Of a stretch of DNA of 64,000 nucleotides, positions 1 through 64,000 are shown one piece after another. The position numbers were made by a program, and so were the translations under genes. The stretch comes from a virus. The stretch is from IMG/VR virus record IMGVR_UViG_3300045988_114440, positions 37,704 to 101,703 of that record. One strand, written 5' to 3'. Positions within the stretch are counted from its first letter, which is position 1, and each line of letters starts with the position of its first letter. The notes under the pieces are model-generated. The model was not told the origin of the DNA and made no database searches. It was given only the letters and a program-made list of their open reading frames with translations.

Positions 1-1
1 C

Positions 2-185
2 GCTATGCCGTTTGAGGATATTGGAAGGGATGTAAATGTTGTGTATCCTATTGAAATAGGAAAGATGTTTAAAGGATTTTACATTCTTAGTAATGGTGCT
101 GTGGCTATTGATTACGAACTTACAGACAATGGAGGCTTTGAAAATGACGATAGCATTGGTAAAATCGACATGAATCTAAATTGAT
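2..185 (+). CDS. 3' end of a gene that starts upstream of the window (partial)
   Basis: Frame 2 is open from the window edge to TGA at 183-185; no start codon inside the window. Confidence 0.3.
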
Positions 186-190
186 ATATT

Positions 191-724
191 ATGGTATTAT
201 ATATAGCAGCAGATCCTGGAAAAGACGGAGCTATAGCCTGCATCGATCAAGACAGCAAACTAATATCAAGAATATCCACTCCGAGAATATCAGCTTCAGG
301 GCCGGTAGACTTGACTAAAGAATATGTTTTTTGTCGGGATACGATTGTAGAAAACAATCCTGATAGGGTAGTGTTTGTCATAGAGGACGTCCACGCACTG
401 TACGGGGTCAGCACGTCCTCTACAGCCTCCCTCATGGAAAACAAAGGCCAACTGCATGGACTGTTCCTCTCCCTCTGCATGGCATTTACGGACATAAGTT
501 GCTCCGTTAATTTCATAGCCCCTAAAACATGGCAGAAATTGGTTTGGACGCATTCTGATAAGGTCATGGAAGCCAGTAAGGTAAATACTAAGAAAACGTC
601 ATTGGCTTGCGCTAAAAGGCTGTGGCCAAACGATACGTTCGTTAAAAACGAAAGATGTAAGACAGCCCATGACGGTATAGTTGATGCGATGCTTATAGCA
701 GAGGCAGCAAGAAGAACCATTTAA
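191..724 (+). CDS. RuvC-like Holliday junction resolvase
   Basis: N-terminal IAADPGKDGAIACID (RuvC DxG acidic motif), central VFVIEDVHA glutamate, C-terminal AHDGIVDAMLIAEAA matching the RuvC HD..DA..IA catalytic tail. Confidence 0.55.
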   Translation: MVLYIAADPGKDGAIACIDQDSKLISRISTPRISASGPVDLTKEYVFCRDTIVENNPDRVVFVIEDVHALYGVSTSSTASLMENKGQLHGLFLSLCMAFTDISCSVNFIAPKTWQKLVWTHSDKVMEASKVNTKKTSLACAKRLWPNDTFVKNERCKTAHDGIVDAMLIAEAARRTI

Positions 725-820
725 TCTATTTTAAATCATTTTAAATCAAATTAATTCGTAATTAGATTTTAAAATAATACATTTGCAGTGTTAGATAATC
801 ATAATCGTAAGTTTTAAAAA

Positions 821-1930
821 ATGAAAGTAAGAGTTCCTGGCATACTAATGAATGAGAAACTTTCAAACATTTCAAAGATGTTTGATAAGGTTCTAAAGGA
901 TTGTGTCACATCGAATATAAAAATTACTTTATATTTTGATCATATCCGGATACAAGCCATGAACGAACGTATAACATATACGGATGATATTTTCGATGTG
1001 AATACTGATATTTCTTGTGACTATAAGTTTTCTCTTTTAGTAGATGCCGGGACTCTTATTTCATTTTTTAAAAATCATAACCAGGATATAGAGATAGAGA
1101 TTAAAAACGATTACAGTATCGTTTTTAAATACGATAGAGGATCTTTTTCTTCTATTTGGATTGAGGATAAGGCTTTCCCCGATTTCTTTTATCCTGTAGG
1201 TGATGGTATTCGTGTTATGAGCTCGTCTTTCATTCAGTCTATGAAAAGATCTTTTGCGTTTGTTGGATCGGATGAATTTAGACCGGCTATATGCTCGATT
1301 CTTCTTAATGTGAAGAAGGACTATATTGACATTGTTTCTACTGATATGTTCCGTCTGTTTATAAACAGGAAAGAATATGCTAATGCAGTAGAAGAAAGGT
1401 CGATTATGTTAAGTGAGGTCGCAGCTTCTATTTTATACCGCTTTCTATCTGATAAAGATACGGAGATCAGTATTTCCACAGATGGCGTTAGGACGTTCTT
1501 ATGCTTTGATAATGTGATTATATCGGATATGAACGTAGAGCAACAGTATCCTAACTACGAATACGTATGTAACAAATTCGAAAAATCGTCGAGTGTTAAG
1601 TTTGACCGGGATTTACTTATATCGGTTCTTAATTCCATGACTTTGGTGGATAATGTTGTTAATGTCAAGGTAGATGAAGAAAACGGTATAACGGTAATGT
1701 CTGAGGATTTTGGAAATAGAAAAAAGATAATGGAATCAATGCCTTTGAATGCGCTCGAAGGTCCGTGTTTTAATTTTTCTATCGGTAAGGAAAATATACT
1801 GTCTTCCGTAAAATCACTTATAAAAGGAGATACTGTCATGGATTGGTCTGATCAGTATAAGATGATAAAGATGTTCAATCCTAAATACGAATCAACATAC
1901 GTCTTAAATCAAACATTGTATAATCTATAA
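821..1930 (+). CDS. hypothetical protein, 369 aa; clamp-sized and sits in the replication module, but no diagnostic motif
   Basis: Long ORF co-oriented and tightly packed between the resolvase and the SSB-like gene. Confidence 0.5.
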   Translation: MKVRVPGILMNEKLSNISKMFDKVLKDCVTSNIKITLYFDHIRIQAMNERITYTDDIFDVNTDISCDYKFSLLVDAGTLISFFKNHNQDIEIEIKNDYSIVFKYDRGSFSSIWIEDKAFPDFFYPVGDGIRVMSSSFIQSMKRSFAFVGSDEFRPAICSILLNVKKDYIDIVSTDMFRLFINRKEYANAVEERSIMLSEVAASILYRFLSDKDTEISISTDGVRTFLCFDNVIISDMNVEQQYPNYEYVCNKFEKSSSVKFDRDLLISVLNSMTLVDNVVNVKVDEENGITVMSEDFGNRKKIMESMPLNALEGPCFNFSIGKENILSSVKSLIKGDTVMDWSDQYKMIKMFNPKYESTYVLNQTLYNL

Positions 1931-1943
1931 AAAAAATAATAAT

Positions 1944-2918
1944 ATGGCTTTTAGAGAAAACAGAAGTTTTGGTACAACTTATTATCTGTATATTAATTCA
2001 GATGGTAACTTGTATGAAAAAAGTAACGAACCAAAAGAAGGTTTTGTTCAGCACATAAATCCTAATAGCGGTCAGCCGGCGGGATATTGGAAAGAGTATT
2101 ATAATGGAGTAGTTGGATACATCAACTACATCGGGTTAAAGTCAAGCACTTTCTCTAATGGAAATACTGTTACTAATTTCCTTATCGTATTAAAAGATTA
2201 CGAGCTTAATGAAAACTATTGTATTTCCATACCTCTCGTCAATCAAAAAGGAAATATCAAGGGCTTTGTTAAGAGCTTCGTAAAATACTACGAAAACATC
2301 GATTTCAGTCGTGAAATTTATTTCAATGTCTTTAAGAAGAAGAAAGATGATGAGTTTGGATCTTCGGAACTTATTATCGCGTATGCCGGAGTAGACGGAG
2401 AAAAAGATCAGCTTGTTGAACGTTTTTATAAAAAGGGCGTAAATGGCTGGCCTGATCCTGTTGAGGTTACAGGATTTGATGGTAAGAAAAGCCTTGATTA
2501 TTCAGCTCAAAACAACTTTACTTATCAGAAGATTACTGAATATTCAAATAGATTCAATGCTTCTATTAAAGACATAAGAGCTGGAATAATGGCTAAATTA
2601 GGTTTAGGAAGTAATACTCAGCAAGAGCCTACAGCTCCTCAGACTTATACCCAGCAGACGGCTGCTCCTCAACAGGTTCAACAACCTCAGTCTGTTCCGA
2701 GTGCTATTCCGTATCAGAATTACCAACAACCTGCTCAACAGCCAGCACAGTATCAGGCACCGGCTTATACGCCACAGCCGACTGCTCAGCCTGCTGCACC
2801 TGCCCCGGCACCTACTACAAGGAGCACCAAGCCGCAGCATCAGACGCAGCCGCAGCCGCAGCCGCAAGCACAGATGCCGAACTTCCCTCCTATGGAAGAA
2901 GATGACCTTCCATTTTAA
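1944..2918 (+). CDS. single-stranded DNA-binding protein-like, with Q/P-rich linker and acidic C-terminal tip
   Basis: C-terminus ...PNFPPMEEDDLPF mirrors the bacterial SSB DDDIPF tail; long Gln/Pro/Ala low-complexity linker precedes it. Confidence 0.5.
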   Translation: MAFRENRSFGTTYYLYINSDGNLYEKSNEPKEGFVQHINPNSGQPAGYWKEYYNGVVGYINYIGLKSSTFSNGNTVTNFLIVLKDYELNENYCISIPLVNQKGNIKGFVKSFVKYYENIDFSREIYFNVFKKKKDDEFGSSELIIAYAGVDGEKDQLVERFYKKGVNGWPDPVEVTGFDGKKSLDYSAQNNFTYQKITEYSNRFNASIKDIRAGIMAKLGLGSNTQQEPTAPQTYTQQTAAPQQVQQPQSVPSAIPYQNYQQPAQQPAQYQAPAYTPQPTAQPAAPAPAPTTRSTKPQHQTQPQPQPQAQMPNFPPMEEDDLPF

Positions 2919-2927
2919 TATAAACAT

Positions 2928-2960
2928 CAGCCCAGGAGAATAACATCTCTTGGGCTTTTA
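2928..2960 (+). terminator. candidate intrinsic terminator after the SSB-like gene
   Basis: Hairpin agcccagg...cttgggc followed by TTTT. Confidence 0.4.
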
Positions 2961-2964
2961 AAGA

Positions 2965-3222
2965 TTGTGTAGAATGACAGTAGAAATAGTTACAAGATTT
3001 CCCCTTATTAAGCTTCGTAGGAAAGTGACAGAAGAAAGGATTATGGCGAAGCATGGGGATAAATTATGTATGATCTACTCAGAAACCAGAGAAAAATATA
3101 AGCAAGGAGATGAGTGGGTCGATGATCCTAATGATGCAGACATAAGTACTTTTCGTGAGTGTTATGAATCAACGAAGGACATAAAAAAAGAAGGTATTGT
3201 TTATTGTACTATAAAAATATGA
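2965..3222 (+). CDS. hypothetical small protein
   Basis: ORF in the gene-dense + block; start uncertain (internal Met possible). Confidence 0.3.
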   Translation: MCRMTVEIVTRFPLIKLRRKVTEERIMAKHGDKLCMIYSETREKYKQGDEWVDDPNDADISTFRECYESTKDIKKEGIVYCTIKI

Positions 3223-3875
3223 TCATGGACAAGTTAGAAGATATTGAAAGACTTCTTTCTGAAAAAGAAGATAATAAGAAGGATACTGTTTCTGAAAAGA
3301 ACAACAAACATAAAAAAGAGGATAAGGTCGTTAATAAAATACCTGAATCGTATTTGACTCCAGGGTATCAGAAGACTGTTCAGGTAGGTATTAAGAAGCT
3401 GTATCCTGATGTCGTGGCACCTGAATACAAACATGATGGTGATGCCTGTTGTGATATTCGTGCATATAGAGTAGTGAAGATGATGAATGACATGGGAGTA
3501 GAAATAGATGTTCCTTCCGATTTTGAATCAATTACCTTATATCAAGGTTATTCTGTTAGAATCGGAACAGGATTCAAGTTGAATATACCAGAAGGTTGGT
3601 GTGTGAATGTGGAAGGAAGATCTGGATTCTCTTTTGACGAGGGAGTGGTAGTTACTAACGCTCCTGGCAAATGCGAATTTATCTACAAAGGAGAGTATAT
3701 GGTTAATCTTACTAAAATCAATAAAAAACCGACCGTAATCCGCAAAAACGATCGAATAGCTCAGATGGAAATCGTTCCACAATACAAAATGGTATTGGAA
3801 GAAGTAACAGATATTGAGGTAGAAGACGGGAATGAACGTGGAGAAAAAGGTCTTGGTAGTTCTGGAGTTAAGTAA
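3204..3875 (+). CDS. dut: dUTP diphosphatase (dUTPase) with about 60-aa N-terminal extension
   Basis: dUTPase motifs: DACCDIRA (motif 1-like), GRSGFS (motif 2), RIAQMEIV (motif 4), RGEKGLGSSG (motif 5). Confidence 0.8.
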   Translation: MYYKNMIMDKLEDIERLLSEKEDNKKDTVSEKNNKHKKEDKVVNKIPESYLTPGYQKTVQVGIKKLYPDVVAPEYKHDGDACCDIRAYRVVKMMNDMGVEIDVPSDFESITLYQGYSVRIGTGFKLNIPEGWCVNVEGRSGFSFDEGVVVTNAPGKCEFIYKGEYMVNLTKINKKPTVIRKNDRIAQMEIVPQYKMVLEEVTDIEVEDGNERGEKGLGSSGVK

Positions 3876-3893
3876 TGTTTAAATATTTTTAAA

Positions 3894-4652
3894 ATGAGCA
3901 TGTTAGGTTTTACATTCATCACAGACAGCAAGCTGTCAATGTACAGGGAGAAAGCTATTAAATCCGAAAATCTTGCAAAAGAAATTGAGGAAATGCAGGA
4001 TAAGGCCGCTTCTTACAAGGAAAGGCTTTCCGAACTCAAGTCAGATATCGCTTCAAAGGATAAAGAGATTTTATCTGTTGGCAAAGATCTTTCTGAGTCT
4101 AAGGAAAAGATTGACGCCTTGAAGGAAAATCAGAAAAAGTTGATAAAAAGCGTCAAGAAGAAAACGGAAGAACTTGATGCTGTCAATGTCGATCTTGACA
4201 AAGCCAGGTCTGATCTTGATGAGGCTAATTACAAAATCAGAAACTTGGAAGAAAAGAAAAACAGTATCTCATCTGAATTAAAAAAGAAATCAAATGCATT
4301 GATTGAAGCCAGGATCAGAATAGGAGATTTGGAAAACGAGGTTTCGGTTGGGTCCAAAACAATACAAGAGTTAGAATCGAAGCTGAAATTAATGCAAGTA
4401 GAATTAAGAGGCTACCAAATAGGTATAATCGGGAAAGATAAAAACAATGTCGCTGAGCCGGAATTGGATAAAGATGAGGAGTCAGATAAGGATGTGGCAG
4501 AATCGGAGAAATTTGATGAAAATAAGGAAGTTAAATACAATACGCTTCTTTATACAGATGTGATTCAGGAAGAAGCAGGTGACATTGTGGAGCCCGAAAA
4601 CGAAGCTGAACGAGTAAAAGACACTAAAAAGAAGAAGAAAAAAAAGAAGTAG
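3894..4652 (+). CDS. coiled-coil protein with poly-Lys C-terminus
   Basis: Heptad-like K/E/L-rich sequence; ends KKKKKKKK. Confidence 0.5.
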   Translation: MSMLGFTFITDSKLSMYREKAIKSENLAKEIEEMQDKAASYKERLSELKSDIASKDKEILSVGKDLSESKEKIDALKENQKKLIKSVKKKTEELDAVNVDLDKARSDLDEANYKIRNLEEKKNSISSELKKKSNALIEARIRIGDLENEVSVGSKTIQELESKLKLMQVELRGYQIGIIGKDKNNVAEPELDKDEESDKDVAESEKFDENKEVKYNTLLYTDVIQEEAGDIVEPENEAERVKDTKKKKKKKK

Positions 4653-4797
4653 GTATTTTAATCCTTTTTATATTTTAATGTTTGCCATATTATGGGTTAG
4701 TACTTAACTTTGCGTTGAGAGAGTTTTTAGGATAATTATTGGTTAAAAATTTAGCTGTTATATGCAGGCGTCTGTGAAGGCTCCTGCATATTTTTAA

Positions 4798-4870
4798 GGT
4801 CCTGTAGCTTAGTGGTGAAAGCAGGCGGCTCATAACCGCAAGATCGTGGGTTCAAATCCCTCTGGGACCA
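4798..4870 (+). tRNA. tRNA-Met/fMet (anticodon CAT; Ile-lysidine not excluded)
   Basis: Cloverleaf by eye: acceptor ggtcctg/tgggacc, D-stem gctt/aagc, anticodon loop cuCAUaa, T-loop ttcaaat; CCA not encoded. Confidence 0.7.
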
Positions 4871-4871
4871 C

Positions 4872-4942
4872 TGTCCAATGGTGTAGTGGTAGCACAACAG
4901 ATTTTGGTTCTGTTAGCGGAGGTTCGAATCCTCCTTGGATAA
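4872..4942 (+). tRNA. tRNA-Gln (anticodon TTG)
   Basis: Acceptor tgtccaa/ttggata, anticodon stem acaga/tctgt with loop ttTTGgt, T-arm ggagg-ttcgaat-cctcc; begins 1 nt after the previous tRNA. Confidence 0.7.
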
Positions 4943-5012
4943 CGGTACATATTTTGTGTAAAGTGTTAATTATCTAAGTGTTTGTGGTGTGTGAACATAG
5001 CAAACATTAAAT

Positions 5013-5084
5013 GGCCCATTAGTTTAACGGATAAAACCCTTGAGTCCTAATCAAAAGTTGCCTGTTCGATTCAGGCATGGGCTA
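5013..5084 (+). tRNA. tRNA-Arg (anticodon CCT)
   Basis: Acceptor ggcccat/atgggct, D-stem gttt/aaac, anticodon loop gtCCTaa, T-arm gcctg-ttcgatt-caggc. Confidence 0.6.
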
Positions 5085-5087
5085 CAT

Positions 5088-5159
5088 GGCTTGTTGGATG
5101 AGTGGTTTAGTCAGGGATCTGCAAAATCTCGTAGGGCGGTTCGATCCCGCCACAAGCCT
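5088..5159 (+). tRNA. tRNA-Cys (anticodon GCA)
   Basis: Perfect 7-bp acceptor ggcttgt/acaagcc, anticodon stem gggat/atctc with loop ctGCAaa, T-arm ggcgg-ttcgatc-ccgcc. Confidence 0.65.
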
Positions 5160-5177
5160 CTAAAAAAAAGTAAGACA

Positions 5178-5870
5178 ATGAACTACCCAGAGCAACAAAT
5201 GCTTAAGATCCTTAATAGGGATCTGTTAAGTAATCCGATGTATGTTATTAACAATCTTCATATATATGATTGGGAATCTGACTTCCTGGCCATAACAAGA
5301 TCATTGTACGCTTATGAAGTAGAGGTCAAGATGTCTAAACAAGATTTCTTTAACGACTTCAAAAAGGATAAAAAACATAAGGTTCTTAAAGACGGCATTA
5401 TTAAGGTAGGTGGTGTCATAAGCTATCCTCCAAACTATTTCTACTACGCCTGTCCGCCTAATATGATTGACGTAAGTGAAGTTCCGTCTTATGCTGGACT
5501 GATTTATGTCGATGTTAGTAAAAATAGGAAGAACATCGTTAAGGCCGCACCTTTAATTCATAGACAGAAGTTTGATGTAGTGGGCAGGAAACTGGTGGAT
5601 AAGTTTTACTACAATATGCTTACTTGGAAGAAAAGAGCTATTTCAAACGTGTATGCTGACCCAGCCAAGGAAAGAGAGAAGGGCGTGCGTGCCGGAGCTG
5701 AGGCTGTAAGGAAGTCGGCCTGGGATGCGTTCAGGGCGCAGTGCCCGCACATCGCTTTTCCCTATGGAAAAGAATTTCCGATGTGTGACGATCATGAACA
5801 AGATCATCCCATGAGAGACTGCATACTTCAGTGTGAAAAAGGTAGAATATTTAAAAACGTATTAAAATGA
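5178..5870 (+). CDS. hypothetical protein; D...EVEVK is a possible PD-(D/E)XK-like motif
   Basis: The track ORF 5040-5870 overlaps two tRNAs, so the start was moved to ATG 5178 (MNYPEQQ...); DWESDFLAITRSLYAYEVEVK resembles a D-x(n)-E-x-K nuclease core. Confidence 0.45.
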   Translation: MNYPEQQMLKILNRDLLSNPMYVINNLHIYDWESDFLAITRSLYAYEVEVKMSKQDFFNDFKKDKKHKVLKDGIIKVGGVISYPPNYFYYACPPNMIDVSEVPSYAGLIYVDVSKNRKNIVKAAPLIHRQKFDVVGRKLVDKFYYNMLTWKKRAISNVYADPAKEREKGVRAGAEAVRKSAWDAFRAQCPHIAFPYGKEFPMCDDHEQDHPMRDCILQCEKGRIFKNVLK

Positions 5871-6136
5871 GCACCCCACGTGAATTAAGCAGGATAGCTA
5901 ATAAAATAGCCAGTAAGATGACTGATGATGGATGGGTCAGCCCCGGTAGAAAGAATCTTGTCTCTGATAAGAAGGTCATGGAATTAATAGATTTGATCTT
6001 TAATGAAATATGGAGGGAATTAGATGACGGGAAAAGAGTCCATATCATAAAACAGATGATTTTTAAAAAGATTTTTGTCAGTAGGCAAAAAGATAAATAC
6101 TACATACAATGCATAGAAAAAAGGGACGCCAAATAG
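5867..6136 (+). CDS. hypothetical protein
   Basis: ORF overlapping the previous stop (ATGA); co-oriented. Confidence 0.4.
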   Translation: MSTPRELSRIANKIASKMTDDGWVSPGRKNLVSDKKVMELIDLIFNEIWRELDDGKRVHIIKQMIFKKIFVSRQKDKYYIQCIEKRDAK

Positions 6137-6167
6137 ACGCCCCTTTTCTTTTTTCTGTAAGTAATTG

Positions 6168-6824
6168 TTATTTCATTACTTTCCTTACCAACTTAGAAAC
6201 AGCTTGAGTGATAGTCCACCTGATGTTTGCATTAACGTTGATAGTCTGAGGAGTACCGTTTGCATCCAAGTTAATTACCTCCTTGTCTATTTCCAAGAAC
6301 GGATCACTTGCTGTCTGGGTAATAACCGTATTAGCCGTCTGACCTCCGGCGGCCGTCACCTTAAGAGTATTTACCAGATCGTTTACATCAGTGTTCGCAG
6401 CAATATCGGAGAATACGATACTGAAAGCAAAGGCTCCTGTTGCACCAGGGTCGTCGGCGATAACAGCGCCGTTGTTGGTAGCCTTACCTGCCGCCTGATA
6501 GGAGGTAGGTATTTCCAACGTCAGAGGATGAGTTTCGTCCGGAGTTAAGGAGAACGTTAATTTAGTTGAGTTACTTGTACCGTTGATTGTTACAGTACCA
6601 CCTCCTTTCCCTACAGATGCAGTAGGATCTATTTTTACGAACTCAGCTACCGGAGATTGGTTGATGGTAGCACTTTTCTTAACACCCCCTGATTCGGCAC
6701 CAAATTCTACTTGTTGCGTGCGTTGTACACGACCTTCGTATTTTTCACCTGATACGGTAACCGCCTGATCACCATCACCTGATCCCGGATTGAAGGTTAC
6801 AAAACCTATTTTCAATTCTGCCAT
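6168..6824 (-). CDS. hypothetical T/N/G/A-rich beta-type protein encoded opposite to the surrounding genes
   Basis: 218-aa ORF on the - strand with an AT-rich upstream region; protein-like composition; converges on the 5867-6136 gene. Confidence 0.55.
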   Translation of the reverse strand: MAELKIGFVTFNPGSGDGDQAVTVSGEKYEGRVQRTQQVEFGAESGGVKKSATINQSPVAEFVKIDPTASVGKGGGTVTINGTSNSTKLTFSLTPDETHPLTLEIPTSYQAAGKATNNGAVIADDPGATGAFAFSIVFSDIAANTDVNDLVNTLKVTAAGGQTANTVITQTASDPFLEIDKEVINLDANGTPQTINVNANIRWTITQAVSKLVRKVMK

Positions 6825-7069
6825 GACATAAATAATTTTGTAGTTAATTGATATCTTGACAAATATAGGTTTATTATACGTAAGTCTTATTATTCATATT
6901 TATAAATTAAAAGCTATATTTGACCAAAATAAGATAATTATGAGAAGAAGATTTTTTAACAAAATAAGGGGGGGGGGAGCTCCCTACTAATAATTTTATA
7001 GTTTTTGATAAATCAGTACAAAATCCTGCCAATATAACAATAAGCGAAAACAGTGATTTTTTAAATCGT

Positions 7070-8056
7070 TTGATTACCAGTGGCTTCTATAGAGTTCTTT
7101 GCAAGAGCGCTATGGGAGGAGGAGAGGTTTTTGTATGTAGATTAAAAGATAGCGACAGCAACCTGTATCTTGATGGCAGTCCGGCTGTTCTTACCGGACA
7201 AGAAGGTGATGTGATGGTCGTTTTCCTTGAATTTTGGTATAAGTGGTATAAGGTGGATGACAATAGATTCCTTTATCATTTTGCTGATCATAATATCGAT
7301 GGCACTTACATTCATGTTCCGAAATCTCTTGTTGGAGCATATAAAGGATATGTGTCTTTAAATAAACTATATAGCTGGAGTGATGTTAAGCCTTCAACAA
7401 GCATATCATTTAATGATTTTAGAAGATATGCAAAAGCGCGTGGCACCGGGTATCAGATGATAGATTTTCAACAACATTGCGTGATTGCTATGATGTTGTA
7501 TGCTAAGTATAAAACACGCGACCTTCAAGGCGTATTGGGAGCCGGTGGTGCAACCTATGATCCGACTACAACAACTGGAAGCAGCAACGCAACCGGTGGT
7601 GCGGATACTAAAAACGAAAGTTCAAAGTACGTTTGCGGCTTAGGTTTGGAAGGGGTTTTTGGTGGCATTAACGAATGGGTGGAAGGCGTAGAAATTAACA
7701 ACCATGTTTGGACAATCACCGACCAGGACGGTTCTACACGAAAAGTAAATGCTGGAAAATCAAGCGGATATATAACCAATGTCGCAGCCGAAAATGGGCC
7801 TTTTTTCGATATGGTGCCAACAAATGTCGGCGGTAGCGATTCCACGCATTATTCAGATTACTATAGTCGGACATCGAACAATTCCATTGTTTTAGCGCGC
7901 TCTTGTGACAGTTCGAGTTCGTTTGGCGGTGTGGCGTTTGCGTATGCGTCTTACGTTGTTTCGAGCACGCATTCGTACTCCGGTTCTCGTCTCGCTTTCC
8001 GTGGAACCATATCCGAAGTGAGTATGGAGCAGTTTAAAAAATTACCTGCATTATAA
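7070..8056 (+). CDS. hypothetical protein with Gly/Ser/Thr-rich low-complexity segments
   Basis: Track ORF begins at TTG 7070 (internal ATG possible); segments GAGGATYDPTTTTGSSNATGGADTKNESS and SSSSFGGVAFAYASYVVSS. Confidence 0.45.
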   Translation: MITSGFYRVLCKSAMGGGEVFVCRLKDSDSNLYLDGSPAVLTGQEGDVMVVFLEFWYKWYKVDDNRFLYHFADHNIDGTYIHVPKSLVGAYKGYVSLNKLYSWSDVKPSTSISFNDFRRYAKARGTGYQMIDFQQHCVIAMMLYAKYKTRDLQGVLGAGGATYDPTTTTGSSNATGGADTKNESSKYVCGLGLEGVFGGINEWVEGVEINNHVWTITDQDGSTRKVNAGKSSGYITNVAAENGPFFDMVPTNVGGSDSTHYSDYYSRTSNNSIVLARSCDSSSSFGGVAFAYASYVVSSTHSYSGSRLAFRGTISEVSMEQFKKLPAL

Positions 8057-8136
8057 TATCATATTTTAACTGTTTTTAAATCGTATTGTTGATATTATTA
8101 TGTATGTTTGCAATATCAATATAAAATATTATAACC

Positions 8137-8547
8137 ATGAAAGTAGATTTTTTTAACAGTAAGGATTTTTTAGGATCTAAAACTAAAGAGAGTAAGATCC
8201 GGAAGTTGTCAATCAGCAAAAGTAAGATAATGACTATCTCTGTCGATAATTTGAATTGGATGGGGGTAACGGATGCGGTTGTTATCGGCTTAGAAGAAGG
8301 GAAGATATTTGAAGGAGTTGAAAATACGGTCTTTTATCTGGCTGCTTCTGATGTTGAAGACGAGAGATCGTTTAAGGTAAATAACCTTGGTGTAAAATAC
8401 AAGAGGATTTACTTAAAAGACTTGCTCGATTATCTTGGATGGGATATAGGAGAAAATTCTTATGCTGTGTATGATATTATAAAAGAAGATAGTAATCTAT
8501 TCCGTCTTCAGTTTAGGGTAATAAAAAAGAGTAGGAGTGAAAAATGA
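8137..8547 (+). CDS. hypothetical protein
   Basis: ORF preceded by a TAtgTTTG (-7-like) element. Confidence 0.45.
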   Translation: MKVDFFNSKDFLGSKTKESKIRKLSISKSKIMTISVDNLNWMGVTDAVVIGLEEGKIFEGVENTVFYLAASDVEDERSFKVNNLGVKYKRIYLKDLLDYLGWDIGENSYAVYDIIKEDSNLFRLQFRVIKKSRSEK

Positions 8548-9104
8548 TGAGCAATATAGATATTAAAAACAAAAGAATACTGCTATTCGATTTTGACGGG
8601 ACGCTTATAGAAACCGCTTCTGGGAATACGTTCGCTACAGACTTGACAGATATGAGGATTAAGATGGATGTGGTGAATAAGGCTCTTGACCTCATGCAGG
8701 AGAACGGTGTTAAGGTGTTTGCTATCGTAAGCAATCAAGGAGGAGTAGAAGCTGGGTTTGTTTCTGGAGCTGATATTGAAGCTAAGATAGAATACGTACT
8801 GAGGTCCGTACATGATCTGGCGGTAAAACGTGGCATAAGAGGCGTCCTATATGAAAAAAGGTTGTGTTATTCCAATGACAAACAAGATCCGATGAGGAAG
8901 CCTAACACGGGCATGATTGATGATATTCTTATGAAGTGTAAAGACACGGTAATGCGTGGTATGAACTTTAGTCAACTTAAGGGATGTTCGTTGATGGTCG
9001 GAGACGCCAGTGGTCTGCCAGGGCAGTTCTCTGATTCGGATAAGGTATGTGCTGAGAATGCCGGTATTGACTATATGGACGTTATCACGTTTGTTGGTAA
9101 ATAA
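8544..9104 (+). CDS. HAD-superfamily phosphatase (HisB-N/GmhB/PNK-3'-phosphatase-like)
   Basis: Motif I LLFDFDGTL (DxDGT), motif II VSNQGG, motif III/IV K...MVGDASG..D. Confidence 0.7.
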   Translation: MMSNIDIKNKRILLFDFDGTLIETASGNTFATDLTDMRIKMDVVNKALDLMQENGVKVFAIVSNQGGVEAGFVSGADIEAKIEYVLRSVHDLAVKRGIRGVLYEKRLCYSNDKQDPMRKPNTGMIDDILMKCKDTVMRGMNFSQLKGCSLMVGDASGLPGQFSDSDKVCAENAGIDYMDVITFVGK

Positions 9105-9116
9105 TTTTAGGTAGTT

Positions 9117-10088
9117 ATGTGCAATATTATGAAGGTGAATAAAACGGCGATAGTTTATCATAAATCGGATTTAGATGGCGTTGTGTCGGCAGCCATCGCA
9201 ACCATGTACGAAAACAGTAAAAACAAGGATGTTATTTATATCCCGTATTCGTATGAAGATGATGTAAAGAAAGTTATTGATAAAGTAGATGAATGTGGGG
9301 TTGTTTACGTTCTTGACGTGTCTTTCGGAGCCGATTCTAAAACGATTTTCAAGAAATGGCTTGATGAAGGAAAGAGCCTGATGTGGATAGATCATCACAA
9401 GGGAATTATCGAAGATAGTAAGACATGGGGGTTCGTAGTTCCAGGGTTGAGGAGAGTCGGTACCGGTGCGTGCGCACTGGCCTCGGACCTGCTGATGGGG
9501 AAGGTGCCGGCGATAGTCAGGTGCTTATCAGACTACGATGTGTGGAATAAAGAATCCGGTTTAGGCTGGGATACGGTAGTAGCCGTCCAGTATGCCTTGA
9601 GATCAAAAATAAGACTCAATGTGTTAATAGCATTGTCGTATTTGTATGACCATTTTAAAGAAAATATGAAGGACAATGAGGTGGATTTAATTTTCTATGA
9701 TCTCGCTAAAGAAGGACGTGCTATAATTAATTACATGGCCGGCAAAAACGAACAAGAGGTAAGTGCGTGCTCGTTCGAAGCTTACGTAGACGAGGTTAAG
9801 GTCGTGGCGATGAATACTACAGAATTTAGTTCCAAAGTATTTGATTCTCTTACACCTGACTGGTTAGATGGTAGAAAAATTAAAGCCCTGATGCCATTTT
9901 GTATCATGCCAGGTGGTAAAGTCCGGTTCTCTCTTTATGAATGCGTAGAAGACAGTGCAGATTGCTGTGAGGTAAGTAAGAGATTTGGTGGTGGAGGACA
10001 TGCTGGTGCTGCTGGATTCGTTATAGACGTATCAAGTGACCAGTTTAAGTACTTCCTTGAAAACCACAAACTTACTTCAATTAAATAA
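9117..10088 (+). CDS. DHH-DHHA1 family phosphoesterase (NrnA/RecJ-like)
   Basis: DHH motifs YHKSDLDGVVSAAI, VLDVSFG, MWIDHHK; DHHA1 motif GGGGHAGAAGF near the C-terminus. Confidence 0.8.
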   Translation: MCNIMKVNKTAIVYHKSDLDGVVSAAIATMYENSKNKDVIYIPYSYEDDVKKVIDKVDECGVVYVLDVSFGADSKTIFKKWLDEGKSLMWIDHHKGIIEDSKTWGFVVPGLRRVGTGACALASDLLMGKVPAIVRCLSDYDVWNKESGLGWDTVVAVQYALRSKIRLNVLIALSYLYDHFKENMKDNEVDLIFYDLAKEGRAIINYMAGKNEQEVSACSFEAYVDEVKVVAMNTTEFSSKVFDSLTPDWLDGRKIKALMPFCIMPGGKVRFSLYECVEDSADCCEVSKRFGGGGHAGAAGFVIDVSSDQFKYFLENHKLTSIK

Positions 10089-10109
10089 ATCAATGAGGTA
10101 GTGTTTTAA

Positions 10110-10143
10110 ATAGGATTGGTTGCCATCAATCCTATTTTTTTTG
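10110..10143 (+). terminator. rho-independent terminator
   Basis: 9-bp stem ataggattg/caatcctat with 8-nt loop, followed by T8. Confidence 0.7.
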
Positions 10144-10170
10144 TGTTGAGCTGGAAGAGGTGGGTGAGAT

Positions 10171-10309
10171 AATGTTTGTGTGAGGAATGGAAATGATGCT
10201 GAAGGGCATATGTGGTGTGAGAGATGAAAAAGGTTTGTGTAATAAGGGAGAGGATAAAATGTTTATATAATGGGAGAGAGATAAAAAAGGTTTGTGTAAT
10301 GGGAGAGAG
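10171..10309. repeat. purine-rich direct repeats (GTTTGTGTAAT[AG][AG]GGGAGAG twice, plus a related GTTTGTGTGAGG copy)
   Basis: Repeat copies at about 10226-10252 and 10283-10309; a third partial copy near 10174. Confidence 0.5.
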
Positions 10310-10338
10310 GGGGTACCTATCACGAACCTCCCGCCCCC

Positions 10339-10396
10339 GAAACGCGTTTTCTCCCCCCACACCCCCTTCGCTGGAAAACCGGAAACGCGTTTTTAC
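10339..10396. promoter_or_regulatory. two copies of the perfect palindrome AAACGCGTTT flanked by C-tracts (candidate dimeric protein-binding sites)
   Basis: gaaacgcgtttt at about 10339-10350 and again at about 10383-10394; CCCCCC/CCCCC runs between them. Confidence 0.4.
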
Positions 10397-10789
10397 CTTA
10401 AACCTACAAACTCGCTGATTATCAACATTTTATTTAAATTATTGATAATCAACGTATTATTGTAACCTATTGATTATAAGCCATTTAAATAAACATATAT
10501 CCTACATATTAATGTACGCGTATAATACCGCTCTTGTGTATTTTGTAACTTGCTAATAATCAGATAATAGAATCGAAATTAATACAAGTTAACAAAAAAA
10601 AGATAGTATATATATTTGTAGTAACAATAAAAGTAGTATATTTGCAATGTGTTAAAGCGATAACACATGCTGACATGATGATCCTATATAGTGTACCCGT
10701 TGGGCAAACTATATCTGTATCTGTAATTGCCCGCGTTGTGGGTTATTAAGTTGAATATCATTTGTTTAACAATTAAAATATATTGGATT

Positions 10790-11329
10790 ATGATTACAAA
10801 GAAAAACGTTAACAAACTACAAAACACTGTTATTAAAGAAAATGCTTCTAATTTGGTAGGCGCGGTAAAATTGTATAACGCTTTATTTTCGAATGGAGCT
10901 GACTTGAAAGCAATTTGTAAGACGTTGGAAATACCAACCGAATATGCTGTAAAGGTTGCGGCACTCGCAAAGGACAAAAAACGGTTGGTTGCCGTGTGTA
11001 GCCAAATGTTACCTAAAGTAGGTGATACCTTTGTTAAGTTTTCTTTATACTCTAAAGTATATAAGGATAACAAGGTGGACAAGGAAAAAGGAATTGAGGC
11101 AAAAACGGCTGACTGGTGCGCTGATAATGTGGTTTATGGCGGGGAATATAAATCTTTCGGTTTTTCAACCGCTGAAACATTGGAGACAAAAAAAAGCACA
11201 AAGTGGCTTGTTAAAGAAACGGACGAGTATAAAGCTACTTATGTAGCCGTTAAGATCAAGTCTTATTCAATTCGTACCGTTGCAAAGTGTGTGAGTGAGT
11301 ATTTGGCGCACGAAAGCAACCAGCAGTAA
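10790..11329 (+). CDS. hypothetical protein
   Basis: Track ORF 10727-11329 trimmed to ATG 10790 (MITKKNV...); preceded by a TTTAACAATTAAAAT motif. Confidence 0.45.
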   Translation: MITKKNVNKLQNTVIKENASNLVGAVKLYNALFSNGADLKAICKTLEIPTEYAVKVAALAKDKKRLVAVCSQMLPKVGDTFVKFSLYSKVYKDNKVDKEKGIEAKTADWCADNVVYGGEYKSFGFSTAETLETKKSTKWLVKETDEYKATYVAVKIKSYSIRTVAKCVSEYLAHESNQQ

Positions 11330-11800
11330 AAAAAGGTTAGGCGCGTACCGTTAAACGCGTCTGTACGCCGTTGTCAGTGGGTGCACGTCCCGCGTATGCT
11401 TTAGACTGAAGCTGACAAAACAGAGAGTTATTTTACATATTGGAGATAGATATACCTTTGCCCTTGCCGTTGGCAATTAAAGGGCTGGTATTGCTGCATG
11501 AACTGCACTAAATAAGTGTGGTTTATGTTAGGTATGTTAGTACAGTTTGGAAAACATACCGTTGTACGCGGTTTATCTCCAGACCGAAACGTGTCTTACT
11601 TGCCTACACGTAAAATAGGACAAGGCTGTAGATTAAATTACAGGGTATAAACATGTAGCCTACCATGTAGGAGCGTGATATATCAAAACGCAAGGACACA
11701 ATCGCCTTTATTTGTGGCTAAGTTGTGTAGCAGACGGAAAATATAATAACAACATAGTACGGGCCTGTACACAAGAACTACGTACTAATTACGGGCTGTT

Positions 11801-11863
11801 GGTTGTAGCATAAAATTCGTATAGAATAGGAATGCGTGTTCGGTTCGATTCCGGAGCAACCTC
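11801..11863 (+). ncRNA. tRNA-like minihelix element (acceptor-like stem plus canonical T-arm)
   Basis: ttcgg-TTCGATT-ccgga T-arm; 5' ggttgt pairs with 3' gcaacc; no anticodon arm found by eye. Confidence 0.3.
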
Positions 11864-11886
11864 TAAATTATAAACAATATAATAAC

Positions 11887-12057
11887 ATGGGAAAGAAAGC
11901 AATGATCAACGCTTTAACTGAAGCGTTCAATAAATCTAAAAACAGTTGCGTAAAAATAACATTGCGTAACTATATCGAGACGGTTGAAGCACTAAGCGAA
12001 AGTGAGTACAAAGAGGCGGAAGGTTTCTATATTGAAGCACTTAACCGCTGGGGTTAA
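11887..12057 (+). CDS. hypothetical small protein (56 aa)
   Basis: ATG at 11887 (MGKKAMINAL...); the track ORF began at an upstream GTG that overlaps the tRNA-like element. Confidence 0.35.
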   Translation: MGKKAMINALTEAFNKSKNSCVKITLRNYIETVEALSESEYKEAEGFYIEALNRWG

Positions 12058-12079
12058 TCATAATTAAAGCATAAAGAAA

Positions 12080-12286
12080 ATGAAAAGGAAATTTAAATCT
12101 CACATGGTAGACGTCCGCGGTCTGTCCAGGAAAGAAGCTAAAGAAAAGCGGAAAAGAGCGTATCGGGAATTTATGTTGTATCGTGATCTTAAAGAAGCGT
12201 ATCATGCCGATACAGGAAAGGATAAATGTAAGCGTAAAGTTCATACATCACGAACATACGTCAAGGAAAATATAAACAGTATTTAA
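12080..12286 (+). CDS. small basic (K/R-rich) protein, possibly DNA-binding
   Basis: MKRKFKSH...KEAKEKRKRAYREF; co-oriented. Confidence 0.45.
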   Translation: MKRKFKSHMVDVRGLSRKEAKEKRKRAYREFMLYRDLKEAYHADTGKDKCKRKVHTSRTYVKENINSI

Positions 12287-12290
12287 ATAG

Positions 12291-12330
12291 GAGTAGGGTT
12301 TTTTCGAATATCGGAGCAGCCCTATTTTTG
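12291..12330 (+). terminator. possible terminator hairpin
   Basis: taggg...cccta stem with long loop, followed by TTTT. Confidence 0.3.
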
Positions 12331-12392
12331 TATCCTACTCTTTCTATTTACGGGTATGATATTCTGAGAGTGAACGGCGAATGTGGACAATA

Positions 12393-12484
12393 TTGGTCTA
12401 AAACGAAACAAAAATAGGAGCGTTCGGATATAATGCCGGTATTTTGTCTATATCATGTCGTTAAAATTGGTCTAAAACGAAACT
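12393..12484. repeat. two 21-nt direct repeats A[AT]ATTGGTCTAAAACGAAAC separated by a roughly 53-nt spacer
   Basis: Copies at 12390-12410 and 12464-12484. Confidence 0.5.
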
Positions 12485-12814
12485 TGAGGCGGTTTTCTGA
12501 CCCAAAATAGGGTGTCGGATGCCGCCTTTTTCATCTCTATGGATTGAAAATTAGGCTTATTGTATTTTTCTTAAAAATGAGGTATGCTTGATTATCAATT
12601 AGTTAGGTTTTATAATCCCCGTATTTTTGGACATACTTATTGTATTTTTTTATTCTATGTGGTGGTTTTTATTAGTAGCTGATCTTTATTTTCTGTCGGT
12701 TGGTATTCGCTCTATGTTGGAGTACGGACCGGATCAGTATAATATTGTAATGGTCTTTTGCTTTTCTTTGTTGGCTTTGATTATAGGTTTAAATATCTAT
12801 CTTGATAGGAGGAG

Positions 12815-12952
12815 CAGGCGGTAGGGCGTGGGCTGAAGGCTCTCTATTCTCTCTATGGAATGATATTATCTCCAAATCCCCCATACTCCATGCCAGAGTA
12901 TAAGCTTGTAGCGCTCTCCGTATGCCGGTAGTGAGGCGGTAGGGCGTGGGTT
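12815..12952. repeat. GC-rich direct repeat AGGCGGTAGGGCGTGGG, two copies about 120 bp apart
   Basis: Copies at about 12816-12832 and 12934-12950, inside a long noncoding stretch. Confidence 0.5.
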
Positions 12953-13023
12953 CTATGCGGAAAGCCGGAGGATTAGCGGGAGTTGGAGAGGGGGAGAGGG
13001 AGGGCACTCCCTACCAACAAAAT

Positions 13024-13140
13024 TCAATAGATAAGCGTTTTAAAACAACATTATGTAGGGTTTTCCCACAAAATTAAGGATTACAGTGCTTTAAAACAGC
13101 ATAATGTGAGTTTATTCTACAAAATTCAATAGGTTGAGAG
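13024..13140. repeat. tandem imperfect repeats of about 45 bp (TTTAAAACA[AG]CAT[TA]ATGT.GGTTT....ACAAAATT)
   Basis: Two adjacent copies; AAAATTCAATAG also recurs at 13019 and 13111. Confidence 0.45.
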
Positions 13141-13194
13141 TTGAAAACTATATTCTATAGATTAGTGGTAATCGGAATGTTTAACAATTAAAAT

Positions 13195-13464
13195 ATGGAT
13201 GGTATGAACGTATATGATTTTGCACCCGATTTAGATTTGAGTAAAGAAGTAGAAGGTTCTATTTTTGGGGTGAAAGGAATAGAAGGCAGTGATGGTATAG
13301 TATATGCTAAGGTAGTTAGCTTTATAGAAGTTAGGGATTACAGTTGTGAGGGGTGTATTTTTAATGATTGTTATAAGGATAAATGTTTATTATCGCGTAG
13401 TGATAGTTGTATAGATGGAGATTGGATTTGTAGGTACGAACAGGCTGCCATAGAGGGGGAGTAG
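13195..13464 (+). CDS. small Cys-rich protein, paralog of the 14655-14879 gene
   Basis: FAPDLDLS... CEGCIFNDCYKDKC aligns with FGPDMDLS... CKDCIFFNNSERC in the 14655-14879 product. Confidence 0.5.
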   Translation: MDGMNVYDFAPDLDLSKEVEGSIFGVKGIEGSDGIVYAKVVSFIEVRDYSCEGCIFNDCYKDKCLLSRSDSCIDGDWICRYEQAAIEGE

Positions 13465-13567
13465 GCGGCGCCTTGGGCTAAGGCCTGCGGTTGTAGGTGG
13501 AACGTAGGTCGGAGCAGAGCCTGGACAGTTTATTGTGGAACGTAAAAAAGAAGGAGGAGATAGCGAT

Positions 13568-13648
13568 ATGAAAAAGGCATTTAAGATATTTTTTATTATG
13601 CTTGTCATAGAAATAGTGCTGATAGCTATTTTAGATGCTATGGCGTAA
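13568..13648 (+). CDS. 26-aa hydrophobic peptide (MKKAFKIFFIMLVIEIVLIAILDAMA)
   Basis: Strong AGGAGG Shine-Dalgarno 8 nt upstream; single predicted transmembrane helix; too short for the ORF track. Confidence 0.3.
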   Translation: MKKAFKIFFIMLVIEIVLIAILDAMA

Positions 13649-13727
13649 GTGAGAAAAATTTCTTCATTAATTTTCTTATGCTTTAGACAAAGTGCTCCCG
13701 TCTGCGAAGATCGGAGCACTTGCTTTA

Positions 13728-13772
13728 TGGGATTCATGGTGCGGTAGGTCGGTTCGATTCCGGCGATCTCAC
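13728..13772 (+). ncRNA. tRNA-like minihelix element
   Basis: 5' tgggatt pairs with 3' gatctca (two G-U pairs), flanking the T-arm gtcgg-TTCGATT-ccggc; discriminator C; 30 nt upstream of the 13802 start. Confidence 0.3.
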
Positions 13773-13801
13773 ACAACATTAAAAACAAAGGAGGAAAGAA
13801 A

Positions 13802-14149
13802 ATGAAAGATGGCATTAAATTGCATCCAGAACACGGATTGAATCCGTCTATAGAAGTCTGCATGATATGTGGCGAAGAGATGGGGATTGCTTTATTAGGG
13901 AATAATATCAAAGGGCAGGCACCGCATCATATATGCACGGGCGGAGTATGTGACAATTGCAAAAAGATAATAGATGACGGAGGCTGTTTTATTATCGAAG
14001 TCGAGGATGGATCAGATCAAAAGAATCCGTATCGTACAGGGAGATATTGTGCGATAAAGAAAGAGGCGGCAAAGAAGATATTTGGACAGGAGCATAATAT
14101 TGTGTACATGGAAAAGTCTGCATACAGTCAAATAATACCACAAAAATAA
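13802..14149 (+). CDS. Cys-rich (zinc-binding) hypothetical protein
   Basis: AAGGAGG Shine-Dalgarno; CxxC...CxxC arrangement (CMICGEE...CDNCKK). Confidence 0.5.
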   Translation: MKDGIKLHPEHGLNPSIEVCMICGEEMGIALLGNNIKGQAPHHICTGGVCDNCKKIIDDGGCFIIEVEDGSDQKNPYRTGRYCAIKKEAAKKIFGQEHNIVYMEKSAYSQIIPQK

Positions 14150-14157
14150 AGAAGGAT

Positions 14158-14481
14158 ATGTTTACAAAAGAAGAGCGATTATTTATTTGGAAAGAAGCAT
14201 ATAGGGAAATCGAAGAATTACGTACTGGAGAATATATATGCGTTGCATTGAAACATGCAGTATTTAAATTTTTTGTAACTCCTAAAAATTCCGGAACTTT
14301 TTATGGGATGCCTTTATATGAACTGGTGAGAACATATTTCCCGGAATTGGAGAAAAAGAAAAGTATGGCTACAGAACCAGAAGGAAAATGGGGTATGTAT
14401 GGATGGTTTGGCTGTATTAGTCCAGAAACGAGGGAGGTGAGGCTAAATATCGTAAAAGACATTATAAAAGAATTAGAATAA
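14158..14481 (+). CDS. hypothetical protein
   Basis: Co-oriented ORF with tight spacing. Confidence 0.45.
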   Translation: MFTKEERLFIWKEAYREIEELRTGEYICVALKHAVFKFFVTPKNSGTFYGMPLYELVRTYFPELEKKKSMATEPEGKWGMYGWFGCISPETREVRLNIVKDIIKELE

Positions 14482-14527
14482 TATTTTTGTTAATCTATTT
14501 TATTCATCAAATTAAGTTTTGGGTTTT

Positions 14528-14634
14528 GGCATGTCGGTTCGTGAGGATAGACATGCCTATTTCTGTATCATAGAGGGATGACGCGGCGTGCCGGTGCGTA
14601 TGTGCCGGTTCTGGTTCGATTCCAGGAATCTCAC
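14528..14634 (+). ncRNA. tRNA-like element: 8-bp hairpin followed by a canonical T-arm and acceptor-like 3' strand
   Basis: ggcatgtc...gacatgcc hairpin; tctgg-TTCGATT-ccagg; 3' aatctca-c is almost identical to the 13765-13772 element; a full cloverleaf was not resolved by eye. Confidence 0.25.
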
Positions 14635-14654
14635 AAACAATAAATCATAATCAT

Positions 14655-14879
14655 ATGGAAGTAATAACATTCGGTCCGGATATGGATTTGTCTTCTAAAA
14701 AAGCAGGAGATGTATTTAGATTAAAATTGTATGGCATAGAGTATGATGTCAAAGTAGTTGGTGACGATGAAGATCCTCTTATGTTCTGCAAAGATTGTAT
14801 ATTTTTTAACAACTCCGAACGGTGTTCACTCTCAGAATCGCAAGACTGGTGCTTAAAAAAAGCAAGTTGTTTACTGTAA
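14655..14879 (+). CDS. small Cys-rich protein, paralog of the 13195-13464 gene
   Basis: Shared FxPDxDLS N-terminus and CxxCIF...C...C spacing. Confidence 0.5.
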   Translation: MEVITFGPDMDLSSKKAGDVFRLKLYGIEYDVKVVGDDEDPLMFCKDCIFFNNSERCSLSESQDWCLKKASCLL

Positions 14880-14887
14880 AATAAGAC

Positions 14888-15079
14888 ATGATGGGGGAAT
14901 TTAATGCGAAAGACGCCAATTTCTTATGGCGTCAAATTGGTAGGATTGATGGGGTGATAGAAACTCTGAACCGTACCGAAGGAGAGATGCCGGAAATTAT
15001 AGCTGGAGTGCTAAAAAGAATAAGAGATGATATAGATAAGTTTGTAGATAATAAAACAAAAGATTATGAGAATATATAA
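14888..15079 (+). CDS. hypothetical small protein
   Basis: Co-oriented ORF. Confidence 0.35.
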   Translation: MMGEFNAKDANFLWRQIGRIDGVIETLNRTEGEMPEIIAGVLKRIRDDIDKFVDNKTKDYENI

Positions 15080-15296
15080 AAATGATATTATAAAGGCGTC
15101 AGCAATAAGCACCGGCGCCGACAGAGGTGTGTTGCTGTGTTCAATAACAGATTCAGGATTCACGTCTATAGCGGGCGTAATATCGGCTGTTAAAGATAAG
15201 TTACCAGGCAAAGATCATAAGAAGATGATTTTTGAAATACGGAATGATGGAAGAAACGAATATGGCAGATATAATAATTGTGGAGGAAAAATATGA
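15066..15296 (+). CDS. hypothetical small protein
   Basis: Co-oriented ORF overlapping its neighbours by a few codons. Confidence 0.35.
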   Translation: MRIYKNDIIKASAISTGADRGVLLCSITDSGFTSIAGVISAVKDKLPGKDHKKMIFEIRNDGRNEYGRYNNCGGKI

Positions 15297-15505
15297 AATA
15301 CAGAGGTCTGTTGCTCCCTATGATATTAGCTGCAATGTGTGGAGATGATGCCTTTATGTTAAATACTAAAAGGGGAAAAGGAATGCAATCTACATATAGA
15401 AGAGAAAAGATTGTCAGAACAGAAAAAGAATTTGATATTAATGGTACTAAAGTAATGGCATACTCAAGAAAGGATGCCATTAAAAGATTAAAACATAAGA
15501 AGTAG
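15278..15505 (+). CDS. hypothetical small protein
   Basis: Co-oriented ORF. Confidence 0.35.
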   Translation: MWRKNMKYRGLLLPMILAAMCGDDAFMLNTKRGKGMQSTYRREKIVRTEKEFDINGTKVMAYSRKDAIKRLKHKK

Positions 15506-15613
15506 AAAACGGATTTTTATGTTAATGTTAGTTTTTCATTTTTATTGAAAGGAGCGCCGACCTGTGAAGGTATGCGCTCTTTGTATTTGTATAATGCATA
15601 AAACAATAATAAT

Positions 15614-15868
15614 ATGACAGATAATAACATAGATGTGAATATCGTACCTGTAAAGAATGGTGCGAAACGTGTTGTGGTATCATATTACCATTATTCACGC
15701 AAGGACAAAAATCATATGAGTTCCCAAACGGATTACGTTTGGGAAACAAAGAATGAAGAAATGTTTAAATACTTTGAGGCCAGGAAGACAAAAGTATTTT
15801 ATAGTCAGATTCGTGCCATGTGTAGATTCTATGGCAAGAAAAATGTACGTAAATACAAAAAGCTATGA
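15614..15868 (+). CDS. hypothetical small protein
   Basis: Co-oriented ORF; stop overlaps the next start. Confidence 0.4.
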   Translation: MTDNNIDVNIVPVKNGAKRVVVSYYHYSRKDKNHMSSQTDYVWETKNEEMFKYFEARKTKVFYSQIRAMCRFYGKKNVRKYKKL

Positions 15869-16674
15869 TATTAAAAACGACAACCAACGAGTTTTGTTTC
15901 ATCAGCGTAAGTTTCTATGAAACAATAGCAGATCCTCGATATTTCTTTGAACAAGATTATGAAGAGATGCCGGAATATGAGGAAGAATCGGATTTTGATT
16001 TTGATTCTTATTGCAATAAGTTTATTCCTTTTGTACAGAAATGGGCGAATGAGGTAAGTGAACGCCTTTACGGATATGGCGTGAATAACATAAAGGTAAC
16101 ATCGGTCGGACATCCGAGAGAATATAATTATGGTACTGATTGGATGAACGTAGAGGTAGAGTTTTGTGATGAATGGAGGCAAAAGATGTTATCTAACATT
16201 GGTAAGATTGTCAATGATGATAAATGCAAGAAGTATGCGGAGGCTAATTACCGGTCGGTACTAGGATACATCTTTTTTGGGCCTGAAGATTTAAAGGAAT
16301 TTGAAGAGGAAATAATAGAAAGAAAGTCAGATTCGGGATATGATGTAACAATATTATTAAATATGTATCTAACTTTGGCTTTTGTAAAAGAATTTGGATT
16401 TAAAGCCGGAGAAGCATGGAGTGAAATAACAGAATATGCTTACGGATGTTTATCGTATTCCGATTTTGCAACAACAGAGATGCTTATACCGGAAGGTTCG
16501 GAGCATTTATTCAAAGACATTTACACGGCAAAGGCCGACGAATTATATCATCATGTCCTGGATAAATTCGGATGGGCGTGGCGTGATCCGAAATATAAGT
16601 CAGAAACAGAATTATGCGCGATGCTAAAGTGGGCAAAAGAAAAAGGCTTGACCATTGAAGAGTTAAGTATTTAA
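15865..16674 (+). CDS. hypothetical acidic protein (269 aa)
   Basis: Long co-oriented ORF. Confidence 0.5.
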   Translation: MILKTTTNEFCFISVSFYETIADPRYFFEQDYEEMPEYEEESDFDFDSYCNKFIPFVQKWANEVSERLYGYGVNNIKVTSVGHPREYNYGTDWMNVEVEFCDEWRQKMLSNIGKIVNDDKCKKYAEANYRSVLGYIFFGPEDLKEFEEEIIERKSDSGYDVTILLNMYLTLAFVKEFGFKAGEAWSEITEYAYGCLSYSDFATTEMLIPEGSEHLFKDIYTAKADELYHHVLDKFGWAWRDPKYKSETELCAMLKWAKEKGLTIEELSI

Positions 16675-16701
16675 TTGTTAAACATAAGGCAGTAGTGGTG
16701 C

Positions 16702-16986
16702 GTGAGTATAGGTGCTGCCGTTAAAATATTTTATAAGATGAAAAAAGAAGAGATTCAAACTATTTTATACACAATCAAAGAAGGAGACAGTATTAAAATC
16801 AAAGTACAAGACAAAAGTGAAGAGATAAGACTGCGGGATCATGTAAGAAGAGTACAGAAATACGGATACAGGTTTTGTTTGTCTCATTTACATGATGGAA
16901 TTTTCTATCTGGAGAAGTTGAAAGAAGGGGATAAGGATAAATACTATAGAGTAATAAACAGAGGAAATGGAAAGACCGGAGTATAA
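16702..16986 (+). CDS. hypothetical protein
   Basis: Co-oriented ORF. Confidence 0.4.
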   Translation: MSIGAAVKIFYKMKKEEIQTILYTIKEGDSIKIKVQDKSEEIRLRDHVRRVQKYGYRFCLSHLHDGIFYLEKLKEGDKDKYYRVINRGNGKTGV

Positions 16987-17260
16987 TAAGCTACGCAAAA
17001 TGGCTAAGACTACTCCAGGTCTGATAGTGGACGAGGTGCAAAACATGATGCGTGTATCGCTGTATGATAATGGGGAACTTAAGAAGGTGGTAGTAGTAAT
17101 GAAATGCGATTCTTTTTTACAGTCAAAAAGTAACATAGAAAAGATAATGTTATTATCATCTTCTATAGAAGATAGAAAAAACAAAGAAAAAAATAAAACA
17201 AAATCAGAAAATGAACAGAATAACAAAAATAAGAGAAGAAATAGGAGGAAAACAGGTTGA
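16967..17260 (+). CDS. hypothetical protein with K/N/R-rich tail
   Basis: Co-oriented ORF. Confidence 0.4.
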   Translation: MERPEYNKLRKMAKTTPGLIVDEVQNMMRVSLYDNGELKKVVVVMKCDSFLQSKSNIEKIMLLSSSIEDRKNKEKNKTKSENEQNNKNKRRNRRKTG

Positions 17261-17594
17261 TTTGACCTTTTACGGGCGCTTTTGCAGCCTTATCGAAGGT
17301 GATAGGAAGATAATACTAAGGGCAATAAAAAACGGTCGTAAGAAGGGCGTAATTGGGGCCATTCAGCCTGGGAGACATGATAGAATTTGGACCACATGGT
17401 CTGTCGCTTTTGATGATCTGAAGGTAGGGGATACGGTAGAGTTCAGTACATCTGGAAAATACAATCCCGGATTTCATGCTACGGAAAAGTATGTAGGGTG
17501 TGTAGAATGGATAAAAGGATCGGAATGTGCGATAAAAACCGGTAAGGGAATAGCAGTAGTATTAATTAAACACATAGAAAGGGTGGTAAAATGA
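17211..17594 (+). CDS. hypothetical protein
   Basis: Co-oriented ORF; 5' overlap with the previous gene suggests a later start. Confidence 0.4.
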   Translation: MNRITKIREEIGGKQVDLTFYGRFCSLIEGDRKIILRAIKNGRKKGVIGAIQPGRHDRIWTTWSVAFDDLKVGDTVEFSTSGKYNPGFHATEKYVGCVEWIKGSECAIKTGKGIAVVLIKHIERVVK

Positions 17595-17875
17595 TGGGGT
17601 TGAGAGAATTTGTAGAACTCTTTGATAAGAATGATGTAAAGGATTTGTTTAAGTCATTATCTTTATGTATGGAATACGTAAGGATAGATTTGCATGTATT
17701 TAATATAGGTGCCTATGTTACGTGCCTGTACAGTAATGATCTTGAATCGCTTTCACAGACAGAAGGTTGTAATGTGAATATGATAATAGAGGTACCACAC
17801 TTATTCGAAGCATTCATGGAATACGCTTCACCGGAAATGAAGTTGTATTACGAAAAACTAACAGAGACAGTATAA
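17591..17875 (+). CDS. hypothetical protein
   Basis: ATGA-type overlap with the previous gene. Confidence 0.4.
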   Translation: MMGLREFVELFDKNDVKDLFKSLSLCMEYVRIDLHVFNIGAYVTCLYSNDLESLSQTEGCNVNMIIEVPHLFEAFMEYASPEMKLYYEKLTETV

Positions 17876-17876
17876 T

Positions 17877-18350
17877 ATGAAAGAGGAAGTAGAACGGATA
17901 AAGAAGTTGGTTGGCATAGATCATAATAGATGGGAGCAGCCTTGTACATGTGATAAATGCAAGAACATGTGTGAGGTTCCTTGTATTGGTACGCCAAAAG
18001 ACATAGAAGCTATCATAGATGCCGGATACGCTGACAGGCTAAAAGAAACAATGTGGATGGTAGGGTATCTTGCAGTGAAAGAAAAACCAATAGCGATGAT
18101 CCAGCCAACAGTGAAAGACGGGTGGTGCGCATTCCGCCAGCCGGACGGTCTCTGCGAGCTGCATGACCGAGGACTAAAGCCGACCGAAGGAGTTCTGGCT
18201 TCTTGTAAGGTGGTTGAAGAAGACGATATTCCGACATACGAGACATCCGTACTTAGAGCAGTAGCTCATGAGTGGGTTAAGGTGGAGAACTTTGGAAATG
18301 TAATGAAGGTCGTTTTTAAATTTTTGCATGAAAATGAACGTAGAAAATAA
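17877..18350 (+). CDS. hypothetical Cys-rich protein
   Basis: CTCDKCKNMCEVPC cluster. Confidence 0.45.
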   Translation: MKEEVERIKKLVGIDHNRWEQPCTCDKCKNMCEVPCIGTPKDIEAIIDAGYADRLKETMWMVGYLAVKEKPIAMIQPTVKDGWCAFRQPDGLCELHDRGLKPTEGVLASCKVVEEDDIPTYETSVLRAVAHEWVKVENFGNVMKVVFKFLHENERRK

Positions 18351-18738
18351 ATTAGATAAAGTGGTTAAGATCCTAAAAGAAAAAGGATTTGTGGTATATA
18401 GAAAGGGAGGAAAGGAGCCGGGTGTATTTTACGCCAAAGAAGGTGACAGCCGGATAGGATTCGTTTATCCCAACAACGTATATATATACGACAGGATAAA
18501 AATGTGGTCTTTTTCAAGGGTGTATAAACCGCATAAGAAAACCGGGTCTTCGTGCTTAATGTGTGTCAGCGACGAATTTACTATAGAGAGTGCGATTAAG
18601 AGCATAGAGGATAGACTGTGGGTAAATTATATAAAAGACGGTAACAGAGAACGACCAGAAGAATATAAAAATATAAGAGAATTTGTTGGTAGCTTCACTA
18701 AATTCTACAACTCTGTAGAATTAGTTGAGGTTAAGTAG
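18328..18738 (+). CDS. hypothetical protein
   Basis: Co-oriented ORF. Confidence 0.45.
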   Translation: MKMNVENKLDKVVKILKEKGFVVYRKGGKEPGVFYAKEGDSRIGFVYPNNVYIYDRIKMWSFSRVYKPHKKTGSSCLMCVSDEFTIESAIKSIEDRLWVNYIKDGNRERPEEYKNIREFVGSFTKFYNSVELVEVK

Positions 18739-18757
18739 TTTTCCATGTAAGTTAGTT

Positions 18758-18796
18758 GCCGGCACTGGTCTGTGAAGATAGGTGTCGTTTTTTTTT
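18758..18796 (+). terminator. candidate intrinsic terminator
   Basis: cggcac...gtgtcg stem (one G-U) followed by T9. Confidence 0.4.
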
Positions 18797-18813
18797 AAGA
18801 AAGGAGGATAAAG

Positions 18814-19065
18814 ATGGAGAAAAGAGACAAGGAAATGCCTTACGAGGTAATCATACAGGAGAGAAACAAAGTGGATTTATACGGTAACGTAGTGTATTAT
18901 ATCTATTGGTTTGATAAATATGGGAACGATATTACAAACGAATGGAAATTCTGGAGCAAGGGTCCGAAAAAGAAATATGATAGAGTCAATCGTTATTTAA
19001 CGGACAGTTGGCTAAAGGAATACTGTGGGAATAACAATTTAAAAATAAGTAGAATAAAGGAATGA
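18814..19065 (+). CDS. hypothetical protein
   Basis: Strong AAGGAGG Shine-Dalgarno upstream. Confidence 0.45.
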   Translation: MEKRDKEMPYEVIIQERNKVDLYGNVVYYIYWFDKYGNDITNEWKFWSKGPKKKYDRVNRYLTDSWLKEYCGNNNLKISRIKE

Positions 19066-19152
19066 AGCTGGGAAAGTATGTTATGATAACAAACGAGTGT
19101 GGCGCCTTGGATATTATAAAAGAAAAATTTGACAACATAAATATAGTGGAAT

Positions 19153-19422
19153 ATGGATCTAAATAAATTGTATAAAGAAATAGAAGAAGCAGAGGTCAGT
19201 CTGAATGCAAAAAGATTAAAGTACATCAAAGAAGCATTAGCAGAAAACAATGGAATTATAAAGCTAAAATTCAAAGAATTTAAAGAGTTTAAAGAAACTA
19301 ATGATGCGTTTGACTTTGATGATCAGTTTCCGGTGATAATAGAAATTAATGGGATTCCTATGTTTTTAACGGAGGTGTATGTCAAAAAAAAACGATTTTC
19401 GTATAGTTCTGCTGGATTATGA
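19153..19422 (+). CDS. hypothetical protein
   Basis: Co-oriented ORF. Confidence 0.4.
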   Translation: MDLNKLYKEIEEAEVSLNAKRLKYIKEALAENNGIIKLKFKEFKEFKETNDAFDFDDQFPVIIEINGIPMFLTEVYVKKKRFSYSSAGL

Positions 19423-19508
19423 TGATATGACTTTAGGTGATTATGATAATACAGGGGAAAATGAACAGGTTGCTTATTTTATTAACTATTGTTTAAATCA
19501 AGACAAAG

Positions 19509-19697
19509 ATGGGAAAGAGTAGAAAAGATTATGAGAAGTTTCTTAACTCAATATCTCCAGATAGAGACGATGAGGCATGGATCATTGGAGGAAAGAACAG
19601 GTATTGCGGTAGAGAGAATTATGGCACTATGATCAAAAGGTATGATCCTATTGGTTTTAACGTAGGATACAGGGAGTGGATGGAACAGCCGGAGTAA
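19509..19697 (+). CDS. hypothetical small protein
   Basis: Co-oriented ORF. Confidence 0.35.
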   Translation: MGKSRKDYEKFLNSISPDRDDEAWIIGGKNRYCGRENYGTMIKRYDPIGFNVGYREWMEQPE

Positions 19698-19770
19698 GGC
19701 GGCGCCCGCCCTGGCATAAGGAAGAGATCATTGATAAGATAAGGCAATTATATACCTAAAATAATAGCTT

Positions 19771-20085
19771 ATGACATTTCGAGAATTTATGCAAGAAGTC
19801 GGCTATGACCTGATGACTACCTTTTGGGAGGATTTTAGTATAGCCGACAAGTATGGTATAGCAGGTGTCAAAGACACCTACAAACGTGCGTTTAGCGAAT
19901 GGAAAGACGATTATAAGTTCTTTACAGAATTGACGCTGGTATTGAATCATAAAATCTGGCAGCATTATGAAAGCAATTGTGAACTGGCTGCATTGTATGA
20001 CCGGTTGTGGAGGGAAGCTGACGAGTATGCCATGAACAACTTTAAGGGAGAAGAGCTTGATTATTATTACAGAGTAACAGATTAG
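19771..20085 (+). CDS. hypothetical protein
   Basis: Co-oriented ORF. Confidence 0.45.
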   Translation: MTFREFMQEVGYDLMTTFWEDFSIADKYGIAGVKDTYKRAFSEWKDDYKFFTELTLVLNHKIWQHYESNCELAALYDRLWREADEYAMNNFKGEELDYYYRVTD

Positions 20086-20088
20086 AAA

Positions 20089-20553
20089 GTGATTATGAAA
20101 AATACGATAGTAACAGGTAGCCTAATTGTATTCAGCGACGGATTTGTTTGGAAAAGATTGTCCAACGAAAAAGCCTACAAGATATGGGTGTCGGCAGAAA
20201 ATGAAGATTTTGAGTTATACAAGGTGAGGGTAGATGATGAGTCCGAGTCATTGATAGAAAGTTTGGAAGATTTACAGGATACCTTTAAACAAGGTCATCA
20301 TGTATGTATAGAAGTAGGTAAGCTACCGTATAGCATAGATTTGAATTATTTACGAAATCTGCAAGAGTTATCGGTGGAAGCTGTAGAGTATCTAACAGGA
20401 CCAAAAGAATATAGCAGAGAAGAGTCATTTAACATCATTCAAGAGTGGGCTAAAGAGTTTACGGAAAAATATGAAAATTATGATTTTAATGGTTCATGTT
20501 CATACTATGATGTAATAGATGCATTTATTGATGAGAAGTTAAAAACTATTTAA
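20089..20553 (+). CDS. hypothetical acidic protein
   Basis: Co-oriented ORF. Confidence 0.45.
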   Translation: MIMKNTIVTGSLIVFSDGFVWKRLSNEKAYKIWVSAENEDFELYKVRVDDESESLIESLEDLQDTFKQGHHVCIEVGKLPYSIDLNYLRNLQELSVEAVEYLTGPKEYSREESFNIIQEWAKEFTEKYENYDFNGSCSYYDVIDAFIDEKLKTI

Positions 20554-20565
20554 AATATAAAAAAC

Positions 20566-21366
20566 ATGGAAGACAGACTTATTACAACAAAAGAAGTAGG
20601 GAATTATCGTATAAAAATATACTATGATACTGACAGTATATGTCCTTGTGAAAGTTGGGATATGGCAGCATGTTTCTTATGGGAATATAGCAATTCATCC
20701 CGACTGCAAGATGTGTGCGATTGGAGAGAAGTGTTTGGTAAATACGGAGATAGACAACACTCGCTTATAGATGCACTACATAAACTTATTAGTGAATATG
20801 TTGAATGGAAAGACTTGCTGAGTTATTTTAAGAAAGGCAAGATTGACGGTTATCGACTGAGATATGATAACCATGATAAAATGTGGTATTATAAAGAAAT
20901 TTTTAGCATTTCTCCATCAGATCTTTACACGTATGATTATACGTATGAATTTATAGAAGACTTAGGATGTGAAGAATTGATTCAGATTCTTTCAGACTTA
21001 GGCAAGGATATATTTGTCAAAGAATGGTCCACAACAGGATACAGTCAAGGGGATTATGTTAAAGGTATAGCTTTCTGTACAAAGGAGAGGTACACAAAAA
21101 TGGTTAGTAATAATACTTCCGATTGGAAAACCCAAATTGACAAATTGATTGATGATGAAGTGAAATCCATAGGTATGTGGATGTGGGGAGATGTAAAGGG
21201 GTATGTGCTTGAAAAGAAAGTGAAATTTGTCAAGAAATACAAAGATGAATCCAGGGAGGATGAAGAGGGAGAAGAATGGGAAGAGGTTGATTCCTGTTGG
21301 GATTATTATATGGAAACGGACGAATTGATAGAAGAAATAATGAAAAAATATAACTTGAAAGAATGA
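20566..21366 (+). CDS. hypothetical protein (266 aa)
   Basis: Co-oriented ORF. Confidence 0.5.
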   Translation: MEDRLITTKEVGNYRIKIYYDTDSICPCESWDMAACFLWEYSNSSRLQDVCDWREVFGKYGDRQHSLIDALHKLISEYVEWKDLLSYFKKGKIDGYRLRYDNHDKMWYYKEIFSISPSDLYTYDYTYEFIEDLGCEELIQILSDLGKDIFVKEWSTTGYSQGDYVKGIAFCTKERYTKMVSNNTSDWKTQIDKLIDDEVKSIGMWMWGDVKGYVLEKKVKFVKKYKDESREDEEGEEWEEVDSCWDYYMETDELIEEIMKKYNLKE

Positions 21367-21370
21367 GGAG

Positions 21371-21793
21371 ATGGGGAGATCACGGGGGTGTATTATCAGA
21401 AAGAACACTAAAGAATTAAGAGAAAGCCTCATGTCATTAGGATATCGTTGGTTGGTGAAAGAAGAAGGAGCTAATTGCATAGTCACAAATCCAGAAATAT
21501 TAAAATACATGGAATTGCAAGAAAAATCAGTAGAAGCATGGAAGGATGAAGGATGGATAGATTGTGGAGCCAATGATGATATGTTTCTGGCTATAGCAGC
21601 ATTAGCAAATAATACTGACTTAGGTCAATGGCTGATAGTGACGGACGCCACAGGAGACAGGTGGGTAAAGTGCGAAGAGCTCCGGTTCAGAGGAGACGCG
21701 GCCTGCTTTGCGTGGCGTAAGGCTACAGTAGATGAAATTATTGAACATTTTAATAACATATTTTATGAAAACACAAGAAGAATATGCACTTGA
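21371..21793 (+). CDS. hypothetical protein
   Basis: Co-oriented ORF. Confidence 0.45.
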   Translation: MGRSRGCIIRKNTKELRESLMSLGYRWLVKEEGANCIVTNPEILKYMELQEKSVEAWKDEGWIDCGANDDMFLAIAALANNTDLGQWLIVTDATGDRWVKCEELRFRGDAACFAWRKATVDEIIEHFNNIFYENTRRICT

Positions 21794-22157
21794 AATTGAC
21801 GAAATTGTTCGCCGGGATGTGGAGAGTTGCCAAGGCGACTGGTTTGGGATTGACAGGGAGATATTTATGCAACCGGAAAACAAGAATAAGATATTTATTC
21901 TTGGAACCCGAAAGACCGGATGTGATTTAATAATACTGGGTGGCACTAATTGTGATGAAGGTAGTATGGATTGGCTTTTTGGGAGTCTTGGCAATGAAAA
22001 CTTCTATGTATGTAAACCGTTATCTTTCTACAAATCACAGCGGGAAATCCAGAAAGTAAATCCGCTGTATGCTTTCAAGGTGGCCACTGCTTATTTTAGA
22101 GAACAAGGGAAGGTTCCGGTATTTGAAGATAGTAACTGTAGATTAATAAAACTATGA
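21732..22157 (+). CDS. hypothetical protein
   Basis: Co-oriented ORF; 5' overlap suggests a later start. Confidence 0.4.
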   Translation: MKLLNILITYFMKTQEEYALEIDEIVRRDVESCQGDWFGIDREIFMQPENKNKIFILGTRKTGCDLIILGGTNCDEGSMDWLFGSLGNENFYVCKPLSFYKSQREIQKVNPLYAFKVATAYFREQGKVPVFEDSNCRLIKL

Positions 22158-22390
22158 GCATAAAAGTAATAAGATACAGGTTGCCATCTTATTGGGCTTG
22201 TCCGTTAATCAATGATGATTACACTGGATTAACGGATGAAGAATGTGAGGAAATCCAACGCTTCTTGGAAGCAGCAGAAGGTTATCCGGTAGATGTAGAC
22301 TGGGGAACGCAGGGGTTTTACCGTTGTAATGACGCAGGGACACTTCCCGGAGAGTGTGCAGATTTTATTTTTCATAAGTGTAATGATTAA
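22154..22390 (+). CDS. hypothetical protein
   Basis: ATGA-type overlap. Confidence 0.4.
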   Translation: MSIKVIRYRLPSYWACPLINDDYTGLTDEECEEIQRFLEAAEGYPVDVDWGTQGFYRCNDAGTLPGECADFIFHKCND

Positions 22391-22401
22391 ACTAAAATAA
22401 T

Positions 22402-23298
22402 ATGGAAACTGCAAACAAACTGTTTTATTCAGGTACAAAATTCTTTACAGAAAATGAAGAAGATTATAGAATAACAGTTAGAATCTCTTTGGATGATGAC
22501 TGCAAAAATAACATATGCGACTGGAGCATAACAGCCGACGTTGACTGGAAAAACAAGCATGGAAAATATGAGGATTACTTAGGAGGCTGCTGCCACGATG
22601 AAGTTGCAAAACATTTTCCGGAATTGGCGAAATTCATATCGTTGCATCTTTGTAACCATTATGGTGCTCCTATGTATCCGGTGGAAAATGGCATATATTA
22701 CGTTAGAAGAAGTGGTATGTCTGTGGCAATGGAGTATTTGCGTATATCAGAACAAGAATGCGTAGAATTATATAAAGCCTCTGAGGATAAGATGTATTTC
22801 AAGTATCTGCTTTTCAATCTGGGGATTGTGGATAGATGGAAACGTGAATCAGACGAGCTTCTTGTTGAACTTGAAGACCTGTGTGGCAAGAAATGGGTAA
22901 ATCCGTATACGCCGGAAAAGGAAAGGTTCACTTTGACATTAACGGACGAGGAACGTTTGCTTATTGAAGAGCGCATTAAAGCCGGGTATTATTCCGCAGA
23001 AAATATCGAAAAACGTAGGGAAGAGGATCATAAGGCAGAGATGTTGAAAAAGCGTGCTGAAATTTGTGAGCGATACGATAAGAGAATCAGACAAGCAGAA
23101 GCAGAAAAGAAGATAATGCTCTGTGTGTTTGATTATGGGTTGTCTACTGATAATGCTATATATTACCCTCACTTAAATACTTTATCTTTCAACTGGAATA
23201 GTTATGGAAAAAAAATCACACAGGAAGAGTTTGATGATTTTGTGAACAAGGTGGACCGCTCTCAGTTGCCGGAAGGTATCAAGTTTGAGCTTAAATAA
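22402..23298 (+). CDS. hypothetical protein (298 aa) with Cys/His cluster and coiled-coil C-terminus
   Basis: Co-oriented ORF. Confidence 0.5.
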   Translation: METANKLFYSGTKFFTENEEDYRITVRISLDDDCKNNICDWSITADVDWKNKHGKYEDYLGGCCHDEVAKHFPELAKFISLHLCNHYGAPMYPVENGIYYVRRSGMSVAMEYLRISEQECVELYKASEDKMYFKYLLFNLGIVDRWKRESDELLVELEDLCGKKWVNPYTPEKERFTLTLTDEERLLIEERIKAGYYSAENIEKRREEDHKAEMLKKRAEICERYDKRIRQAEAEKKIMLCVFDYGLSTDNAIYYPHLNTLSFNWNSYGKKITQEEFDDFVNKVDRSQLPEGIKFELK

Positions 23299-23599
23299 AA
23301 TACAGGATATGGAAAGATTGAATTTCGAAACACTGTTTCGTGTCGTAAGATGGGATTACAACCGCTGCTTTAAGGATGAATCACTGGACAAGGATTTGTT
23401 CATGGAAAAATACGGGAAAGTTATGGGAGAACATTATTACAACAAGTTTGTCCATGAGTTTAACGGGAATATCCTGAAGATGATTGGTTACTTCAGAGGT
23501 TCCGAAAAAGAAGGGCAAGTGTTCTGCGATATGATAACCGAATGTATTGAAAAATATGAACAAAGAGGATTATATAGTAGAGGTAAGTTAAACAATTAA
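23285..23599 (+). CDS. hypothetical protein
   Basis: Co-oriented ORF. Confidence 0.4.
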   Translation: MSLNKIQDMERLNFETLFRVVRWDYNRCFKDESLDKDLFMEKYGKVMGEHYYNKFVHEFNGNILKMIGYFRGSEKEGQVFCDMITECIEKYEQRGLYSRGKLNN

Positions 23600-23611
23600 A
23601 AAGATACTTAT

Positions 23612-24676
23612 ATGAACAATTCAATGGTCGCTCACTTATGGGCAAACGAAAAGCAAGAATCTGCAAATGGTAGTAACTTCTATTTTGAAGGAGAAAGTAT
23701 TTACTCCTATGGAAGACATTTTGAGGTTGGAAGAATAGTGCGAAACAAGCGTGGAGAAAAGGCGTATTTGATTAATGATACATATTATTCTTCTACTACA
23801 AGCAAGCATCAATATTATGTTCGTAAAGCAATACCAACTGGCTCAAAGATGTTCTATGTTGAATGTAATATATCATATTGTATCGGTAACATGATCTTTG
23901 TTACCAATATGTTGGAATCCATTAAAGATGCTATTGAAAAATACAAAAAAGCAAGAGCCGAATTGTCCTATCGAGATATTTGGGGAACGTTTAAAAATCT
24001 GATGGATTATATTGAGTTTTTCGATATGGGGACTCCCCAGCGTCTTCTTAAAAAGAGTGCAAACGAATGGCTTGGAACTAACCATGAATTATCATGGAAA
24101 TCAGATAAGATTAAACGTAAACATGCCCGTGAATTGAAACGTATTTTCCAGATATTGTTGAATCATCAAGCACTGGAAGTCCTTGGAACCGTTAATGTGA
24201 TTGTAGATGAAGTTTGTGGTGAAGGAACTTGGTTGAAATATTGGGAAAGAGTTGAAAGACATAGAGTAAATATAGAAACAAAACGGGAAAAAAAACGTAG
24301 GGCAAGGGAAGAAGAATTAGACAAATTTCGTAAGGATTTTTATGAAAGATTAGAAAAATGGAAGTCAGGAGAACTTAATTTCTTGCATTCATATTATTTT
24401 ATTGATATTGCTGACGTAAATGCTTGGATGCGTATAAAAGAAGGAATTATTGAAACAAGCAAACAAATAAAGATTGGGATAGAAGAAGCCAGAAGGATGT
24501 GGCAGGTGGTGTCGCTGTTGCACCGGGGAGGCCAGTTCCGGCATGGCCTGGTAGAGGATGTGAATGGCAATAAGTGGAGCATAAACCGGTATGAAAACGA
24601 TATACTGACAGCCGGGTGTCATCGTATTGCGTATAGCGAGATGGAAAGTATTGCAAAACAACTGGGATGGGTGTAA
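23612..24676 (+). CDS. hypothetical protein (354 aa)
   Basis: Preceded by a TTAAACAATTAAAAAG motif. Confidence 0.5.
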   Translation: MNNSMVAHLWANEKQESANGSNFYFEGESIYSYGRHFEVGRIVRNKRGEKAYLINDTYYSSTTSKHQYYVRKAIPTGSKMFYVECNISYCIGNMIFVTNMLESIKDAIEKYKKARAELSYRDIWGTFKNLMDYIEFFDMGTPQRLLKKSANEWLGTNHELSWKSDKIKRKHARELKRIFQILLNHQALEVLGTVNVIVDEVCGEGTWLKYWERVERHRVNIETKREKKRRAREEELDKFRKDFYERLEKWKSGELNFLHSYYFIDIADVNAWMRIKEGIIETSKQIKIGIEEARRMWQVVSLLHRGGQFRHGLVEDVNGNKWSINRYENDILTAGCHRIAYSEMESIAKQLGWV

Positions 24677-24716
24677 GTAACCCATCCTGTTTTATAACAA
24701 TTAAAAACGAAAAGAT

Positions 24717-25457
24717 ATGGAAAATCCAATTGTTGTTCCGTTTGATTTAAATACGGCGAGAAAAATTAAAAGTGGAGAAATAGAAGGTTTGGTATTAATT
24801 GACAATATTAAAATAGAATTTGTATATGAGTCAAAAGACTGTGCAGATCATTATAATTTACTTTTTGTAAAAAAAGATGGATCTGGAATAAGTGCTATAT
24901 ATGCCGATACAGAAGGTTATACTCTTGGCGGCAACCTTCTGGAATTGGAAGTGGAGGCTGGAGCGTATTTTAAGGAAGGAGATATATTAACAAGCACTAA
25001 AGGATGTCAATTCATATATGATGGACTTATTACCAATGGGGCAATGGGAAGTATATGCGGAATGACAACATATGGAGATCTTGAGTTTGATCGTTGCACA
25101 TTATGGACTGATGTGTATGACAGAGATAAAAATCGGAATGTAAGAAAGGCTATAGAAGAAGAGAAGAAATTTTTAGCAGAAAAGATTATAAAAGCCGAAG
25201 ACAGTAGAAAAATAAATATAATAAAAAGATATTTAAGTGAATATGAGTATCTATTAGATGAGATGCCGAAACACGACTTCAAACCATTTGAACGAGTGCT
25301 GGTGAGAAGAACTAACCAAGAGAGGTGGAAATTGCATTTATTCTCCAGAGGATCAGGAACATATGACGAATATGAATGTTTGGGAGGCGTAACATTTAGT
25401 CAGTGTATCCCATACGAAGGGAACGAACATCTTTTAGGAACTAATAAAAACAAATAA
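24717..25457 (+). CDS. hypothetical protein, tandem paralog A
   Basis: IVVPFDLNTARKIKSGE... DFKPFERVLVRR... CIPYEGNEHLL aligns with the 25462-26205 product. Confidence 0.5.
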   Translation: MENPIVVPFDLNTARKIKSGEIEGLVLIDNIKIEFVYESKDCADHYNLLFVKKDGSGISAIYADTEGYTLGGNLLELEVEAGAYFKEGDILTSTKGCQFIYDGLITNGAMGSICGMTTYGDLEFDRCTLWTDVYDRDKNRNVRKAIEEEKKFLAEKIIKAEDSRKINIIKRYLSEYEYLLDEMPKHDFKPFERVLVRRTNQERWKLHLFSRGSGTYDEYECLGGVTFSQCIPYEGNEHLLGTNKNK

Positions 25458-25461
25458 GATT

Positions 25462-26205
25462 ATGGAACATAAAATGGTGACAATACCGTTTGATTTAGAA
25501 ACGGCAAAGAAAATAAGAAAAGGCGAAAGGTTAGGTCAAATTGTGACAGAGAAAGGGCGAAATAGAGCAGAAATAGTATATGAAGATGATTTGTGCAATG
25601 CATACCCTTTATTGGTTGTAATTCATTCGATATCTGTAGTGATGACAGACTGGTTTTCAGTCACGGGGGAATCATTTAGCAGCGAAAATCGCCTCCTTCT
25701 TGAAGTTCCAGAATACACTACATTCAAAGATGGAGATGTGTTAAGCAACGAAGAAGGAGATTATATTTTTATCTTAAATACTAATGGGAAATATTTAACA
25801 TCTTTGTATGCGAGTCTTGCAGCGGGAACAGATTTTAATATATCGGATGATATTGCTGCAAACGGAAACAATATAGAACGTTATAGACTTGCAACAGATT
25901 CGGAAAAACAGATGATGATTTGCGCATTAAAGGCAAGCAATAATCCAAAGGCTAAGGAGTATCTGAAACGTTTCTTCGGAATTGAAGAAAAGCCGAAATA
26001 TGATTTTAAGCCGTTTGACAAAGTGCTGGTAAGAGACGAGGGCGATAAAGAATGGCATATCAGCTTGTTTGCAAGGGAAATTGTGGACGATTCTGATGGA
26101 TTATCTTATAAGTATGAATGTTCCAATGGAACATTATGGGACTGTTGCATTCCTTTTGAGGGCAATGAATGTCTTTTAGAAACTGCTGAAAATCCAGAAA
26201 AATGA
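25462..26205 (+). CDS. hypothetical protein, tandem paralog B
   Basis: VTIPFDLETAKKIRKGE... DFKPFDKVLVRD... CIPFEGNECLL. Confidence 0.5.
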   Translation: MEHKMVTIPFDLETAKKIRKGERLGQIVTEKGRNRAEIVYEDDLCNAYPLLVVIHSISVVMTDWFSVTGESFSSENRLLLEVPEYTTFKDGDVLSNEEGDYIFILNTNGKYLTSLYASLAAGTDFNISDDIAANGNNIERYRLATDSEKQMMICALKASNNPKAKEYLKRFFGIEEKPKYDFKPFDKVLVRDEGDKEWHISLFAREIVDDSDGLSYKYECSNGTLWDCCIPFEGNECLLETAENPEK

Positions 26206-26459
26206 AAACGGTAAAGTTATCTGATTTTTCTCCTTATGACAGAAACAAAGGAGGAATACAAGAATTGCATCATAAAATTGAGTCCAAAATACTTCAGTAT
26301 TGGGGTGAAGGTGGTGGCATTCTGATAGGCATCACTCCGATATATAAGAGACGTTTGTGGAGCGAAGAAGTGAAAGCTATAAATAACTACAAACAACATG
26401 AAACAGAACTGAAGAATTTACAGACTTTTGATATAACATTTAGAAAGAAGGGGTCATGA
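26202..26459 (+). CDS. hypothetical protein
   Basis: Overlapping stop/start. Confidence 0.4.
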   Translation: MKTVKLSDFSPYDRNKGGIQELHHKIESKILQYWGEGGGILIGITPIYKRRLWSEEVKAINNYKQHETELKNLQTFDITFRKKGS

Positions 26460-26611
26460 ATAAAACAGACGAATCAAAAGAACAAGATCAGCATTGTAGT
26501 ATATGTAAGTTTTACCAGTGCGTGAATTTCTTTATGTACTGTACGAAATTACAGCATCGTATCAAAGCGTCCAGAAAGAACGGTTGTAAACATTTTGAAA
26601 GGCATAAATAA
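26456..26611 (+). CDS. 51-aa Cys-rich (zinc-ribbon-like) peptide
   Basis: ATGA overlap with the previous gene; CSICKF..C...C...C; too short for the ORF track. Confidence 0.3.
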   Translation: MNKTDESKEQDQHCSICKFYQCVNFFMYCTKLQHRIKASRKNGCKHFERHK

Positions 26612-26719
26612 AAGAGAAATGAAAATATTAGCGTTAGATATATTTACGAAAAAATGTAGATAAAACGCATTCACTATCAGTTTTGACGTTTGTGGACACT
26701 ACATTAAAATCATAAAAAT

Positions 26720-26974
26720 ATGTATGAGAATATTTTAAGCAACATGTTAGGATGTCAGACATATTGTATATCAGACAGTCCTTCGAATAGATACTGTCTT
26801 ATTGGACCTATTGAGTGCAATGATAAGTTAATAGAAGTGTTTAAGAAGGGGATAGTAGTAAAACTCAAATACGTGGAAAAACGGGTCCTGGATACATTTA
26901 CGGACAACGGAATCAACCTGAGCAATTACACTCACTGTATTATTGTGAAGCGGAATTTTTATCTCGCTTGGTAA
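26720..26974 (+). CDS. hypothetical protein
   Basis: Co-oriented ORF. Confidence 0.35.
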   Translation: MYENILSNMLGCQTYCISDSPSNRYCLIGPIECNDKLIEVFKKGIVVKLKYVEKRVLDTFTDNGINLSNYTHCIIVKRNFYLAW

Positions 26975-27031
26975 CAGCAAAATATAAACGATATGAATAA
27001 TTTTATAAGGTATATAATCACATAGAATATT

Positions 27032-27868
27032 ATGAGCGCAAGTAAAGAATACAAGGCGGTAAGGAACTGCATACTAAATGAACTTCACCTTACCAAAGAA
27101 GATATAATCAAAAACATAGAACCATTATTGGAAAAACTTGTAAAACAGTGTATGAATAATACATATGGGAATAACAATCAAATAGAACATTGGATCAGAT
27201 GTATGGTTAATGACGAACTTAAACAAAGAGATTCTGATTTTGTAAGAAGAATATGTAAGGAGGTTATAAAAGATCATGTGTTGAATGAGTTGAACATAAT
27301 TGTAAGTTCCAAAAATGAAAGATGCGTATGTGAAAATAGAGTACCATCAAGAAAAGATGGTTTGTATCTAATCTACGGAAACGGACACGCTGAGCCGTTT
27401 ACTGGAGAGAATTTCAAAAAGAATGTGCGTTATATCGGATTAAAACACAAAGACGTATCGTTTGCCATCTCGCTGACGGAGCATGATAGAGTACAATTGC
27501 TTGACGATGATAGCCGTAAAGAATCCGGAAGTGAGACATATTACGAACGTGAATGTGATGCGCTGTTTGACATTAATGGACGCGGCAATACGGAACGCCT
27601 TGTAGTCAGAAATCCAAAATTGAGAAATCTACTGAAAGATGGCGAATACATCCCTTCGTTGAGACAGCTCAATCTAATGGCGCATTACAAAGACAGTATA
27701 AACGATGCGCTTAAATACATAGGCGCAGAACCGTTAGCCTCGGCGTGGTTTTGGTCCAGTACTGAGAGCAGTCAGTACAACGCGTGGTACGTGTACTTCT
27801 TCATTGGCGACACGGGCAGCTACAGCAAGTACGGCAGTGGCAGGGTTCGGGCGGTAATTGATTTTTAA
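27032..27868 (+). CDS. hypothetical protein; C-terminal WFWSSTE...AWYVYF...VRAV resembles DUF1566/Lcl-type lectin-like domains
   Basis: Match recalled from memory only. Confidence 0.45.
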   Translation: MSASKEYKAVRNCILNELHLTKEDIIKNIEPLLEKLVKQCMNNTYGNNNQIEHWIRCMVNDELKQRDSDFVRRICKEVIKDHVLNELNIIVSSKNERCVCENRVPSRKDGLYLIYGNGHAEPFTGENFKKNVRYIGLKHKDVSFAISLTEHDRVQLLDDDSRKESGSETYYERECDALFDINGRGNTERLVVRNPKLRNLLKDGEYIPSLRQLNLMAHYKDSINDALKYIGAEPLASAWFWSSTESSQYNAWYVYFFIGDTGSYSKYGSGRVRAVIDF

Positions 27869-27880
27869 AAAGGATTACAT

Positions 27881-28678
27881 ATGATAACATCAGTAAAAAT
27901 AAAAGACAACACAAAAACTCCATTTGAATATGTTTCTGACATAGAGGCGTTTGAAAATGGCAGAGAATTTATTTTCAAGCCAGGAGTGAATGTGATTATA
28001 GGGAAAAACGGTAGTGGAAAATCAACTTTACTTAACATCATATCAATGTATGCGTTATGTGATAAGTCCATGTGCTCTGAAATGCCGGATGAGGCGCTGG
28101 ATTTTCCACCTATATTTGATGATGATGACAAGGTTCTTGATGGGATTGATATATCATCCGATTATATAGGGAAAGTATTCCGTTTATTGCCGTCAACGGA
28201 GACAAATCGAGATAGTGTATTAAAAAACATCAGCAATTTCGATTTGTATGCGAATAGTATTCAAAAATCTTATGGGGGAAAAGTGGTGTTATCACTGGAA
28301 TCGCTTTTCAATTTAATGTTCAACCAAAAGGATTATGCGTTTCCAATGCAAGATCTTGCAGAATACAAGAAAAAATCAAATGCGTTTTGGATTAAAAGAA
28401 TTGACAACCTGTTGAAGTATTATAGAAGGAACTGCATAACATTAACAGAAAGCAGTTTTGAGTACACGGTTCTCATGGATGAGCCAGACAGGAACCTTGA
28501 CATTGACAACATAATGCAGATTCACAATGTATTGTCATTTCATAAACCACAAACACAAATTATAGCCATAATACACAATCCGGCATTGATTTACAAATTA
28601 AGTAAATTAGATTGTGTGAATTTCATAGAGATGACAGAAGGGTATCTTAATAAAACTTGTACATTTGTGTCTAACTAA
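27881..28678 (+). CDS. compact ABC-type (AAA_21/RecF-like) ATPase
   Basis: Walker A GKNGSGKST, signature-like SYGGK, Walker B/D-loop VLMDEPDRNLD, H-loop AIIHNP. Confidence 0.65.
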   Translation: MITSVKIKDNTKTPFEYVSDIEAFENGREFIFKPGVNVIIGKNGSGKSTLLNIISMYALCDKSMCSEMPDEALDFPPIFDDDDKVLDGIDISSDYIGKVFRLLPSTETNRDSVLKNISNFDLYANSIQKSYGGKVVLSLESLFNLMFNQKDYAFPMQDLAEYKKKSNAFWIKRIDNLLKYYRRNCITLTESSFEYTVLMDEPDRNLDIDNIMQIHNVLSFHKPQTQIIAIIHNPALIYKLSKLDCVNFIEMTEGYLNKTCTFVSN

Positions 28679-28689
28679 TTAAAGGTGAG

Positions 28690-29004
28690 ATGAACTGGAA
28701 GAAATTCAAAGAGGAAAAACCTTCAGAGGGAGAAGAAGTGTTGGCTTATCACCCAAGTTGGATAGATGAAGATTTCAACCCAAGAGGTATAAGAATAGGG
28801 TTTTGGAATGGAGGAGACGATTTTAAATCGGCTCATTGGTGGGATTATCAAGATTGTTATATCACAATCTCTCATTGTGATTGTGATGATAATTCTCTTT
28901 TCAGTGATAGAATAAAAAACAGCATAGAGCCAGAGTTATGGATATCACTTGATGTTATTACAAATTACTTACCTGATATAAAACAAAATCACTTATCACA
29001 ATGA
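28690..29004 (+). CDS. hypothetical protein (possible DUF551-like W...EEKP...VL / WIS...LP motifs)
   Basis: Weak motif similarity. Confidence 0.4.
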   Translation: MNWKKFKEEKPSEGEEVLAYHPSWIDEDFNPRGIRIGFWNGGDDFKSAHWWDYQDCYITISHCDCDDNSLFSDRIKNSIEPELWISLDVITNYLPDIKQNHLSQ

Positions 29005-29384
29005 GCTATTTTATATTAATGGGAAGAAGAATCCCCAAGCAAGCCATAACAGGCTTCAAATTTCAAAATGAAACAGATAACATTCGTCCTTTCTTGTCAA
29101 TCAGGATAAGGGGAAAGGACGAAATTATACCTTTCAAAGATAAAAAGGAGATACAGTCTGTAAAAGCGCATCTGTGTTCTATCTTCTCCGGATTTGTAAA
29201 AATAGGCGACTGGTATCTCAAGATGTCGGAAGTTAAGGAATATAAGCCGGTGACTGCCGAAGACATGAACCCCTACATCTTATTCAAAACATCTAAGTTC
29301 GGAAACATAAAAGTTCGTTTCCCGAAAGATGAAGATATGGATGCCGAATTATTGGTGTTAGATCAACTTTTTGATGTAGAATGA
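29001..29384 (+). CDS. hypothetical protein
   Basis: ATGA-type overlap. Confidence 0.4.
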   Translation: MSYFILMGRRIPKQAITGFKFQNETDNIRPFLSIRIRGKDEIIPFKDKKEIQSVKAHLCSIFSGFVKIGDWYLKMSEVKEYKPVTAEDMNPYILFKTSKFGNIKVRFPKDEDMDAELLVLDQLFDVE

Positions 29385-29408
29385 ATTATTAATCATCTTT
29401 TAAAAATC

Positions 29409-29660
29409 ATGACCTGGAAAGAATTAAAAGACAAAATATCCCTTATGACAGAAGAAGAGCAACAGCAAGAAGTTGCAGTTTGGGGAGAAAATATGAATCT
29501 AATGAAAGATTGTTCCTTGGAGAAAACAGACGAGGATTTGTACTATAATACTGAATGGGATTATACTTGTGAAGAGAGTGAATTGGAACCGGAAGACAAG
29601 AATGACCCTGATGTACATAAGGTATATGAAGCAGGAATGCATTATATTTATTCAAATTGA
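29409..29660 (+). CDS. hypothetical acidic protein
   Basis: Co-oriented ORF. Confidence 0.4.
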   Translation: MTWKELKDKISLMTEEEQQQEVAVWGENMNLMKDCSLEKTDEDLYYNTEWDYTCEESELEPEDKNDPDVHKVYEAGMHYIYSN

Positions 29661-29678
29661 TTTAAAAAAGATCTGATT

Positions 29679-30425
29679 ATGGCAGTATTAACAACACTAA
29701 ATATAACGGAAAAGAACGCTAATAACAGTTTGTCTGTAACTGCTAAAGTGAATGTCACCAAAGAAGGAGTGTTTACCACTACCTTGTCAAAAGAAGATGT
29801 GGACAAGATTCATTCTTATGGGATCAAATTACCTACAAACAGATTAGGCAACGAAGGATATTTCAATAGTATAGCACTTTCTGATTTGGAAAGTCAAATC
29901 AGGGAAGTTCTGAAGAGATGTTTGAGTTATAAAATAGTAGAAGAAGTGCCTGTTATTAAGTATCAACTGGAAACAACATGTGCATTTTCCTATGACAAAA
30001 ACGGAAATATTGTCCCTAACCCCTCTAAGGAATGGACAGGAAATGATGAGAATGGAAAGTGGAGGGATGGAACTTCCCGTTTAGATGCCTTAAACACCCA
30101 ACCTTTCGGTTTTAGTGTTTATGCAAAACCATTTCTAAAAAGAGTAATTGAATATGGAAATGGAGAGACAAAAGTAGAATACGATAGATTAAGTACAGAA
30201 AAAGGAACTTATACACACTGGCTGAATTGTGTAGTAAGTATATCATACAATAGACATAAACCGGTAATGGAAGTGGAATGTAACGAATGTACCTCGAAAT
30301 TATTCGTTGATATGATCAAGTCCATTTGTAATATAAGCGAACAAGTTAAGAGTTTTATCAATCCAGAACAAATAAAAGCAATTGCGGAGTCAAATGAACC
30401 GATTTTGCTTTTATCTAACAACTAA
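29679..30425 (+). CDS. hypothetical protein (248 aa)
   Basis: Co-oriented ORF. Confidence 0.5.
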   Translation: MAVLTTLNITEKNANNSLSVTAKVNVTKEGVFTTTLSKEDVDKIHSYGIKLPTNRLGNEGYFNSIALSDLESQIREVLKRCLSYKIVEEVPVIKYQLETTCAFSYDKNGNIVPNPSKEWTGNDENGKWRDGTSRLDALNTQPFGFSVYAKPFLKRVIEYGNGETKVEYDRLSTEKGTYTHWLNCVVSISYNRHKPVMEVECNECTSKLFVDMIKSICNISEQVKSFINPEQIKAIAESNEPILLLSNN

Positions 30426-30431
30426 AAAATC

Positions 30432-30572
30432 ATGAGGTATGTATGTGTTTTTATCTGCTTTCTGTTATGGCTTATTTTTACATTGTTATTATCATCAACT
30501 GTCATAGGATTGGTTATAAGCGTGAGTGATGAATGGCAGGAAATGGGTGACAAAATAATAGATAAACTTTAA
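30432..30572 (+). CDS. 46-aa predicted membrane peptide
   Basis: MRYVCVFICFLLWLIFTLLLSSTVIGLVI hydrophobic core; too short for the ORF track. Confidence 0.3.
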   Translation: MRYVCVFICFLLWLIFTLLLSSTVIGLVISVSDEWQEMGDKIIDKL

Positions 30573-30578
30573 AAATAA

Positions 30579-30863
30579 TTGAGCATGAGTAAATATACAG
30601 CAAAACAAATTGCCGAGTCCGATGATCTGTTTGATAAGCAAATACATAAAGTCAGAAAGTTTTATTTGAGTCGTAATCCTGATAAAATGATGATACTCGA
30701 AGAAAGAAAAGCTGTTATCAAAGAACGAAATAAAGGTCTTTCCCCAGAATATGATAAGGAATATTATTGCGGAACCTGCGGAGCTAAAGACGGTGCGGAG
30801 CATCCTAAAACCGGATATTGCTTTCACTGTGATACGGATAATTGGATTTCAAAAAATAACTAA
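30579..30863 (+). CDS. hypothetical protein with C-terminal CGTCG...CFHCD zinc-binding motif
   Basis: Co-oriented; the overlapping - strand ORF 30495-30827 is judged spurious. Confidence 0.4.
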   Translation: MSMSKYTAKQIAESDDLFDKQIHKVRKFYLSRNPDKMMILEERKAVIKERNKGLSPEYDKEYYCGTCGAKDGAEHPKTGYCFHCDTDNWISKNN

Positions 30864-30883
30864 CAGCTAAAAAGAAATGAGTC

Positions 30884-31180
30884 ATGAGCGGACAAAATAA
30901 GCAATGTCCTGAATTTCCATTTTTTGGTGCATCTTATCCAGATGCTCGTTGTATCAATGGATATCTATGGGATTTGGATAAATGTGACGAAAACGGGAAT
31001 TTATATGGAGAAGGAGATATTCCTTGCCCATTCTGCAATACCGAGAAATTTATTGAGTATGATCCGTTTTCAAAAGAAGATGAATTTTATGAAGGTATTG
31101 AGAATGAAGAAAAAGCTAAAGAAAAATCCCGCGAATGGTATTTGAATTGGATTAACTATATGCGAGAACAAATTAAATGA
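30884..31180 (+). CDS. hypothetical CxxC-containing protein
   Basis: Co-oriented ORF. Confidence 0.4.
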   Translation: MSGQNKQCPEFPFFGASYPDARCINGYLWDLDKCDENGNLYGEGDIPCPFCNTEKFIEYDPFSKEDEFYEGIENEEKAKEKSREWYLNWINYMREQIK

Positions 31181-31197
31181 TTAAGTATAATTGAATT

Positions 31198-31449
31198 ATG
31201 ACAGCCGAGAAGTTTAAATCTATTTGCGAAGAGAAAGGAATAACTTGGAATGATCTTGTCCGTATTAGAGTTATCAAACCAAAGAAATTTCTCGGATTCT
31301 TTAGGCAATTAACAGGTATAACAATCGAAGGTGCGTTCAATGGCTGTTCTGCTTGTGTTGAAATAATGGCTGATGATGACAACGGTGTTTCAATGATGCA
31401 CTATATTGATTACGAAGATATTATAGGAGTTGAATTAATTAAAAATTAA
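31198..31449 (+). CDS. hypothetical protein
   Basis: Co-oriented ORF. Confidence 0.4.
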   Translation: MTAEKFKSICEEKGITWNDLVRIRVIKPKKFLGFFRQLTGITIEGAFNGCSACVEIMADDDNGVSMMHYIDYEDIIGVELIKN

Positions 31450-31635
31450 AAATAATTGAGTGAACAGTTTGCAAAAATCAGCACGAATGCGTTGTTAGGA
31501 TTATCAACATCCGCCACATAAGAACCATCTAATCCCGTAAATATCGTGATGCGTTGGTAGTATGTGTACAGATAGCAAGCAGGCGTTGGGATAAAGCATT
31601 TGGCAAACATTCACTCTAAATAAGAAATAGTAGAT

Positions 31636-32091
31636 ATGAATACAGAATTTGAAAACATGGCTTTGCTGAATATAGAAGACTACAATGAGCTTAAAGCTAA
31701 AGCCGAAGCAACAGATGAGCAGATAAAGAAACAAGCCGAAGAAATGGCTAAGCCTGAAGTTGTCACATTGAAAGTGCGCTTTTATACATACGGAGTATCA
31801 TACAATCCATATACTTGTGTTGATGTTGAGATACCATTCTATGATGATAAAAAAATCAGAGATATGCTTGACAAAGCAAGTGCTGATATAATGAAATGGT
31901 GCGACGAAAATATGGAAAAATACAACAAAGAACTCAAAGAATCCAGGTCTACAAAAAAACATTGCGAAGGACTAAGAAAGCATATCGCAAATCTCGAAAG
32001 ACGCCTTTTAAGGCATACATTGGCAAATGTTATTTTATCTATTATATCAGTTGCGACTATAATTGCCCTTTTCACATTAATTCAAAACTAA
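31636..32091 (+). CDS. hypothetical protein with C-terminal transmembrane helix
   Basis: ANVILSIISVATIIALFTLI tail. Confidence 0.45.
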   Translation: MNTEFENMALLNIEDYNELKAKAEATDEQIKKQAEEMAKPEVVTLKVRFYTYGVSYNPYTCVDVEIPFYDDKKIRDMLDKASADIMKWCDENMEKYNKELKESRSTKKHCEGLRKHIANLERRLLRHTLANVILSIISVATIIALFTLIQN

Positions 32092-32098
32092 AAAAAAT

Positions 32099-32230
32099 AT
32101 GAATAAGAATATAATCAACAACGCTCAACTTTTAGAGATTAAAACTAAGATTAGACAACTTGGAGCAATGATGAATGCATATCAATGCAGGTTTGTGGTT
32201 TCTTCGGGTCAATTGTTTTTTTGTGGATGA
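32099..32230 (+). CDS. small ORF (43 aa) overlapping a second 56-aa ORF (32175-32345) at a T7 tract; possible single gene split by frameshift
   Basis: ATG at 32099; T7 run at 32216-32222 lies exactly at the frame switch. Confidence 0.25.
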   Translation: MNKNIINNAQLLEIKTKIRQLGAMMNAYQCRFVVSSGQLFFCG

Positions 32231-32389
32231 TGAATATGCTGGAACGGTTAAACTGACTAATCTTGATAATGGAGAATCTAACATATCATTCCCTTCATGT
32301 GACGATGGATTGATAATCAATCCAGCCGATAAGCATATTAAATAATTTCAAAACTAAAAATATTTAAATTAATTAAACAATAATAAGAC

Positions 32390-32632
32390 ATGAAACAAGA
32401 TATAGAATATGCTGTTCCTCTTTTTAAAGCTGGTGCAGAGTGGCGCATTAACAGCGTATGGCACAAACCGAGTGACATAGCTGAACCAGGAAAGGATTGT
32501 TTGGTTGAACACATGGATATAGACGGAAATGTCTGCATTTGTATTGATTGGCGTTCTGAATATGAATGGATAAAATCTTGCCATTACAACAAGATTTTGC
32601 GTTGGGCATACATCAAAGATTTATTACCTTAA
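32390..32632 (+). CDS. hypothetical protein
   Basis: Co-oriented ORF. Confidence 0.4.
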   Translation: MKQDIEYAVPLFKAGAEWRINSVWHKPSDIAEPGKDCLVEHMDIDGNVCICIDWRSEYEWIKSCHYNKILRWAYIKDLLP

Positions 32633-32680
32633 AACAAGATAAACAATATGGAAAGCGAAAAGAAGAAAATATGAAAGGTT

Positions 32681-32884
32681 ATGACTGACAGAGAACTTCT
32701 TGAAGAAAACAATAAGATGTTAAAGGAAATTCTAAGTTTTGTGAGAAAAGTTGACTCTGTTGAATACAGGGATCATCAAGACTTTATGGAATTTCTTAGA
32801 AATGTGGCAGCCGATATATGGGTGGAATATACGGAGCCTGAACAAAGAAGTAAGTTGTTTAATTTAATAAATAAAGAAAAATGA
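32681..32884 (+). CDS. hypothetical protein
   Basis: Co-oriented ORF. Confidence 0.4.
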   Translation: MTDRELLEENNKMLKEILSFVRKVDSVEYRDHQDFMEFLRNVAADIWVEYTEPEQRSKLFNLINKEK

Positions 32885-33549
32885 AAACAGTTTTTGATTT
32901 AAGCAGAGATGAGATTGTGGCATTGACAGACGAAGACATAAGTCTGTATATAGACAAAGAGCTTGCTAATAAAGGTATTCCAATTGAAGCTAAAAACTGG
33001 AATATAAAGAACAAAAAAGAAGTCGTGTATCCAAGAACTGGAGTTCCGGTATTTATGTTAAAAGATATCGGCATCGGTTTTAGAACCATAGAAGGTGCAA
33101 CTGAGGTGGCTAATTTGCTTGTCAAGTATAATGCATTTAAAACAGAATCGAGATATCTGGCAGGATCGTATGAACAGTTTTGGATCATGAAGGAGGGTGT
33201 TTGCCCGGCTGTTAAAGGAGAAACAGGATATAGCAAGGAAGAGTTTGATAAGATAGATGAGAAAAATAAAAACCCTGAATTGACAAGTATAAATACCTTC
33301 AATGACACCGTGAAAAAAGCCAATGAAATTAAAGACAGGGTGTTGAAATGCGTGTACAACATAAAACAAGAGCGTTCATATAACAATGACCTGGTTGGTA
33401 TCTTTGAAAGGTATAAAGATATAGCAGACGGTGATATGGAGGTAGCTATGAATTTTATTAAGGAAGCCTATCCATTCAATGAAGAAACAGAGTCGTTTAT
33501 CAGAAAAAAGTTTGACATGCCTATACCGGACGAATCAAAAGAGCAGTAA
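32881..33549 (+). CDS. hypothetical protein (222 aa)
   Basis: ATGA-type overlap. Confidence 0.5.
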   Translation: MKTVFDLSRDEIVALTDEDISLYIDKELANKGIPIEAKNWNIKNKKEVVYPRTGVPVFMLKDIGIGFRTIEGATEVANLLVKYNAFKTESRYLAGSYEQFWIMKEGVCPAVKGETGYSKEEFDKIDEKNKNPELTSINTFNDTVKKANEIKDRVLKCVYNIKQERSYNNDLVGIFERYKDIADGDMEVAMNFIKEAYPFNEETESFIRKKFDMPIPDESKEQ

Positions 33550-33621
33550 TTAAGCTAAATTAAATCATTTTGAATCTTTTTTATTATCAAAAGACATATC
33601 TTTGTCCAAAAAACAAACATA

Positions 33622-33876
33622 ATGGAAGAAAAAGAGATAAAAGAAGCTATGATTGAAGCCCTGACGCATTTAGAGGGGTGTAAGTATTTCGTGGCTACGA
33701 TAGTAAATGAAGAGGAAAGAAGATTTGATATGAGCCAACGAATGTCACAGCATCAATTGGCGTTAGTTATAAAAGGTATCTTATCTAATAATGAGATGAT
33801 GATGATGGACGTTTTGCAGTGGTGTTCTGAAAGATTTAAAAACAGTATAGAGAAAGGAAAGAAATCAACTAATTAA
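33622..33876 (+). CDS. hypothetical protein
   Basis: Co-oriented ORF. Confidence 0.4.
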   Translation: MEEKEIKEAMIEALTHLEGCKYFVATIVNEEERRFDMSQRMSQHQLALVIKGILSNNEMMMMDVLQWCSERFKNSIEKGKKSTN

Positions 33877-33887
33877 ATATTAATACA

Positions 33888-34358
33888 ATGAATCGCTGGT
33901 TTGAAATTACGGTAAAAGCCGAGATTGATAATATTGAGAACGGCAAAAAAAAGAAAGTAACTGAAAAGTATTTGGTGGATGCCTTGTCTTATACAGAGGC
34001 AGAATCAAGATCGTTGGAGATCTTTAAAGATTTGTACAATTCTTTCGAGGTTGTAAAAATTAACCCTATTAAAGTGTCGGAAATCTTCTTCAACGGAGAA
34101 GCTGAGTACTGGTATAAGTGTAAGGTTAATTACATTACACTGAATGAAAAGAAAGGTAAAGAAAAGAAAACGCCATGCTATATGTATGTCCAGGCCGGCA
34201 ATCCGAAAGATGCTGAGGCTGTGTTAACTAAGGGGATGCAAGGTACGTTGGGCGACTGGAATTGCGAGTCTATTGCAGAAACGAAAATCATTGAAGTATT
34301 TAAATACGATCTGCAAAAAGGTGTAGAAAAATTGGGAGAAAAGAAAACTGATGAGTGA
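33888..34358 (+). CDS. hypothetical protein
   Basis: Co-oriented ORF. Confidence 0.45.
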   Translation: MNRWFEITVKAEIDNIENGKKKKVTEKYLVDALSYTEAESRSLEIFKDLYNSFEVVKINPIKVSEIFFNGEAEYWYKCKVNYITLNEKKGKEKKTPCYMYVQAGNPKDAEAVLTKGMQGTLGDWNCESIAETKIIEVFKYDLQKGVEKLGEKKTDE

Positions 34359-34581
34359 TGTTGTTTCCCGTGTAGCACTTGCGACGGCAATTGTATTATT
34401 GGTAGTAGCAGGTGCTACTTTGCTGATAGTGATTAAGACCGAAGAAGTACCGAGATGGTTAATGAACTTACCATATACGTTATCTTTAACGGCAGTATCC
34501 TTTTCAATTATATCACTTGTATTGAAATATAGAGAGTGGAAAAGAAATTATACGTCTGCGAAAGATGCGGACGAAAAGTGA
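34351..34581 (+). CDS. small membrane protein (two predicted TM helices)
   Basis: VALATAIVLLVVAGATLLIVI and YTLSLTAVSFSIISLVL. Confidence 0.4.
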   Translation: MSDVVSRVALATAIVLLVVAGATLLIVIKTEEVPRWLMNLPYTLSLTAVSFSIISLVLKYREWKRNYTSAKDADEK

Positions 34582-35054
34582 TGATAAGAAGTCATGGCTT
34601 ATGCCAGGCTTGCAGGAGTAAAGAGTTGACTCCGAAGAAAAAAGACAGAATTACATCCATTAAAAACAGCAGCAAGAAGAAAAAGTTAGAGAACCCGGAT
34701 TTATCCGGGTTTTTTCGTCTTATGCTGGAAGAGTTAAATAATAGTCGGATGTCTATGACCGGTAAGGCTATTCATTTTCCTACAGTATGTAACGTCTGTC
34801 ACATACTTCCGAAAAGGATATATAAGTCGGTTGCTACTTGCAGGGATAATATAGTTTTCCTACATGAATCGGAGCATACGATATTCGACATGTATCTCGA
34901 CCGGATGGAATTTGATAAACTTGAAACAGAATTTCCTTTTGTATGGAAGTATGCGGTAAAGAAGGTGCTGGATATGGAAGGCAGGGGAATGATTAAAGAA
35001 AGAGGCAGGTTGATTATTGAAATAATTGATAGGTATGATAGAAGAAAAGATTAA
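34536..35054 (+). CDS. HNH-like / NinG-like zinc-finger endonuclease candidate
   Basis: N-terminal CERCG...HGLCQAC zinc ribbon; CNVCHILPKR...RDNIVFLHESEH resembles an H-N-H core. Confidence 0.4.
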   Translation: MEKKLYVCERCGRKVMIRSHGLCQACRSKELTPKKKDRITSIKNSSKKKKLENPDLSGFFRLMLEELNNSRMSMTGKAIHFPTVCNVCHILPKRIYKSVATCRDNIVFLHESEHTIFDMYLDRMEFDKLETEFPFVWKYAVKKVLDMEGRGMIKERGRLIIEIIDRYDRRKD

Positions 35055-36354
35055 AATATTAACAGATTTAGGGTTTGTACCTATGGTGGAAGGAGAAGGA
35101 AATACGTTGTTTAGAATGAACGATGTTGTGATGTCGGTATCAGATCCTAATCAAACACCAGAGCAGTTAAAAAAGGAAGTTATGACTTTGATAAAGAATA
35201 AAGACATAGCCGAAAGAGGTGGACAGGTTCCAGTAGTTGAAGAGCCGGCGCCTGAGCCAGAGCAGGCCCAGAAGGAGGAACCGGAAGCTCCGGCGGAGGA
35301 AGCCGCTCCTAACCCTGGAGAAGAGGATTCGAATCCGTTTACAGAAAATCAGGAAACGTTAGAACCGTTTTATATCTGTGATGAGTTAAAGAAGATTGAG
35401 ACTCCCAAATTCGTAAGATTGACATTAGACGACAATCGTTTTTATGTAAGGAAGATGGATGATGGGACAGCCAAGATATATGCTTCGGTAACAACCTTAA
35501 TCAAAGATGGGTATGTAGATGATAAGACAGCACTTCAGGAATGGAAGCAGGAGATGAGGATGCTTGGTCGCAACCCGGAAGAGATGGCGCAGTATGAAGC
35601 CGATAAAGGAACGATCATGCATTACCTATATGGATTGTATCTAATTGGAAGAGATATGGTCTTAAATCGAAGTTTTATAGTTAAAACCGTACAAGAAGGG
35701 AAGCTTAAGATATCGAAGAAAAATCTTGACCGATTCTTTAACAGCATAGATGATCTTGACGATATGATTGTTAGGGTTATGAAGTTTGCTAAGTTTTGTT
35801 CGGAGTATAAGGTTAAGCCGATGATGATTGAAAGAATATTATCATTAGAAGATTATTTGGTAGCTACGCCGATAGATGCGATGGTTAAAATGACATTCAA
35901 GTACAAAGAAGAAGGTTATTTTGGAGCCGTATATCAAAGGGCTACAGGGCAGTTCAAAAAAGGTGATCCGAAAAAGGAGGTAAGAGAAGTGGAGAAGGAA
36001 GAAGTGGTCATTCTTGACTTTAAATCGGGAGGAATATGGGAATCATACGCATTCCAATTAGAAGCTGAAAGAAGAATGGTTAAAAACTGGTACGGAATTG
36101 ATGCGCGTATTATGAACTTTTCTCCAAAAAGCACGAGCAGTAAAGGATATACGCTGAAAGAATGGACAGAAGATAGTGTAGCACTTGAAAAGGCGGACTG
36201 TGTGTTCCAACAAGGGATGTTGAATCACCTTAGAAAAGACAAGAGGTTCAAAGTGAGAAAAGGAGTGCTGAATATCAATAAGCCTTACAATGAAGAGGAT
36301 CATATTGTTGTATATGATATTGCTGAGGAAATGTCTAAAAGATTCGTAATATGA
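35026..36354 (+). CDS. PD-(D/E)XK family nuclease (RecB/lambda-exo/YqaJ-like)
   Basis: C-terminal VVILDFKSGG...YAFQLEAERRM matches the hhhDxK...QL..Y signature; no Cys cluster. Confidence 0.5.
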   Translation: MIGMIEEKIKILTDLGFVPMVEGEGNTLFRMNDVVMSVSDPNQTPEQLKKEVMTLIKNKDIAERGGQVPVVEEPAPEPEQAQKEEPEAPAEEAAPNPGEEDSNPFTENQETLEPFYICDELKKIETPKFVRLTLDDNRFYVRKMDDGTAKIYASVTTLIKDGYVDDKTALQEWKQEMRMLGRNPEEMAQYEADKGTIMHYLYGLYLIGRDMVLNRSFIVKTVQEGKLKISKKNLDRFFNSIDDLDDMIVRVMKFAKFCSEYKVKPMMIERILSLEDYLVATPIDAMVKMTFKYKEEGYFGAVYQRATGQFKKGDPKKEVREVEKEEVVILDFKSGGIWESYAFQLEAERRMVKNWYGIDARIMNFSPKSTSSKGYTLKEWTEDSVALEKADCVFQQGMLNHLRKDKRFKVRKGVLNINKPYNEEDHIVVYDIAEEMSKRFVI

Positions 36355-36584
36355 GTGATATTGTTATTCCTAAAGGAGATTATGTGGAAATTGTAAAACC
36401 GATATGTATCAATCCTTTTGGTGATTATTTTATTAACATCAAAAGGGGGTCAAGATTAAGATTATCGAAAGATTTGAAAATAGGGGATAAGTATGCAATA
36501 TGCATACTCACATCTTACGAGAAATATGGCAAGACTGTTAATGTGACAATGCCTATACTGGTTAGAAACACAAGAAGAGTATGA
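36351..36584 (+). CDS. hypothetical protein
   Basis: ATGA-type overlap. Confidence 0.4.
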   Translation: MSDIVIPKGDYVEIVKPICINPFGDYFINIKRGSRLRLSKDLKIGDKYAICILTSYEKYGKTVNVTMPILVRNTRRV

Positions 36585-45381: not shown

Positions 45382-46397
45382 TGGTCCCGGAAACACATTT
45401 GCTATATAAGGAGTTTAATGGTGTGAAACGTCTTGCCATATCTTATTCCCAGATAGATACGTTTCTTACTTGTCCAATGAAATGGTATAAGACTTACGTA
45501 GAGGGCAAAAGGTCTACGGAAAAACAAGAAGCTACATCTTATGGTACGGTTATCCATAAGACACTGGAATACTTCTTTAAAAACGGAAGACAGCCTTCTG
45601 GTAAAGACCTTGGAGAAGCGATAAGTTACTATGCTTACCAAGAAGACATACCTTGGCAATCACCGGAAAATATGATGATGGCCATGAAGCAATCTGGGGA
45701 ACTTCTTGCTTGGATTGTGGATCTGTTCAAAAAAGACGGCAATAGGTTTATGATAACTGATAGTGATCTTAATCCCTGCGAGAAACTTATCAGACACGGC
45801 GCTATAGTTGGAGTCGAAGAAGATTTTGTGCTGCCATACCGTCTTCCTAAGCCTGTTGATATAAATGGTGACGTTCATACCCATGTGTACATAGTAGGAT
45901 CGGTAGACCTTCATCTGGCTATAAAAAGCAAGAACGTAGTTCACCATTATGTCATAGATTGGAAATCAGGGAATAAGGTTTTTGATTCTAAGAAGTTGGA
46001 AACGAATTTACAGCATCCTATATATTCGTTTTACATCTATAGAAAATATGGTGGAGTTCTGCCAGATATGAACATCTATTTCTTTACCAGAACCAGGCAG
46101 TACCAAAAGGTTAAGGTGGATGAGGAACGTAAAACAAAATCTATAGAGATGCTAAATGACACTTTGTCTAAAATGTATGATTTTGAAGATAATAGTGTAA
46201 AAACATTTCAGGCATACATCCAGGGAGCAGAAGGAGCCAGGTATAGCAAGCGGCGTGCCACCCTAAGCCAGCCTGTTCCACAAAACAAGCTACCCTGCCC
46301 GTCAGCACTGTGTTACTATTGTGACTTTGGATTACATAACAAAAACGAATGCCCTTTCTCTTCGGATTGGGATCCGTCTAAAAAGATAAAACGATGA
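45378..46397 (+). CDS. Cas4-like / RecB-family PD-(D/E)XK exonuclease with Cys cluster
   Basis: N-terminal ISYSQIDTFLTCPMKWYKTYVEG; VIDWKSG...LQHPIYSFYIY core; C-terminal CPSALCYYCDF...ECPF cysteines. Confidence 0.65.
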   Translation: MMVPETHLLYKEFNGVKRLAISYSQIDTFLTCPMKWYKTYVEGKRSTEKQEATSYGTVIHKTLEYFFKNGRQPSGKDLGEAISYYAYQEDIPWQSPENMMMAMKQSGELLAWIVDLFKKDGNRFMITDSDLNPCEKLIRHGAIVGVEEDFVLPYRLPKPVDINGDVHTHVYIVGSVDLHLAIKSKNVVHHYVIDWKSGNKVFDSKKLETNLQHPIYSFYIYRKYGGVLPDMNIYFFTRTRQYQKVKVDEERKTKSIEMLNDTLSKMYDFEDNSVKTFQAYIQGAEGARYSKRRATLSQPVPQNKLPCPSALCYYCDFGLHNKNECPFSSDWDPSKKIKR

Positions 46398-46567
46398 AAT
46401 ACGAGGACGTTCAAAAGTTAAGAACAAAATACCGGCAAGATCCGGAAGTTATAAACGTAGAATATATGAGAGACGTTGCTGTAAGATGTGGGAATTTCAA
46501 GAAAGCATTTGAACTTCAGGAGAAGCTGGAGGATATATGGTTTAACTACTTAAAGGGAGTCCAATGA
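46394..46567 (+). CDS. 57-aa hypothetical protein
   Basis: ATGA overlap on both sides; too short for the ORF track. Confidence 0.35.
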   Translation: MKYEDVQKLRTKYRQDPEVINVEYMRDVAVRCGNFKKAFELQEKLEDIWFNYLKGVQ

Positions 46568-46893
46568 AAGAAGATCTAATATGTGGAGTAGCGATCCTTT
46601 TGTATTTAGTTTTATTATACTTGCTCACGACAGCTTTCATAAAAACAGGTAGAGCAGTAGATCGTTATAAGATAAAGAAGAAAACTGACAAAATCAAAGT
46701 AGGTCAAAGATACGAACATAAGAACTACTTTGAGGATCCATTTGAAAGAGGCAAGCATGTGATTAAGATATTAGACATAAAAGAAGGGTACGTTCTATAT
46801 GAGTACGAAGAAAAACTATATATACGTTCTTCTGTGAGTCTTGAAGATATTGTTAAAAAATACATTTTAATTACTGATGTTAAACACAAGTAA
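46564..46893 (+). CDS. hypothetical protein with N-terminal TM helix
   Basis: Co-oriented ORF. Confidence 0.4.
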   Translation: MKEDLICGVAILLYLVLLYLLTTAFIKTGRAVDRYKIKKKTDKIKVGQRYEHKNYFEDPFERGKHVIKILDIKEGYVLYEYEEKLYIRSSVSLEDIVKKYILITDVKHK

Positions 46894-46896
46894 GTC

Positions 46897-47274
46897 ATGA
46901 AAAAAGAAGTCACAATCAAGGAAGATATGGCTGTGTTTTATAAAAATACAGGAAAAGAACTATGGATTTATAACGGACTTTTCAGAAACAAGGTGTTGTC
47001 TATAAAAAAAGATAAAGCCATTATCATGTGTGAAACTGATGCTGAATATGCTGTACTGATAGAAGATAATCAGTTTATTGCCGTAGCAAAAAACATGGAT
47101 TATGATTACTGCTGCGCATTCACATTAGGTAATGCCGAGGCTTATGGGGATCGTATGGGCATATCGTGCAGTGTATGCTTGCTTGAAGATAACGAAGATA
47201 AAGCAAGAGAGATGCTAAAGGAGGCAATAATAGAACTTTCAAAAAACAGTAAAATAGATTGCGATGGGCTTTGA
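46897..47274 (+). CDS. hypothetical protein
   Basis: Co-oriented ORF. Confidence 0.45.
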   Translation: MKKEVTIKEDMAVFYKNTGKELWIYNGLFRNKVLSIKKDKAIIMCETDAEYAVLIEDNQFIAVAKNMDYDYCCAFTLGNAEAYGDRMGISCSVCLLEDNEDKAREMLKEAIIELSKNSKIDCDGL

Positions 47275-48685
47275 ACTTAGACCTTACCAAAAAGAGGCAG
47301 TAGATGCCGGGCTTAAGTTTCTTACAGGAAGATCTAAGAAGCCTGGCATAATCGTAGCCCCATGCGGAGCGGGTAAGAGCCTTCTGATATCCAAGATAGC
47401 GCATGAGATAAATAGACCAACGTTAGTATTGCAGCCATCAAAAGAAATTCTGGAGCAGAATTATGCTAAGGCTGTATCATTCGGTTCTAAACCTACCATA
47501 TATTCTGCTTCATGTGGTATAAAGGAACTGTCGGCTATGACTTATGCAACATTAAAGAGCATAAAGAAAGACGTAGCAAGGTTGAAAGATATAGGGATAG
47601 ACACCTTATTGGTGGACGAATGCCACTCGGGGTATTCCCCTGAGGAAGGTTCTGAATTTATGGAGTTTATGAGCGAGTTTCCCGAGGCGAAGGTGCTGGG
47701 CTTCACCGCCACTCCCTGCCGCCTCAGAGCCTACAGTTCCATGCTGGAAGGAAACTATAGCAAACTTAATATGCTGACAAAAGACGAGCATAACTTCTTC
47801 AAGAAGTTAGTTCATGTAATACAAATACAAGAGCTAACTTCTCAAGGTTTTTGGTGTCCACTTAAGTACGAACGATGGTCATTTGATGAATCGGCTCTGA
47901 TGTTAAACAGTACCGGAGCCGAATACACCAACGAATCTATTAAAGAAAGCATCGTACGAAATGGCTTAAACAACTCTATCTACAAGCGCCTTCTTCAGCT
48001 TATGAACGAACGTAAAGCCATTTTGGTTTGTATGGATTCTATCGAATCATGTAATAGAATATCAGAGTTTATGAATGCCAGGATGGGAGCCATAACCGGT
48101 GTCGTAACATCGCTAACAACCAAAAAGAAAAGAGAACAAATCATATCCGATTTCAAAGAAGGCAAGTTGAAGGTGGTTTTTAATTATTCAACGCTTGCTA
48201 CCGGATTTGACTTTCCTGAACTTGACTGTGTGATGTTTGGGCGTCCAACATTCTCATATTCAGTATTTTACCAGATTGTAGGCCGTGCCGTTCGCATCCA
48301 TCCTGACAAGAAAGAGGCACTGATAGTTGATTGCTGCGACAACATGAGGCGTTTCGGTCGGATAGAAGACTTGACAATCGAACAATTCCCTTCTAAAGGC
48401 TGGTGTATGTTTGCCGGCGATCAACTTCTGTCCAATATAAGGATGGGTGATATTATTACCAAAGACGAGATCCTTAGCCGGGCAGCCTCGCTTAAATCTG
48501 TGAATGGAGATGGTAGGAGAGAAGACGATCTTGACAGTATAATAATGTGGTTTGGAAAATATGAAGGAATTAGATTCAAGGACATACCGGTGTCGTATTT
48601 TAGGTTCTTGGCTGAGAATATGGCAGTAAAACCAGGAGATAGAAAAGAAAAGATTATCGAATATTATAATAGAATAAAAGCATGA
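47264..48685 (+). CDS. SF2 (DEAD/DEAH-like, UvsW/type III Res-like) helicase
   Basis: Walker A APCGAGKS, DEXH LLVDECH, motif III GFTATP, helicase-C region. Confidence 0.7.
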   Translation: MGFELRPYQKEAVDAGLKFLTGRSKKPGIIVAPCGAGKSLLISKIAHEINRPTLVLQPSKEILEQNYAKAVSFGSKPTIYSASCGIKELSAMTYATLKSIKKDVARLKDIGIDTLLVDECHSGYSPEEGSEFMEFMSEFPEAKVLGFTATPCRLRAYSSMLEGNYSKLNMLTKDEHNFFKKLVHVIQIQELTSQGFWCPLKYERWSFDESALMLNSTGAEYTNESIKESIVRNGLNNSIYKRLLQLMNERKAILVCMDSIESCNRISEFMNARMGAITGVVTSLTTKKKREQIISDFKEGKLKVVFNYSTLATGFDFPELDCVMFGRPTFSYSVFYQIVGRAVRIHPDKKEALIVDCCDNMRRFGRIEDLTIEQFPSKGWCMFAGDQLLSNIRMGDIITKDEILSRAASLKSVNGDGRREDDLDSIIMWFGKYEGIRFKDIPVSYFRFLAENMAVKPGDRKEKIIEYYNRIKA

Positions 48686-49038
48686 ACGACAAGAGAAGAA
48701 AAAAAATATTGGGTGTTATTAAAAACGTAGATAAGTATAAAACAGATTTTGAATACATCAAATCAAAGTTATCGGAGTTGAAGTATAACATAAATTCAGC
48801 CAAAGATGATGTTGATATGATTTTAGACGAAGAGACTGAGGCGAGAGATAATATACCGGAATCGTTACAAGACTCAGAAAAATATTGGGAATCAGATCAG
48901 GCTGTAGCTAATATGGAGGAGGTGGTTGATGACATAGAAAGTATTATAAATGATTTAGATGATGTGATTTCAACCATAGATGGGAGCATTAAAACTATAA
49001 ATGGTTCTATTAAAGTAAATTTGGAAGGAATAATGTGA
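48682..49038 (+). CDS. hypothetical acidic protein
   Basis: ATGA-type overlap. Confidence 0.4.
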   Translation: MNDKRRKKILGVIKNVDKYKTDFEYIKSKLSELKYNINSAKDDVDMILDEETEARDNIPESLQDSEKYWESDQAVANMEEVVDDIESIINDLDDVISTIDGSIKTINGSIKVNLEGIM

Positions 49039-49140
49039 GTCCATAAAAACACTATAAGTAAAATTTAACACTATAATCTTTTATTAATGTATCATGATGC
49101 ATATATTTGCATCATGATATTTTTTTTAGTGTTATATTTC

Positions 49141-49896
49141 ATGAAAACAAATGTTACAATGGTATCGAAAGATCGGGAACTGTTTGGTGTTATAATTAAA
49201 CAAGACACCAAAACATCATTTATGTCCTTAACAGACCTACAAGAGGCTTATACGAGAAAAAGGATAGAAATGGGATGGAATGAAAAGAGAATAGAAAACA
49301 TTCTGTCCAACAAAGAAAGTGCTGAACGAATATACTATATCCTTGAAAAACAAGGATATACGATAGAAGCAGGATTTCCTGGTTTTATCCAATCTGTTGA
49401 AAAAGAATCACTTATAAAAGTGATGAAAAAGATGGGGGCTTATAAAACTATGGGAAGAGGAGAGAATAGGAGAACGATGTGCAATCCTTATATATGGGTT
49501 CTTGTAGCTATGGAGCTTAACCCTATGCTGTATGCTGAAGTAGTAACATGGTTGACGGACAAACTTATTTTAAATAGGATAGAGGCGGGAGATAAATATA
49601 ATGTCCTATCAAGGGCTATATCAAGATTTCCTGATGCAGATTATACAAGAATGGCTAAAGGCCTCAAATGGATCGTTTTTAACGAACATGAGAGCATGAT
49701 AAGAAACAGAGCGACTCAAGAGCAGTTAAAAGAACTTGAAATGCTTCAATCCAATCTTGCATTTTGTATAGAAATGGGAACCATATCTTCTTTTTCCGAT
49801 TTAATAAACATGATGGGGACTATATATAAGAAAAAGTGGGGATCGGGAGCAGTATCTTCTAAAAATATAAAATCTTCAAATAATGGAAACAAGTGA
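49141..49896 (+). CDS. hypothetical protein, possible KilA-N-like domain
   Basis: Track ORF 49087-49896 trimmed to internal ATG 49141 (MKTNVTMVSK...); weak KilA-N-like pattern. Confidence 0.4.
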   Translation: MKTNVTMVSKDRELFGVIIKQDTKTSFMSLTDLQEAYTRKRIEMGWNEKRIENILSNKESAERIYYILEKQGYTIEAGFPGFIQSVEKESLIKVMKKMGAYKTMGRGENRRTMCNPYIWVLVAMELNPMLYAEVVTWLTDKLILNRIEAGDKYNVLSRAISRFPDADYTRMAKGLKWIVFNEHESMIRNRATQEQLKELEMLQSNLAFCIEMGTISSFSDLINMMGTIYKKKWGSGAVSSKNIKSSNNGNK

Positions 49897-50188
49897 ATTA
49901 AGGGAAATACTTAAATTGTATGGTCTTCAACATGATGTTGTTATCAACAAAAGTTCAAGAAGATATTCTATTATCTTAGATAATAACATAATAGGAACCG
50001 ATCACGCTGAAGAGAGGGTGGTTGTGTTCCGTCCTATACCGGAAGGGAAAAACACATTCTGCATGGAGCGAGATAGGTTCTACACGGAGTTTGAAGAAGC
50101 TTTTGATGACGATAAAGCCATAGAAGCCGTAAGACAATATTTTGAAAACAATAAAACCGAAAGTCATGAACGAAAACGAAGTATTTAG
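49883..50188 (+). CDS. hypothetical protein
   Basis: Co-oriented ORF. Confidence 0.4.
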   Translation: METSELREILKLYGLQHDVVINKSSRRYSIILDNNIIGTDHAEERVVVFRPIPEGKNTFCMERDRFYTEFEEAFDDDKAIEAVRQYFENNKTESHERKRSI

Positions 50189-50513
50189 ATTAAAGGGCAG
50201 AATAGCTATATCCAACCTATCACGTGAGGACAAGGATATGATAAATAGCATCCTTGATGGTGTCAACAAAAAGGATGAAGAGGAAAAAGGATATGTCTAT
50301 ACCGTGAGAGCAAAACTAAACAACGAAAAGATTGTACATGCTACTTTATTTTTTAAAAGCAAGACAGGTCCCACATTTGAAGAATTAAAGAAGGAGCTTG
50401 ATGATATGGGAGTTAAAAGTGGTGATTATAGCGATAACGGCATAATTATCATTAACCGCATTGTTATGAGCGGAGAAGAATTTGATCGCTTTATAGGCGA
50501 AGAAGAAAAATAA
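50142..50513 (+). CDS. hypothetical protein
   Basis: Co-oriented ORF; true start probably later (overlaps the previous gene). Confidence 0.4.
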   Translation: MKTIKPKVMNENEVFRLKGRIAISNLSREDKDMINSILDGVNKKDEEEKGYVYTVRAKLNNEKIVHATLFFKSKTGPTFEELKKELDDMGVKSGDYSDNGIIIINRIVMSGEEFDRFIGEEEK

Positions 50514-50557
50514 TGGACTATATCATTATACTAATTGATTAAAACAACGATAAAACG

Positions 50558-51124
50558 ATGGAAAAAATGGACAATAATACTAAAAACATCCTTTATCCAA
50601 AAGGATCTATTTTTCAAACACTGAAAGATGATAAGATAGATAAAAACACTATAATATACAAAGGATCTTTAGTGACTTCAGCAACAAACATAAAAGAAAA
50701 TGACAAGTTTGCTGAAGTTTATTACAATGGAGGCGCAATTATTATAGAAACAGACATTATGGAACTTATTCGTGTAGGAGATCCAGAAAAAAGTACTTCA
50801 ATAAAATCAGTGAAAAATGACATCATTGACGACAAACTACGATGGGATTTGCTTCCGATGGAAGAGATTGAAGACATTGTAAGAGTCTATCATGCCGGAG
50901 CCAAGAAATATGGATCTAATAATTGGCAGAATCTTGACAACGGATTTGAACGGTATCGAGCTGCAATGTTTCGACACCTGATGGAATACATGAAAGGAGA
51001 AAGAGTGGATTCCGATACAGGATGTTTTCATCTTGCACAATGTGCATGGAACTGCATAGCTATGCTGTGGTATGACAAGCATGGAAAAGGGTTGATACCA
51101 TTAAATAAGGAGGAAAAGAAATGA
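50558..51124 (+). CDS. MazG-like dATP/dGTP pyrophosphohydrolase-like protein
   Basis: RWDLLPMEEIEDIVRVYHAGAKKYGSNNW...RHLMEY...DSDTGCFHLAQCAWNCIAMLWYD; family assignment recalled from memory. Confidence 0.45.
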   Translation: MEKMDNNTKNILYPKGSIFQTLKDDKIDKNTIIYKGSLVTSATNIKENDKFAEVYYNGGAIIIETDIMELIRVGDPEKSTSIKSVKNDIIDDKLRWDLLPMEEIEDIVRVYHAGAKKYGSNNWQNLDNGFERYRAAMFRHLMEYMKGERVDSDTGCFHLAQCAWNCIAMLWYDKHGKGLIPLNKEEKK

Positions 51125-51429
51125 CAACAGAACAACTAAATTATTTATTAAGAAAAGAGCTTTATGCTATAAAAAACCATAAAGACAATATTGATAGAAT
51201 CAAAAAAGAATATTTTGATTCCAATTATGGGTTAAAAGAAGGAGATAAGATCCGTATTTTACACGAAACAGGAGATGAAATGATAGGCTTCTTGAAAAAA
51301 GTTGAAGTATGTGAAGACGGAGATCTGTACTTGACAATCCAAAAACAAAACAAAAAAGGTGACAAAGGCAGAGGAACATGGAATATGTATCTATCATCAA
51401 AATCAATTAAAATTGAAAAATGTGTATAA
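51121..51429 (+). CDS. hypothetical protein
   Basis: ATGA-type overlap. Confidence 0.4.
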   Translation: MTTEQLNYLLRKELYAIKNHKDNIDRIKKEYFDSNYGLKEGDKIRILHETGDEMIGFLKKVEVCEDGDLYLTIQKQNKKGDKGRGTWNMYLSSKSIKIEKCV

Positions 51430-51433
51430 TGTC

Positions 51434-52558
51434 ATGAGAGTGTTAAGTTTATTTGACGGAATGTCATGTGGTCAAATAGCGTTAAAAGAAATAGGGATCA
51501 CGCCTGAAGTATATTATGCGTCAGAAATAGATAAGTTCGCTATTAAACAAACGCAATTAAATTTTCCTAATACGATACAAGTAGGAGATGTAAGGGATTT
51601 GAATGTAGAAGATCTTGGACACATAGATCTTATTTTAGCCGGCAGCCCATGTACGGATATGTCTTTTTCTGGAAAAAGAAAAGGGTTGTCTACCGTAGAA
51701 GGAATAGAAATCAAATCACTTAATGAGTATCTTGAATTAAAAAAACAAGGATTTAAGTTTGCCGGTCAGTCTTACTTATTCTGGGAGTTTATTCGTATTT
51801 TGAATGATGTAAGAAAAACTAATCCTGATGTATTATTTCTTCTTGAGAACGTTAAGATGGGAAAGAAATGGGAGCCGGTATTTGATGATGCTATAGGGTG
51901 TAAAGGCAATCATATTAATTCAGCACTTGTTTCCGCTCAAACCAGGAAACGTATTTATTGGACTAATATTCAAGGCGGCATTATCCCTCAACCTAAAGAC
52001 GAAGGTTTGACTATAAGTGATATAGCGGAATATGAAGTAGATGAAAAATATTACTTATCTGAAAAAGTTTTAAACAATTTAGCTTTTCACTTAAAAAGAA
52101 ATCACGACAAGGGAAATTATTATGGAGCTAATATTAAAACAAAAGATGAGAAATCCAATACTGTTACCGTAAAGGGTAAATACATATACGATCTTATTTG
52201 TGTAGCAATGAGAGGCAGGAATCCAGAAAAACCTACATGTAGAGAATCTGGTCTCACAACAGTTCAGAAAGATAATCTTATTTTCCAAATACCAAGAGGA
52301 TTTAACAAAGGTGGATTTCATGAAGATAAGGCTCCAACATTATCTTGTAATTCATATGATAGAAACAATTTTATCATACAGAGAGCATTACATGGCGATT
52401 TCAGAATAAGAAGATTAACCCCTACAGAGTGCTCCAGGTTACAGACTGTACCAGATTGGTATAAATGGGAATGCAGCGAAACCCAACAGTACAAGATGTT
52501 GGGAAACGGGTGGACTATTAAAGTGATTGAACATATGCTTAAAAGAATAAAAGAATAA
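51434..52558 (+). CDS. DNA (cytosine-5)-methyltransferase
   Basis: Motif I LSLFDGMSCG, motif IV GSPCTDMS, ENV (LLENVKM), QxRxR (SAQTRKRIYW), C-terminal GNGW; start moved to ATG 51434. Confidence 0.85.
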   Translation: MRVLSLFDGMSCGQIALKEIGITPEVYYASEIDKFAIKQTQLNFPNTIQVGDVRDLNVEDLGHIDLILAGSPCTDMSFSGKRKGLSTVEGIEIKSLNEYLELKKQGFKFAGQSYLFWEFIRILNDVRKTNPDVLFLLENVKMGKKWEPVFDDAIGCKGNHINSALVSAQTRKRIYWTNIQGGIIPQPKDEGLTISDIAEYEVDEKYYLSEKVLNNLAFHLKRNHDKGNYYGANIKTKDEKSNTVTVKGKYIYDLICVAMRGRNPEKPTCRESGLTTVQKDNLIFQIPRGFNKGGFHEDKAPTLSCNSYDRNNFIIQRALHGDFRIRRLTPTECSRLQTVPDWYKWECSETQQYKMLGNGWTIKVIEHMLKRIKE

Positions 52559-53088
52559 TGATTAGAGCAAGATTTTACATTAAAAAATCCGACTGCGGTA
52601 ACGACTACCGTCCAGTCAAATGGCCTATAAAATATCCATATTGGTGTAGTGCAGAATCCAGTAATTCATTTGTATTGGTAGCGTATGCTGAAGATGAAGA
52701 CAGCATAAAAAAACTGTGGCCGGAGGCGTATGATATTAATATCTTAGAGAAAGATACCGAAATTAGATTCACATTAAGATTTCCTAAACCGGAATGGTAT
52801 GAATTGTACGAAAGGGAATTAGAAGAATGTGATAGGTTTATATGGATTACAGATGCGTGCATGAGAGACGGTGTAATAAGAAAAGTAAAAGCTAAAATAG
52901 AAGATTATGGTGGTCTTTTGTTAGCCGACATTCCTGATAGGATCACTTCTTATGAAATAGGAAGGGATGCTTTTGAGAGCAAAGAAGAAGCTTTAAAACA
53001 TGCAGAGGAACGGAGAACGCACCTGATCGAGTCAATTAAGAAACAATTGAATGAACTTGAAAATCTAAAATTCGAATGTGATGATTAA
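52558..53088 (+). CDS. hypothetical protein
   Basis: Co-oriented ORF. Confidence 0.45.
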   Translation: MIRARFYIKKSDCGNDYRPVKWPIKYPYWCSAESSNSFVLVAYAEDEDSIKKLWPEAYDINILEKDTEIRFTLRFPKPEWYELYERELEECDRFIWITDACMRDGVIRKVKAKIEDYGGLLLADIPDRITSYEIGRDAFESKEEALKHAEERRTHLIESIKKQLNELENLKFECDD

Positions 53089-53794
53089 CTACGCAGCAAA
53101 AGCCAGGAAGGCTTATTTGATAAACAATTTCGATAAGATTCTTAACAGTCTTAACACACTTCATTCAACGGTTGAGACCATGACATTATTTGTAAACGAC
53201 CAGGCTTATAATTACATTCTTAAGCTAAAGGAAGTAATTAAAACCAGTCCTATGTATAAGCACAATATCAAGCGTCTTTTAAATGACATGGACAAAGAGA
53301 TAAAGAGGTACAATGCTTCTATCTACTACATAAATAAAGAGCGTAGTGGGGTTATAGCTGATATAACACAAGCGATGGAAGATTGCCTCATGCCATACAT
53401 AGACGACCTGGCCGGCGCTATAAGGGCAGCCGTGTGGTCGAAGGGCGTGTCCGAGGAGCGGACGGAAGCGGCGGTACTGTCCCTAATCGTATCCTCCTTG
53501 GCTACGACATCAGGCAGACTTATCTCAGGTGGATATCAGATCATGAAAGAAATGGGTGGAGGTCAAGGTGGTAATCCATTTACGTTTATGAGCATTGATA
53601 AGATAAGACACTTATCTACATCATTATCTGATGCTATTACCGGTGGAGAAATAGCTCTTGAAGAAAAAGAAGCCAATGACATAACTAAGGCAATGGATGT
53701 TTTTATTGAGAAAATGTCTGATTCGGATATTGTTGACAAGGTGATCAGCATACTCGAAGAGGCAGAATCTAAAAACAAGGAGGAACGATCGTGA
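53078..53794 (+). CDS. hypothetical protein
   Basis: Co-oriented ORF. Confidence 0.45.
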   Translation: MMINYAAKARKAYLINNFDKILNSLNTLHSTVETMTLFVNDQAYNYILKLKEVIKTSPMYKHNIKRLLNDMDKEIKRYNASIYYINKERSGVIADITQAMEDCLMPYIDDLAGAIRAAVWSKGVSEERTEAAVLSLIVSSLATTSGRLISGGYQIMKEMGGGQGGNPFTFMSIDKIRHLSTSLSDAITGGEIALEEKEANDITKAMDVFIEKMSDSDIVDKVISILEEAESKNKEERS

Positions 53795-53982
53795 ATTATT
53801 TGGATGGGTACGTGAAAGAAGTTCTTTCTGAGCCGTACTATGATGATTACGGCTCTGGGATTTTTAGGTGGTGGGTGGAAGTGTCTTACGTTTGTGAAGG
53901 AATAGGAGCTGTCACTACCTTAATGTTTGATACGAGAGAAGAAGCGGAAGCTGTAAAACCAGGTTACAAATTTTTATGCTGA
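53791..53982 (+). CDS. hypothetical small protein (GTG start)
   Basis: AAGGAGG Shine-Dalgarno before GTG. Confidence 0.35.
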   Translation: MNYLDGYVKEVLSEPYYDDYGSGIFRWWVEVSYVCEGIGAVTTLMFDTREEAEAVKPGYKFLC

Positions 53983-53989
53983 AAATAAT

Positions 53990-54127
53990 ATGAGGTATTT
54001 TGTTTTATTGATGGCACTTGTGTTATCATCATGTTCGCATGATGATAATCAGGTTAATGACGGATGGGTTATATATGATCTATCTCCTTTAAATGGTGAA
54101 CGTGTGATATATACCGATTATTATTGA
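53990..54127 (+). CDS. 45-aa lipoprotein with Bacteroidetes-type surface-export signal
   Basis: MRYFVLLMALVLSSC lipobox followed by SHDD (negatively charged +2 to +4 residues). Confidence 0.45.
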   Translation: MRYFVLLMALVLSSCSHDDNQVNDGWVIYDLSPLNGERVIYTDYY

Positions 54128-54130
54128 AAG

Positions 54131-54200
54131 TGTTTGTAAACACGTTTAACAAACAAATAAAGGATTTTCTTTGTTTTAGAAAAACAAAAGGGTATTTTTG
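54131..54200 (+). promoter_or_regulatory. inverted-repeat operator plus Bacteroidetes-type promoter (TTTG N19 TAttTTTG) for the Panacea gene
   Basis: IR TGTTTGTAAAC-ac-GTTTAACAAACA at 54131-54155; TTTG at 54170-54173; TATTTTTG at 54193-54200, 20 nt before ATG 54220. Confidence 0.4.
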
Positions 54201-54219
54201 TCATCAAAAAAATAGAAAA

Positions 54220-54714
54220 ATGGAAACGAGCCGAAAACTTCAAAAGATAGACTCATTAGTCTTATGTGAATATATTGTTAAGCATTATGGCTCTATGTCT
54301 CACTTAAAATTGCAAAAATTGTTGTTTTATTGTGACGCATACCATCTTGCTTACTTTGGTACAGAATTGGTTTCTGATAAATTTCAAGCGTGGGTTCATG
54401 GGCCGGTTAGCCGTAAAGTGTACGACAGTTTAAAAGACAAATCAATTTTATACTCAGAATTGTCCTATAGTTATGCTCCCGGTGATATAGATGTTGACGC
54501 TGAGTTTGCCAAATTAACAACAGACCAGAAAGATTTAGTGAGTACTGTTTTGGAAAATCTTTCAGAATGGAATCAGTTTCAGCTTGAAACAGCAATACAT
54601 AGAGAGTTGCCTTGGATACAAGCGCGTGTAGGTTATGGCCCAGCTGATAGATGCGAAGTTTATATCTCCAAAGAAACAACAATGAAGTTTTATAAATCAG
54701 AGTTAAATGCCTAA
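54220..54714 (+). CDS. Panacea-domain (DUF4065, SocA-like antitoxin domain) protein
   Basis: HLKLQKLLFYCDAYHLAYFG...FQAWVHGPVSRKVY matches the DUF4065 core; start set at ATG 54220 rather than the track TTG 54124. Confidence 0.55.
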   Translation: METSRKLQKIDSLVLCEYIVKHYGSMSHLKLQKLLFYCDAYHLAYFGTELVSDKFQAWVHGPVSRKVYDSLKDKSILYSELSYSYAPGDIDVDAEFAKLTTDQKDLVSTVLENLSEWNQFQLETAIHRELPWIQARVGYGPADRCEVYISKETTMKFYKSELNA

Positions 54715-54954
54715 ATCTTTTCAGAAAAAAAATAAAGAGTCTTTTATTGATTCAGTGGATACCAAGGGGAATACAATATCGGAGATTCTGTTAAGATCGT
54801 AAAAGTGAAATAATATGAAAAATAATTTAAAACTCGTATGTCCGAAATGTGGCACCCCTCACCAGCCTCATTCTCCGCACACGATGGATGCAAATGGATT
54901 TGAAAGGTAAACGTACCGAGCGGATGGAACACCCTTGGATGTGGTGGAAGAAAA

Positions 54955-55164
54955 ATGTATATCAATATCGAAGGGAAAGGCATTGTTGTATCAAATAACT
55001 GCTGGTGTCAAGGTGATGTTTCGGACGCATTCAAGGATCTGATGCCTGATAATGCTACCTGGGCTACGAAGGAGGAATTTGACAAAGCTCCTGTAGTAGG
55101 ATATATTATAGAAGGTATTGGTTTAGTTTTCACAAATAGGGAAGGTCATGAAATTAATGCTTAG
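54955..55164 (+). CDS. hypothetical small protein
   Basis: Isolated ORF in an otherwise noncoding tail region. Confidence 0.3.
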   Translation: MYINIEGKGIVVSNNCWCQGDVSDAFKDLMPDNATWATKEEFDKAPVVGYIIEGIGLVFTNREGHEINA

Positions 55165-55276
55165 AAACTTGTTTCATATTCCTCTTAGAATAGTTGAAAG
55201 GAAATCAACTAATGGGGAAGTAAGAAAGAAGAAAAGAGGGTAAAGGTAGTGGACTCTTGTTACAATAAACGGTTTT

Positions 55277-55323
55277 AACAATTATGGCACCAATAGTTCT
55301 TGGTGCCATAATTGTTTTTTATT
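55277..55323. terminator. strong rho-independent terminator at the convergence point (17-bp perfect stem)
   Basis: aacaattatggcaccaa-tagttc-ttggtgccataattgtt followed by TTTTTTATTT on the + strand. Confidence 0.7.
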
Positions 55324-55532
55324 TAAACTCATATCGCAATTGTTTGGTACAACATAAAAGAAACCGGTTCCCTATCATCCCTGACTGAGAACCGGTAAGA
55401 AAACAATTTCAGAAAAAATTAAACCTACATAATCTTTCAAGTAAGAACAAAAAACGTACAATCTACTCTTTGACGATGCTAATATAGCATATTGGAATCA
55501 TACCAAAACAATGCAAGTCCGATATTCTTCGT

Positions 55533-58500
55533 CTATTTGTAGCTAACATCATCGTCTCCTTCCGAATCAGGAGTGGCGCCGATGAAGAACATCATTGACT
55601 TGTTGTTCGTCTGCTGCCACCAATTATAGGCGCGCGCTACGTCTTCCGGCGTCTTGATATTATACCATTGTTTGATAAACGTCTGTTTGGCGAGTTGCCT
55701 AAATAACTTAGACTCTCCCTTGTATGTACCGGATGTTACTTTATCAAGTGAATAATTCCTAAGATCGGTAAGATCCTTCAGCTTCCGTCCCATGACGAAC
55801 GGATCGTTAATGATATCTACCACGTTAAGCTCCATAATAAACGGCATCTGTGAAGCTATTTCGTTTATGGTTCTGAATCCGACATAGGATCCAAATTGAG
55901 TAAGCCAACTTTCTTCGTTTTCATCATCATCACGCCATCCGGCAAGAAGCATAGATACGGCCTGCATGATAAGGAACGTGCCGGCATAGACACTGAGACG
56001 TTTGAGATTGGTTTTTTCTACCTCATTCATATTGTCTTTATTTTCGTTCCAGGCATCTATGATGTTTTTCATACCAGACTCGGAAGCTAAGCTAAATGTT
56101 TTGGCTATCATATTCTTTAACGTAATTGACAGTCCTTCCTCTTCTTGCATTGTCTGGAAATTGAAGCCACGTCTTTTCCACAGACGTTGAGCCGCCAGCA
56201 CCAACCATCCTCGGTGGGCGGTCATGAACCTGGCTATCCAGTTGCGCGATGCGGCAGTTCGGTTTTCTTCATTCAAAGATCCGTTACATATCTGCGACAA
56301 GCTACGAACTTGATTTCTGGTTATAGCCATCTGGGTTTCAACTTCCTCAACAGTAACACCTGATCCGGGCTTTACAACCACCTTCCCATCCACGACATCT
56401 ACCATACTCCATAAAGTACGATCTTTTAATGCATTCCATTCTCTTTTTATGGTACTCTGTTCTTTATTACGTTCTTTTTCCATCTTGAAATCTTGGAACG
56501 TGTAGAACCGACCTTTGTAATAACGAACATTGTCCATAGTAGCAATCATAACCTGCGGATCAAGAGGGTAGTTCAGGATTTCCATAAAAGCATACATAGG
56601 CGAACGCATTAAGGTCCTGGCCACTCTATTGTATCCGGCACCATACATACGATTTCGGATATTGAATATCCCCATTCTCTCACCTATGACATATAATTTG
56701 CTTTTCCTATCTATGTCTCCGGTTTCTGCTATACAAGATGGAGCAAGGCGTGAAAATTCAGCCGATGCGTATTTAAGGGAGTCTTTGCTTATATACTGTC
56801 CTACGGCAGATTCCATGATGAGGTTGATATGACCTGTTAAGGCGCCGGTAGCTGCCACAAACGGAGACAGTGCCAAGTTCATGACCGACATAAATCTTTC
56901 AACAGCCATCATAATTCTTGTAAGGTCTACCGTATATCCTCCGATGTTCACCGTAAGTTTTTTGGTGTTCATCCTAATGCCATAATAATGATCGTTGAAG
57001 AAGTCCCTGAACATCTGATATGCTTGGGTTGCTTCAGCCTTTTTACCACCTTCAAATTGTTTATTCAGTAACATCTGCTCCAGTCCTTGAGCGAGCTCTA
57101 TAGACTTCTGCTTTTCGTTGTATAACGATGACTGCATCATAAGCATAGAATAAGAGTAGCCAAAATCGTGAGATACATCATCTTGGTTCTCCAATTCATA
57201 TATGTAGTATTTGGGTATAGACCTAAGTCTGTCTTCCGGATCATATACTTCCCCTTGTCTGGTTTTACCGTATAAAGAATCGTCTACTCTGTCCAGGCAC
57301 AGATCTGATACAAAATTACGAACCGTATTTTTGAAGTTAATACCCAATCCTTCTATACGTTCTATATCTTGTTTTGATATCTGTGGAATAGCATACAGGT
57401 TCGGGCTCTGCTCTTTGTATAGATCAAGTGATTGTCTTTTTATTTCCTTGAGTTTTTGAATCATATTCCACTGATCTACGTTTTTAGTAGCAACTTCATT
57501 ACCGTCAGCATCATACTTGATACCAAAGTCATTGAAATACGATTCGTCACGATACAGGCTTTTCTTAGGCATGCGATGACCATACCCATGATCTTTTACA
57601 TAATCAGGATTACGGCCGCTATTTTCGGCTTCAGATTCAGCCACCCATGCCCTTGCAGGGTCGAAAGAAAGGTACGATATGTCCATGCCATAATCTTGGG
57701 TGGATGTTCCGTTCTGTACGTCTTTAACCATCTGCGCCACATCTATCTCACCTCGACCAATTTTGTCGATCATAGCCGCATATCCGGTAGGTGCCATGCG
57801 TTTATAGTATGAAAAGACCTGGCTCCTGGCAAATTCATTAACAATAGCATTAGCCTCTTCTATACCTGATTCTCTTGTGTTATTTAAAAACAAGCTGGCC
57901 ATTTTAGCATTGACGGCATTCCTAAAATCTCTACCGTCTAATTCTTTGCTTATTCCAAGCTTTTCTGACAAGTAGTTGGTTTCAGATACGGTAAACAGAT
58001 ACCGGTTATCAGCAGCTTTGAATAACTTATCCCTTAAGGCTTGAATCCTTTTTGCTTTCTTCGCCGTAGTATGACGTTGTACGAACTTCCATTCCACTTC
58101 CTTGGAGTCAGCAAGAGCATTTAAATAAGACTGATTTACTTCGTTTTCAGCCTTACTGCTTTTAGTAAGGTACTTATCAATATCTTCAAGACCCACCATC
58201 TTAGCATAATCTATTAAGATAGCGTAATCGGCTTCAATAGCTTCAGATGCGGCCCTAAAAGCATCTCTTTCAGATGAGGTAAATGTCGCTTCATTAATTT
58301 CTCCGATATCAGCCACATCGCGATTGTTTCCGATTATTTCCTTTATAATAGCCTTATTTTTTTCTATATCTTTTACAATCGAATCCACGTCAGTTGCATC
58401 TCTATCACTTGTCGTAGAACTAATGATGTCTTGTGCCATTTTAAGATACGAAGCCTTGTTATTTGATTCGGTACGCGCCGATTGTTCTGATTCTACGTCA

Positions 58501-61500
58501 TTCCAAAACCGATCGTTGAATGACAGGTGCCCCCCCAACATAAGTGTCTTCAGCGCAGCTTCTCCTCCTGACTCGTTCTGAATCGTTCTCAATTTTTGCA
58601 AAAACGATTCTGATACGACATTAGTGACATTATTTGATTCCTTTCTCCAAACTTCATTTATAGCTTGTATTTCTTTGGCCATCTTAAGTTGGTCGCCGGT
58701 TTTTTCCACTCTCCTGGTTCCTACATATATGTATTCTGAAGCTGCTTCCTTACGTTGTTTACGAAGCAGTCCTTCTTCTTCGTAGTTACTACTCTTATAG
58801 TAAGCAACCTCATCAAAATTACCATTGCTATCAATAAAAGGCTGCCTCAATATCCGCTTCTGCCGAGAAAGAGCATTAAGGTATTCTTTGGTTGTTTGAG
58901 AAACCGGATGCCCTAATTCTTCTTCGGCCTTTTTGTATATGGATTCCATTCTTGTGGCATAACTTTCACTAAATTCCAGTTCTGAATTTTCAGCATCCCA
59001 CTTCTCCATCTGTTCTGTATAAATCTTTTCCTGCTCGATGGTAAAAATATCGGTATTAACCCTATCGGACGACGGTTTAAATTTAGCGTTCTCGGTAACC
59101 GTATTTCCGTCCTTGTCAACTACTTCTCTTTTAAATACGTAATTACGGTTATTGTCAACCACATCATTGATTTCTTCTTCTGATATCTCTATGTTCATGG
59201 CGGTCGCAAACGCTCGCATCTGCGCCAGCTTCTTATTACGATCGTATTTAGCCATATCAAGGGCACTACGAAGGTAATTAGAAGTTTTGCCGTCTACTTT
59301 CTGAAGCAGTTTTTCAAATTCAGATTTGTTAAAACCATGCTTTTTCGCATATGCCAGGAAATCGGATATGGCGGGCTGGGCATTCACCATCGCATTGTAA
59401 TTGTCTTTGGCAATCATAGCTCCAAGAGCGTTATTGAACGGGCTGGAAGAATGCTCTAATATACCGAACCACCTACTTATCCAAGATACATCGTGTTGAA
59501 CCTTGTCAAAAAATTCTTTTACTCTCTTTACCTTATCTGCCGGCACATGAAGTTCGTTCATTAACTTATCAAGCAACGTGCTTTCATCAAGGTCTTGTAC
59601 TGATTTAATATCAGACTGAATACCATTGATGTCTGCAATGACGGTATTGATCCTATTTGTATAATCCTGCTTTTCACGTTCATCAAATTCGGTACTTCTG
59701 TTACGGATATATCCTCGAAGATCGTTCATGATCGGAAGAACCTGATTGTTGATAATATCTACGTTCTTTCGATCATTGGTATTGAAGTGAAGCTTGCCGT
59801 CTTTGGTATCACCATGAAGGATGGTGTTCACCACATTGCTTAAGTATCTGACCTGAGCTTCGGCTGTAGAGATCATGCTGTTCATGGCAGCCGCCATCTC
59901 ATTCTTGTCTATTTCGGTCTCTACCTTATTTATCTTATCTTCTATGGTCTTAAGCTGAGCAAGGGTCATAGACGTAGTTACAGCCCTATCAGAGCTTATC
60001 TGACGTAAGTCTCTTAACGTTTTTCTCAATGCCCTGATTTTAGACTCAAGAAACTTGTTCTTGTTCATAGAAGAAAGGGAGTATAATGTAAAGTCATTAT
60101 CCTTCAAAAGAGAAGTATCAAATCCTTTATCTATGTCGGTAATAGCAAGATCACGAATATTTTTAATAACGTTATTCAAATCCTGTCTTTGGGTTGATAA
60201 AGCTGATTTAAGCCAGTTTACAATTCCAGAGAGAAGCTGCCGGACGCGCCCCAGGAAGGAGGTGGGCTCTACCGGCGCCTGTGCTGTGCCGGTCTGCATC
60301 TCCCTGGCGAGGATCTTTCCAAGAATTTCTCTCCTAACAGCATTATCAAGCTCAGCTCCTTCATATACCTTACCGTATGTATTATAATACTGACCTGCAT
60401 ACTGATTCCATTCTTCAGTGCCTTCTACATCTTGCAGAATAGCCTCAACAGCATTCTGATCTCTGTACGCCTCTACGAGGAAGTGGGCTGTTTCTTCTAC
60501 TAAATCAGATAAAGTAGCATCTTCGCCAACTGCTATTACGTTATTGGCAATATCCGCCAATGCCTTAGCAGAAGGTTCGTGCCCGTATTTGGTTTGGTAC
60601 TTCTCTATATAATCGGTCATACCAACGACACTAACGCCCAGCGTTTTCAGTATCTCAACAATAGAATTTCGTTGATTACGTTCCTCTTGGCTATAATCCG
60701 ATACGATCTTAGCTTTAGTATCAGCATAAAGATCATTGTCTTCTAATATGAATGAAACTACAAGCGCATCAAAATGATCGTACTTGGCGTCCAATTCATT
60801 GTATCTTCCAGACTTAAGATCGCTCTTTATCTGCTCCTTGCTAACTCTTTCTGTTCCCCCGGTGGCGAGTCTCATAGTTACCTTACTATTATCCAATGAA
60901 TTTATGGTTATCATACCCTGGTCGTTCATGGAAACATCGGAACCAAAATGATTACGGAGCTCAGTGTAGGATAAGGCTGAATTGAAAAGTCTAATTTGTC
61001 CTGTATGTCCTTCTCCTGTAATATAATAGCTTCTTGTTTCCGGATCGAATATCTTGGATCCGGACAAAAGACCTTTCTTTATAAGGTAGTTAATTATACC
61101 GCCTTTTGTTGATAAAGAAGTAGAAGCAGAAGCGGTCATGACCGGTATAAAAGACTTGGGATTATTAAGAACATACTTTCCAGCCTTGTAAGTAATGTCT
61201 GCCACTCCATCCACGGTAGATTCTTGAACGATGCCTGATAAGAATCCTATTCTAATATCATTCCCTCCAGAGCGAAGAGCTTCTCCGTAATCTTCAAATA
61301 ATTGATTACGATCATTCATAAAAAACAAACGAGGTTCTCCAGTCTGATACGTTACACCCACAGGATTAGAATCTGTTTCTGGTAGCTCTTCTGGACTAAA
61401 TATCTTAAGACCGTCTTTTATGACCATATAATCAACACCCTTATCCTGTACCATAGATACGGGAGTGAAGTCTGAAGATATAGCATCTTGTAGATACTGG

Positions 61501-61955
61501 CCGGCGTCTATTCCCGGTCCTTCCGGTATGGAAATACCGGAAGGAACCATAGCATCCACCAACATAATATTATCACCCAGATCCTGGCTATAGAATCCAA
61601 AGCCTGATTCTTGAATCCCATAAGGTGCATCTGATTTCGACACAAGAATAGGGTTGCTCATCTTAGAAGCCTTATCCAGCACCCTTTCTCTATAGGCTTC
61701 CGGAATAAGGTCGATATTGGATTTTACCTTATTGTAAGCCTGTTTGTTGATAGGCACATTCCTTCTCCAGTCACCAAAAGCCTTTAAGAACTTATTAGAA
61801 AATACGGTTTTAAAAACAGTAGTAGCCCGTTCCCTATTTTCCATAAGAGGAATAGATGCTATCTTATCGAATAACATAGACCTGTCCCCTGATCTGGTAG
61901 AGACAGAAACAACTTTCTTTTTATTATCTCTTTTAATAATACACGTTGATACCAT
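55533..61955 (-). CDS. giant protein (2140 aa) of unknown function; possibly virion/tail-associated (tape-measure- or ejection-protein-like)
   Basis: Single uninterrupted 6.4-kb ORF; long alpha-helical K/E/N-rich middle; hydrophobic segments near the C-terminus; no NTPase or polymerase motifs recognised. Confidence 0.7.
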   Translation of the reverse strand: MVSTCIIKRDNKKKVVSVSTRSGDRSMLFDKIASIPLMENRERATTVFKTVFSNKFLKAFGDWRRNVPINKQAYNKVKSNIDLIPEAYRERVLDKASKMSNPILVSKSDAPYGIQESGFGFYSQDLGDNIMLVDAMVPSGISIPEGPGIDAGQYLQDAISSDFTPVSMVQDKGVDYMVIKDGLKIFSPEELPETDSNPVGVTYQTGEPRLFFMNDRNQLFEDYGEALRSGGNDIRIGFLSGIVQESTVDGVADITYKAGKYVLNNPKSFIPVMTASASTSLSTKGGIINYLIKKGLLSGSKIFDPETRSYYITGEGHTGQIRLFNSALSYTELRNHFGSDVSMNDQGMITINSLDNSKVTMRLATGGTERVSKEQIKSDLKSGRYNELDAKYDHFDALVVSFILEDNDLYADTKAKIVSDYSQEERNQRNSIVEILKTLGVSVVGMTDYIEKYQTKYGHEPSAKALADIANNVIAVGEDATLSDLVEETAHFLVEAYRDQNAVEAILQDVEGTEEWNQYAGQYYNTYGKVYEGAELDNAVRREILGKILAREMQTGTAQAPVEPTSFLGRVRQLLSGIVNWLKSALSTQRQDLNNVIKNIRDLAITDIDKGFDTSLLKDNDFTLYSLSSMNKNKFLESKIRALRKTLRDLRQISSDRAVTTSMTLAQLKTIEDKINKVETEIDKNEMAAAMNSMISTAEAQVRYLSNVVNTILHGDTKDGKLHFNTNDRKNVDIINNQVLPIMNDLRGYIRNRSTEFDEREKQDYTNRINTVIADINGIQSDIKSVQDLDESTLLDKLMNELHVPADKVKRVKEFFDKVQHDVSWISRWFGILEHSSSPFNNALGAMIAKDNYNAMVNAQPAISDFLAYAKKHGFNKSEFEKLLQKVDGKTSNYLRSALDMAKYDRNKKLAQMRAFATAMNIEISEEEINDVVDNNRNYVFKREVVDKDGNTVTENAKFKPSSDRVNTDIFTIEQEKIYTEQMEKWDAENSELEFSESYATRMESIYKKAEEELGHPVSQTTKEYLNALSRQKRILRQPFIDSNGNFDEVAYYKSSNYEEEGLLRKQRKEAASEYIYVGTRRVEKTGDQLKMAKEIQAINEVWRKESNNVTNVVSESFLQKLRTIQNESGGEAALKTLMLGGHLSFNDRFWNDVESEQSARTESNNKASYLKMAQDIISSTTSDRDATDVDSIVKDIEKNKAIIKEIIGNNRDVADIGEINEATFTSSERDAFRAASEAIEADYAILIDYAKMVGLEDIDKYLTKSSKAENEVNQSYLNALADSKEVEWKFVQRHTTAKKAKRIQALRDKLFKAADNRYLFTVSETNYLSEKLGISKELDGRDFRNAVNAKMASLFLNNTRESGIEEANAIVNEFARSQVFSYYKRMAPTGYAAMIDKIGRGEIDVAQMVKDVQNGTSTQDYGMDISYLSFDPARAWVAESEAENSGRNPDYVKDHGYGHRMPKKSLYRDESYFNDFGIKYDADGNEVATKNVDQWNMIQKLKEIKRQSLDLYKEQSPNLYAIPQISKQDIERIEGLGINFKNTVRNFVSDLCLDRVDDSLYGKTRQGEVYDPEDRLRSIPKYYIYELENQDDVSHDFGYSYSMLMMQSSLYNEKQKSIELAQGLEQMLLNKQFEGGKKAEATQAYQMFRDFFNDHYYGIRMNTKKLTVNIGGYTVDLTRIMMAVERFMSVMNLALSPFVAATGALTGHINLIMESAVGQYISKDSLKYASAEFSRLAPSCIAETGDIDRKSKLYVIGERMGIFNIRNRMYGAGYNRVARTLMRSPMYAFMEILNYPLDPQVMIATMDNVRYYKGRFYTFQDFKMEKERNKEQSTIKREWNALKDRTLWSMVDVVDGKVVVKPGSGVTVEEVETQMAITRNQVRSLSQICNGSLNEENRTAASRNWIARFMTAHRGWLVLAAQRLWKRRGFNFQTMQEEEGLSITLKNMIAKTFSLASESGMKNIIDAWNENKDNMNEVEKTNLKRLSVYAGTFLIMQAVSMLLAGWRDDDENEESWLTQFGSYVGFRTINEIASQMPFIMELNVVDIINDPFVMGRKLKDLTDLRNYSLDKVTSGTYKGESKLFRQLAKQTFIKQWYNIKTPEDVARAYNWWQQTNNKSMMFFIGATPDSEGDDDVSYK

Positions 61956-62096
61956 GATAAAACATTTTTGTTATGAGACAAAGGTAGCTAAAAATCAAGC
62001 ATATCATAAAAAATTAAGCCATCTAACTTCTCAGTCTGATGGCTTAAAAATAATATGAAAAAAAATTATAATCTGACGCAAATCGTCAAGTTACGC

Positions 62097-62420
62097 TTAT
62101 GCATTGTATTTGTACCCATTTCTATGAATAAACCTTCCTGATTCGAACCTTTCCACATCATCCGGTCCAATAGGTCCGCAGTCTTCCCTCCTTGCCTCAT
62201 ACCACAGCCCAGGCTTACGGAGCCGGCAGGTTATGACGTATTTAAAACAGTTGTGAGTAAAATGGAATACGGAGCCTACTGGGAAATACCTGGTAGTTTG
62301 AAACACTATTCTTTTTCGTTTAGTATCAAACACTATATCTCCTACTACCTTAGTTACGTAATAGCTTCTGCCATTTAACGTTTCATCTGTTTGTGGTATC
62401 CAATAATAACCTTTTGTCAT
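62097..62420 (-). CDS. hypothetical protein
   Basis: Co-oriented with the giant gene, tightly spaced. Confidence 0.45.
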   Translation of the reverse strand: MTKGYYWIPQTDETLNGRSYYVTKVVGDIVFDTKRKRIVFQTTRYFPVGSVFHFTHNCFKYVITCRLRKPGLWYEARREDCGPIGPDDVERFESGRFIHRNGYKYNA

Positions 62421-62449
62421 GCCACAAATATATGAAAAAGTCGGATAAC

Positions 62450-62770
62450 TTACGTACCCGACTCTATTATTTGTTTAAACAGACCAATTCCGTCTATTAT
62501 AATATGACCGCTTCGCATACGACCATTATTAGGATTATAAAGAAAATTAAAACCACTTTCTTTTTCTTGTCTTTCAAAAGAACTGATATCCTTTCCTCTA
62601 CAAGCTCTTCCAAAAGCCTTCTTGAACAACTTTCCTCTGAAGGTCTTGACAAGGTTCTTGGTAGCGTTATTGCCGGCTCTTACCATTGCTTTCCTTGCCT
62701 GGTCCTCCGAGACAAAACTGCTTCGGAAAATATACGATGTTGCTGCTTGTATATCTTGCTTGGTGATCAT
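62450..62770 (-). CDS. hypothetical protein
   Basis: 4-nt overlap with its upstream neighbour. Confidence 0.45.
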   Translation of the reverse strand: MITKQDIQAATSYIFRSSFVSEDQARKAMVRAGNNATKNLVKTFRGKLFKKAFGRACRGKDISSFERQEKESGFNFLYNPNNGRMRSGHIIIDGIGLFKQIIESGT

Positions 62771-63117
62771 ATGACAAACATTTCTTTCAAGGTACTGATA
62801 TTTATTGTGTATATCATTTTCATTTCATCTTTATCATATACGTCAAAAAAGGATTTACTTAAGTCCTTTGAATCTTCGCTCAATTGAATTATGCAATTAC
62901 CAGTATAAACCTTAAGCTTGTAATTATCGGAATATATATCATGCATGGTTTCAAATGTCTCAATTAAATTTTCAACAAGTGCTCTGTTTAATGAAAAAGA
63001 TTCTTTACCATCACCTTTAAATGTGATATGATCTAAATCCCTGTTGTCAAATTCATACTTTAATTGATTGCCGTCCATCATATCATAAAATATTGACTTT
63101 CTGATTATAAATCCCAT
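62767..63117 (-). CDS. hypothetical protein
   Basis: Co-oriented ORF. Confidence 0.45.
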   Translation of the reverse strand: MGFIIRKSIFYDMMDGNQLKYEFDNRDLDHITFKGDGKESFSLNRALVENLIETFETMHDIYSDNYKLKVYTGNCIIQLSEDSKDLSKSFFDVYDKDEMKMIYTINISTLKEMFVI

Positions 63118-63135
63118 ATTGTTTTATTTTTTTAG

Positions 63136-63441
63136 TTAATATAAATCTTCTGAATACAATTGTTTTCTAATAGCATTCCTATCTACTACCATCTCCTGAT
63201 TATTGTTCTTAACAAGCTCAGACGCTTCCTCTCTTGTTAGAAACCGGTTCTTGCTTGTCAAAAATCCTTGAATACTACGGTTTTTATGGGCTATGCCGTA
63301 TGCAGCAAGTTGCGATATTATGGAACAGTGTCTCAATCCACAAAATACGGTTCCGGATGGTATATTGGTGGGCTGATGAGGACGCTTCTTGCCGTCCTGC
63401 ACCCAGATGGCCGCGCATATTACTATTTCTTTATTATACAT
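63136..63441 (-). CDS. hypothetical protein
   Basis: Co-oriented ORF. Confidence 0.45.
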   Translation of the reverse strand: MYNKEIVICAAIWVQDGKKRPHQPTNIPSGTVFCGLRHCSIISQLAAYGIAHKNRSIQGFLTSKNRFLTREEASELVKNNNQEMVVDRNAIRKQLYSEDLY

Positions 63442-63478
63442 GATACGTTTTTCTATTAAATTTATTAAATCCGTTCAT

Positions 63479-63931
63479 TTACTTTAATATAATCGGATGC
63501 CTCTTCCCTCTAATGAGTTTAAACTTTTTGCGTGAAACATCTTTTGAATTTTCTCCGTTGAAATCCCTGATATTGAAACTCCCTGATTTTCTCCTTCCAT
63601 AAACAAAGAATATTTTATTGTTATACAACACTTTATCAAACAACCTAAAACCGAAAACCTCAAAAGGAGCTTGATTGTTTTTCTTCTTCCCCCCTTTTAA
63701 AATTTTCATTTTATGTATTTGTCTATTATGTCTACGAATTAAACGTTTTAAATATTGACGTTCGATTCGTTTCGCATTAATATTCTTAGAAATGACAAAC
63801 GCGTCGGATGTATGGGATTTTTCAATCCCATATTTAATCCGATTATGTTTCGTAATGTAACCAAACGTCATAAAAACTCTGTCGTATCTGGATTTTAACT
63901 CTTCATACAACCTCCATTTCATAATTCCCAT
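63479..63931 (-). CDS. hypothetical basic (K/R-rich) protein
   Basis: Co-oriented ORF near the window edge; the true start could lie upstream. Confidence 0.45.
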   Translation of the reverse strand: MGIMKWRLYEELKSRYDRVFMTFGYITKHNRIKYGIEKSHTSDAFVISKNINAKRIERQYLKRLIRRHNRQIHKMKILKGGKKKNNQAPFEVFGFRLFDKVLYNNKIFFVYGRRKSGSFNIRDFNGENSKDVSRKKFKLIRGKRHPIILK

Positions 63932-64000
63932 TACGGCTGCGTCGCGAAGCGACTTGCCTCTTCTGATCTTTAAATCTATATTACCTTTATGGTATTCTTT

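Follow-up and report, generated by a model that had tools for sequence, protein, structure and literature searches.

In the genome of a human-gut crAss-like phage, a block of same-strand genes is split by some 900 nt of repeat-rich DNA, and the question that this island raises is what it does there. The window, i.e. the whole stretch of 64,000 nt analyzed here, belongs to an epsilon crAss-like phage with a genome of ~150 kb and is ~90% identical to crAssE-Sib (OR575929; a record of 151,256 bp), in which the island is syntenic. This phage group is common in human gut viromes, and more than 120 public gut viral contigs carry the island. Upstream of it, the block carries replication and nucleotide-metabolism genes, from a helicase gene through NrnA. 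Downstream come roughly 40 kb of same-strand genes, which in crAssE-Sib start with ~30 small ORFs and lead up to the primase and DnaB genes; the 89-aa protein that opens this series belongs to a cluster with 3,819 member sequences. To our knowledge, nothing is known about DNA packaging or the start of infection in epsilon crAss-like phages. The crAssE-Sib genome paper does not mention the region in any wording on repeats, non-coding or intergenic DNA, or promoters.

A preliminary description of the sequence had presented the island as noncoding throughout and had proposed five functions for it: a partition or centromere-like site, a second origin, a promoter array, a noncoding RNA locus, or a degenerate CRISPR mini-array. 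Taken together, these proposals are partly supported, with the mini-array rejected and the second origin disfavored. The repeats that it listed are all present, and above chance. One real gene, the overlap with the reported terminus of the closest relative, and the hypervariability of the tandem array had escaped it. Overall, two operons are separated here by a control region that is strongly conserved; it is not a new kind of element, and the findings on it require no new kind of biology. Its features are collected in the table.

Table. Features of the island and the first gene downstream, in window coordinates.
Feature	Position	Strand	Description
T1 intrinsic terminator	12287-12335	+	hairpin 12287-12331, U tract TATTTTTGT
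Conserved block GATATTCTGAGAGTGAAC	12358-12375		contains 12368/12369, equal to crAssE-Sib position 1 / 151256
Module M1	12381-12454	+	29-nt DR1 (invariant core 12392-12409), AAAATAGG..TCGGAT box, weak GCCGG hairpin, then TATTTTG
Module M2	12455-12535	+	DR2 (core 12466-12483), boxes as in M1, strong terminator T2
T2 intrinsic terminator	12479-12532	+	followed by UUUUU
H3, imperfect hairpin / inverted repeat	12542-12600	+	59 nt; AT-rich stretch upstream of the small gene
-7 promoter box TATTTTTG	12622-12629	+	matches Bacteroidota TAnnTTTG; 35 nt before ATG 12657
Poly-T tract	12646-12652	+	variable length; segment from ATG 12584 to ATG 12657 is 76-79 nt among genomes
Small gene	12657-12824	+	55-aa protein MWWFLLVADLYFLSVGIRSMLEYGPDQYNIVMVFCFSLLALIIGLNIYLDRRSRR; ATG 12657 to stop 12824
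GC-rich 17-mer, copy 1	12816-12832	+	overlaps the stop codon of the small gene; nearly invariant among relatives
GC-rich 17-mer, copy 2	12934-12950	+	two alleles
Purine and G tract GGGAGTTGGAGAGGGGGAGAGGGAGGG	12978-13012	+	four G3+ runs; ends in hairpin H4
Minisatellite	13017-13169	+	core ACAAAATT[C/A]A; three 51-nt units in the window
First downstream gene	13195-13464	+	89 aa, Cys-rich; heads a long run of small + strand genes

Diversity, reading frames and base pairing were counted in 84 distinct relatives, with codon position 3 (pi 0.16-0.19) as the neutral yardstick. The relatives compared share about 75-80% identity or more, and crAssE-Sib is the only member of the group in the phage collection; three more divergent contigs all terminate inside the tandem array. 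Outside this array, diversity was 0.02-0.11, with pi of 0.05-0.07, or 0.04-0.10 at the widest, for 12287-12656 and of 0.07 for 12825-12933 (>80 distinct genomes). All parts of the island except the array are under purifying selection. Functionless intergenic filler, with repeats that are chance products or decaying duplications, would suit an array evolving at or above the neutral rate, an exact GC-rich 17-mer repeat that is allele-specific, and a GC-rich part without significant RNA structure. The low diversity and the invariant spacing of the direct repeat contradict it for every part but the array, and we regard it as very improbable. The core of the direct repeat (DR), the GC-rich 17-mer, the array core and box 2 each occur only in the island within the 151,256 bp of crAssE-Sib, and they are likewise confined to it within the 64-kb window. 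Therefore, the repeats are not general promoters, and what is left of the proposed promoter array is one host-type -7 box before the small gene.

The supposed 900-nt noncoding island is in fact a mosaic, of which 168 nt encode protein. Since ORF 12657-12824 is coding, the noncoding parts are 12287-12656 and 12825-13194. The frame of the small gene is intact in 83 of the 84 distinct relatives and its substitutions are conservative; polymorphic sites number 13/4/26 at the three codon positions, with pi of 0.161 at position 3 and 0.039 at positions 1 and 2. The 55-aa protein matched no Pfam or PHROG family, and its hydropathy profile displays two hydrophobic helices and a basic tail. The gene is real, and its product is a conserved protein predicted to span the membrane with two helices. 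An 80-aa version from public databases was considered and rejected: translation from ATG 12584 joins the frame of the small gene in just 15/84 genomes (2 of these with a stop), so the 80-aa gene calls do not describe a conserved product. The two six-frame ORFs of the island had both been judged noncoding, which is wrong for 12627-12824, the one containing the gene, and right for the minus-strand ORF 12789-13007. Across 12825-13015, polymorphic sites fall at 29/28/32 by codon phase, i.e. with no three-base periodicity, so the minus-strand frame looks noncoding.

Ahead of the small gene, the -7 box carries a T at its seventh base in ~80% of relatives, and no -33 TTTG was found upstream of it at 12596-12604. 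Many other genes in the window are likewise preceded by the TAnnTTTG motif, at a distance of 25-43 nt. Hairpin H3 folds at -17.2 kcal/mol (z = -4.3), and in the column-shuffle test alifold scored its + strand at z = -2.2 and its - strand at z = +0.3; its covariation is neutral, with 8 compatible and 7 incompatible variant types.

The first part of the island is bounded by two hairpins, T1 and T2, each with the GC-rich stem, the U tract and the stronger folding on the + strand that characterize intrinsic terminators. T1 begins 1 nt past the stop codon of gene 12080-12286 and terminates the upstream block. Its fold reaches -20.8 kcal/mol, with z = -3.7 on the + strand (0/200 shuffles) and z = -1.95 on the - strand; 97.7% of the cells are paired among the 84 relatives, and variant pair types are compatible in 9 cases and incompatible in 2. 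For T2, the fold is -25.5 kcal/mol (z = -4.4, 0/200 shuffles), again more stable on the + than on the - strand. Between the two, the ends of the crAssE-Sib record abut in the alignment at 12368/12369 of the window, inside a block found with at most one mismatch in 178 loci. The start of that record was placed by PhageTerm (p = 1.5e-22), the packaging class being unstated (crAssE-Sib paper). A physical DNA end at 12368/12369 is thus reported for the relative and, judged by the alignment, would fall at the same place here.

Next to this block, the 21-nt direct repeat of the preliminary description was confirmed at 12389-12409 and 12463-12483 (AATATTGGTCTAAAACGAAAC and AAAATTGGTCTAAAACGAAAC), 74 nt from start to start with a 53-nt spacer, and it extends to 29 nt at 86% identity. 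Its 17-nt core has 2 copies in the window, against 0.26 expected at up to 3 mismatches, and at least 2 matches occurred in 0/100 shuffles. Only the 3' 18 nt are common to both copies, the 5' third differing between them. This 18-nt box is the best-kept part of each ~74-nt module: pi is 0.040 in DR1 and 0.019 in DR2, compared with 0.10-0.13 in the module flanks and 0.16-0.19 at codon position 3. The spacing of DR1 and DR2 is 74 nt, about 7 helical turns, in 176/176 loci, and the two boxes begin ~35 nt from the start of the terminus block. The M1 hairpin is not significant (z = 0.08). Among the predicted pairs, two-sided changes were seen in 0/33; conservation of the primary sequence with 0/33 compensatory pairs fits recognition by a protein. 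A long hairpin at 12373-12462, although predicted in most variants, was discarded: two of its positions are mismatched for the most part, and compensatory changes are absent.

These features lead us to the reading that we consider best, with a probability of roughly 0.4: the island, as the junction of two gene blocks and the reported start of packaged DNA in the closest relative, acts as a control region for the genome end and the early leader. Its boxes would then be recognized by the terminase or form part of a short leader RNA. For a candidate packaging or terminus site, the island offers motifs restricted to a single locus, purifying selection and an invariant box spacing. Against packaging, the terminus is a single published PhageTerm call on a relative, the terminase genes are ~20 kb distant, and each box belongs to a module closed by a U tract after a terminator-like hairpin, a layout that one would expect of a transcription unit rather than of a protein-binding site. 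In crAssE-Sib, the putative small terminase (TerS) is WOZ57248.1. By analogy with known packaging systems, the small terminase may bind the boxes.

Two such systems invite comparison. Lambda cos consists of the cosN nick site and of cosB with its R3, R2 and R1 boxes for the small terminase, and SPP1 pac consists of pacL, pacC and pacR. Like them, the island has a reported terminus in a conserved block with repeated, phased boxes within ~100 bp, and its primary sequence is conserved and occurs once per genome. Unlike them, it has no more than two boxes, which lie on the same side of the putative cut; its terminase genes are 20 kb away, and its boxes sit in modules with a terminator-like hairpin. 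There is no sequence similarity between these sites and the island. The leading end of T7 has a terminal repeat, arrays of short repeats and promoters A1-A3 before gene 0.3, and N4 has early promoters for its injected virion RNA polymerase. The island resembles both in that ~0.8 kb of DNA, rich in repeats and for the most part noncoding, separates a putative genome end from the first of many small same-strand genes, in a phage that carries a virion RNA polymerase. It differs from N4 in lacking the N4-type hairpin promoter consensus and in having one host-type promoter box. Precedents among crAss-like phages are the defined ends of crAss001 and DAC15/DAC17, formed by direct terminal repeats, and the pac site of crAss002. 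The genome end of DAC15 (MT074136), which was inferred experimentally, likewise includes an ORF-poor stretch of ~500 nt in its terminal repeat; in this noncoding stretch, direct repeats of 28 nt are spaced 79 nt from each other, and small tandem repeats are present as well. It has no sequence similarity to the island, the annotated gene orientation within the repeat is opposite, and DAC15 is of a different family (Steigviridae).

The same two modules could instead be a small-RNA locus, expressed as one RNA of ~195 nt (~12338-12532) or as two tandem siblings, one terminating at the M1 hairpin and the other at T2, with the DR core as their identical, single-stranded seed of 18 nt. The RNA would be made early and pair with host or phage transcripts, and the nearby terminus would be coincidental or secondary. 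That the strong + strand terminator T2 follows ~190 nt free of ORFs suggests a noncoding transcript starting between T1 and T2. The modules are homologous, each closing with a hairpin and a U tract, and the conserved core with variable flanks behaves as a small-RNA seed does. A TAnnTTTG box at 12323, overlapping the U tract of T1, could supply the promoter, and the alignment fold of 12338-12535 gave z = -2.4 on the + strand against -1.0 on the - strand. OmrA and OmrB are tandem sibling small RNAs sharing a seed; as in that pair, the island has adjacent homologous modules with an identical core, divergent flanks and a hairpin with U tract in each. Unlike that pair, its first terminator is weak and its RNAs are candidates by sequence. 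Several results argue against such a locus: compensatory base changes are absent, the M1 hairpin is insignificant, the 12323 box reads TATTTTCG in ~40% of relatives, no Rfam family matched, and the only complementary target in the phage genome at up to 4 mismatches is a 14/18 site in the NrnA gene. The Rfam search of the island found no match at gathering or at permissive thresholds. Overall, a small RNA from the two modules is possible but not probable, and the stretch 12338-12535 may still be a noncoding RNA locus of some kind.

A positional parallel is provided by phi14:2, in which two long intergenic stretches of the early region yield abundant early noncoding RNAs. These long RNAs come from the g004-g005-g006 intergenic regions, and their function is unexplained (bioRxiv 10.1101/2020.03.07.982082). 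The virion RNA polymerase of our phage is related to that of phi14:2 (crAssE-Sib paper), and the island, too, is a long intergenic region among small same-strand early genes. The parallel is one of position only: kinship with the phi14:2 noncoding regions was rejected, there being no similarity in sequence or repeats.

The repeats of 21-29 nt had also been taken for a degenerate CRISPR mini-array, that is, a phage-borne array or solitary units mimicking a host CRISPR repeat. The likeness is superficial and lies in a pair of direct repeats that end in GAAAC and have a spacer-like gap between them. Yet the "spacer" of 45-53 nt is conserved in >80 genomes (pi = 0.097 vs 0.16-0.19 neutral), and the repeat has no hairpin, only two copies, and a 5' third that is unconserved between them. 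In an exact scan of 185,579 species, each represented by a single genome, the 17-nt core occurred in no repeat array. The scan returned 40 single matches in unrelated coding genes, and the only double match was the phage itself, mis-binned in a MAG. We therefore assign the CRISPR proposal almost no probability.

Past the small gene, the GC-rich repeat AGGCGGTAGGGCGTGGG was found as described, in two exact copies starting at 12816 and 12934, 118 nt apart, for an expected count of 0.01. About half of the relatives have AGGCCG-AGAGCGCAGG instead at copy 2, so the exact 17-mer repeat is not a conserved feature. The hairpin AGGGAG-GGCA-CTCCCT (H4) also stood up, at 12997-13012, with -14.8 kcal/mol and z = -3.0. 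Taken as a whole, 12825-13016 has no significant conserved RNA structure (single-sequence z = 0.08, alignment column-shuffle z = -0.8). A large structured RNA in the GC-rich part had been suggested by alifold energies of -32.7 on the + strand and -6.9 on the - strand; the shuffle z-scores undo it, the strand difference being due to base composition.

The AT-rich tandem repeats are real, although not as two repeats of ~45 bp. The array consists of three 51-nt units (13017-13160, 69-71% identity), and these begin, rather than end, with ACAAAATT[C/A]A. Across the 84 relatives, it has 1-10 core copies and a total length of 116-544 nt, in units of 19, 21, 22, 24, 31, 34, 39 or 50-52 nt. Its diversity is high (pi = 0.23), and the copies inside one genome are often identical. 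A hairpin in each 51-nt unit was considered and dropped, since the proposed arms pair in 29-78% of 65 distinct units; mutual information within the units reflects two unit subtypes and not base pairing. Contigs from several assemblers break at the array. In a complete contig, head and tail overlap inside it, and contig 108509 overlaps itself there. The clustering of contig ends was accordingly rejected as a sign of a physical DNA end: contigs stop within tandem arrays, both in the island and around 10200-10270, because assembly breaks there. No contig carrying the island ends at 12369.

The array is central to another explanation, in which the island is a protein-binding array controlling replication, partition or the early operon, with the tandem core ACAAAATTCAA acting as iterons, operators or a centromere, helped by the DR boxes as accessory sites. 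Many relatives have a period of 21-22 nt with up to 6-7 identical copies, and an 11-nt core was kept in every one of several independent expansions, although these used different units; the number of core copies may therefore be under selection. The surroundings include hairpins and an AT-rich stretch, and each 51-nt unit contains the 10-bp palindrome GTTTTAAAAC. Iteron arrays are found at plasmid and phage origins, and direct repeats of 21-22 bp period beside AT-rich DNA are a likeness to them in many relatives. Unlike iteron arrays, the island has 1-10 copies, a varying unit length and no adjacent initiator gene, and the GC skew points elsewhere; conservation is confined to its 11-nt core. 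A repressor and antirepressors are encoded in the phage group (crAssE-Sib paper), but no rep, par or repressor gene is adjacent, and the neighbors of the island match no Rep-like family. Some genomes have a single core (L069, L135), and the rest of the array changes at the neutral rate or faster. Units of 19, 24, 34 and 39 nt break helical phasing, which we do not claim, because these periods misfit while those of 21, 31, 42 and 51 nt agree with it. In some genomes (e.g. L059, L043, L015), expansion extends to the neighboring purine tract, which fits a local slippage hotspot. We consider such a protein-binding array unlikely.

The origin and partition proposals can be judged separately. The cumulative GC skew of crAssE-Sib has its minimum at 17 kb and its maximum at 110 kb, both of them strand-switch points where skew is confounded by gene orientation, and the island is at 0/151 kb; a second origin is thereby disfavored. 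With no par genes near the island, a partition or centromere site is disfavored as well.

Returning to the genome-end and early-leader reading, the parts of the island could work together as follows. The terminus block and the two phased boxes would form the recognition site for packaging or end formation, and T1 and T2 would shield this site from transcription. The DNA of the island would enter the cell first or last. The island promoter would then express the small membrane protein, and the early genes may be expressed by read-through or via the virion RNA polymerase. The tandem array would be mainly a slippage product beside the G-rich tract, with at most its 11-nt core functional. A bolder combination, in which sibling small RNAs, or one two-seed RNA, are made from the first-entering genome end and the minisatellite is a contingency locus tuning the early operon, seems doubtful to us.

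For this phage group, the island is a candidate element for packaging or for the leader, short, unique and under strong constraint, and virome reads that already exist would allow a test. It also includes a conserved 55-aa membrane-protein gene that has so far been unannotated or mis-annotated. The array, at which assemblies break, calls for caution in judging completeness, and it may be of use as a natural marker of strains. If the bolder combination were true, the copy number of the array, which changes faster than point mutations accumulate, would tune the early operon in widespread gut phages.

The island (12290-13194) forms the boundary between transcription units and contains a real small gene together with unique constrained elements. 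The sole related record in the phage collection was OR575929 (listed as "csAssE-Sib", published as crAssE-Sib), in which the island is syntenic, with about 89-91% identity to the window over the island and its flanks. In crAssE-Sib, a single-strand gene block extends from 17.4 kb across the record start/end to 110.9 kb and is split by the island. The upstream part carries helicase, ThyA, RuvC, sliding clamp, SSB, tRNAs, PNK and NrnA and ends at terminator T1; the downstream part opens with some 30 small ORFs, after which come primase, DnaB and related genes. Derived from a human gut virome, crAssE-Sib is an epsilon crAss-like phage with a 151-kb genome in the proposed genus Epsilonunovirus, and prophage-like sequences related to it are reported from Parabacteroides (PMC11054128). 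These relatives, together with the Bacteroidota -7 promoter box TAnnTTTG preceding many genes of the window, fit a Bacteroidales host. A 3,943-nt fragment of the phage island was also present in a "Veillonella sp." MAG (L156, NZ_DXLG01000138.1), a binning artefact.

We aligned 84 distinct island copies from public viral contigs. For three genes, pi was 0.16-0.19 at the third codon position and 0.015-0.042 at positions 1+2. All island segments but the tandem array lay below the third-position values, so the whole island except the array is under purifying selection. The constraint on the DR cores, the 18-nt cores ("boxes") of the direct repeats, equals that on nonsynonymous sites.

Features of the island, with pi across the aligned copies
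Feature	Position	Strand	pi	Remark
T1 terminator	12287-12335	+	0.071	directly after stop codon of gene 12080-12286; z = -3.7
Conserved 18-nt block	12358-12375			
Module M1	12381-12454			contains DR1
Module M2	12455-12535			contains DR2
DR cores			0.019-0.040	
T2 terminator	12479-12532	+	0.067	
Interval	12536-12656		0.052	
Hairpin H3	12542-12600			
Homopolymer T tract	12646-12652			5-11 nt upstream of small-gene ATG; length differs between genomes
Small gene	12657-12824	+		
GC-rich 17-mer	12816-12832, 12934-12950			
Segment	12825-12933		0.070	
Segment	12934-13016		0.106	
Tandem array	13017-13169		0.23	

The preliminary description took the island as noncoding. This held for the minus-strand ORF 12789-13007, which showed no coding signature in the 84-copy alignment, but not for the small gene, which was intact in 83/84 copies. 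Its polymorphic sites at codon positions 1/2/3 numbered 13/4/26, and the amino-acid changes were conservative (I/V, L/F, S/L, P/A/S). The 55-aa product combines two hydrophobic helices, visible in the hydropathy profile, with a tail reading DRRSRR; it matched no family in Pfam or PHROG. Many database entries carry an 80-aa form, which depends on the length of the poly-T tract: variation of this tract puts an upstream 25-codon extension in or out of frame. The longer form was in frame in just 15 of the 84 genomes, two of which had a stop codon in it.

The four repeat and hairpin features described earlier were all present in their places and above chance. The AT-rich tandem repeat, however, consists of three units of 51 nt instead of two of about 45 bp, and ACAAAATT[C/A]A opens each unit rather than ending it. 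A CRISPR reading of the repeats was rejected by a genome-collection scan. The exact GC-rich 17-nt repeat is allele-specific, the second site being AGGCCG-AGAGCGCAGG in about half of the genomes. The stretch 12825-13016 folded no better than shuffles; it terminates in a G-rich purine tract, expanded in some genomes, and a short hairpin.

The tandem array is the most unusual part of the island. Across the 84 genomes it had 1-10 cores over 116-544 nt, with units of 19, 21, 22, 24, 31, 34, 39 or 50-52 nt, and the core, ACAAAATT[C/A]A, was always kept. Copies were often identical inside one genome and different between genomes. Two relatives, L094 and L090, had 0 differences over 785 nt of flank, yet their arrays differed by 84 nt. 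The best explanation of the array is a hotspot of slippage next to the G-rich tract. Repeated independent expansions have retained the 11-nt core, and selection on the number of cores could be involved as well. Several assemblers produced contigs that stop in the array, and the two ends of a complete contig of 154,949 bp overlap each other within it, so contig ends here are assembly breaks, not termini. A second tandem-repeat region lies at 10219-10309 (29 nt x 3.2) and 10416-10474 (27 nt x 2.1), with another ORF-poor stretch at 10361-10726. Viral contigs ending at about 10200-10270 include L005, L008, L015 and L016, and many public contigs with the small gene are ~2.5-2.85 kb long, in agreement with the distance between this array and the one at 13017.

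Several other features of the window were observed. A good Bacteroidota -7 box, TACCTTTGCC, at 11453 (+) falls in an ORF-free stretch of 506 nt (11330-11835) and could be the sign of a further noncoding transcript. Downstream of it, 11801-11861 (+) resembles the 3' part of a tRNA, with a T arm (TTCGG-TTCGATT-CCGGA), an acceptor strand pairing with GGTTGT at 11802 and one more hairpin; ARAGORN made no call and Rfam gave no match. A T-to-C change in its T-stem in crAssE-Sib turns a G-U pair into G-C. The element may be what is left of a tRNA, or else a core resembling an attachment site. The 166-nt segment 11899-12064, containing most of the small ORF 11836-12057, is missing in roughly 40 related loci, and its flanks overlap by ~28 nt in the alignment. 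An Rfam HEARO RNA (IscB/HNH-element RNA) was found at 44685-44914 (+), scoring 90.4 bits against a family threshold of 83, in a ~880-nt gap after ORF 42794-44494; no IscB-sized ORF lies beside it. In crAssE-Sib, the gene at the position of that ORF has the same length, 566 aa, and carries the annotation flotillin family protein.

In the left half, the T1 hairpin was paired in 97.7% of cells across relatives. The 21-nt repeat proved to be the best-conserved portion of a ~74-nt tandem duplication. Both modules contain a DR, a AAAATAGG...TCGGAT box and a GCCG hairpin followed by a U tract; in the second, an additional 5' arm produces T2, a strong terminator (-25.5 kcal/mol, z = -4.4). Core-to-core spacing was 74 nt in 176/176 loci. 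Compensatory double changes occurred at 0/33 predicted pairs, so the constraint acts on primary sequence; the retrieved relatives were all at least ~80% identical, and covariation tests are limited in power accordingly. The interval from T2 to the small gene contains a significant hairpin of 59 nt (z = -4.3) and a -7 box at 12622.

The first and last bases of the crAssE-Sib record correspond to window 12368 and 12369. The record start was set via PhageTerm (p = 1.5e-22) in a single paper (PMC11054128). This reported terminus falls within the conserved 18-nt block, which starts 35 nt before the first DR core, or 48 nt before it in one subgroup. It is also 1 nt from the centre (12369.5) of a 27-nt inverted repeat (arms 12308-12334 and 12405-12431, 78% complementary), which may be due to chance, since few parts of the left half are less conserved than the right arm. 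Among cultured crAss-like phages, crAss001 and DAC15/DAC17 have direct terminal repeats and crAss002 a pac site. In DAC15 (MT074136), the 1,842-bp exact terminal repeat includes an ORF-poor stretch (303-808) where 28-nt direct repeats are spaced 79 nt from each other and tandem repeats of 14 nt also occur. On matters of repeats, non-coding or intergenic sequence and promoters, the published crAssE-Sib description makes no mention of the island (PMC11054128).

Judged from sequence, we tentatively read the island as a terminus and leader region (probability roughly 0.4), in which the two boxes and the terminus would form a recognition site for terminase or end formation. Four facts speak for such a site: the boxes occur nowhere else in the genome, keep an invariant spacing of about 7 helical turns, are conserved as primary sequence with covariation absent, and adjoin the reported terminus. 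The DR core, GC 17-mer, array core and the unit's second box were all confined to the island in the 151,256-bp crAssE-Sib genome. The layout is comparable to lambda cosN-cosB and SPP1 pac; T7, N4, OmrA/B and iterons offer further mechanistic comparisons. Counting against a terminase site, each box sits in a module with a transcription-unit-like end, and no ORF precedes T2 for it to terminate; both would suit a short leader or small RNA. A precedent exists in phi14:2, whose long intergenic regions yield abundant noncoding RNAs early on. We rate a small-RNA locus independent of the terminus as somewhat less probable than the terminus and leader reading, and a binding array serving replication, partition or regulation as unlikely; the GC-skew extremes of crAssE-Sib are at 17 and 110 kb, with none at the island. 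The terminase-site and leader or small-RNA readings are not exclusive. The components of the island are all known kinds of element.

Follow-up and report, generated by a model that had tools for sequence, protein, structure and literature searches.

We propose that panA, a gene for a standalone Panacea-domain protein located in the window (the whole 64-kb stretch of viral DNA analysed here), is an orphan antitoxin gene that was captured in a mosaic locus of a crAss-like phage, would be used there as a counter-defence and has spread by recombination. We give this joint explanation a probability of roughly 55%. A sequence-only reading had described the same place as a self-contained cassette consisting of a surface-lipoprotein peptide, a palindromic operator, a host-type promoter and a Panacea (DUF4065) protein. 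The features on which our analysis relies are listed in Table 1.

Table 1. Features of the panA locus, with positions in the window, strand and basis of the assignment.
Feature	Position	Strand	Basis or remark
Truncated lipoprotein ORF, 45 aa	53990-54127	+	Homology to intact 82-aa gene ends at 54112
Fragment of apparent horizontal origin, 641 bp	54116-54756	+	99.4% identity to L237 4410-5050
Imperfect inverted repeat, arms of 11 and 12 nt	54131-54155		Lies in donor intergenic region
Predicted Bacteroidota sigma-A promoter, TTTG-N19-TATTTTTG	54170-54200	+	Exact pattern match; identical in donor
panA, standalone Panacea-domain antitoxin homologue, 164 aa, intact	54220-54714	+	PF13274 match
5' stub of partner gene, 17 codons, MPKSFQKKNKESFIDSV	54707-54757	+	Exact 17-aa match to N-terminus of P0122
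C-terminal remnant of lipoprotein gene (FSGYQGEYNIGDSVKIVKVK, then stop)	54751-54813	+	Window 54750-54908 versus L001 5164-5322, 93.7%
Two fragments (31 aa and 69 aa) of gene for 162-aa CxxC protein	54815-55164	+	Broken by deletion of about 137-139 bp
Intrinsic terminator, 17-bp stem and T-run	55277-55316	+	Ends the + block; first terminator-like site downstream of panA

Among named phages, the window genome had one close relative, the epsilon crAss-like phage crAssE-Sib (OR575929, 151 kb), and epsilon crAss-like phages are seemingly known only from metagenomic genome sequences (PMC11054128). In crAssE-Sib, a conserved 63-aa gene is followed by an intact 82-aa lipoprotein gene (L001 4991-5239), with no Panacea gene. 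In a pairwise BLAST comparison with this phage, window positions 53000-54112 matched up to the middle of the lipoprotein gene and homology came back at about 54750, the 637 bp in between replacing 50 bp of the crAssE-Sib gene. The intervening DNA was matched by L237, an ENA gut metagenome contig that has the same gene order as the IMG/VR locus L090, including an SPP1-type portal gene, and for which no named relative was found in the phage collection. Homology to this donor opens a single base beyond the stop codon of the gene upstream in the donor and breaks off 50 nt into the gene that follows panA (the partner gene); the 641-bp fragment carries the donor intergenic region, the whole of panA and the partner gene's initial 50 nt. 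The left junction falls at 54113-54116 and the right junction at about 54750-54757, with short microhomology on the right. Four differences separate the window from L237, three of them synonymous and the fourth a T126I change in PanA, and palindrome and promoter are unchanged; a rough binomial estimate assuming about 24% synonymous sites gives P of about 0.045 for three of four, which with so few differences is not decisive. The insert junctions are identical in three further genomes (L086-L088), and since all insert-bearing genomes share them, they point to a single insertion event.

From these alignments we regard it as nearly certain that the locus is a mosaic, in which a fragment of a panA-panT operon of a Bacteroidales phage or prophage was inserted in a crAss-like lipoprotein gene. 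Having two origins, the unit is not self-contained, and the cassette of the sequence-only reading does not stand as such. The sequence comparisons show that an epsilon crAss-like phage acquired the 641-bp piece of the panA-panT operon of another Bacteroidales phage or prophage and that the entry took place by illegitimate recombination inside the lipoprotein gene, which is small (77-82 aa) and dispensable. Of that gene, the insertion spared an N-terminal stub, now read as 45 aa, and a C-terminal remnant that has been orphaned.

The 45-aa ORF noticed earlier is indeed present and translates as MRYFVLLMALVLSSCSHDDNQVNDGWVIYDLSPLNGERVIYTDYY. We called it a lipoprotein by rule-based inspection with the lipobox pattern [LVI][ASTVI][GAS]C, which it matches: a basic n-region and a hydrophobic core lead to an LSSC lipobox and then SHDD (MRYFVLLMALVLSSC followed by SHDD). 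Its coding sequence is incomplete, orthologues being 77-82 aa long. It retains the signal peptide, the lipobox and 26 native mature residues and is cut after residue 41, and its last four codons (TDYY) and stop are inserted donor DNA. With the junction inside the ORF and its end supplied by the insert, the 45-aa "lipoprotein" is, as the alignments place it, a truncated remnant of the 77-82-aa gene split by the insert, the C-terminal remnant being out of frame with any start codon. The orthologue in crAssE-Sib carries the GenBank label "cell adhesive protein". Like Bacteroidota surface lipoproteins with an export signal, the stub combines a signal peptide and an LSSC lipobox with acidic residues at +4/+5, but it is shortened from about 80 to 45 aa and the acidic motif varies among orthologues.

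We then followed the gene through 81 relatives, namely crAssE-Sib and 80 IMG/VR loci found via a flanking 238-aa protein. It was intact (75-85 aa) in 64 of them, missing in 12 and aberrant in 5, while the Panacea insert occurred in one of the 81 sampled loci and was absent from the other 80. The lipobox is kept in relatives; the residues after the lipid cysteine are SHDDS in 41 orthologues and SNNHQ, KYDNQ, SRVNH or DIDNV in others. These counts bear on the function first proposed for the locus, in which the lipoprotein is a toxin or superinfection-exclusion factor and the Panacea protein its antitoxin as well as a regulator acting on the palindrome, together forming a self-contained moron. 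Such a module would fit the adjacency of the two ORFs, the presence of a lipobox and a host-type promoter, and the fact that small membrane toxins are among the known partners of Panacea antitoxins (PMC8832971). We nevertheless hold it to be very improbable: the two genes have different origins, with the junction inside the lipoprotein ORF; the full-length lipoprotein gene occurs without a nearby panA in 64 of the 81 relatives and therefore needs no antitoxin; the residues after the lipid cysteine vary (SNNHQ, SRVNH, KYDNQ), so that the export motif appears not to be conserved; the conserved partner of the PanA family is a RelE-like gene downstream; and the palindrome is donor-derived and not widely conserved, with PanA lacking a DNA-binding domain. 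On the insertion junctions and the distribution among relatives we reject the lipoprotein as the partner of PanA.

The palindrome had been described as near-perfect and as an operator. A repeat does exist between the lipoprotein stub and the promoter, with arms TGTTTGTAAAC (54131-54141) and GTTTAACAAACA (54144-54155) around a spacer ac, but it is imperfect, its pairing requires a one-base bulge, and it is not unusual: comparable repeats formed 43 clusters in the 64-kb window versus 11-32 (about 21) in ten random sequences, and a better inverted repeat sits inside the lipoprotein ORF. No further copy was found in the window, where the palindrome is unique, and the predicted RNA fold of the region was no more stable than that of shuffled sequences (z = -0.82). 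When the upstream regions of panA loci were compared, the palindrome was identical in L237, carried one uncompensated change in L090, was half-present in L002 and was absent from more distant panA loci. Three roles were considered and rejected for it, those of a terminator (no significant RNA stability, and not flagged by the terminator scan), of a repeated phage regulatory motif as in a PeSL-like cassette (a single occurrence in the window), and of a PanA operator. For the last of these we looked for a family-wide palindrome and for a DNA-binding domain in the antitoxin and found neither: conservation stops at the nearest loci, L237 and L090, and PanA has about 30 residues before its Panacea domain and no second domain detected by Pfam. 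Panacea is also probably not an autoregulator of panAT operons (Ernits et al., 2023, PMC10440598). Given this narrow conservation, the ordinary statistics, the domain make-up of PanA and that report, the palindrome is, judging by its distribution, a statistically ordinary intergenic sequence inherited from the donor.

The promoter fared better. We required a -33 TTTG and a -7 TAnnTTTG separated by a spacer of 19-21 nt and correctly placed upstream of a gene, and found an exact TTTG-N19-TAnnTTTG directly upstream of panA, with TTTG at 54170-54173 and TATTTTTG at 54193-54200; 19 nt, and not 20 as stated before, then separate it from the ATG at 54220. The full pattern occurs 3 times in the 64 kb versus 1.4 expected, so it is not enriched overall and is not a phage-wide feature. 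Ten loci (the window and nine others) have the TAnnTTTG box at one and the same spacing ahead of panA, usually together with the TTTG, and their upstream regions are otherwise unalignable. Conservation of the box in such loci supports a real, native panA promoter, carried along with the gene, and the host-type promoter seen by the sequence-only reading is thereby upheld. In one insert-bearing copy the -7 box has an A>C change.

We searched the PanA sequence against Pfam and obtained a match to PF13274 (SocA_Panacea) with an E-value of 1.3e-20 and 74.9 bits (cut-off 25.7), covering profile positions 1-112 of 113, which bears out the DUF4065/Panacea identity suggested from the ORF translation. 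A search with PanA gave 656 matches and placed it in a large family of Bacteroidota proteins 162-168 aa in length; GenBank already holds a copy annotated as DUF4065 in a phage MAG (UVX68124.1). The window protein has all 44 residues that are invariant among 31 family members, including the GPV motif (G61, P62, V63) reported to be critical for neutralisation (PMC8832971), and its AF2 model reached a pLDDT of 91.5. PanA is 99% identical to the donor protein, T126I being the one amino-acid change. Position 126 is T in 28 of 31 family members and adjoins a conserved His, and the substitution could impair PanA function to judge from this alignment. H127 lies at the end of a helix in the AF2 model, and, as a lead only, I126/H127 may be equivalent to the interface residue H120 of B. 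choladocola PanA.

To describe what normally accompanies panA, we surveyed its surroundings in metagenomic contigs and in 80 loci from GTDB genomes. Where PanA identity was at least 45%, most loci had a conserved gene of about 146-152 aa just downstream, which overlaps panA or lies within a few tens of nucleotides of it; in L237 and L090 the two overlap and the partner has 150-152 aa (P0122 in L237, 152 aa, at 5001-5459). The partner sequence had no match in Pfam, NCBIfam, PADLOC or PDB sequences, and neither had the neighbouring small ORFs. Its predicted fold is of the RelE-like alpha/beta type and resembles the RelE, YoeB and HigB toxins. We conclude that the conserved partner of the PanA family is this downstream overlapping gene, predicted from its modelled fold to be RelE-like and a candidate toxin. 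The toxin-antitoxin or superinfection-exclusion module first suggested, pairing lipoprotein and Panacea protein, joined genes of different origins and missed the downstream RelE-like partner.

In the window the partner gene is reduced to its first 17 codons, which share 8 nt with the end of panA, the same overlap as in intact operons, and a relaxed tblastn search with the partner family over the whole 64 kb recovered this stub and nothing else. No adjacent co-oriented toxin gene is thus found beside panA. The stub opens a 31-aa ORF (54707-54802), which we considered as a small toxin and rejected: it is the partner stub fused to the lipoprotein remnant, and an A-run at 54725-54732 varies in length among copies and frameshifts it. 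PanA could also have another role, as a proteolytic adaptor like SocA, a sensor that targets a host protein, an antitoxin to some other phage toxin or a mere promoter donor for downstream genes, and we consider this family of explanations improbable. The Panacea protein SocA serves ClpXP as an adaptor, a sensor role has been suggested for Panacea (PMC8832971, PMC10440598), and no terminator separates panA from the downstream remnants which its promoter might serve; against these points, the window has no partner homologue beyond the 17-codon stub, the downstream genes are themselves broken, and a copy with 99% identity to PanA belongs to a canonical two-gene operon.

The region around the insert is a hypervariable junction between convergent + and - gene blocks, in which conserved anchors lie 388 to 3844 bp apart in different relatives and deletions, fusions and gene losses are frequent. 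The + block had been taken to end at the lipoprotein, but gene remnants run on from there to the strong terminator at 55277-55316. The gene for the CxxC protein, broken in the window, is intact in L001, in L086-L088 and in most other PanA-positive genomes; the window also has a 124-bp deletion that truncates the next gene, and two minus-strand genes are missing.

We examined how the insert is distributed by searching for the exact PanA protein, which was found in 380 blocks of an assembly collection, mostly contigs of 50-200 kb, a sample selected for the identical protein; among the matches listed, all ten contexts were this phage with the 45-aa stub upstream. In a set of 14 genomes with the insert, copies differ by 0-3 substitutions within it and by up to 4.3-4.6% in the 1-kb flanks, and mismatch profiles reveal a tract free of divergence that runs from about 53600 to about 54800-54900 in otherwise diverged backbones; where the same region was compared with crAssE-Sib (414 bp), it differed by 8.5%. 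Such a tract amid flanks diverged by 4-5% shows that the PanA allele moved between diverged genomes by homologous recombination, a spread that is expected for a favoured allele although it is not proof of one. Among copies panA stays open, including one with an in-frame 3-nt insertion, with the downstream genes variously intact or broken. Rare broken alleles exist in the 90% cluster, as a 57-aa nonsense form (5 contigs) and two 139-aa forms (5 contigs). In IMG/VR the insert is present in 3 contigs versus 206 stretches encoding the flanking 238-aa protein, and a DNA search spanning the junctions gave no match in JGI metagenomes and only the three known contigs in IMG/VR. A second, unrelated phage lineage (23 IMG/VR contigs) carries a partner-less panA, 59-63% identical and with its own TAnnTTTG box, next to genes for a KilAC antirepressor and DUF5675.

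The main rival to our explanation is that panA is a neutral passenger, brought in by illegitimate recombination with a co-resident phage or prophage, sitting in a decaying region, of no consequence whether expressed or not, and bound for eventual loss. Much of the surroundings would suit it: relatives show the wide spread of anchor distances and the frequent deletions, fusions and losses just described, extra deletions adjoin the insert in the window genome, few IMG/VR contigs carry the insert, panA alleles with a nonsense mutation or an N-terminal truncation exist, as does one mutated -7 box, and T126I falls at a nearly invariant position. The allele, however, occurs in backbones diverged by 4-5% within a divergence-free tract, which indicates that it moved and was not simply inherited; the exact protein is present in the 380 blocks; the panA ORF and promoter remain intact while the stub and the downstream genes break; and a solo panA is kept independently by a second phage lineage. 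We therefore find the passenger explanation unlikely, if still the strongest of the alternatives. Read from the side of counter-defence, the same observations fall both ways: panA is intact with all invariant residues while the stub is frameshifted and deletions affect the downstream genes, and the second lineage also keeps a solo panA, as against the gene-graveyard surroundings, the rarity of the insert in IMG/VR, the broken alleles, T126I and the one mutated -7 box.

Defence against phages is one function that toxin-antitoxin systems can have. It is well established that phages answer such systems with antitoxins, or mimics of them, encoded in their own genomes (PMC11481870, PMC8266594, PMC3594212), and standalone Panacea proteins neutralise toxins directly (PMC8832971, PMC10440598). 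On these three grounds we propose a mechanism in which the host RNA polymerase would transcribe panA from its native promoter early in infection, and standalone PanA would bind and neutralise the cognate RelE-like toxin of resident panAT modules, for example in lysogens of the donor phage. The first target would be the toxin of the donor phage or prophage, whose antitoxin is 99% identical to the phage PanA; toxin-mediated abortive infection would thereby be blocked, and the allele then spread by homologous recombination among diverged phage genomes. What we found in the window is a phage-borne antitoxin homologue that has no toxin and derives from a cognate locus of toxin-antitoxin type, and an antitoxin without a toxin argues for counter-defence rather than for a toxin-antitoxin or exclusion module. 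Taken by itself, the claim that PanA is an orphan antitoxin used against toxin-based defences of the host or of its prophages stands, in our analysis, at about even odds.

We compared the locus with the known systems closest to it. As in the PanA/PanT type II systems (Kurata et al., 2022, PMC8832971; Ernits et al., 2023, PMC10440598), the window PanA is a standalone Panacea protein with a GPV motif, and in the donor and most bacterial relatives panA comes first in an overlapping two-gene operon with a toxin-like partner downstream; mRNA-interferase-type toxins are among the known PanT partners (PMC8832971, PMC10440598). The window differs in that its toxin gene is reduced to 17 codons, so that the locus is not a toxin-antitoxin system, and in that the partner is RelE-like by predicted fold and without a Pfam, NCBIfam or PADLOC model. 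Known phage neutralisers are T4 Dmd against RnlA and LsoA, the pseudo-ToxI of phiTE, TifA against ToxIN and the DarG mimic of ICP1 (PMC8266594, PMC3594212, PMC10853763, PMC11481870). These too are toxin-less neutralisers in phages, and that of phiTE was also captured from a defence locus, whereas here the function is deduced, the neutraliser is a true homologue of the cognate antitoxin (99%) and not an unrelated mimic, and the carrier is a crAss-like phage of Bacteroidales. The moron reading proposed earlier retains some of its content: like phage morons, the insert has its own host-type promoter, is absent in close relatives (80 of 81 related loci) and was, on our alignments, horizontally acquired into a variable region, but it lacks its own terminator, the first one downstream being at 55277, and lies inside a coding sequence, not between genes. 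In our analysis the locus is best filed with phage-borne orphan antitoxins. Our literature search found no report of a Panacea orphan antitoxin as an anti-defence, nor of such a gene in crAss-like phages.

crAss-like phages are the most abundant phages of the human gut, and to our knowledge little is known about what limits them or how they answer host defences. A broader scenario, which we put forward tentatively and at somewhat less than even odds, is that prophages resident in gut Bacteroidales restrict crAss-like phages through a Panacea/RelE-like toxin-antitoxin module, that one epsilon lineage escaped through capture of the cognate antitoxin and that the allele is now sweeping, by recombination, across a diverged population of phages. 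What this analysis adds is the identity of the donor, the splitting of the lipoprotein gene, a RelE-like partner family for which no curated model exists, and the recombinational spread. The locus offers a testable pair, the candidate toxin P0122 (152 aa) from a Bacteroidales phage or prophage and the captured antitoxin in a crAss-like phage, with donor, recipient and pre-insertion state all on hand as sequences. It also carries a caution for annotation, in that a neat toxin-operator-promoter-antitoxin layout can turn out to be the scar of a recombination event. Panacea antitoxins can move without their toxins, as has happened at least twice in Bacteroidales phages, and if the broader scenario is true, panA would rank as the first Panacea-based anti-defence gene found in nature and among the first anti-defence genes in Crassvirales.

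The junction between the convergent gene blocks ranged from 388 to 3844 bp in length across 81 relatives. Two minus-strand genes (149 and 234 aa) that we found in the close relative crAssE-Sib (L001) and in L087 and L245 are wholly missing from the window, and the + strand block actually ends at the strong intrinsic terminator listed in the table. On the + strand side, the 162-aa CxxC protein gene, whose halves appear as two small ORFs in the window, was unbroken in crAssE-Sib (L001 5229-5717) and also in the majority of PanA-positive relatives, and carried a deletion of about 137-139 bp in the window's genome and in L242. In one relative (L211, 5910 onwards), a deletion has produced a chimeric lipoprotein ORF of 125 aa, in which the signal peptide and lipobox of the lipoprotein are followed by the 162-aa protein's C-terminal half. 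Within the toxin stub, the A-run at 54725-54732 varied from 8 to 10 A among phage genomes, which confirms that the 31-aa ORF at 54707-54802 is free of coding constraint.

Features at the junction and panA partner genes
Feature	Position	Details
Palindrome, perfect, 11 nt	54023-54048	TTATCATCATG / CATGATGATAA; within the lipoprotein ORF, spanning the lipobox codons
Halves of the 162-aa CxxC protein gene	54815-54910 and 54955-55164	two small ORFs
82-aa gene remnant	55148-55348	124-bp deletion; compared with L001 5710-7231
Intrinsic terminator, strong	55277-55316	17-bp stem, 6 GC pairs, T-run
panA partner gene	L237 5001-5459; L090 4488-4940	also at most bacterial loci L006-L076

The palindrome inside the lipoprotein ORF surpasses in quality the inverted repeat flagged by the sequence-only reading, and is probably coincidental. 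Further upstream, the DNA cytosine-5 methyltransferase gene (window 51359-52558) was missing in three PanA-positive genomes (L238, L241 and L244) and broken into two ORFs in a fourth (L239), all four being near-identical elsewhere despite this loss or split.

Compared with the donor, PanA differs by a single amino-acid change, T126I (codon 126, window 54596), at a residue that adjoins the conserved His127, where helix 119-127 ends. Position 126 is a threonine in 28 of the 31 family members and an isoleucine in every crAss-lineage PanA variant among those listed; the change could be adaptive or slightly harmful. A panA of the same family also occurs without partner in another lineage of Bacteroidales phages, unrelated to the first (23 IMG/VR contigs, L115-L138 and L142), at about 4007-4480. 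It has its own TAnnTTTG box and a hairpin 3' of the stop codon, and a KilAC antirepressor and DUF5675 protein are among its neighbours.

The partner itself, present in the donor-type contig L237 and in L090, which has the same gene order, belongs to a family of about 150 aa that is common across Bacteroidota, with a single cluster labelled Phocaeicola on at least 1000 contigs. We found no curated family model for these proteins, in which D, R, H and K residues are invariant and which constitute a candidate new PanT/RelE-like toxin family.

Follow-up and report, generated by a model that had tools for sequence, protein, structure and literature searches.

Crassviruses possess three giant capsid cargo proteins, which in Cellulophaga phage phi14:2 are encoded by a conserved giant-gene block (gp67-gp66-gp65) where gp66 is the virion RNA polymerase. 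The product of gp65 has been named 'RNA polymerase associated protein', and proteins of the same family have been detected in virions by MS/MS (phi4:1 gp035, phi14:2 g065 and PhicrAss001 gp49). The virion structure of PhicrAss001 has been solved and displays a short tail barrel (PMC10172136), and gp49 was assigned to the capsid cargo zone (Bayfield et al., 2023; PMC10172136). Middle-stage transcription has also been reported for gp49, an observation that concerns this orthologue only. The transcription gene block was described in all groups except Epsilon (Yutin et al., 2021). A 2026 paper on N4 explicitly raised the possibility of a parallel in function with the three RNAP-associated proteins of crassviruses.

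A giant gene of the gp65/gp49 family

We analyzed a window of 64,000 nucleotides (IMG/VR record IMGVR_UViG_3300045988_114440, positions 37,704 to 101,703) belonging to a large 'epsilon' crAss-like gut phage. Its giant gene (Table 1) codes for a protein with a calculated mass of 243.5 kDa. At ~55-56 kb of the window the signs of GC skew and AT skew are reversed, and all other long ORFs lie on the plus strand, so that the giant gene and its small neighbours form the only long minus-strand block, as a preliminary description of this DNA had stated. The ORF and the five small minus-strand ORFs upstream of it, also noted there, are all present in our ORF calls. Its report that the P-loop, DxDGD and HNH motifs are missing was equally accurate: regular-expression searches of the 2140-aa protein found no P-loop, DxDGD/DxDxD, HExxH, CxxC or loose HNH pattern, Pfam gave sub-threshold noise only and no significant domain over the whole protein, and no enzyme domain was recognised with Pfam, NCBIfam or PADLOC. 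Searches of the PDB by sequence and by profile returned no significant match for the giant protein, and word-indexed protein searches with C-terminal and N-terminal sub-alignments recovered only a few fragments.

The giant protein belongs to an already known, functionally unsolved family. It is matched over most of its length by PHROG 37651 'virion structural protein' (E 2.2e-76, aa 263-2090), which corresponds to the gp65/gp49 cargo family, and by tblastn to the structural proteins of phi4:1 and phi17:2 (87% coverage, E 5e-67). A family HMM matches crAss001 gp49 (E 8.8e-70), cr52_1 gp35 (E 4.8e-61) and phi14:2 gp65 (E 1.1e-25), and matches neither crAss001 gp47 and gp50 nor phi14:2 gp66 and gp67. 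BLAST pairs gp49 with gp65, gp50 with gp66, and gp47 with gp67, phi4:1 gp38 and csAssE-Sib 85400-92026. On the basis of profile HMM, BLAST and the gene order described below, we identify the giant protein as the orthologue of phi14:2 gp65, PhicrAss001 gp49 and phi4:1 gp35, and its gene as the third of the conserved giant-gene block.

Homology of the window protein with phi14:2 gp65 and PhicrAss001 gp49 extends through the middle region and the entire C-terminal domain, and with gp49 only also through the EExxH domain; the proteins share a Cys-containing N-terminal start (MSCK, MAKKC and MVSTC), and their genes likewise close the giant-gene block. Unlike them, the window protein is 700-800 aa longer, carries a payload slot and then an alpha/beta core N-terminal to the EExxH domain, and is encoded at a distance of several kb from the rest of the block, across an accessory island; in PhicrAss001 the gene is on the opposite strand. 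The closest cultured relative is gp035 of phi4:1 and phi17:2 (22% identity over 87% of the length), which shares the N-terminal module (E about 1e-18) and a matching gene order, gp38 (gp67-like) - gp37 - gp36 - gp35, but is shorter (1914 aa), has a minimal slot, comes from phages of a marine host and has no island between gp37 and gp35.

Gene order in epsilon phages

In csAssE-Sib, a 2208-aa gp67-like protein is followed by proteins of 192 aa and 752 aa, the island, the giant gene and the convergent replication genes, with a terminase-to-tail block upstream of the giant gene on the same strand. The giant gene comes at the end of the block after gp67-like and RNAP-type genes, as expected of the gp65/gp49 family, and it holds this closing position also in phi4:1, cr52_1, phi14:2 and two other epsilon contigs. 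The gene order had been regarded as atypical in the preliminary description. Small genes do adjoin the giant gene, but the oddity disappears when csAssE-Sib is considered, where the head and tail genes are found upstream on the giant gene's strand, the small neighbours being the near edge of a variable island located between the RNAP-like gene and the giant gene.

Placing the window gene with gp65/gp49 shows that at least two of the three giant genes, the gp65-like and the gp67-like, are retained in epsilon-group phages. The 752-aa RNAP candidate of csAssE-Sib has no DxDxD, and the designation 'RNAP-associated' may therefore not carry over to the window phage. A DFDKD sequence in phi4:1 gp38 was considered as a hidden catalytic motif and rejected, since it is not conserved in csAssE-Sib, crAss001 gp47 or phi14:2 gp67.

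Domain organization of the giant protein

Table 1. Features of the giant gene and its surroundings (window coordinates; aa, residues of the giant protein).
Feature	Position	Strand	Description
Giant gene	55533..61955	-	ORF, ATG start, 2140 aa; gp65/gp49/gp35 orthologue
N-terminal module, aa 1-66	61758..61955	-	M..C.I...S.LF...A...F..FGDW; beta-hairpin and three helices in AF2 model
Variable payload slot, aa 67-205	61341..61757	-	139-aa alpha/beta domain, no recognisable family
Conserved alpha/beta core, aa 206-429	60669..61340	-	GEPRLFF... and INYLIKKG.LSG motifs; alignment, AF2
Most conserved domain, aa 430-560	60276..60668	-	Highest conservation in the giant protein
EExxH motif	60483-60497	-	Within aa 430-560
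Middle region, aa 561-1399	57759..60275	-	Slightly enriched in K/E/N; presumably helical
C-terminal conserved domain, aa 1400-2140	55536..57758	-	Mostly alpha-helical, small hairpins
Hydrophobic helix, aa 1987-2007	55935..55997	-	Flanks: N-[LIM]-[KR]-R and acidic DDDE run
TACCTTTG box	61979..61986	-	Fits Bacteroidota -7 promoter consensus TAnnTTTG; 31 nt before ATG
Two tandem hairpins	62008..62089	-	Each followed by U-run; stems 62073-62089 and 62014-62047
Five small ORFs	62097-62420, 62450-62770, 62767-63117, 63136-63441, 63479-63931	-	107, 106, 116, 101 and 150 aa
17-bp perfect hairpin with T-run	55277..55316		Convergent gap between plus-strand replication block and giant gene

The alpha/beta core is conserved in all 32 aligned relatives and is modelled with high confidence (pLDDT 80-94). 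The domain that follows it contains ten invariant residues (D468, E487, E488, H491, F492, Y523, Y527, E543, G546 and K547) and has the lowest model confidence (pLDDT 55-80). Its EExxH motif is present in crAss001 gp49 too (PEEFAHFAIEA), whereas the corresponding position of phi14:2 gp65 is occupied by a canonical HEIMH, in an hhalign match that is not significant (E 0.38). A paralogous relationship between this EExxH core and the HExxH domains ('ILHExxAHKG') found in the slots of relatives was also considered, and rejected (hhalign E 0.11).

Concerning the long K/E/N-rich helical centre of the preliminary description, the enrichment is real, if modest (8.8/8.8/8.1% K/E/N in aa 621-1400 versus 6.6/6.1/5.8% in the N-terminal third), and the helical character is deduced. 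The middle region aligns with the helical middle of crAss001 gp49, and its weak PDB profile matches are to designed helical repeat proteins only. The 740-aa C-terminal domain defines a family with >3,000 cluster representatives. Hydrophobic C-terminal segments had also been noted, and there are indeed two, aa 1688-1706 and 1987-2007. The maximum 19-residue hydropathy of the latter is 1.5-2.3 in 32 of 32 relatives, although the sequence itself is variable, making this helix a candidate membrane anchor, which could instead simply be buried in a globular domain. Foldseek searches of the PDB with the model of aa 1-640 gave nothing at E<=1e-3, and no solved structure resembling either modelled part of the giant protein was found.

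A variable slot next to a shared N-terminal module

The ~66-aa N-terminal module is also found on phi14:2 gp66 and on the 752-aa "RNAP" of csAssE-Sib. This module, which the proven virion polymerase also bears, is a candidate packaging or ejection signal.

The slot that follows has a confident AF2 model in the window protein (pLDDT about 80-90), with no Pfam match at E<=10 and no PADLOC match. Across 202 relatives, the spacing between the N-terminal module and the EExxH domain, slot included, ranges from 148 to 1293 aa, and clustering by sequence divides the slot segments of ≥110 aa into 45 groups. Among 26 representatives, four carry ART-PolyVal (best E 9.8e-19), three Kinase-PolyVal (E 3.5e-36) and three LPD23, and further slots hold a DUF6782 metallopeptidase, DUF3293, Methyltransf_23, GNAT or a diphtheria-toxin/PARP-like domain. 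An assignment of the window's own slot to the ART domains was set aside as speculation (hhalign E 0.075 and 0.44, with no Pfam match at E<=10).

The presence of toxin-type enzyme domains in the N-proximal slot of many relatives suggests that the giant-protein scaffold delivers effectors into Bacteroidota hosts. We tentatively extend this to the whole gp65/gp49 family, which may possibly be a general effector-delivery frame: a packed and ejected scaffold with one freely swapped N-proximal slot, where the N-terminal module would be the common capsid/tail signal and the window's slot an injected effector, perhaps with a degenerate ART fold. If this were true, the 139-aa domain would represent an undescribed injected effector.

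Possible function and alternative explanations

The giant protein is very probably the epsilon-group member of the gp65/gp49 orthologues, one of the three giant capsid cargo proteins of crassviruses. We extend cargo status to it from the virion data of its orthologues: gp65 and gp49 are virion-packaged, whereas the window protein is known here from sequence. Homology in this way supports the 'ejected pilot protein' of the preliminary description, through the virion MS/MS of orthologues and the location of gp49 in the capsid cargo zone, and we firmly favour annotating the window gene as an internal virion (cargo) protein, neither tape measure nor polymerase.

A plausible course of events can be drawn by analogy with podovirus ejection proteins (T7 gp14/15/16, P22 gp7/16/20, N4 gp51/gp52 and both terminal regions of the N4 vRNAP), which are similarly large, mostly helical and stored in the capsid, with a hydrophobic segment potentially crossing a membrane; the resemblance is one of function only, with neither sequence nor fold similarity detected. 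The giant gene would have a host-type promoter of its own, active in the middle or late period, and the capsid cargo zone would receive several copies of the protein. During infection, these may be partly unfolded and extruded via the portal and tail, before or with the DNA. The C-terminal domain and its hydrophobic helix would then anchor at the envelope, within the ejection complex, while the N-terminal part with the slot payload would arrive in the cytoplasm alongside the virion RNA polymerase, a protein bearing the same N-terminal module. The payload would be the 139-aa domain here, while relatives would carry ADP-ribosyltransferase, kinase, metallopeptidase, methyltransferase or acetyltransferase domains in its place. 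For ejection, membrane anchoring and a possible role in transcription alike, we argue by analogy with the T7, P22 and N4 proteins.

Alternatively, the giant protein might be mainly a 'polyvalent protein' of the kind described from phages and conjugative elements (Iyer et al., 2017), an injected multi-effector that, like P1 DarB or T4 Alt, would counter host defences or subvert the host. The slot would then be an effector that has diverged, possibly an ADP-ribosyltransferase that is inactivated or atypical. The family resembles polyvalent proteins in being giant and virion-linked, in being encoded among late/virion genes (as judged from the csAssE-Sib gene order) and in offering one position to many unrelated enzyme domains, those of its slot including Pfam families of the polyvalent study itself (ART-PolyVal, Kinase-PolyVal and LPD23). 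ART folds, moreover, recur among the weak structural matches of the 1-640 model (Certhrax, tankyrase, PARP15, ParT, AcrF11 and MbcT), and 'GFGFYSQD' and 'DYMVIKD' look similar, by eye, to the ART-payload motifs GwGlYFTD and DEYxV. However, two or more disparate enzymatic domains occur in homologues and not in the window protein, which is mostly conserved scaffold with no recognisable enzyme domain; a P1 DarB-type N6-adenine methyltransferase and helicase are absent from it (no P-loop, no such Pfam match). The DarB-like host takeover considered in the preliminary description is supported for the family, by the enzyme domains in homologues' slots, and not for the window protein, whose slot has no Pfam match; as a description of this protein, we regard the polyvalent reading as rather unlikely. 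We found no mention of the scaffold, nor the words 'crAss' or 'Cellulophaga', in the main text of the polyvalent-protein study (Iyer, Burroughs, Anand, de Souza and Aravind, 2017).

The remaining explanations assign a single activity to the protein. A zincin-like metalloprotease has been proposed for phi14:2 gp65, and could serve to process the other cargo proteins (such as by activation of the virion RNAP) or to cleave peptidoglycan. For the window protein we judge this improbable: the HExxH reported for gp65 orthologues is absent from the window protein, where the first metal-binding His would be Glu, hhalign relates its domain significantly neither to the HEIMH of gp65 nor to the bona fide HExxH domains of relatives' slots, Pfam finds no peptidase, and the model is at its least confident there. 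It is very improbable that the protein contributes to the virion RNA polymerase, either as a subunit or as its catalytic part. It shares with gp66 an N-terminal module of ~40-66 aa, to which the sequence similarity is confined; the catalytic DFDxD resides in gp66 and gp50, which form another orthologous group that the family HMM does not match, and 6VR4 was not found by PDB sequence or profile search. A catalytic RNAP identity is rejected outright by this separate orthologous group and the lack of DxDxD. Finally, size, an inferred helical centre and hydrophobic C-terminal segments had brought to mind a tail tape-measure protein, a reading to which we give almost no credence. The orthologues come from Crassvirales and relatives, with the short tail barrel of PhicrAss001 and gp49 in the capsid cargo zone; the gene lies between small accessory genes on one side and the convergent replication block on the other, without flanking tail chaperone or distal-tail genes, and searches of Pfam and PHROGs gave no tape-measure domain for it.

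Candidate transcription signals and the small-gene island

The TACCTTTG box lies upstream of the giant gene, and all 70 related strains have a TAnnTTTG box at -31/-30. TAnnTTTG is not enriched in the whole window (69 found versus 71 expected), which rules it out as a general promoter signal, so that the case for TACCTTTG rests on its position and conservation. Strains are 84-92% identical in the 100 nt immediately preceding the ATG, and farther upstream their sequences are unrelated. The tandem hairpins fold with an MFE of -28.7 kcal/mol (z = -5.0; none of 200 shuffles folds as well), and this terminator-like element would separate the giant gene from the small-gene island. With hairpins, U-runs and a conserved box between it and the small genes, the giant gene looks like a transcription unit of its own; it is the last gene on its strand, as the preliminary description had it, but probably not the last of a unit shared with the small genes.

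The five small ORFs are the proximal edge of a hypervariable accessory island, outside the giant-protein module. They have no Pfam or PADLOC match, and a single PHROG match, to a family of unknown function. In 71 strains, the island between the RNAP-like gene and the giant gene measures 1.5-9.4 kb, and in other epsilon genomes it carries different genes, such as Dam, or RT plus HNH.

Identity of the giant gene

The preliminary description of the giant ORF, which starts with ATG and encodes 2140 codons (calculated mass 243.5 kDa), is accurate. It lies in the only long minus-strand block (GC and AT skew flip sign at ~55-56 kb, and all other long ORFs are on the plus strand), is preceded by five small ORFs, and has two hydrophobic stretches near the C-terminus. 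Regular expressions for P-loop, DxDGD, DxDxD, HExxH, a loose HNH pattern and CxxC found none in the protein, upholding the absences reported for P-loop, DxDGD and HNH. The centre, described as K/E/N-rich, is indeed enriched, but modestly, when the middle third of the protein is measured (coordinates in the table below).

Features of the window and of the giant protein
Feature	Position	Strand	Remark
tRNA genes	4798-5160	+	four, clustered
SocA/Panacea antitoxin-like domain ORF	54124-54714	+	Pfam PF13274, E 2.1e-20
Perfect 17-bp hairpin and T-run	55277-55316		in a 370-nt gap between convergent genes
Giant gene	55533-61955	-	2140 aa
Hypervariable accessory island	61956-64000	-	conserved right-hand boundary: two hairpins and TACCTTTG box
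Five small ORFs	62097-63931	-	107/106/116/101/150 aa
N-terminal module	aa 1-66		invariant C5, V18, S26, A44
Payload slot	aa 67-205		AF2 model confident, pLDDT about 80-90
Conserved alpha/beta core	aa 206-429		pLDDT 80-94
EExxH domain	aa 430-560
Middle region	aa 561-1399		aligned to helical middle of gp49
C-terminal domain	aa 1400-2140

Among deposited phages, a tblastn search identified csAssE-Sib (OR575929), a 151-kb genome from human gut, whose counterpart is 97.7% identical in amino acids, the gene region being ~95% identical in DNA. This phage was assigned to the epsilon crAss-like group (PMC11054128). Its record carries a 20-bp deletion at gene nt 810-829 (window 61127-61146; ~20810 in the csAssE-Sib locus L001) that breaks the gene, annotated merely as 'structural protein', into ORFs of 282 aa and 1885 aa. 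The intact 2140-aa form is present in the window and in a very abundant 99%-identical protein cluster (13,405 member sequences).

Pfam, NCBIfam and PDB sequence searches with the giant protein gave no significant match, and PHROGs assigned aa 263-2090 to PHROG 37651, 'virion structural protein' (E 2.2e-76). A family profile built from 32 diverse homologues (alignment A1) matched gp49 of PhicrAss001 (E 8.8e-70), gp35 of cr52_1 (E 4.8e-61) and gp65 of phi14:2 (E 1.1e-25), and matched neither PhicrAss001 gp47 and gp50 nor phi14:2 gp66 and gp67. Pairwise BLAST of the giant proteins resolved three orthologous groups: the window's protein with phi14:2 gp65, PhicrAss001 gp49, phi4:1 gp35 and cr52_1 gp35; the polymerases gp66 and gp50; and gp67 with gp47, phi4:1 gp38 and csAssE-Sib 85400-92026. 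Virion MS/MS is the recorded annotation basis for phi4:1 gp035 and phi14:2 g065, and Bayfield et al. found gp49 in PhicrAss001 virions, placed it in the capsid cargo zone and had it leave the capsid by ejection, partly unfolded (PMC10172136). This grouping, together with the virion evidence for orthologues, makes the giant gene a member of an already known family whose giant proteins are packaged. Yutin et al. 2021 described the transcription gene block in every group but Epsilon. Profile hits show that Epsilon keeps both gp65-like and gp67-like genes, in diverged form, which is a modestly new point.

The first guess of an ejected protein was thus correct in kind, the homology being to a virion-packaged family. 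The tape-measure alternative is contradicted by this family membership and by the assignment of the orthologue gp49 to the capsid cargo zone. A catalytic polymerase is contradicted too, since the protein falls outside the gp66/gp50 group and has no DxDxD. The family was already known, and a close relative of the phage is already deposited.

The labels of gp49 conflict among papers: it is named the predicted catalytic subunit in PMC8375218, where gp49 and gp50 are middle genes, and the crystallised protein is described as a gp49 homologue in PMC10172136. BLAST and motif make gp50 (DFDVD) the orthologue of gp66 (DFDID), and gp49 that of gp65. Read with the standard bacterial code, the cr52_1 gp35 gene (12295-17001 of its locus) has 26 in-frame stops, which agrees with the reassignment of stop codons known from some crAss-like phages.

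Modular architecture

The N-terminal module, predicted by AF2 as a beta-hairpin and three helices, also starts a 752-aa csAssE-Sib protein (hhalign probability 94%, E 1.4e-7; HMM E 1.8e-8). It also matches cr52_1 gp35, both in an HMM search and through a BLAST alignment of gp35 with that 752-aa protein (64 aa aligned, 47% identical). Similarity is weaker to the N-terminus of phi14:2 gp66 (MACKIEN...FIAKFGDWIND...NEDGEPLL), proven by experiment to be the virion polymerase (hhalign E 5.9e-4; iterated HMM E 6e-4 in a set of 1312 sequences, gp66 not yet being included). A module shared with the virion polymerase, as these alignments indicate, is a new if modest observation.

The distance from this module to the EExxH domain ranges from 148 to 1293 aa in 202 relatives. 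Slot segments no shorter than 110 aa form 45 sequence clusters. Pfam, run on 26 slot representatives, found ART-PolyVal in four (best E 9.8e-19), Kinase-PolyVal in three (E 3.5e-36) and LPD23 in three, along with DUF3293, DUF6782 metallopeptidase, Methyltransf_23, GNAT and a diphtheria-toxin/PARP-like domain. The 'polyvalent protein' study of Iyer et al. 2017, whose main text contains neither 'crAss' nor 'Cellulophaga', is the origin of several of these families. Judged from sequence, the gp65/gp49 family has a swappable effector slot, again a modest new observation. These enzyme domains support well, for the family, a polyvalent anti-defence effector, a reading that complements the cargo role and does not replace it; the window's own slot, however, has no Pfam match even at E<=10 and no PADLOC match. 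The early suggestion of a DarB-like host-takeover or anti-restriction protein therefore agrees with the family's effector domains but is not supported for this member. That the slot is a degenerate ART fold is a weak proposal: it shows motif resemblance and weak structural matches to Certhrax, tankyrase, PARP15, ParT, AcrF11 and MbcT, but hhalign E values are 0.075 and 0.44 and the catalytic His is missing.

Putative promoter region and variable island

Between the small ORFs and the giant gene lie 141 nt that fold as two hairpins, both with a trailing U-run (MFE -28.7 kcal/mol, z = -5.0). Within this stretch, 31 nt upstream of the ATG, stands TACCTTTG, which fits TAnnTTTG, the Bacteroidota -7 promoter consensus. 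The box is at -31/-30 in 70/70 strains; the first 100 nt 5' of the gene are 84-92% identical between strains, and sequences beyond are unrelated. As TAnnTTTG is not enriched across the window as a whole, the case for a promoter rests on box position and conservation. A host-type promoter would fit phi14:2, whose middle and late genes are transcribed by host polymerase. The hairpin between the convergent genes is probably a terminator shared by both strands.

In csAssE-Sib, a gp67-like gene (2208 aa) is followed by a 192-aa ORF, the 752-aa ORF and ~8 kb of small genes, among them a repressor, an antirepressor and one with DUF2829; then come the giant gene and, convergent with it, the replication block. 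Terminase, portal, capsid and ring genes lie far upstream on the same strand, which answers the question raised earlier on gene order outside the window. Across 71 IMG/VR strains with 92-100% identical 752-aa genes, the spacer from this gene to the giant gene varies from 1.5 to 9.4 kb, and in other genomes of the epsilon group this position is occupied by Dam, or by RT plus HNH. The five small genes are thus the near end of a hypervariable accessory island and stand outside the giant-gene module; their placement in an island with a conserved boundary is modestly new. In one epsilon genome (locus L008, 699-3556), a reverse transcriptase gene (RVT_1) and an RRXRR/HNH nuclease gene adjoin the giant gene on its upstream side, with TnpB/OrfB_IS605 next to it downstream.

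The 752-aa ORF was called an RNA polymerase by its authors (HHpred 95% probability, 46% coverage; PMC11054128). This published epsilon 'DNA-dependent RNA polymerase' (OR575929 92650-94908; L001 9566-11824) lacks DxDxD and, outside the N-terminal module, is similar only to phi4:1 gp37 (517 aa), which lacks it too.

Proposed mechanism

Homology, synteny and modular build are established in the window and its relatives, virion packaging and middle-stage expression for the orthologues only. The giant gene would be transcribed from its own host-type promoter, and several copies of the protein would be loaded into the capsid; during infection these would be pushed out by way of portal and tail. The C-terminal domain would then lie at the envelope as part of an ejection complex, the N-terminal part and slot domain reaching the cytoplasm next to the virion polymerase bearing the same N-terminal module, a candidate capsid-targeting or ejection-leader signal. 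Sequence and fold comparison with N4, T7 and P22 proteins gave no link; a 2026 N4 study left the roles of three crassvirus RNAP-associated proteins unresolved and raised a possible parallel to N4 ejection proteins (PMC13434306).

Elsewhere in the window, the SocA/Panacea-like ORF is the final sizeable plus-strand ORF before the convergent junction, and the tRNA genes are Met-CAT, Gln-TTG, Arg-CCT and Cys-GCA.
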